This document shows positions 1-33,237 of a stretch of 33,237 nt of DNA, piece by piece. Source of the DNA: Octopus bimaculoides (lineage: Eukaryota). Location of the stretch: NCBI RefSeq assembly GCF_001194135.2, contig NC_068989.1:31895462-31928698 (forward strand). Direction: 5' to 3'. Each line of letters starts with the position of its first letter. Positions within the stretch are counted from its first letter, which is position 1. The notes below the pieces were generated by a model. That model saw only the letters and a list, made by a program, of their open reading frames with translations. It searched no databases and had not been told where the DNA came from. The position numbers and the translations under genes were made by a program.

Positions 1-10997: not shown

Positions 10998-11324
10998 NNN
11001 NNNNNNNNNNNNNNNNNNNNNNNNNNNNNNNNNNNNNNNNNNNNNNNNNNNNNNNNNNNNNNNNNNNNNNNNNNNNNNNNNNNNNNNNNNNNNNNNGAAT
11101 TTTTTTATGAAACTTTGATTTCTAGTATAAAACAGCCTTAGAAACAAGCTGGAATGATAAAAATAACATTTTAAATTGAAATAAGCAAGATATTGGGTGA
11201 AAAATTAGCATATCAGAGAAATTTGAATATCAGAGAAATATACCTAGTAGATATAGCAAAAAGGTTAGATATGTGTAAATATTGACAGATAATTACGAAA
11301 TTTGTAATTTTTAAGTGATCTCAT

Positions 11325-12424
11325 ATGGGTTAAGAAAAACGAGCATTTTCGACACCTCCTTTTTGCTTTTAATCAAGGTTCTAAGGCCGCAAAAGCTGCT
11401 CACAACATTTGTGCTGTGTATGGAGAGGGTGCCATAGCTGAAAGAACCGCTCGTGATTGGTATGCCAAGTTCAAAAATGGAAATTTTGACCTCAAAGACG
11501 CATCTCGTTCTGGCCGTCAAGTTGAGTTCTATGATAAACGATTAAACCAACTTTTGCACAAAAATTCTCGTCAAACGACAAGAGAACTGGCAGAGAAAAT
11601 GGAATACTCCCACACTGCTATAGAGAAGCATCTTCACTCGATGGGAAAGGTTCAGAAGTATGGAGCATGGGTTCTGCATGCTTTCAGTGACAACAGCAAA
11701 AATCAACGAGCCACAATCTCCGCTGGTTTGCTTGCTCGTCACCGCTCAACTTATAGTCACAAGTAATGATTTCTTTACCAAATCGTTACTGGCAACGAAG
11801 AATGGTGCCTGTACATCAATATGAAGCAGCATAACGAATGGCTTAGCCCTGGTAAACAAGTGATACTACGTGTGAAACAAGAACTTCATCCGCGTAAAAT
11901 GATGTTGTGCGTATGGTGGGACTGGGAAGGGATTATCCATTACGAATTGCTTGAACGGAATCAAACGGTCAACGCAGAACTCTATGTTCAACAGACGGAA
12001 TGACACAACACGGCTGTTCAAGAGAAAAATCGGCAGCATGGAGTTCTGCTGCACGACAACGCCCACCCTCATATCGCCAATATGACCAAGGAAGCCATTC
12101 AAACACATGGCTGGGAGTGCTGCCACACCCGCCGAACTCTCTTGATTTGGCACCAACGGATTTCCACCTCTTTCGATCACTTTCAAATGCTATGCACGGA
12201 ATTTCGTTCAATGCTGATGCAGAATTGAGAGCTTGGTTGGATAAATTTTCAAGTCGAAATCGGGTGGTTACTACCAACGAGGTATTGAAAATCTTGTTGA
12301 ACATTGGGAAGAAGTTGTAAACAACAAGGGTGAATACATTATTGATTAATTAGTTGTCAGTTTTTATTAGAATTTTTTTTAATTTAAATTTTTTTAAATG
12401 GCGGGAACTTAGTTGCCACCCCAA
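11325..12424 (+). mobile_element. mariner (DD34D) transposon, pseudogenised, 5' TIR missing
   Basis: HTH region (ERTARDWYAKFKNGNFDL), WVLH (WVPHEL-like), IVTGNEEW, KMMLCVWWDWEGII, LHDNAHPH and LPHPPNSLDLAPTDFHLFRSL. Stops and frameshifts are present. The 3' TIR GGCGGGAACTTAGTTGCCACCCCAA is followed by TA. Confidence 0.95.
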
Positions 12425-12929
12425 TACATATATACATATACTTATTTATATACATATATACACATACATATATAAATACATATACATATATATACATAAT
12501 TACATACAAATATGTATATACATATATACATATAATAATATAAATAATATATATGCACATATATGTACATACATCTATACGTATATATATNNNNNNNNNN
12601 NNNNNNNNNNNNNNNNNNNNNNNNNNNNNNNNNNNNNNNNNNNNNNNNNNNNNNNNNNNNNNNNNNNNNNNNNNNNNNNNNNNNNNNNNNNNNNNNNNNN
12701 NNNNNNNNNNNNATATTTGTATATTTAGATCTCTATCAAATATTTGGTAAAAATATTGTACCTGTTATCAACGTAGCAAAATTCTCATATGAAAGATTGT
12801 TTATCATACAATTTTGTGTGCATATCAGTTTAAATAAGAGCTATAACGTGATCCATCGTAAAAACTTGTTTAATGACCTATGTACATTTCAATGCAATAT
12901 CCCGACTCACTCTTGTCTGTGATAAAAAA

Positions 12930-13498
12930 TGGGATCTTGCATCTCTTCAGGGTCTATACTCCTTCAAAGCCCCAAGATGAAAACTCTGATTGAAAAAAAC
13001 ACCTTACGGAATAGCAGACGCCAACCAAAAAACCTTAAAAAACACCTCAGAAGGGCAAAAGTCAGATCAGAGACTAAACCAGAATTCATAGTAAAAGAAT
13101 GCGGTGATAGGAGATGTGGAACGTGTAACAATACCAACAACTACAAATACATAGAAAGTGGTTCCCACATAAAGTTCAAGAACGGATCTAATTTTAAAAT
13201 AAATGCAGATATGAACTCCAAAACACAAAATCTCATATACTGCATCACCTGTCCAAACTGTAAAGAAAATTACATTGGCGAAACGAATAACTCACTCTGC
13301 CAACGTGCAAGAATTCACAGGCAACATATCCGACAAGAAGAACTAAGAATGATTCCATTGAGTAAACATCTGGAAGTATGCGGAAACGGAAAGTTCAAAA
13401 TACTTCACTTTTATAAATGTACACGTTACGATCCACAATACCGAAAGGCAATGGAACTACACTTCATCAAAAAATTTTCCCCGAAGTTAAATGTTTGA
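12930..13498 (+). mobile_element. Neptune-type PLE 3' fragment: Cys linker plus GIY-YIG endonuclease, open reading frame
   Basis: RRQPKNLKKHL..KECGDRRCGTC..NLIYCITCPNCKENYIGET..RARIHRQHI..LSKH..MELHFIKKFSPKLNV*. Confidence 0.88.
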
Positions 13499-14287
13499 AA
13501 GAGAAAAACGAAAAGCAAGGAATATGTTTTGTATATGTATATATGTGTGGGTATGATATGATATATATAGTTATTTTTACTAATTGCTTTTTCAAATTTA
13601 CAAATATTATACTAATATATTCTCATACAGAACTACACCTTACCATAAATAAATAAATGAACGTATGACAGAAATATATTCTAAATACGACTCAAAGAAT
13701 ATAAAAAGAAAGAACTGAAAAACAAAGAAAAAACAGGAAGACATTTTTTGTTTTATTTATATTTTCTATTCATTATTCTCTATTTTTTTCTTCTCTCTTT
13801 TTCTTTTCTTCCTTCTCTTACCATCCCTAGAAACCCTCTCAAAACAATGGAGTAAGTAGAAAACAACTTTTTACCCTTATTTATTTATTTATTTGACATT
13901 CCTTAAAAAGACCATTTCAATAGAATGGCCCTTCTCTCTCTCTTTTACCACATCCATTTCTCTATCTGTCTGACTATCTATCTATCTATCTATCTATGTG
14001 TTTGTTTATCTATCTGCTTATACATCTTCCATTGTCTCCAAAACCTCACCCCCGCCCCCTCCAAATATTCTGCTATAAACAAAACCCCAAAAAACACCTG
14101 TTTCATATAAATAAGCAAGATCTCTGTATTTTCACAGAATTATATTTGAAAAGTTCGAAAGACGAACGATAGCGCTAATATATGTATAAAATAAATGAAA
14201 GAAGTTATTTCAAAATTCTGACGACGTTTTTTTTCAATATTTAATTCTGTACACCACACCTAATACTCTACACATATGTATATATAC

Positions 14288-14669
14288 TGGCACTCCGTCG
14301 GTTGCGACGACGAGTGTTCCACTTGATCCGATCAACGGAACAGCCTGCTCGTGAAATTAACGTGCAAGTGGTTGAGCACTCCATAGACACGTGTACCCTT
14401 AACGTAGTTCTCGGAGAAGATTCAGCGTGATACAGAGTGTGACAAGGCTGGCCCTTTGAAATACAAGTACAACAGAAACAGGAAGACAGAGTAAGAGAAA
14501 GTTGTGGCGAAAGAGTACAGCAGGGTTCACCACCACCCCGTGTCGGAGCCTCGTTGAGCTTTAGGTGTTTTCGCTCAATAAACACTCACAACGCCCGGTC
14601 TGGGAATCGAAACCGCGATCCTACGACCGCGAGTCCGCTGCCCTAACCACTGGGCCATTGCGCCTCCAC
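14288..14669 (-). mobile_element. tRNA-derived SINE (family D), copy 1
   Basis: Minus-strand head GTGGAGGCGCAATGGCCCAGTGGTTAGGGCAGCG...GGTTTCGATTCCCAG. Colinear and highly similar over its whole length to 18706-19088. Confidence 0.88.
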
Positions 14670-14676
14670 TATGTGT

Positions 14677-14719
<43 letters not shown>

Positions 14720-14722
<3 letters not shown>

Positions 14723-15975
14723 GGGTTGGACAAAATAATGGAAACACCTAGTATCATAACATCATAATTTTGAAATATCTATAAAGCCGTCAAAAGCTTG
14801 TTTATTTTTGTGCTTTTTTGATTTATTATTAGTGTTGCTTAATATGTTTTGCTAAAATTGCTATTTCTTTTCAGATATCATCAGAAGAAGGTAATTAAAA
14901 TTCATTAAAATGACAGATCTATCAGACTTTCAAAGAGGTCAAATTGTTGGTGCTCTTATTGTAGGCACTAGCGTAATAAAAACAGCCGAAATGTTTGGTG
15001 TGTCAAGAAACACTATCTTGAAAGTAATGACAGCCTTTGAGAAAGAGGGAAAAACCTCCTCATGGCAACAAAACTCCGGAAGAAAACCAAAACTTTCAGA
15101 TAGGGACCGTCAGACTCTTACGCGAATTGTTAGAAAGGATCACAAAATTACTGCAGAGCTTAATGAACACCTCGAGAACCCAGTTTCCACAAAAACTGTT
15201 CGCCGGGAGCTGGACAAAGCCAGATTTCACGGGAGGGCTGCGATCAGAAAACCACTGCTTTCAAAAACAAACGTTGCAAAGCGTTTAGAGTGGTGTAAAA
15301 ACCTACAGAATTGGTCCCTAGAGCAGTGGGATAATGTTATTTTCTCGGATGAATAAACCTTTACCTTATTTCCGACCACTGGCCGAGTATACTTGTGGAG
15401 ACAGCCAAAAGAAGCATTTGACCCAGACTGCCTTCTTCCAACTGTTAAACATGGAGGGGGATCTGTTATGACCTGGCGGGGCTATATCTTGAAAATCCAC
15501 CGGCTCAATGTTTTCCCTTCATGGCAGAATTAACAGTCAAGACTAAGCATTTTATCCGATCAAAGTCATCCTATGGTTGCGGAACTGTTTCCTGGGGGAA
15601 ACGCAATCTTTCAGGATGCTAATGCACCAATTCACACAGCTAAAGTTGTTACTGAATGGCACGAGGAACATTCTAGTGAAGTTGAACATCTTATCTGGCC
15701 AGCACAGTCCCCAGATCTCAAACTTATTGAACATTTAATGGTGCATTGTAGAAAAACAAGTAAGGAGTCGATATCCTCCACCATCATCACTATAAGAACT
15801 GGAGACTGTTTTAGCTGAAGAATGGACAAAAATTCCTTTGGAAACAATTCAAACTTTGTACGAGTCCATACCTCATAGAATTCAAGCTGTAATTACTGCC
15901 AAAGCGGTCCTACCCCATATTAAAATATATTTGTTCGAAATTTTAAGGTGTTTCCATTATTTTGTCCAACCCCTG
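14720..15975 (+). mobile_element. Full-length Tc1-like (DD34E) transposon, pseudogenised
   Basis: About 30-bp TIRs: CAAGGGTTGGACAAAATAATGGAAACACCT and AGGTGTTTCCATTATTTTGTCCAACCCCTG followed by TA. The transposase starts at 14910 (GRKPKL, RKPLLS, VIFSDE, KHGGGSVM, FQDANAPIH, WPAQSPDLKLIEHL) and has a stop at 15354-15356 plus frameshifts. Confidence 0.95.
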
Positions 15976-16523
15976 TATATGTTTATATATGTGTATGTGT
16001 GTGTATGTATGTCTGTGTATGTATATTAATGTGTGTGTGTGTGTATTGTACCATGCAATCAAACGGAAGAAATTATTGATTTTAGTCATTATTCATTTTG
16101 CCCCATTTAAGGCATTATTTTCTTTTTTTGAAAATTATCAAATTAGACTGTGTGGAAAAAAATTGACATGGAATTCCACAGAGAAAAGAATATTGGTTGT
16201 TAACCACCAAAAATTATCCAATTATTTTATTAGCAACCTCAATTAGAATCGAATTAAAATTGAAGAAATATTTCCTGAAAAAATGTACGTGTCACTCGAC
16301 TAGGTTTCAAACACTCAACTTCAACAACGACTACGCTGACCACTTTCTACTTCAAAAGATGATGCAACAGTAAAAAAAGATGATGCAATATTTGCAATGC
16401 CATGGTTTCTAACAGATTGGGACAGAAAAAAACGAGAAATGCGAAGTTACTCATTTTGCTCCAGTTAGTAATTTTGCACAGCTCTCTCTTACATATATGT
16501 GTGTGTATGTATTTATGTGTGTG

Positions 16524-16525
<2 letters not shown>

Positions 16526-16612
<87 letters not shown>
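16526..16612. repeat. (CA)n(TA)n microsatellite
   Basis: Seen directly in the sequence. Confidence 0.95.
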
Positions 16613-16614
<2 letters not shown>

Positions 16615-17735
16615 TATTTTGTTTAAAAGAGTTCCAACACTGTCTGTTTTTTATGTTTTATTTATATTCCTGCAAAACCAATGTGGGATATAGAATATGG
16701 AATATACAATATATAATATAAAATAAAAATGGATGGTACAATGAAATAAAGTATTGAATGTCTTATTGAATATATGGAATATGTCTTATTGAATAGATGA
16801 AATATTGAGTGTTCAATATAAAGCATTAAATATATAAAGGCGAATACGTATTTTCTATACCTTGTGGTATTTCANNNNNNNNNNNNNNNNNNNNNNNNNN
16901 NNNNNNNNNNNNNNNNNNNNNNNNNNNNNNNNNNNNNNNNNNNNNNNNNNNNNNNNNNNNNNNNNNNNNNNNNNNNNNNNNNNNNNNNNNNNNNNNNNNN
17001 NNNNNNNNNNNNNNNNNNNNNNNNNNNNNNNNNNNNNNNNNNNNNNNNNNNNNNNNNNNNNNNNNNNNNNNNNNNNNNNNNNNNNNNNNNNNNNNNNNNN
17101 NNNNNNNNNNNNNNNNNNNNNNNNNNNNNNNNNNNNNNNNNNNNNNNNNNNNNNNNNNNNNNNNNNNNNNNNNNNNNNNNNNNNNNNNNNNNNNNNNNNN
17201 NNNNNNNNNNNNNNNNNNNNNNNNNNNNNNNNNNNNNNNNNNNNNNNNNNNNNNNNNNNNNNNNNNNNNNNNNNNNNNNNNNNNNNNNNNNNNNNNNNNN
17301 NNNNNNNNNNNNNNNNNNNNNNNNNNNNNNNNNNNNNNNNNNNNNNNNNNNNNNNNNNNNNNNNNNNNNNNNNNNNNNNNNNNNNNNNNNNNNNNNNNNN
17401 NNNNNNNNNNNNNNNNNNNNNNNNNNNNNNNNNNNNNNNNNNNNNNNNNNNNNNNNNNNNNNNNNNNNNNNNNNNNNNNNNNNNNNNNNNNNNNNNNNNN
17501 NNNNNNNNNNNNNNNNNNNNNNNNNNNNNNNNNNNNNNNNNNNNNNNNNNNNNNNNNNNNNNNNNNNNNNNNNNNNNNNNNNNNNNNNNNNNNNNNNNNN
17601 NNNNNNNNNNNNNNNNNNNNNNNNNNNNNNNNNNNNNNNNNNNNNNNNNNNNNNNNNNNNNNNNNNNNNNNNNNNNNNNNNNNNNNNNNNNNNNNNNNNN
17701 NNNNNNNNNNNNNNNNNNNNNNNNNNNNNNATATA

Positions 17736-17885
17736 TGCTGGTGTGTTTACGTCCCCGTAACCTAGCGGTTCGGCAATAGAGACCTATAGAATAAGTACTA
17801 GGCTTACAAAGAATAGGTCCTGGGGTCGATTTGCTCGACTAAAGGCGGTGCTCCAGCATGGCCGCAGTCAAATGACTTAAATAAA
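17736..17885 (+). mobile_element. SINE family A, 3' half (head presumably in the gap)
   Basis: Reverse-complement match to 1700-1865. Confidence 0.85.
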
Positions 17886-17993
17886 TAAAATTAAAATTTT
17901 TTTTAAATACGTATGTGTACGCATACATACGTATGGACTGAGAGAGAGAGAGAGGGATGGAGAGAGAGAGGGGAGAGAGAGAGAGAGACAGAC

Positions 17994-18028
<35 letters not shown>

Positions 18029-18444
18029 TGGAATGAGGAAAATTTATTTAGAAAATCCAAAGAGGAGTATAACACGAGTTAAGCATGTAAACTATCTGCA
18101 TCTATATATAACTCCAACTCGTATGTAGATAGATAACTCGTACCGCGAGTCAACGAACAAGAAACTAACCGTCAGCCATAATTTACAGTACCAATCAGCA
18201 CCAAGTTTTACAATTTAACACAGTTGTTCTTAGTTTTGTACAGGTTCCTTAAAAGTCAATGATGAAATACTTTACTAGTACATACCCTTTACACGCCTAC
18301 AGATCTAAGTCCAGCCCACTTTCATTGGGTTGATAGTCAAAAGTCTCTTTCGTTGTATTGTCCCCCCGCCTATCTCACATTGCTTGCCACCCCACTTTTG
18401 CTATCCTGTTTCTATTGTAGAAGATCTGAAACGTAAACACTATT

Positions 18445-18595
18445 ATCATCAGCACGCCAGATAAAATGCTTGATGGCAGTTCTGGCTTTACGTTCTAGAG
18501 TTCACATTCCGGCGCGGTCGACTTTTCCCGTCATTTCGGATTCGATAAAATGAGTATCAGTTGAACACTGGAGTCGATGTAATCAACTTACTCTG
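18445..18595 (+). mobile_element. Diverged SINE family E fragment
   Basis: AGCACGCCAG..AAATGCTT..TTACGTTCTAGAGTTCACATTCC..GGTCGACTT..TCGATAAAATGAGTATCAG..CACTGGAGTCGATGTAATC aligns with 26887-27101. Confidence 0.7.
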
Positions 18596-18705
18596 TACCC
18601 TCATTATTGATTTTGCCTTCCAATCCACTGCATCCATCAAAATAGAAATATTCTGTAAGCTAATTACTATACCCGTCCACAAAATGTATAGTTTTTAGCC
18701 ACTGT

Positions 18706-19088
18706 TGTTGGCACTCCGTCGCTTACGACGTCGAGGGTCCCAGTTGAACCGATCAACGGAACAGCCTGCTCGTGAAATTAACGTACAAGTGGCTGAGCAC
18801 TCCACAGACACGTGTACCCTTAACGTAGTTCTCTGAGATATTCAGCGTGACACAGTGTGACTAGGCTGACCCGTTGAATTACAGGCACAACAGAAACAGG
18901 AAGTAAGAGTGAGAGAAAGTTGTGGTGGAAGAGTACAGCAGGGTTCGCCACCATCCCCTGCCGGAGCCTCGTGGAGCTTTAGGTGTTTTCGCTCAATAAA
19001 CACTCACAACGCCCGGTCTGGGAAACGAAACCGCGATCCTATGACCGCGAGTCCGCTGCCCTAACCACTGGGCCATTGCGCCTCCACG
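18706..19088 (-). mobile_element. SINE family D, copy 2, with an 11-bp target-site duplication
   Basis: Matches 14288-14669. TTAGCCACTGT lies at 18695-18705 and 19089-19099, with a short (CAA)n tail. Confidence 0.92.
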
Positions 19089-19430
19089 TTAGCCACTGTA
19101 ATGAATCCTTATTACTAATTGGAATAATAACATCATTACTATATTGATGTTAGTATAGTATCATCGTTATAAACTGGATCGTATCACATTTCTAGTAATA
19201 AACATTGATTTCTTGTATTCCTTCACAGAACACAGTGAGATTTCGAATTAGAGAAGTGTCAGCTATCTTAACTGTCCACTAATACGATCTCATAACAAAG
19301 GAAATGTCTCCATATAACACAAATTAAAAAAAAAAACAATAATAAAGCACCTTTTCTAAAAGTCTAATAATATTCCTTCCCTCGGCCCACCCTAACCCCT
19401 TATTTTTACAGGTTCTGAACAGACACTCAC

Positions 19431-19703
19431 TCTTCCAGTTTTAATGATTCTCTTTGTCTATACACTCTCTTTGTAACCGAAGTCTTTCGAATGAAATAAA
19501 ATGACTTGGTTCCCGGATTTCATTTCTGTTCGCTGCTATAGGGGTAGAGATGTCTCTCCGCAAATGCGAGCCCTGTGAATCGGAATGGCTGTTTCAGAGT
19601 GTCTCCTTCATCATCCTCCGGAGCAACGCCTTTTCCATTTTGTCCGTCGGGACCATGAGGCAGACTGATATGACAAGTCTCTTTAGAGATAGCTGTTGTA
19701 TCT
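19431..19703 (-). other. Candidate exon of an unidentified transcript
   Basis: Non-repetitive and GC/CpG-richer than the flanks. A pyrimidine tract plus AAG or AGAG acceptor lies at about 19704, and a GA|GTGAGT donor at 19431. No protein was recognised. Confidence 0.3.
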
Positions 19704-19798
19704 CTTCCAAGAAATAAGAGGAAGTTCAAGAAATAGTACTTTTAGTAATAATAATGCTGATTAACGTGCAGAACAATAACAGATATAATTAATGATAC

Positions 19799-20017
19799 CT
19801 AAAAATCAGTTTGGGACTTCGTCTCTGAATATTACTGATATTTCACTGCAAAGCATTTTATCTGGCATGCTACCGTATGCGTATTCATAAATAAAGCTGA
19901 ACTCTGGTTCACCTGCGAGGATCTTGAGGAGAAAAGTTTCTGACTCTTCAGCATGAAGCTGAAATAACGTCTGGATTATCTTCCTGGTGACAGTAACCAA
20001 ACATGCGAAAGATGATG
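19799..20017 (-). other. Candidate exon of an unidentified transcript
   Basis: TTTACAG| acceptor (AG at 20019-20018) and TAG|GTATC donor (GT at 19798-19797), with an alternative CAG|GTGAAC donor at 19913. One frame is open for about 70 codons. No protein was recognised. Confidence 0.35.
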
Positions 20018-20045
20018 CTGTAAATATAATCCTTAATAAACTTAA

Positions 20046-20647
20046 CCACTTCGGTTAATGTTAATGTTTACAACTTGACTCGGAAACGAAAATCAGAAAA
20101 ACATAGTGCAATGGGTGTAAGAAAAAAACGTGTAGGAAACGAATATGAAACAAAAAAATGCGCGCAAAGCAACAGGAGGGTATGGAGAGGACCTCAGAAA
20201 ATTCACAAGATCCGAGTTTTTCCCTCATAACTTTTAGGAAAATGGGGGTTTTTTTTTAATGAAATTTTATAGAAATACCTTTCAAACGGCATACAATACA
20301 ATTATAAAGAAATTTGTGGGGAAAATCTTTTCCAAGAAGGTGGGGAGAGGATTTCGGAAAATTCACAAGATCCGAGAATCCCTCATAACTTTTAGGAAAA
20401 TGGGGTTTTTTTCAATGAAATTGTATATAAATACCTTTCAAAAGGCATACATTACGATTATAAAGAAATTTATGAGTAAAATCTTTTCCAAGGGGTGGGG
20501 AGAGGACTTCGGAAAATTCACAACTAGATATATATGTATGTGTGCGTGTGTGTATATGTGTATATATGTATGTATGTGTATATATGTGCGTATATATATG
20601 TGTGTATATATGTGTATATATATATATATGTGTGTATATATGTGTAT

Positions 20648-20688
<41 letters not shown>

Positions 20689-20742
20689 TGTGTGTGTGTG
20701 TATATATATATATGTATATATATATGTATGTATATATATATG

Positions 20743-20775
<33 letters not shown>

Positions 20776-21520
20776 GTATATATATATATGTATATATATA
20801 TATGTATATATATATATNNNNNNNNNNNNNNNNNNNNNNNNNNNNNNNNNNNNNNNNNNNNNNNNNNNNNNNNNNNNNNNNNNNNNNNNNNNNNNNNNNN
20901 NNNNNNNNNNNNNNNNNNNNNNNNNNNNNNNNNNNNNNNNNNNNNNNNNNNNNNNNNNNNNNNNNNNNNNNNNNNNNNNNNNNNNNNNNNNNNNNNNNNN
21001 NNNNNNNNNNNNNNNNNNNNNNNNNNNNNNNNNNNNNNNNNNNNNNNNNNNNNNNNNNNNNNNNNNNNNNNNNNNNNNNNNNNNNNNNNNNNNNNNNNNN
21101 NNNNNNNNNNNNNNNNNNNNNNNNNNNNNNNNNNNNNNNNNNNNNNNNNNNNNNNNNNNNNNNNNNNNNNNNNNNNNNNNNNNNNNNNNNNNNNNNNNNN
21201 NNNNNNNNNNNNNNNNNNNNNNNNNNNNNNNNNNNNNNNNNNNNNNNNNNNNNNNNNNNNNNNNNNNNNNNNNNNNNNNNNNNNNNNNNNNNNNNNNNNN
21301 NNNNNNNNNNNNNNNNNNNNNNNNNNNNNNNNNNNNNNNNNNNNNNNNNNNNNNNNNNNNNNNNNNNNNNNNNNNNNNNNNNNNNNNNNNNNNNNNNNNN
21401 NNNNNNNNNNNNNNNNNNNNNNNNNNNNNNNNNNNNNNNNNNTATATATGTATATATATATGTATATATATATGTATATATGTATATATATATGTATATA
21501 TATGTATATATATATGTATG

Positions 21521-21567
<47 letters not shown>

Positions 21568-22115
21568 ATATATGCATATATGTAGCTATCTCTCTATATA
21601 TAGATAGCTAGAGAGAGAGAGAGAGAAAGTAATAACGAGTGAATTGAGAATAACGACGAAAGGGTTAAAAGAGCGTCAAAATAATTGAAGATAAAATGAA
21701 ACAAAATTAAAGCGAAAACACTAAAAAATTATTGAAAGTGGGTAGAAATAAACACTACGTAGTGTAGTAGTAGTAGTAGTAGTAGTACACTACGTAGTGT
21801 AGTAGTAGTACTACGCTAGGGTATCTGTAGAAAGTTGAATGTGATTTCGGAATATAACGAGGAAAATTCGGATCTTGGGAATTTTCCCAAAGTCCTGTCC
21901 CCACCTCAAGATTTTCCCCACAAATTATTTTATAATCGTAATGTATGCCGTTTGAAAGGTATATGTGAATTTTTCGAGGTTCTCTCCCCCACCCTCCCGT
22001 TGCTTTGCGCGCATTTTTTTCCTTCCTACACATTTTTTTTTTTTTTTTACACTTGTTGCATTATTTTTTTCTGATTTTCGTTTCCGGGTCAAGTTGTAAA
22101 CATTAACCTAAACGG
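20046..22115. mobile_element. Non-autonomous foldback element with TTAA flanks (piggyBac-like) and about 155-160-bp subterminal tandem repeats
   Basis: TTAA at 20042-20045 and 22116-22119 with CC.../...GG termini. 20046-20370 is the inverted complement of about 21860-22115 (GTTTACAACTTGAC.CGGAAACGAAAATCAGAAAA...TGCGCGCAAAGCAAC..). Repeat units start at 20184, 20344 and 20499. Confidence 0.78.
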
Positions 22116-23014
22116 TTAACTTCGGACAATTGATATTTATTCTTTGCTGGAAAAAATCTCAAAATTATATCCAAATGATAATAAAAAGGAAAATTGCTGG
22201 AGTCGAAATTTTACTTGCAGCTGGTAGATTTAATTTCTTAGAAATATTAACAAATGGGTTTGCGAATTAAGAAAGATAAAGACAAGATTATGCGACAACA
22301 TTTCGTTTCCCATTCATGAAGTATATGATGCGTGCAATAAAACAAAAGATAAGCTTCTCGCTCGGTAGACCCAACTCATCGATTTGGTTTCAGTTCCCAG
22401 TCTATTTCTCTTACACTATTGAAACTACGAAAGGATGTTTCACAATCTTATTTTTCTTCACTCGAACAAAAAAAACAAAAAACAAATCCAAATGAAGCAT
22501 GCAGTACATTTACAAAATCTGCGCGCGCGTGTGTTAAGAGTGTATTTAAACAAAGTAATATGATGCAAAACATACATACCTGCTTTCGAATCTGTAATTT
22601 AACATCAGAGAAAGGACGAGAGCGAGAAAGAAAGGTATAGTATGTGAATAAATTATATGTGTGTGTTTGTGTGATGAATTGTTTAAGTGCATACGTTCAG
22701 AGTGCGTTTTTGTATATGATTAGGCGAGAGTGAACTTGTTTCTGTGAATATTTTTGTAACTATGTACAGAATCAAAACATTTTAGAAAAAAATGGTGATT
22801 AACAGCGCAGAGAGAATATAATGTATATCACTGAATATGAGGAATTTAGATAAAGAATACAAGTGATGGTTATAAATGAAGAGAGAAATAAAGAGAGACG
22901 GTGAATTAAAGTGACGGATCGACGAGGACTCGGAAATCTGAAATATCATATTAACACACATATTGTGTGCTTGCAAAGAGAGAAAGATAAATTCAAGCGT
23001 ACATTGAAACCCGT

Positions 23015-23150
23015 GAGCCGACTAAGATATAGATAGAAACACAGCTTATATACAAAAAATTTTTTCAGGCGAACGACAAGTCTGAACTTGTTTTGCGACG
23101 TGAGGCGAGGAGGTGGGCGGGGGACGAACGTTTTTTGTTTAGTGGGCGGA
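23015..23150 (-). promoter_or_regulatory. Candidate RNA Pol II core promoter: two GC boxes, TATA box and Inr (TSS about 23023)
   Basis: GGGCGG at 23144-23149 and GGGCGGGG at 23115-23122. Minus-strand TATATAAG at 23052-23045. Inr-like TTAGTC has its A at 23023, 29 nt from the first T of the TATA box. The region is locally CpG-rich. Confidence 0.55.
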
Positions 23151-23335
23151 TACAATTGAAACTTTCTGTGACGTTTCTTGATATCAATATTGTTGAGAGA
23201 TAAATACAAGGGAATATGTTGATAAGACAGAATATATGTTAGTTTGTCATCGAAGAAATTTCTGTCCATTTATTTATCTCGACTTCAATTCACAGAAGCC
23301 TCCTTTAAACAGATATGTGGCTTCCAAGAAAGCGG

Positions 23336-23411
<76 letters not shown>
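23336..23411. repeat. (TC)n/(GA)n tract
   Basis: Seen directly in the sequence, about 300 bp upstream of the candidate TSS. Confidence 0.95.
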
Positions 23412-23652
23412 TTAGAATTACAATTCAAACTGAACATGTGCTGTGAATACCGGCCTAAAAATACAACTAACAGCATGAGGAGACGACGTTTCGGTTCTTA
23501 CATGTTTCTATTTTTTCTTTTTCAAAAAACATTTTAAATTGCATATGTTCGGTATTCAGTCCTAAGATAGCCCTTAAAGCACTATAATTTCATTGTTGAA
23601 TTTATAGTCGTAAAATATTTCTCGATGTATCTACGTTTGTATACTATATATA

Positions 23653-24568
23653 TTGGGTCATCCTATAAATAATGCGGTTTTTTTATACATTTTTTTTTTT
23701 CAAAATTAAGATAAACAAAGTTCTTTTTAAATCTAGAATATACTCTCCTTCATTTTCTACAATGCTCTTCCATCTATCTGATAGAATTGCAAGGCACCTC
23801 TTCAAAAATTCACTTGTCCGTGGTGAAAAATCCTCCCCCAGTACAGTTCTGACCTTGTCTACAGCATTCATATTTTTCCTGTCCAAATGATTTTGGAGAA
23901 TGCAGAATAAATGATAATCAGATGGGGCAATGTCCGGCGAATATGGTGGGTGGGGCATCGTTTCCTATTCAAACTGCTCCAGCCTTTGGAATGTCATCCT
24001 CGCTGCGTGTGGCCGAGCATTATCCCGATGGAATAGTACCTTTCGTACTGAAACCAAAGATGGTCGTTTTTCTTCTAGCGCTGACTTGAATGACTGGTTA
24101 AATGACCAAATCCAAGCTTCTCTGGTAGTTCCTCAACAGTTACGATGGAATTTTGTTCCACCATGGTTTGCAGGACGTTCTCGTCGAGCTCTACAGATCT
24201 TCCAGGACGTTTTCTAGGGTGTGATTTCCCGCTCGGAATTTCTGGAACCACAGTTGAGACTGGCTTACGATTGTTGTCCGATCCCCATATACTACATTAA
24301 TATTCTTCGCACTTTCCGTTGCGTTGGTGCTTTTATTGAACTCATAAAGCAAAATATGTTGAATATGCTCCTCTGTCAGTTCCATTATATGTTTGAAAAA
24401 ATAACAGTTAAAATAGAACTGCACTCTTCAAAACTTGCACTAAGAATAAGGACAAGATAAAATTACTACCTGCTTTTATAGCAAATTGATGGAGGTAGTT
24501 TATCTCGTCCCCTCCGACTTTTAGTTCATGCAATTGAAAAAAACCGCATTACTTATGGGATGACCCTA
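23653..24568 (-). mobile_element. Internally deleted mariner with both TIRs and TA flanks
   Basis: TIRs T(T/A)GGGTCATCC(T/C)ATAA(A/G)TAATGCGGTTTTTTT at both ends. The N-terminus (HILLYEFNK..WFQKFRAG) joins the C-terminus (FHRDNARPH, MPHPPYSPDIAPSDYHLF..RWKSIVENEGEYI). The WVPHEL/TGDE segment is absent. Confidence 0.92.
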
Positions 24569-25000
24569 TATATATATATATCTCTTTTTCCCCCCTCGTA
24601 CTTCCTCTCTTCCTCTTTTCCTCTCGTTGCTCACCTATTCTTCTACTTCCTCCCTTTGTTTCTCCCTCTACCACTCTCTCTCTCTTCCCCTTACACCGGC
24701 ATGGTCACATGCTTCTGGTCAATAATCCTTTTCTTNNNNNNNNNNNNNNNNNNNNNNNNNNNNNNNNNNNNNNNNNNNNNNNNNNNNNNNNNNNNNNNNN
24801 NNNNNNNNNNNNNNNNNNNNNNNNNNNNNNNNNNNNNNNNNNNNNNNNNNNNNNNNNNNNNNNNNNNNNNNNNNNNNNNNNNNNNNNNNNNNCTACGTTT
24901 TGTTTGCAATGTCCTGTACCCAGATATGCACCTATACATACAGGTGGATGTCGGTATGCACATACCTGTACGTATATATGCATATACTCATTTACTATTT

Positions 25001-25039
<39 letters not shown>

Positions 25040-25040
<1 letters not shown>

Positions 25041-26664
25041 ATGTAAACCCAGTCTATTCTATGGTCTACCTAAAATTCACAAAAGCCAAACTATAAACGA
25101 AGCCATCAAAAAATCTCCAAAGGCATACATATATACATCAGCACCAGGAGGCCTGAAATTACGGCCCATTGTAGCTGGACCATCCTGTGACACACATCGA
25201 TTAAGTTGCCTCATGGACATTCTCCTGAAACTATTTCTAAAACATATCAAGAGTCATATTAGAGATGACTTAAATACGTTAAATCATCTTCCAGAAAGGG
25301 CCGAGGAGGAAGCAATCATGGTCTCATTCGATGTGATTAGTTTATACACAAACATACCCCATAATTATGGAGTAGAAGCAATCCGTTTCTGGCTGGACAA
25401 ATATCCAGAAGAAACACCAGATCAACAAAGACTTCATAATCGAATCAATTAAATTCATCCTCCAAAACAACCATTTCATGTTTGACACCACTGTTTATCG
25501 CCAAAAATCTGGAATTGCAATGGGAACCAAGGCAGCTCCAACTATTGCCAATCTAACAATAGGCTATTTAGAAATAACAGCATATCAGGAGTTATTTTCA
25601 AAATTTGGAAACCCTCTCTCCCAACACATAAAAGAAAATTGGAAAAGATTTTTGGACGACTGCTTCATCCTCTGGAATGAAGACATAGATAGGCTACTGG
25701 AGTTCAAAAGACTTCTCAATAGCATTAACACCAAAATACAATTCGCAATGGAGCACAACCACGAGGAACTCTCATTCCTAGACATACTGATTTAAAAGAT
25801 AAACAAAACATGGAAACGGACATTTTTTACAAAACCACAGACGCTAAACAATATCTATTATTTAGTTCATATCACCCAAGATATCAAAACAAATATCCCT
25901 TCAACCTTACAAGAAGGATTTGCACCATAGTATCCGAAAAAATATACCAGAGAACTAAGACTGCAAGAGCTTAAAAACGTACTCCAGGATAGGCACTACC
26001 CAACTCAACTCATAAATAAAGGGATTAAAAGTGCAAAATCGATAACTGTTAAAACATTAAGGAAAGTCAAACACAACAAAACACCTACCCTTAAAACACT
26101 CCACATACAACCCCAGAAAAAAAGAAGCATTTAATATCATCGTCCAAAATGTCCCAATACTCCATAAGGACCACAAACTTAAGAAAATTCTACGTAACCA
26201 TAAAATCATTAAGAGCAGCAGACAATCTAAGATATTAAAGAAGATCCTCACAAATGCCAAACTATTCTCTAGAACAACGGATGCAAGAGTCAAAAAGTGT
26301 GGTCGCCTTAATTGCGGAACATATCCCAATCTGTTAGAAGGATCGGAATTCCATTTCAGACAAGGGCAAATATTCCAAATCAAATCTAATTTCACTTGCG
26401 CCTCCCAAAACCTCATTTATCTAATCAAATGCTCGGGCTGCCATCGAAACTATATTGGTTCGGGCAGAGATTTACGGTCCACAGATAATAAATATCCACC
26501 CCACAATATCGCTAGATATATCTCAGTCAACACATTGAAGAATATGCAGAACGATCACAACCACAATTTGTAATTTTCCCATTTTATCAACTTGATTTCT
26601 GGAACTCAATCAATTAAGACTGAATAAAGAAGCCTCGTTTATCCAAAAATATAAACCAGAATTA
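25040..26664 (+). mobile_element. Neptune-type PLE, 5'-truncated, degenerate RT plus GIY-YIG
   Basis: FYGLPKIHK..LRPIV, VSFDVISLYTNIP, GIAMGTKAAP..ANL, WKRFLDDCF, LSFLDILI, FYKTTD, KKCGRLNC..NLIYLIKCSGC..YIG and NKEASFIQKYKPEL. Several stops and frameshifts. Confidence 0.92.
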
Positions 26665-26764
26665 NNNNNNNNNNNNNNNNNNNNNNNNNNNNNNNNNNNN
26701 NNNNNNNNNNNNNNNNNNNNNNNNNNNNNNNNNNNNNNNNNNNNNNNNNNNNNNNNNNNNNNNN

Positions 26765-26798
<34 letters not shown>

Positions 26799-26886
26799 AA
26801 TGAAATATGATTTAAGGAATAATGGTGCTGAACGATGTAATTTGGTAAAAGCGTAATAGAAAAAGTAAGAAAGTATGACAACTGAA

Positions 26887-27101
26887 ATGCGGTGAGCTGG
26901 CAGAAACGTTAGCACGCCGGGCGAAATGCCTAGCGGTATTTCGTCTGCCGTTACGTTCTGAGTTCAAATTCCGCCGAGGTCGACTTTTATCCTTTTGGGG
27001 TCGATTAAATAATTACCAGTTAATCACTGGGGTCAATGTAATCGACTTAATCCCCTTGTTTGTCCCCTCTATGTTTAACCTCCTGTGGGCAATCAAGAAA
27101 T
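26887..27101 (+). mobile_element. SINE family E, near complete
   Basis: GAGCTGGCAGAAACGTTAGCACGCCGGGCG...GAGTTCAAATTCCGCC (B-box-like)...GGGGTCGATTAAATAATTACCAG. Related copies lie at 18445 and 32965. Confidence 0.8.
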
Positions 27102-28049
27102 CAAAATATGTAGCTAAATGAAAATATAAAATTTTATATGATTAGAGAGACTATCAATGTTGAATTACACATAAAGACCAAATTCGTCAGTTATCAGACG
27201 GAAAGGGCAGTGTTCTAAAGACGTCACTCTCGGGTGAACTTTTATTCTCTATAACATTAAAATTATATATTGTTATCGTAAAACTTTAAAGAAAATTAGA
27301 ATAAAATTAAGATTATCAACGAGGATGTAAAGTGTGGATCTATTCGAGTACTGATTTGGAAGAGAATACACCATAGTTCTTCTCAAGAAAGGCAATGATG
27401 TATTTTACAAGATTATATTTTCAATGAAGTTTTATTTGTGAAAGGAAATCTTTTCTCGTTAGCAAATCTCAGGTGTTGTCTAACAAACAGTTTAAAGCAT
27501 TTAAATGCACGAATATATTCATGAATACAGCTTGAAATTATGTTATTAAGGGTTATTGAATTTGTACATTCAATAATAGGTGTAGCATACAACTAGAAAT
27601 TTACTCAGAATTTCGATTAAAAAAATGAAGGATGTGAAAGCAGTATTTCGTATGAGAGGTAAAAACAAGCAAGGCCAGTGTTAATGGCTGTACGGTTTGC
27701 CAAAGCAAATCAAGAATTTCAATTACATCATCAAAATGTAATTTATATTCTAAGTTTTTAGACCCCTATATGCACCGGACACATGTAGTACGCCTAAGGT
27801 GACTGCAAAATGTGTCTCTGTGCTGAATGTAACTTGTGAATCTGTATGTAGTCTAAAGACTGATTCAAACATTGTATTGGTTTTCGCAGTTACACAGTAA
27901 TACACACACACACACACACATTTCACTTCACCTTATATAGAGATATAAATAATGTAACGTGAAAGTTACATCAACATGCCACAGATTACACTCGATCGAA
28001 ATTTTTTGTTAGAAATTATACAAGTCCTTCTTTGTCTTTTAGTTTGTTG

Positions 28050-28133
<84 letters not shown>

Positions 28134-28232
28134 CTGGGGATAGGTAGAATAAGGTCTCTGTAAACTTGGCATTTAAACTATTAAGGAAATACAATACAAT
28201 AATATAATTTATTTCATCCAGGATGAGTTGTA

Positions 28233-29420
28233 ATGTATCATCCCATAAGTTCTGTCCGAAATTTGAATAAAGAAAACAAGTGATCAAATGTTATATTTAA
28301 TTGAAATTTAATCATCAATGTTCTTTCCCTGATTATCTATGACTTCCTTCCATCTACTTACAAGCTTTTTAGTCCCATCAATGTAAAACTCTTTTGGTTT
28401 CAAAGCGAAGAACACGAAAATGTCAGTTTCGACCTCCTCCTGCCTTGCGAAAGTTATGTCCCCCAAATGATTCTGTAAACTTCGAAACAAATGGTAGTCT
28501 GAAGAAGNNNNNNNNNNNNNNNNNNNNNNNNNNNNNNNNNNNNNNNNNNNNNNNNNNNNNNNNNNNNNNNNNNNNNNNNNNNNNNNNNNNNNNNNNNNNN
28601 NNNNNNNNNNNNNNNNNNNNNNNNNNNNNNNNNNNNNNNNNNNNNNNNNNNNNNNNNNNNNNNNNNNNNNNNNNNNNNNNNNNNNNNNNNNNNNNNNNNN
28701 NNNNNNNNNNNNNNNNNNNNNNNNNNNATGAAGTTCCCTTCTCGGTTGTAGTTGAGCTTTTTCCCTTTTACCAAGCCACTGTTTACGACGTTTAACATTT
28801 CGATAGAAGATCCCTTTTTCGTCACCAGTCATAAGTCTATCCAAAAAGGGTGAAATGAGTTCGCGACAATGGAGAGAAGAGCAGATGTCAACTCGGCATT
28901 TGCGGTTGCTTTCGGACAATTCATGTGGCACCCATTTTCCAAGTTTAGGAATCTTTCCAAGTTGTTGAAGATGACGATGAACAGTTGTATGGTTTGAACT
29001 AAACTTTATTGCCAATTCTTCAACTGATAATGCGCCTCATCAAACTCAACTGGACGTACTGTTTGATCTTCATCTTCAAGGCTGAAATCTCCACTTCTGA
29101 ATTTTGCAAACCATCTTCTGCAAGTTCTTTCATTCAAGCATCCTTTCCCATAAACTGAGTAGATGTATCGAGCAGAGTTTCCTTTTTTGTACTCATAAAG
29201 CATTATGTGCCTTAAATGCTCTTTGGATACTTCCGTGTTAGAAAGGGTTTTAATCAAAGAAACTTTAATTCTATTATGCAGTAAAATAATATTTAATTAG
29301 TTTAAATGTACACAAATGCATAAAAATAATTTTTAATTCCATTAGACATTCTAAAATACGATTAAATTTCATTCAATTTTAAAAAAGGTAAAATCGGACA
29401 CAACTTATGGGATGACCTGA
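28233..29420 (-). mobile_element. mariner (DD34D) transposon, near full length, pseudogenised
   Basis: TIR core TCATCCCATAAGTT.TGTCCGA at both ends, with TA flanks. HLRHIMLYEY..RRWFAKFRSGDFSL, GKWVPHELS, LMTGDEK and SDYHLFRSLQNHL..RWKEVIDNQG. Confidence 0.93.
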
Positions 29421-30059
29421 TAATATACAAATTCTCTTTTTCACATGTACCCCATTCCTCGTCAAATCGTCTTGCTTTTCGACATTCTTACCAACACTAA
29501 GAATCATTAACCGCACTCTCTTTTTAACACCACCAGATTTAACATCTAACCCCGTAACTCCATACTTACTGCTCTTTACTTCCCACATCTTGACCACGTT
29601 CTCTCACCCAGTGTGGTTATGAGTTGTGCAACAATTTATTAGCTCAAACCAAATTCATGCACAGGAATATGTTGGACTCTTGGAACATTTGCATGAACTT
29701 ATACATACATATACAAACGCATGCTCCATTTATTATTATTTTTCATATCTACTCAAAATACATCACTTTAACTTGGTATTTCTACCTATAAAACGGGTGT
29801 GATATCCCAGTTTTTGTGTGATTTTTGCTACCCATGGTAACTATTAACATATTTACATTATCAAAGTTTTTTCAACCGAGATAATATTAATATATACATA
29901 AATTAATATATATATATATATACACGCGCGCACACATAGATAGATAGATAGATACATACATACATAGATACATGAAACATTATGTATATATATGTAATAT
30001 GGTGTATATAACAGTAAAAAAATTTTTGTGGATGTGCAAGTCTCAATACACATTATTAT

Positions 30060-30188
30060 TAATATGTATGTATATATATCATCATCATCGATGTTATATA
30101 TGCATATATGTATATATGTGTGTGTGTGTGTGTGTATATATGTGTGTGTGTGTGTATATATGTGTGTGCGTATATATATGTGTGTGTG

Positions 30189-30226
<38 letters not shown>

Positions 30227-30227
30227 C

Positions 30228-30263
<36 letters not shown>

Positions 30264-30350
30264 NNNNNNNNNNNNNNNNNNNNNNNNNNNNNNNNNNNNN
30301 NNNNNNNNNNNNNNNNNNNCGCGCGCGCGCGCGCAAGCATATGTGTGTGT
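30060..30350. repeat. Compound TG/TA microsatellite with a (GC)7 run, containing a gap
   Basis: Seen directly in the sequence. Confidence 0.9.
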
Positions 30351-30990
30351 ATGTATTAAATGATGACACTCACATCAAGAGAAGTTTTAAAGTTTTTTTT
30401 ATTTATAATTAATGATAAAATATGATTCCTATGTTTATAAAATTTTCATTACTTTAACAAAATTGAACTGTCTCATAATATAAACAATTCATCTTCAACT
30501 CGAATTTTACAATCAGATTCAAATGTAAAAACATAGCCCAAAACACACGGTCTGTAACCATTGTACTACAGTAATTTTTTGGCTGATAATGGAATGAATA
30601 CTTGAATATCCATCAACATTTTAGTAACCAATACTCAGTAATTCTCATTTTATCCACAATATTACCTTTGCCATGGATACTATTTTTGTTCGTTTATACT
30701 TTATATTACAAATGACCAAAAAAGGACTGTATTGGTAACTGAGAAGGTGAATATTGGGAAATGTGCCACCAGCCAGGTGATAATCTCATTCTTGTTTCAG
30801 GTTTAAACAAGAGAGATCCAGTGTCAATCAGCTTCCACAAAACATCGTTATTCTCAGAAGTATTGTATAGAATTCAATTACATTCCTCTAGGAATGTATA
30901 TCAAGCATCAATTGCTTCTACTTGGATTTTATATCTTATCATAAAAACCATATAATGTTGTTCTCAGAGTTCATCTTGATGGTTCTTTCT

Positions 30991-31110
30991 TCATGGATGT
31001 GGTTCCACTTTAACATGAATACCTTGAGCCTTTAGATCCATAACCATTGACAACAGTTTTTGCTGTAACTGCCTTAGATATTCATTCTTGGTTGTCAGTT
31101 CTTCCAGCAC
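30991..31110 (-). CDS. Last coding exon of a bZIP transcription factor (leucine zipper)
   Basis: TTACAG| acceptor, phase 0. Reads VLEELTTKNEYLRQLQQKLLSMVMDLKAQGIHVKVEPHP*, with Leu at positions 5, 12, 19 and 26 and Asn at an a position. Confidence 0.85.
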   Translation of the reverse strand: MLEELTTKNEYLRQLQQKLLSMVMDLKAQGIHVKVEPHP

Positions 31111-31644
31111 CTGTAATATAAAAGAAAATTGTTAGAAATAACCCATTGTTACTTATTCATATTGAGTTTAGTTTTTTTTCTTATTTTTTATTTTTTTCAG
31201 TGAGTTGATTGAAATTTTTTATCACCAGGTCTGGCACTTGAAATTAACAAAATCTTCATTAATTAAAGTAAGAGACAGTTGGCTAATTACAGTGGAATGT
31301 TAACAATGAAATACAAACCTCTTATCTCATAATTTGAAACATTCTCAATTCAACCACCTGTGTATACACTGATTAACTGTGTAAACTCCAAATTCCAAAA
31401 GGTTTTCACTTTGCTTCTATATAACTCTAGATATTTTGGAAACGGCTCATATCACACCAAAACGTATTAACAACATATATAAAGCAAAATAGAGGGCATA
31501 TTTACTTTATATTTATGAATCCCTTGGGTTAGAGAAAATTGCATTTTGAAATACAAAAGCTGGTTCATTTTGTTAAAAGCTTCTTAAATACATCGTAATA
31601 AATAATATAACCATTTCAATTTACAACAAATTCTATTCACTGAC

Positions 31645-31752
31645 CTTTTCATCTTCAAATTTCTTCATCCTTTGTTTATCACGATATTTCTTGGCAGCAA
31701 CTTTATTTCTATTCTTCATTTCATTTCTTCGTTGTATTTCTGTGGGAGACAT
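31645..31752 (-). CDS. 108-bp phase-0 exon encoding a bZIP basic region (Fos/ATF3/BATF-like)
   Basis: TTCAG| acceptor and AAG|GTCAGT donor. Reads MSPTEIQRRNEMKNRNKVAAKKYRDKQRMKKFEDEK with the invariant N-x7-R, and splices in frame to 31110. Confidence 0.88.
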
Positions 31753-31932
31753 CTGAACATATAAAAAAGAAATAAAGGAGATAAAAAAAAATTTGAATAA
31801 CATCAAACTGTTGTTGTGATAAATATTCTTGCTCCCATACACACACACNNNNNNNNNNNNNNNNNNNNNNNNNNNNNNNNNNNNNNNNNNNNNNNNNNNN
31901 NNNNNNNNNNNNNNNNNNNNNNNNNNNNNNNN

Positions 31933-31966
<34 letters not shown>

Positions 31967-32045
31967 AATAATAAGGGTGAAAAATTGAATATTAATTTGA
32001 TTAATATCAATTTAAAACCAGAAAAATCTAAAGAGTCAGAAAAAT

Positions 32046-32259
32046 TATATTACATACATATAAGAGGGATGACAACTAAGTGGACATCCATTATACTAGA
32101 AGAAGACCACCTATGGTCTGACCACTAAGAAAAGATTGTTCTCAAGAAAATTCAGCAAATGCCGTAAGTGAGCATTTCCTTAGTAGTCAGATCATAGGTG
32201 GTCTTCTAGCATAATGGATGTCCACTTAGTGGTCATCCCTTTTATACGTATGTAATATA
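32046..32259. mobile_element. MITE-like long inverted repeat (about 82-bp arms, about 50-bp spacer)
   Basis: 32046-32129 is the reverse complement of 32179-32259 with about 6 substitutions and one 3-bp indel (core TAAGTGGACATCCATTAT.CTAGAAGA..CCACCTATG.TCTGAC). Confidence 0.8.
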
Positions 32260-32964
32260 CATACATACATATATATATCTGTTTACAAATATATACATGT
32301 AGTTATATATAAATACATCATGTATATATATATACACACATATATATACACACACATAAACACAGTTTTACACACATTCATATATACAAATATATAGATA
32401 TATATATAGCAGCTGTGCATTGTTAACCAGTTAGGAGATGTCCTCTTGGGGTTAAAACATTGCAGTAGAGTCTGCTTGAACGGATGGTCATGTTAAAGTG
32501 GCTACAAATATATATAAATACATACATTGTTGATATCATAAGAATTTATAAACTTTTGAGAGAACATTAATCATTTTTTGTTTTTCTTTTTGGAACTGAA
32601 TCTCACTGTATATATATTAAGATATAAATAATAGCATGTAAATATTAGGTTGAAAAACCCTTTTGAATAAAATAAAAGGCTGTCTGTGAGACTTGAACCC
32701 ACAACTCTTGTGTATGTGTGTATGTATGTATGTATGTATGTATTCGGGTGAGTGGGCAAACAAAAGAAAGAGGCACTCAGCTCATTTAGTTGGAGTTACA
32801 TACATTAATATTTAAAATAGTTTGATTTGGTCTTATGCGAGTTTTGTAGGCTTCTTTCAGAAATGAAGCTCGTCGAACTCAAATTAGCCAAATTCTGTAA
32901 GGAACTATAAAACTTTAAGACACATAAGGTCGAAATCAAACTGTTTTAAAGAACAACAACAACA

Positions 32965-33103
32965 ATAATAATAATCCTTTCTAGTAAAGGCTCAAAGCCT
33001 GAAATTTCGAGGGGAGGGGACTAGTCAATTACATCGACACCAGTGTTTCACTGGTACTTAATTTTTGACCGTGAAAGGATGGAAGGCGAAGTCGACCCTG
33101 GCG

Positions 33104-33106
<3 letters not shown>
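32965..33106 (-). mobile_element. SINE family E, 3' part, abutting (AAT)n
   Basis: Minus strand ATTCCGCCAGGGTCGACTTCGCCTTCCATCCTTTCACGGTCAAAAATTAAGTACCAG..CACTGGTGTCGATGTAATTGACT aligns with 26950-27050. Confidence 0.75.

Positions 33107-33182
<76 letters not shown>
33107..33182. repeat. (AAT)n followed by (GT)n microsatellite
   Basis: Seen directly in the sequence. It is followed by about 35 nt resembling the start of the SINE-A 3' half. Confidence 0.9.
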
Positions 33183-33184
<2 letters not shown>

Positions 33185-33237
33185 ATGTTTGTCCACCACC
33201 GTTTGACAACTGGGATTGGTTTGTCAACCTCTTTAAA

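Follow-up and report, generated by a model that had tools for sequence, protein, structure and literature searches.

A divergent, ATF3-like bZIP gene with Fos-type exon architecture in octopods

The window analysed, a stretch of 33,237 nucleotides of the Octopus bimaculoides genome (NC_068989.1, positions 31,895,462 to 31,928,698), carries on its minus strand the second and third coding exons of LOC106880978, the gene for a 153-aa bZIP protein (XP_014786646.1). Coding exon 2 (exon A, 31752-31645, 108 bp, 36 codons, phase 0/0) encodes MSPTEIQRRNEMKNRNKVAAKKYRDKQRMKKFEDEK, the basic region from -15 to +20 as counted from the invariant Asn, and is flanked by tttcttttttatatgttcAG before it and GTcagt after it. 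Coding exon 3 (exon B, 31110-30991, minus strand, 120 bp) is terminal, and its 39 codons plus TGA stop encode VLEELTTKNEYLRQLQQKLLSMVMDLKAQGIHVKVEPHP, which comprises the leucine zipper and a short tail; the sequence immediately before it is ttttcttttatattacAG. Intron 2 lies between the two exons (31644-31111, minus strand, 534 bp, GT...AG), and joining them at canonical AG/GT sites, phase 0 at both junctions, gives a bZIP domain of 75 aa. This domain was 100% identical to residues 79-153 of the database protein, with exon 2 alone matching residues 79-114 without a difference. The exon positions, canonical splice sites, phase-0 join and complete bZIP that a sequence-only reading of this DNA had given were therefore exactly right. 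That reading had also called the gene hidden and two-exon, and neither description stands: XP_014786646.1 and the UniProt entry A0A0L8FV31 ("BZIP domain-containing protein") already use the same junction, which was hidden only from a prokaryote-style ORF list, and the coding exons are three (78, 36 and 39 codons), the first of them lying off the window.

The 3' part of intron 1 fills the remainder of the window on that side (31753-33237, minus strand), with its polypyrimidine tract and AG acceptor at 31753-31772 and an assembly gap at 31848-31931. Coding exon 1, of 78 codons, begins and ends some 1.1-1.4 kb past the window end, at positions 10001-10234 of the O. bimaculoides locus L001, in which window position 33237 corresponds to 11372; a 1,015-N gap adjoins that position, and exon 1 is on its far side. 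An additional leader exon probably lies upstream of coding exon 1, its putative position in L001 being about 8607-8654 with a join at 9917. A tblastn search with the protein, covering the O. bimaculoides locus and 10 kb to each side of it, found no tandem paralogues.

An exhaustive phmmer search of 1.84 billion representative proteins returned the 153-aa protein as a 100% match together with one orthologue, from Argonauta hians. A profile search added the O. vulgaris orthologue (86% identity), which RefSeq names "ATF-3-like". These two were the only orthologues found, both of them octopod, in agreement with the earlier proposal that the gene is lineage-specific; as the paralogue of that proposal it is a candidate only. 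The same exon borders, which had been looked for in related cephalopods, were present in both: all three octopod loci have coding exons of 234/243 + 108 + 120-135 bp with phase 0 throughout and AG/GT sites, and exon 2 is exactly 108 bp in each of O. bimaculoides, O. vulgaris and A. hians. Intron 2 has the same length, 534 bp, in O. vulgaris, where its sequence is 94.7% identical; in Argonauta it measures 390 bp. That the three octopods share this three-exon structure is far beyond chance. When Octopus and Argonauta DNA were aligned over 23 kb, exon 2 was the sole aligning block (E=8e-24). Upstream of exon 1, no CRE, AP-1, CARE, C/EBP or SRE promoter motif was conserved across the three species. 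LOC106880978 is a real, divergent, ATF3-like gene, octopod-only so far; it is already listed publicly, and is unusual in sequence and ordinary in kind. No paper that we found names LOC106880978, LOC115216710 or XP_014786646, and a preprint on octopus immediate-early genes does not mention bZIP genes.

Residues of the basic region were compared with those of 124 labelled bZIPs, with numbering relative to the invariant Asn (= 0). The octopod signature, NKVAAKKYR, matches the pattern of the bZIP superfamily, N-x2-A-A-x2-(C/S/Y)-R, and both residues that are 100% conserved in the references, Asn 0 and Arg +8, are present. Octopus and Argonauta do not differ in the basic region, EIQRRNEMKNRNK(V/I)AAKKYRDK, despite a dS > 1. 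Within it, the Tyr-for-Cys replacement described from the sequence was borne out: all three octopods have Tyr at +7, a residue seen there in 4% of references (5/5 members of the ATF4 family and one unclassified Lottia protein), where 6/6 ATF3 and 9/9 Fos references have Cys. Among ATF3 and Fos proteins, conservation of the redox-sensitive Cys at this site (basic-region position 19) is striking, and Tyr +7 is diagnostic of ATF4, being otherwise restricted to the ATF4 family among metazoans (PMC1479340). At -4, octopods have Met against K/R in 94% of references, and at +11 Gln/Met against K/R in 84%. The earlier description of several non-basic residues upstream of the Asn overstates the change, because the basic region, at +8, carries an average net charge. 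The first zipper Leu had been read as Asp, and the first d position (+18) is indeed Asp, Asn or Ile in octopods, compared with Leu in 62% of references.

The domain sequence alone places the gene in no family; the gene architecture does. For the spliced 75 aa, Pfam bZIP_2 was the only model above threshold (29.4 bits vs a gathering score of 22.3, E=8.6e-7), which confirmed a bZIP domain, but bZIP_1, under which Fos and ATF3 fall and which the sequence-only reading had named for a search, stayed below its gathering score. We then scored the domain against 17 family HMMs, calibrated by leave-one-out, which classified 110/113 sequences correctly and gave true members 23 bits or more, with a median of 90. 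None of them recognised the octopod domain, every score being <= 22 bits. The ATF3 HMM gave 17.2, 16.4 and 21.6 bits in the three octopods, the C/EBP HMM 14.5-19.9 bits (nominally the best for both Octopus species), the ATF4 HMM 13.8-17.6 bits and the BATF HMM 12-14.4 bits, whilst the Fos HMM, at 7-10 bits, was among the worst scorers.

For the architecture, the comparison set consisted of 80 Fos/ATF3 loci derived from metagenomes. Genomic Fos loci with AG right before codon -15 and GT right after codon +20, the borders seen in octopods, number at least 20, and these include one identical to human FOS (L007) and three of invertebrate type (L069, L071 and L078). The 108-bp, phase-0 exon of Fos type that had been proposed from the sequence was thereby matched at both ends, and its gapless alignment to Fos and ATF3 holds. 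One arthropod ATF3-like genomic locus (L072) has the -15 acceptor and lacks the +20 intron, and among the loci recovered there was no vertebrate ATF3, JDP2 or BATF genomic locus. The +20 intron is expected in the ATF3, JDP2 and BATF genes themselves, exon C of ATF3 is 108 bp, and the ATF3 coding exons are of about 80 + 36 + 65 codons. C/EBP and ATF4 genes are not known to have the -15 and +20 introns. ATF3 has 181 aa and four exons (PMC7457002), which fits these coding-exon sizes. The proposed Fos/ATF3/BATF type stands on exon architecture, but not on the domain searches, in which Pfam prefers bZIP_2, PDB prefers C/EBP and the Fos HMM does poorly.

The N-terminal coding exon holds a motif (residues 44-60 of the octopus protein) of the general form phi-(I/V)-K-x-E-L-(R/K)-x-x-phi-Q-x-K, tested as the pattern phi-(I/V)-K-x-x-L-(K/R)-x-x-phi-(Q/K)-x-K. 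The mammalian version is LTPFVKEELRFAIQNK, the arthropod version FIKEGLKMKVKQK and the octopus version LLPMIKLELRSKLQLKR. BLASTP of the octopus protein against human ATF3, whose sequence was verified against PMC6795555 and the L045 cDNA, gave E=8e-5 as a single comparison, and one BLASTP alignment extends from LLPMIKLELRSKLQLKR / LTPFVKEELRFAIQNKH into the basic region. An ungapped 23-column profile of the motif was made from 11 arthropod ATF3-like transcripts and mammalian ATF3, its window having been picked after inspecting the sequences. The best-scoring window of this profile fell at the homologous site in 3/3 octopods (shuffle P 1.5e-4 to 5.5e-4), and Fos N-terminal controls scored <= 0.

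The gene whose final two coding exons fall in the window is real and conserved, and together these results suggest that its bZIP product probably descends from Fos/ATF3 stock and is closest to ATF3/JDP2. It resembles ATF3 and JDP2 in being small (153 aa; ATF3 has 181 and JDP2 163), in its N-terminal coding exon, which has ~80 codons and the conserved ATF3 motif, and probably also in a 108-bp basic-region exon with a zipper exon after it; the NK(V/I)AA core and an Asn at the a position of heptad 2 are shared as well. The label ATF3-like is given because of the exon structure and N-terminal motif, not the domain sequence, which is uninformative. Indeed, octopods differ from ATF3/JDP2 at +7 (Tyr for a Cys that does not vary within the family), at -4 and +11 (Met and Gln/Met for Lys/Arg) and at +18 (Asp/Asn/Ile for Leu). 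They are also without HRPxC after the zipper, have four heptads only, and score 16-22 bits with the ATF3 HMM vs ~90 for true members.

It is unlikely, in our judgement, that the gene is instead an orphan offshoot of the Fos/ATF3/BATF group with no specific tie to ATF3/JDP2, such as a truncated Fos- or BATF-derived duplicate whose N-terminal likeness came about by chance or convergence. Such an origin would agree with exon borders that are common to Fos genes in general and with the tiny HMM margins (in O. bimaculoides 17.2 bits for ATF3, 13.0 for BATF and 7.1 for Fos). In octopods, the ATF3 N-terminal motif went undetected with a HMMER local profile, and in Argonauta the best pairwise match to the motif was another stretch, NLDPFVKQ. 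The post-zipper HxPxC motif, seen in every full Fos-like and ATF3-like ORF recovered (AHRPMC, HSPNC, HEPNC, HRPTC), was absent from 3/3 octopod proteins, and Cys +7 is missing too. However, the ungapped profile matches at the homologous position in all three species and not in Fos N-termini, and the BLASTP alignment to ATF3 covers both motif and basic region. The NKVAA core and the top basic-region matches indicate ATF3/JDP2: human and fly ATF3 and JDP2 were the best pairwise matches for the Argonauta domain and for the basic region in 2/3 species. In addition, the 78 + 36 + 39 codons of the octopus gene parallel the ~80 + 36 + 65 of ATF3.

The Fos genes (FOS, FOSB, FOSL1/2 and invertebrate Fos) share the identical 108-bp phase-0 borders, and their basic-region exon, like that of octopods, opens (L/M)-S-P-x-E; the octopod proteins lack the acidic zipper of Fos, its long C-terminal transactivation region, Cys +7 and HRPxC. 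BATF is also small and mostly bZIP, with three coding exons and no Cys at +7, and by analogy the octopod protein is likely to share its role as an obligate heterodimer partner. BATF differs in having Ser +7, NRIAAQ(K/R)SR, a very short first exon and a post-zipper HEPLC, none of which is found in octopods.

More improbable still is a C/EBP- or ATF4-related bZIP of the bZIP_2 class that acquired introns at Fos positions by chance. Beyond the sole Pfam model above threshold, its appeal lies in the PDB phmmer search, where C/EBP beta and then alpha ranked first (E ~4e-4), the ATF4 chain 1ci6_A had E=0.73, and no Fos, ATF3 or BATF chain appeared even at E up to 10. The C/EBP HMM is nominally best in both Octopus species, and RDK at +8 to +10, Met +13, the absence of Leu +18 and the start of the zipper ((V/L)LE-LT-xN-E-L, VLE-LT-KNE-L) are all C/EBP-like features. 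Elsewhere, Tyr +7 marks out ATF4 (PMC1479340), and ATF4 and ATF5 have the same five base-contacting residues, N-A-A-Y-R. Yet the C/EBP signature N-N-x-A-V-(R/K)-K-S-R is not there, its Asn +1, Val +4 and Ser +7 being replaced by Lys, Ala and Tyr, and scores of 14-20 bits are far under the leave-one-out scores of true members. The likeness to C/EBP is lost in the Argonauta orthologue; it comes largely from the fast-evolving Octopus zipper, because the Argonauta domain favours ATF3 (21.6 vs 14.5 bits for C/EBP) and its zipper is unlike C/EBP. The octopod bZIP is interrupted by two introns at Fos-type positions, with both borders those of the Fos-type exon, whereas the bZIP of vertebrate C/EBP genes is not known to have introns and that of ATF4 lies in one exon. 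The octopod protein is also far smaller than ATF4 and ATF5, its N-terminal motif is of ATF3 type, and its ATF4 HMM score is 14-18 bits. As Pfam, PDB phmmer, pairwise BLOSUM comparison and the 17 HMMs (none > 22 bits) were all indecisive, the C/EBP assignment was rejected despite its nominal top rank.

Turning to the zipper of the gene that we read as closest to ATF3/JDP2, the d positions +25, +32, +39 and +46 are all Leu, and the a position +29 is Asn. AlphaFold2 predicts one continuous helix over residues 81-142 (pLDDT > 90), running across the exon 2/exon 3 junction. The a/d positions of the coiled-coil core are kept though surface residues change, and the single charged g-e' pair, Lys+28 with Arg/Lys+33, is conserved in the three species. 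The octopod proteins end ...KAQGIHVKVEPHP or ...EEQEIKMELSP.

Exon 1 is under purifying selection (omega 0.11, P=2e-5). The zipper exon, in which 16.8 nonsynonymous and 1.2 synonymous changes separate the two Octopus species, is evolving at about the neutral rate: its nonsynonymous rate is above the divergence of the neighbouring intron (P=6e-5), but neither above pooled dS nor above the noncoding divergence of the locus as a whole, ~14% (P=0.14 to 0.32). Positive selection on the zipper (omega 4.4) was not demonstrated, the synonymous changes amounting to just 1.2 (Fisher P=0.06). A decaying pseudogene or an annotation artefact made of exon-like ORF fragments, with which the near-neutral zipper exon and the transposon debris of almost all the surrounding window would be consistent, is highly improbable in view of frames and splice sites that are all intact in three species at dS > 1 to Argonauta, the constraint on exon 1, the invariant basic region, an exon 2 that is the only conserved DNA block at the locus, and a/d core positions retained despite surface turnover.

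Beyond the exons, splice junctions, conservation, family-level architecture and selection pattern established above, we infer how an ATF3/JDP2-like octopod protein may bind DNA, choose its partners, act as a repressor and, if it does so at all, respond to stress. The protein would dimerise as a coiled coil over four heptads, and its basic region would grip DNA with the retained base contacts of the Asn, the Ala-Ala and the Arg. By analogy with ATF3, JDP2 and BATF, it most likely serves as a small modulator or repressor, active mainly in heterodimers, and the Lys+28 - Arg/Lys+33 pair is predicted to be repulsive in a homodimer. Together, the invariant substitutions Tyr +7, Met -4 and Gln/Met +11 probably remove redox control, and the same residues may shift half-site preference towards that of the ATF4 type.

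We tentatively suggest, as a possibility only, that the gene is an octopod-specific, rewired derivative of an ATF3/JDP2 stress factor, in which the N-terminal cofactor motif and ancestral exons were kept, the ATF4-type Tyr was fixed, the near-universal phosphate-contacting basic residues at -4 and +11 were lost, and turnover of the zipper surface reached or passed the neutral rate. In that case, the protein would be a natural hybrid of an ATF3 scaffold and ATF4-like half-site reading, without a redox switch, its choice of partner would differ between species, and the gene could stand for a branch of the stress or immediate-early network that only cephalopods have.

For annotation, the gain is that the "uncharacterized protein" of O. 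bimaculoides and Argonauta becomes a divergent ATF3-like bZIP of Fos architecture. The gene is also a clean example of a transcription factor, its DNA-binding domain drifted beyond the profiles, that can be classified by intron positions and flanking motifs. Should the invariant Tyr +7, Met -4 and Gln +11 alter half-site preference or regulation, it would offer a natural experiment on how an AP-1/ATF factor is re-tuned, and it might also be a node, particular to cephalopods, of stress, injury or activity-dependent transcription. The understanding of bZIP proteins is unchanged, and the importance of the finding is therefore modest.

Of the noncoding sequence in the window, transposon debris makes up almost everything around the gene. 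The portion of intron 1 that falls within the window holds a MITE-like inverted repeat (32046-32259) and also microsatellites. On the 3' side of the gene, the first AATAAA (30398-30403, minus strand) lies 588 nt after the stop codon and, as a consensus match only, is a possible polyadenylation signal.

On the minus strand, a 108-nt open stretch (window 31752-31645) encodes MSPTEIQRRNEMKNRNKVAAKKYRDKQRMKKFEDEK, with a polypyrimidine tract and AG upstream (tttcttttttatatgttcAG) and GTcagt downstream. A further stretch (window 31110-30991, minus), preceded by ttttcttttatattacAG, encodes VLEELTTKNEYLRQLQQKLLSMVMDLKAQGIHVKVEPHP and then TGA, and both sides of the junction are in phase 0. The sequence-only reading had these coordinates, residues, splice sites and phase right; its description of the gene as hidden and two-exon was an artefact of where the window ends and of the ORF track, because the gene is annotated and another exon lies off-window. 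The O. bimaculoides locus (L001; GCA_001194135.2, CM046609.1) shows three coding exons: exon 1 (L001 10001-10234; 78 codons, MEDETN...PEYK, donor GTatgt), outside the window, and the two stretches already described, exon 2 (L001 12857-12964; 36 codons) and exon 3 (L001 13499-13618; 39 codons and the stop). The window end, 33237, is L001 11372, the first base past a 1,015-N gap in intron 1 (L001 10357-11371), so that exon 1 falls ~1.1-1.4 kb outside. Intron 1 is partly unsequenced, and 96 nt before exon 2 there is a second assembly gap (window 31848-31931), bordered by (GT)n and (TA)n. The prokaryote-style ORF list buries exon 2 inside a 125-aa ORF crossing the N gap and gives exon 3 separately as a 39-aa GTG ORF, which is why the domain had been visible only in part. 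In the HMMER check that had been proposed, the spliced 75 aa passed Pfam bZIP_2 (29.4 bits, gathering threshold 22.3) and fell below the threshold of bZIP_1 (16.6 bits, threshold 27.6).

A phmmer search with the spliced 75 aa, exhaustive over 1.84 billion representative proteins, gave two matches, a 153-aa O. bimaculoides protein (P0001; 100% identity over residues 79-153) and a 161-aa protein of Argonauta hians (P0002; 58% identity). P0001 is XP_014786646.1, "uncharacterized protein LOC106880978", and a 197-aa variant of it is UniProt A0A0L8FV31, "BZIP domain-containing protein". A profile search added P0004 of O. vulgaris (154 aa, 86% identity), which has the RefSeq name "cyclic AMP-dependent transcription factor ATF-3-like". 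The gene is therefore already in RefSeq and UniProt, with an ATF-3-like name already on the O. vulgaris orthologue; a literature search found no paper mentioning the locus. New here are the evidence for an ATF3-like placement, from exon borders and an N-terminal motif, the list of invariant departures of the octopod proteins from the bZIP consensus, and a frozen basic region contrasted with a freely evolving zipper. Among 15 billion proteins, orthologues were recovered only from octopods (Octopus, Argonauta); a 75-aa query needs ~45 bits for significance in that protein library, where the Argonauta match scored 46.6 bits, and more distant orthologues (e.g. squid, Nautilus) could escape a search of this sensitivity. 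The 197-aa model has an extra upstream exon (L001 ~8607-8654) with a GTaagg donor and an in-frame ATG, spliced to the acceptor at 9916/9917, 84 nt before the RefSeq ATG (L001 9917-10000). This suggests a putative leader exon, like ATF3 exon A, or may be an alternative start; in both O. vulgaris and Argonauta the model begins at MED/MEN.

The domain sequence alone cannot assign the octopod protein to a family. A phmmer search of the PDB ranked C/EBP beta and alpha first (E ~4e-4), then GCN4, then ATF4 (E=0.73), and even a cut-off of E=10 brought up no chain of Fos, ATF3 or BATF. As a reference we used 124 labelled bZIP domains from human, amphioxus, sea urchin, Lottia, Capitella, Daphnia and fly (Jindrich and Degnan 2016 supplement, PMC4736632), with a few obvious labels corrected, aligned ungapped on the invariant Asn (position 0). 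Family HMMs built from these placed 110 of 113 known members correctly in leave-one-out tests and gave own-family scores with a median of 90 bits, whilst the octopod domains scored at most 22 bits with every family. The best were C/EBP (19.9) and ATF3 (17.2 bits) for O. bimaculoides, C/EBP (18.9), PAR (18.4) and ATF3 (16.4 bits) for O. vulgaris, and ATF3 (21.6), PAR (18.4) and ATF4 (17.6 bits) for Argonauta; Fos was near the bottom (7-10 bits). By pairwise scores the Argonauta domain was nearest human ATF3, fly ATF3 and JDP2, and the basic region of both O. bimaculoides and Argonauta was nearest human ATF3. Likeness to C/EBP or ATF4 was confined to the fast-evolving Octopus zipper, so the C/EBP likeness is shallow and lineage-specific. 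Several unclassified Capitella bZIPs scored ATF3-like or BATF-like (50-65 bits with the ATF3 HMM, including 221193 and 195977), and an unclassified Lottia gigantea bZIP (233905) also has Tyr at +7 (NKLSAQAYR), showing that lophotrochozoan relatives of this stock exist. Genes of the ATF3 stock may have gone unrecognised in lophotrochozoans and could provide a link to the octopod protein.

A place with the Fos/ATF3 stock is, by comparison, supported by the gene architecture and by an N-terminal motif. The octopod basic-region exon spans -15 to +20. A scan of metagenome contigs with a Fos and ATF3 domain alignment (A2) gave 80 loci, and in at least 20 genomic Fos-family loci AG stood directly before codon -15 and GT directly after +20, with stops or junk in the flanks. 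One (L007) has an exon identical to the human FOS exon; both borders were also present in L013, L021, L036, L040, L042, L046, L051, L054-L057, L059-L062, L064 and L065, and in the invertebrate-type L069, L071 and L078. The 108-bp, phase-0 Fos exon of the earlier comparison was thereby verified in vertebrate and invertebrate loci. The octopod exon shares these borders and also begins much like the Fos exon, with M-S-P-x-E (L-S-P-E-E in Fos). ATF3 exon C is 108 bp and encodes residues 81-116. A 181-aa, four-exon ATF3 (PMC7457002) is consistent with this length. Invertebrate/tunicate-type Fos loci (L005, L006, L009, L011, L014, L020) and an arthropod ATF3-like locus (L072) retain the acceptor at -15 but not the +20 intron, indicating that the intron between basic region and zipper was lost repeatedly.

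The same scan recovered full ATF3-like transcripts, namely a mammalian ATF3 cDNA (L045) and 11 planktonic-arthropod sequences (L032, L044, L048, L049, L052, L058, L063, L066, L073, L082, L083). The mammalian cDNA confirmed the ATF3 sequence used here, which is also matched by the immunogen printed in PMC6795555. In all of these transcripts a conserved block precedes the basic-region exon by 18-35 residues; it reads NLTPFVKEELRFAIQNKHL in the mammal and S-Q-F-I-K-E-G-L-K-M-K-V-K-Q-K or L-I-K-E-G-L-K-L-T-I-Q-S-K-R in the arthropods, and its counterpart is SLLPMIKLELRSKLQLKRH in Octopus and NTLPLIKLQLKTKVELNRH in Argonauta. An ungapped, group-weighted profile of the ATF3 block, 23 columns wide, scored highest at the homologous position in each of the three octopods; with the block delimited after inspecting the sequences, 3, 7 and 11 of 20,000 shuffles reached the observed scores, and Fos N-termini scored ≤0. 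BLASTP of P0001 against human ATF3 gave one alignment, running from the motif into the basic region (E=8e-5, single comparison). With a HMMER local profile of this block there was no signal, and in Argonauta the best pairwise match to the ATF3 motif was another stretch, NLDPFVKQ. AlphaFold2 (three-sequence alignment) predicted a continuous helix over residues 81-142 (pLDDT above 90) and a lower-confidence helix over residues 29-62 that includes the motif. The arthropod block, [FL][IV]KEGLK.K[VI].QK, is itself strongly conserved, at the position of mammalian LTPFVKEELRFAIQNK.

The protein nevertheless lacks defining sequence features of ATF3, and for this reason we do not class it as a bona fide family member. 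BATF carries an HxPxC motif after the zipper. This motif was present in every recovered Fos-like and ATF3-like ORF and absent in the octopods, whose proteins end ~10 residues past a four-heptad zipper. Octopods have Met at -4 (K/R in 94% of references), Gln or Met at +11 (K/R in 84%) and Asp, Asn or Ile at +18 (Leu in 62%); C/EBP likewise lacks Leu at +18. At +7 they have Tyr, a residue found there only in ATF4, with Cys throughout ATF3, Fos, Jun, CREB and Maf and Ser in BATF, C/EBP and PAR (PMC1479340), a pattern also seen in the reference set. Several basic residues upstream of the Asn had been described as non-basic; this holds mainly for -4. The net charge of the basic region, +8, equals the reference mean (8.1), making DNA binding plausible. 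We call the octopod protein a divergent, ATF3-like derivative of the Fos/ATF3 stock. The observation behind the sequence-only reading is confirmed, and its interpretation as a lineage-specific AP-1-family paralogue in part supported.

Related cephalopods share the exon borders, as expected of a real gene. The three-exon layout recurs in O. vulgaris (L002) and Argonauta (L003), where exon 1 measures 234 and 243 bp and exon 3 measures 123 and 135 bp, exon 2 is exactly 108 bp long in both, and every junction is in phase 0 with AG/GT. The basic region EIQRRNEMKNRNK(V/I)AAKKYRDK is unchanged between Octopus and Argonauta despite a dS of ~1.1. Between O. bimaculoides and O. vulgaris overall omega was 0.46, with 0.11 for exon 1 (P=2e-5), 0.8 for exon 2 (1 synonymous and 4 nonsynonymous changes, all at the 3' end) and 4.4 for the zipper exon (L002 13344-13466; 1.2 synonymous, 16.8 nonsynonymous). 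The zipper nonsynonymous rate exceeded the divergence of the adjoining intron 2 (94.7% identity between the two Octopus species; P=6e-5) and did not exceed pooled dS or the locus-wide noncoding divergence of ~14%; substitution at the zipper surface thus runs at roughly the neutral rate or above it. Such a pattern hints at adaptation or relaxed constraint at the dimer interface, but the excess is not significant against locus-wide neutral divergence and does not demonstrate positive selection. A pseudogene is very unlikely, since exon structure, basic region, exon 1 constraint and the coiled-coil core (a = L, N, Q/Y/L, V/L; d = L/E, L, L/M, L) are all kept.

The octopod gene probably encodes a small bZIP factor that acts as a dimer. 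ATF4 has the same base-contacting residues (N, A, A, Y, R), which makes a CRE/CARE-type half-site a reasonable guess, and with Tyr in place of Cys at +7 redox control through that residue could not operate. No conserved CRE, AP-1, CARE or SRE sites were seen upstream of the gene. The sole charged g-e' pair of the central heptads in all three species, Lys +28 with Arg/Lys +33, sets like charges against each other in a homodimer, and neighbouring g/e positions are hydrophobic or polar, which suggests that the protein pairs with a heterodimer partner whose g/e residues are acidic. Given its small size and retained ATF3 N-terminal block, the protein would most likely modulate or repress the targets of other bZIP partners.

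At the DNA level, the sole alignable block between Octopus and Argonauta in the 23-kb loci is exon 2 with ~20 nt on either side (L001 12837-12970 and L003 13867-14001; 77.8% over 135 nt, E=8e-24); so sharply bounded an island of constraint is unusual. The window is largely transposon relics (352-591(-), 2585-3076(-), 11416-11766(+), 12929-13498(+), 14910-15818(+) and 29006-29257(-)), with the bZIP exons the sole host-gene sequence recognised. The relics comprise GIY-YIG endonuclease ORFs (Penelope-like retroelements), Mos1/mariner HTH_48 fragments, a Tc1-type HTH_Tnp_Tc3_2 and DDE_3 pair, and a DDE_1 fragment. Intron 1 of the bZIP gene also holds a MITE-like inverted repeat (window 32046-32108 and 32197-32259), with 63-nt arms that are 90% complementary and lie 88 nt apart.
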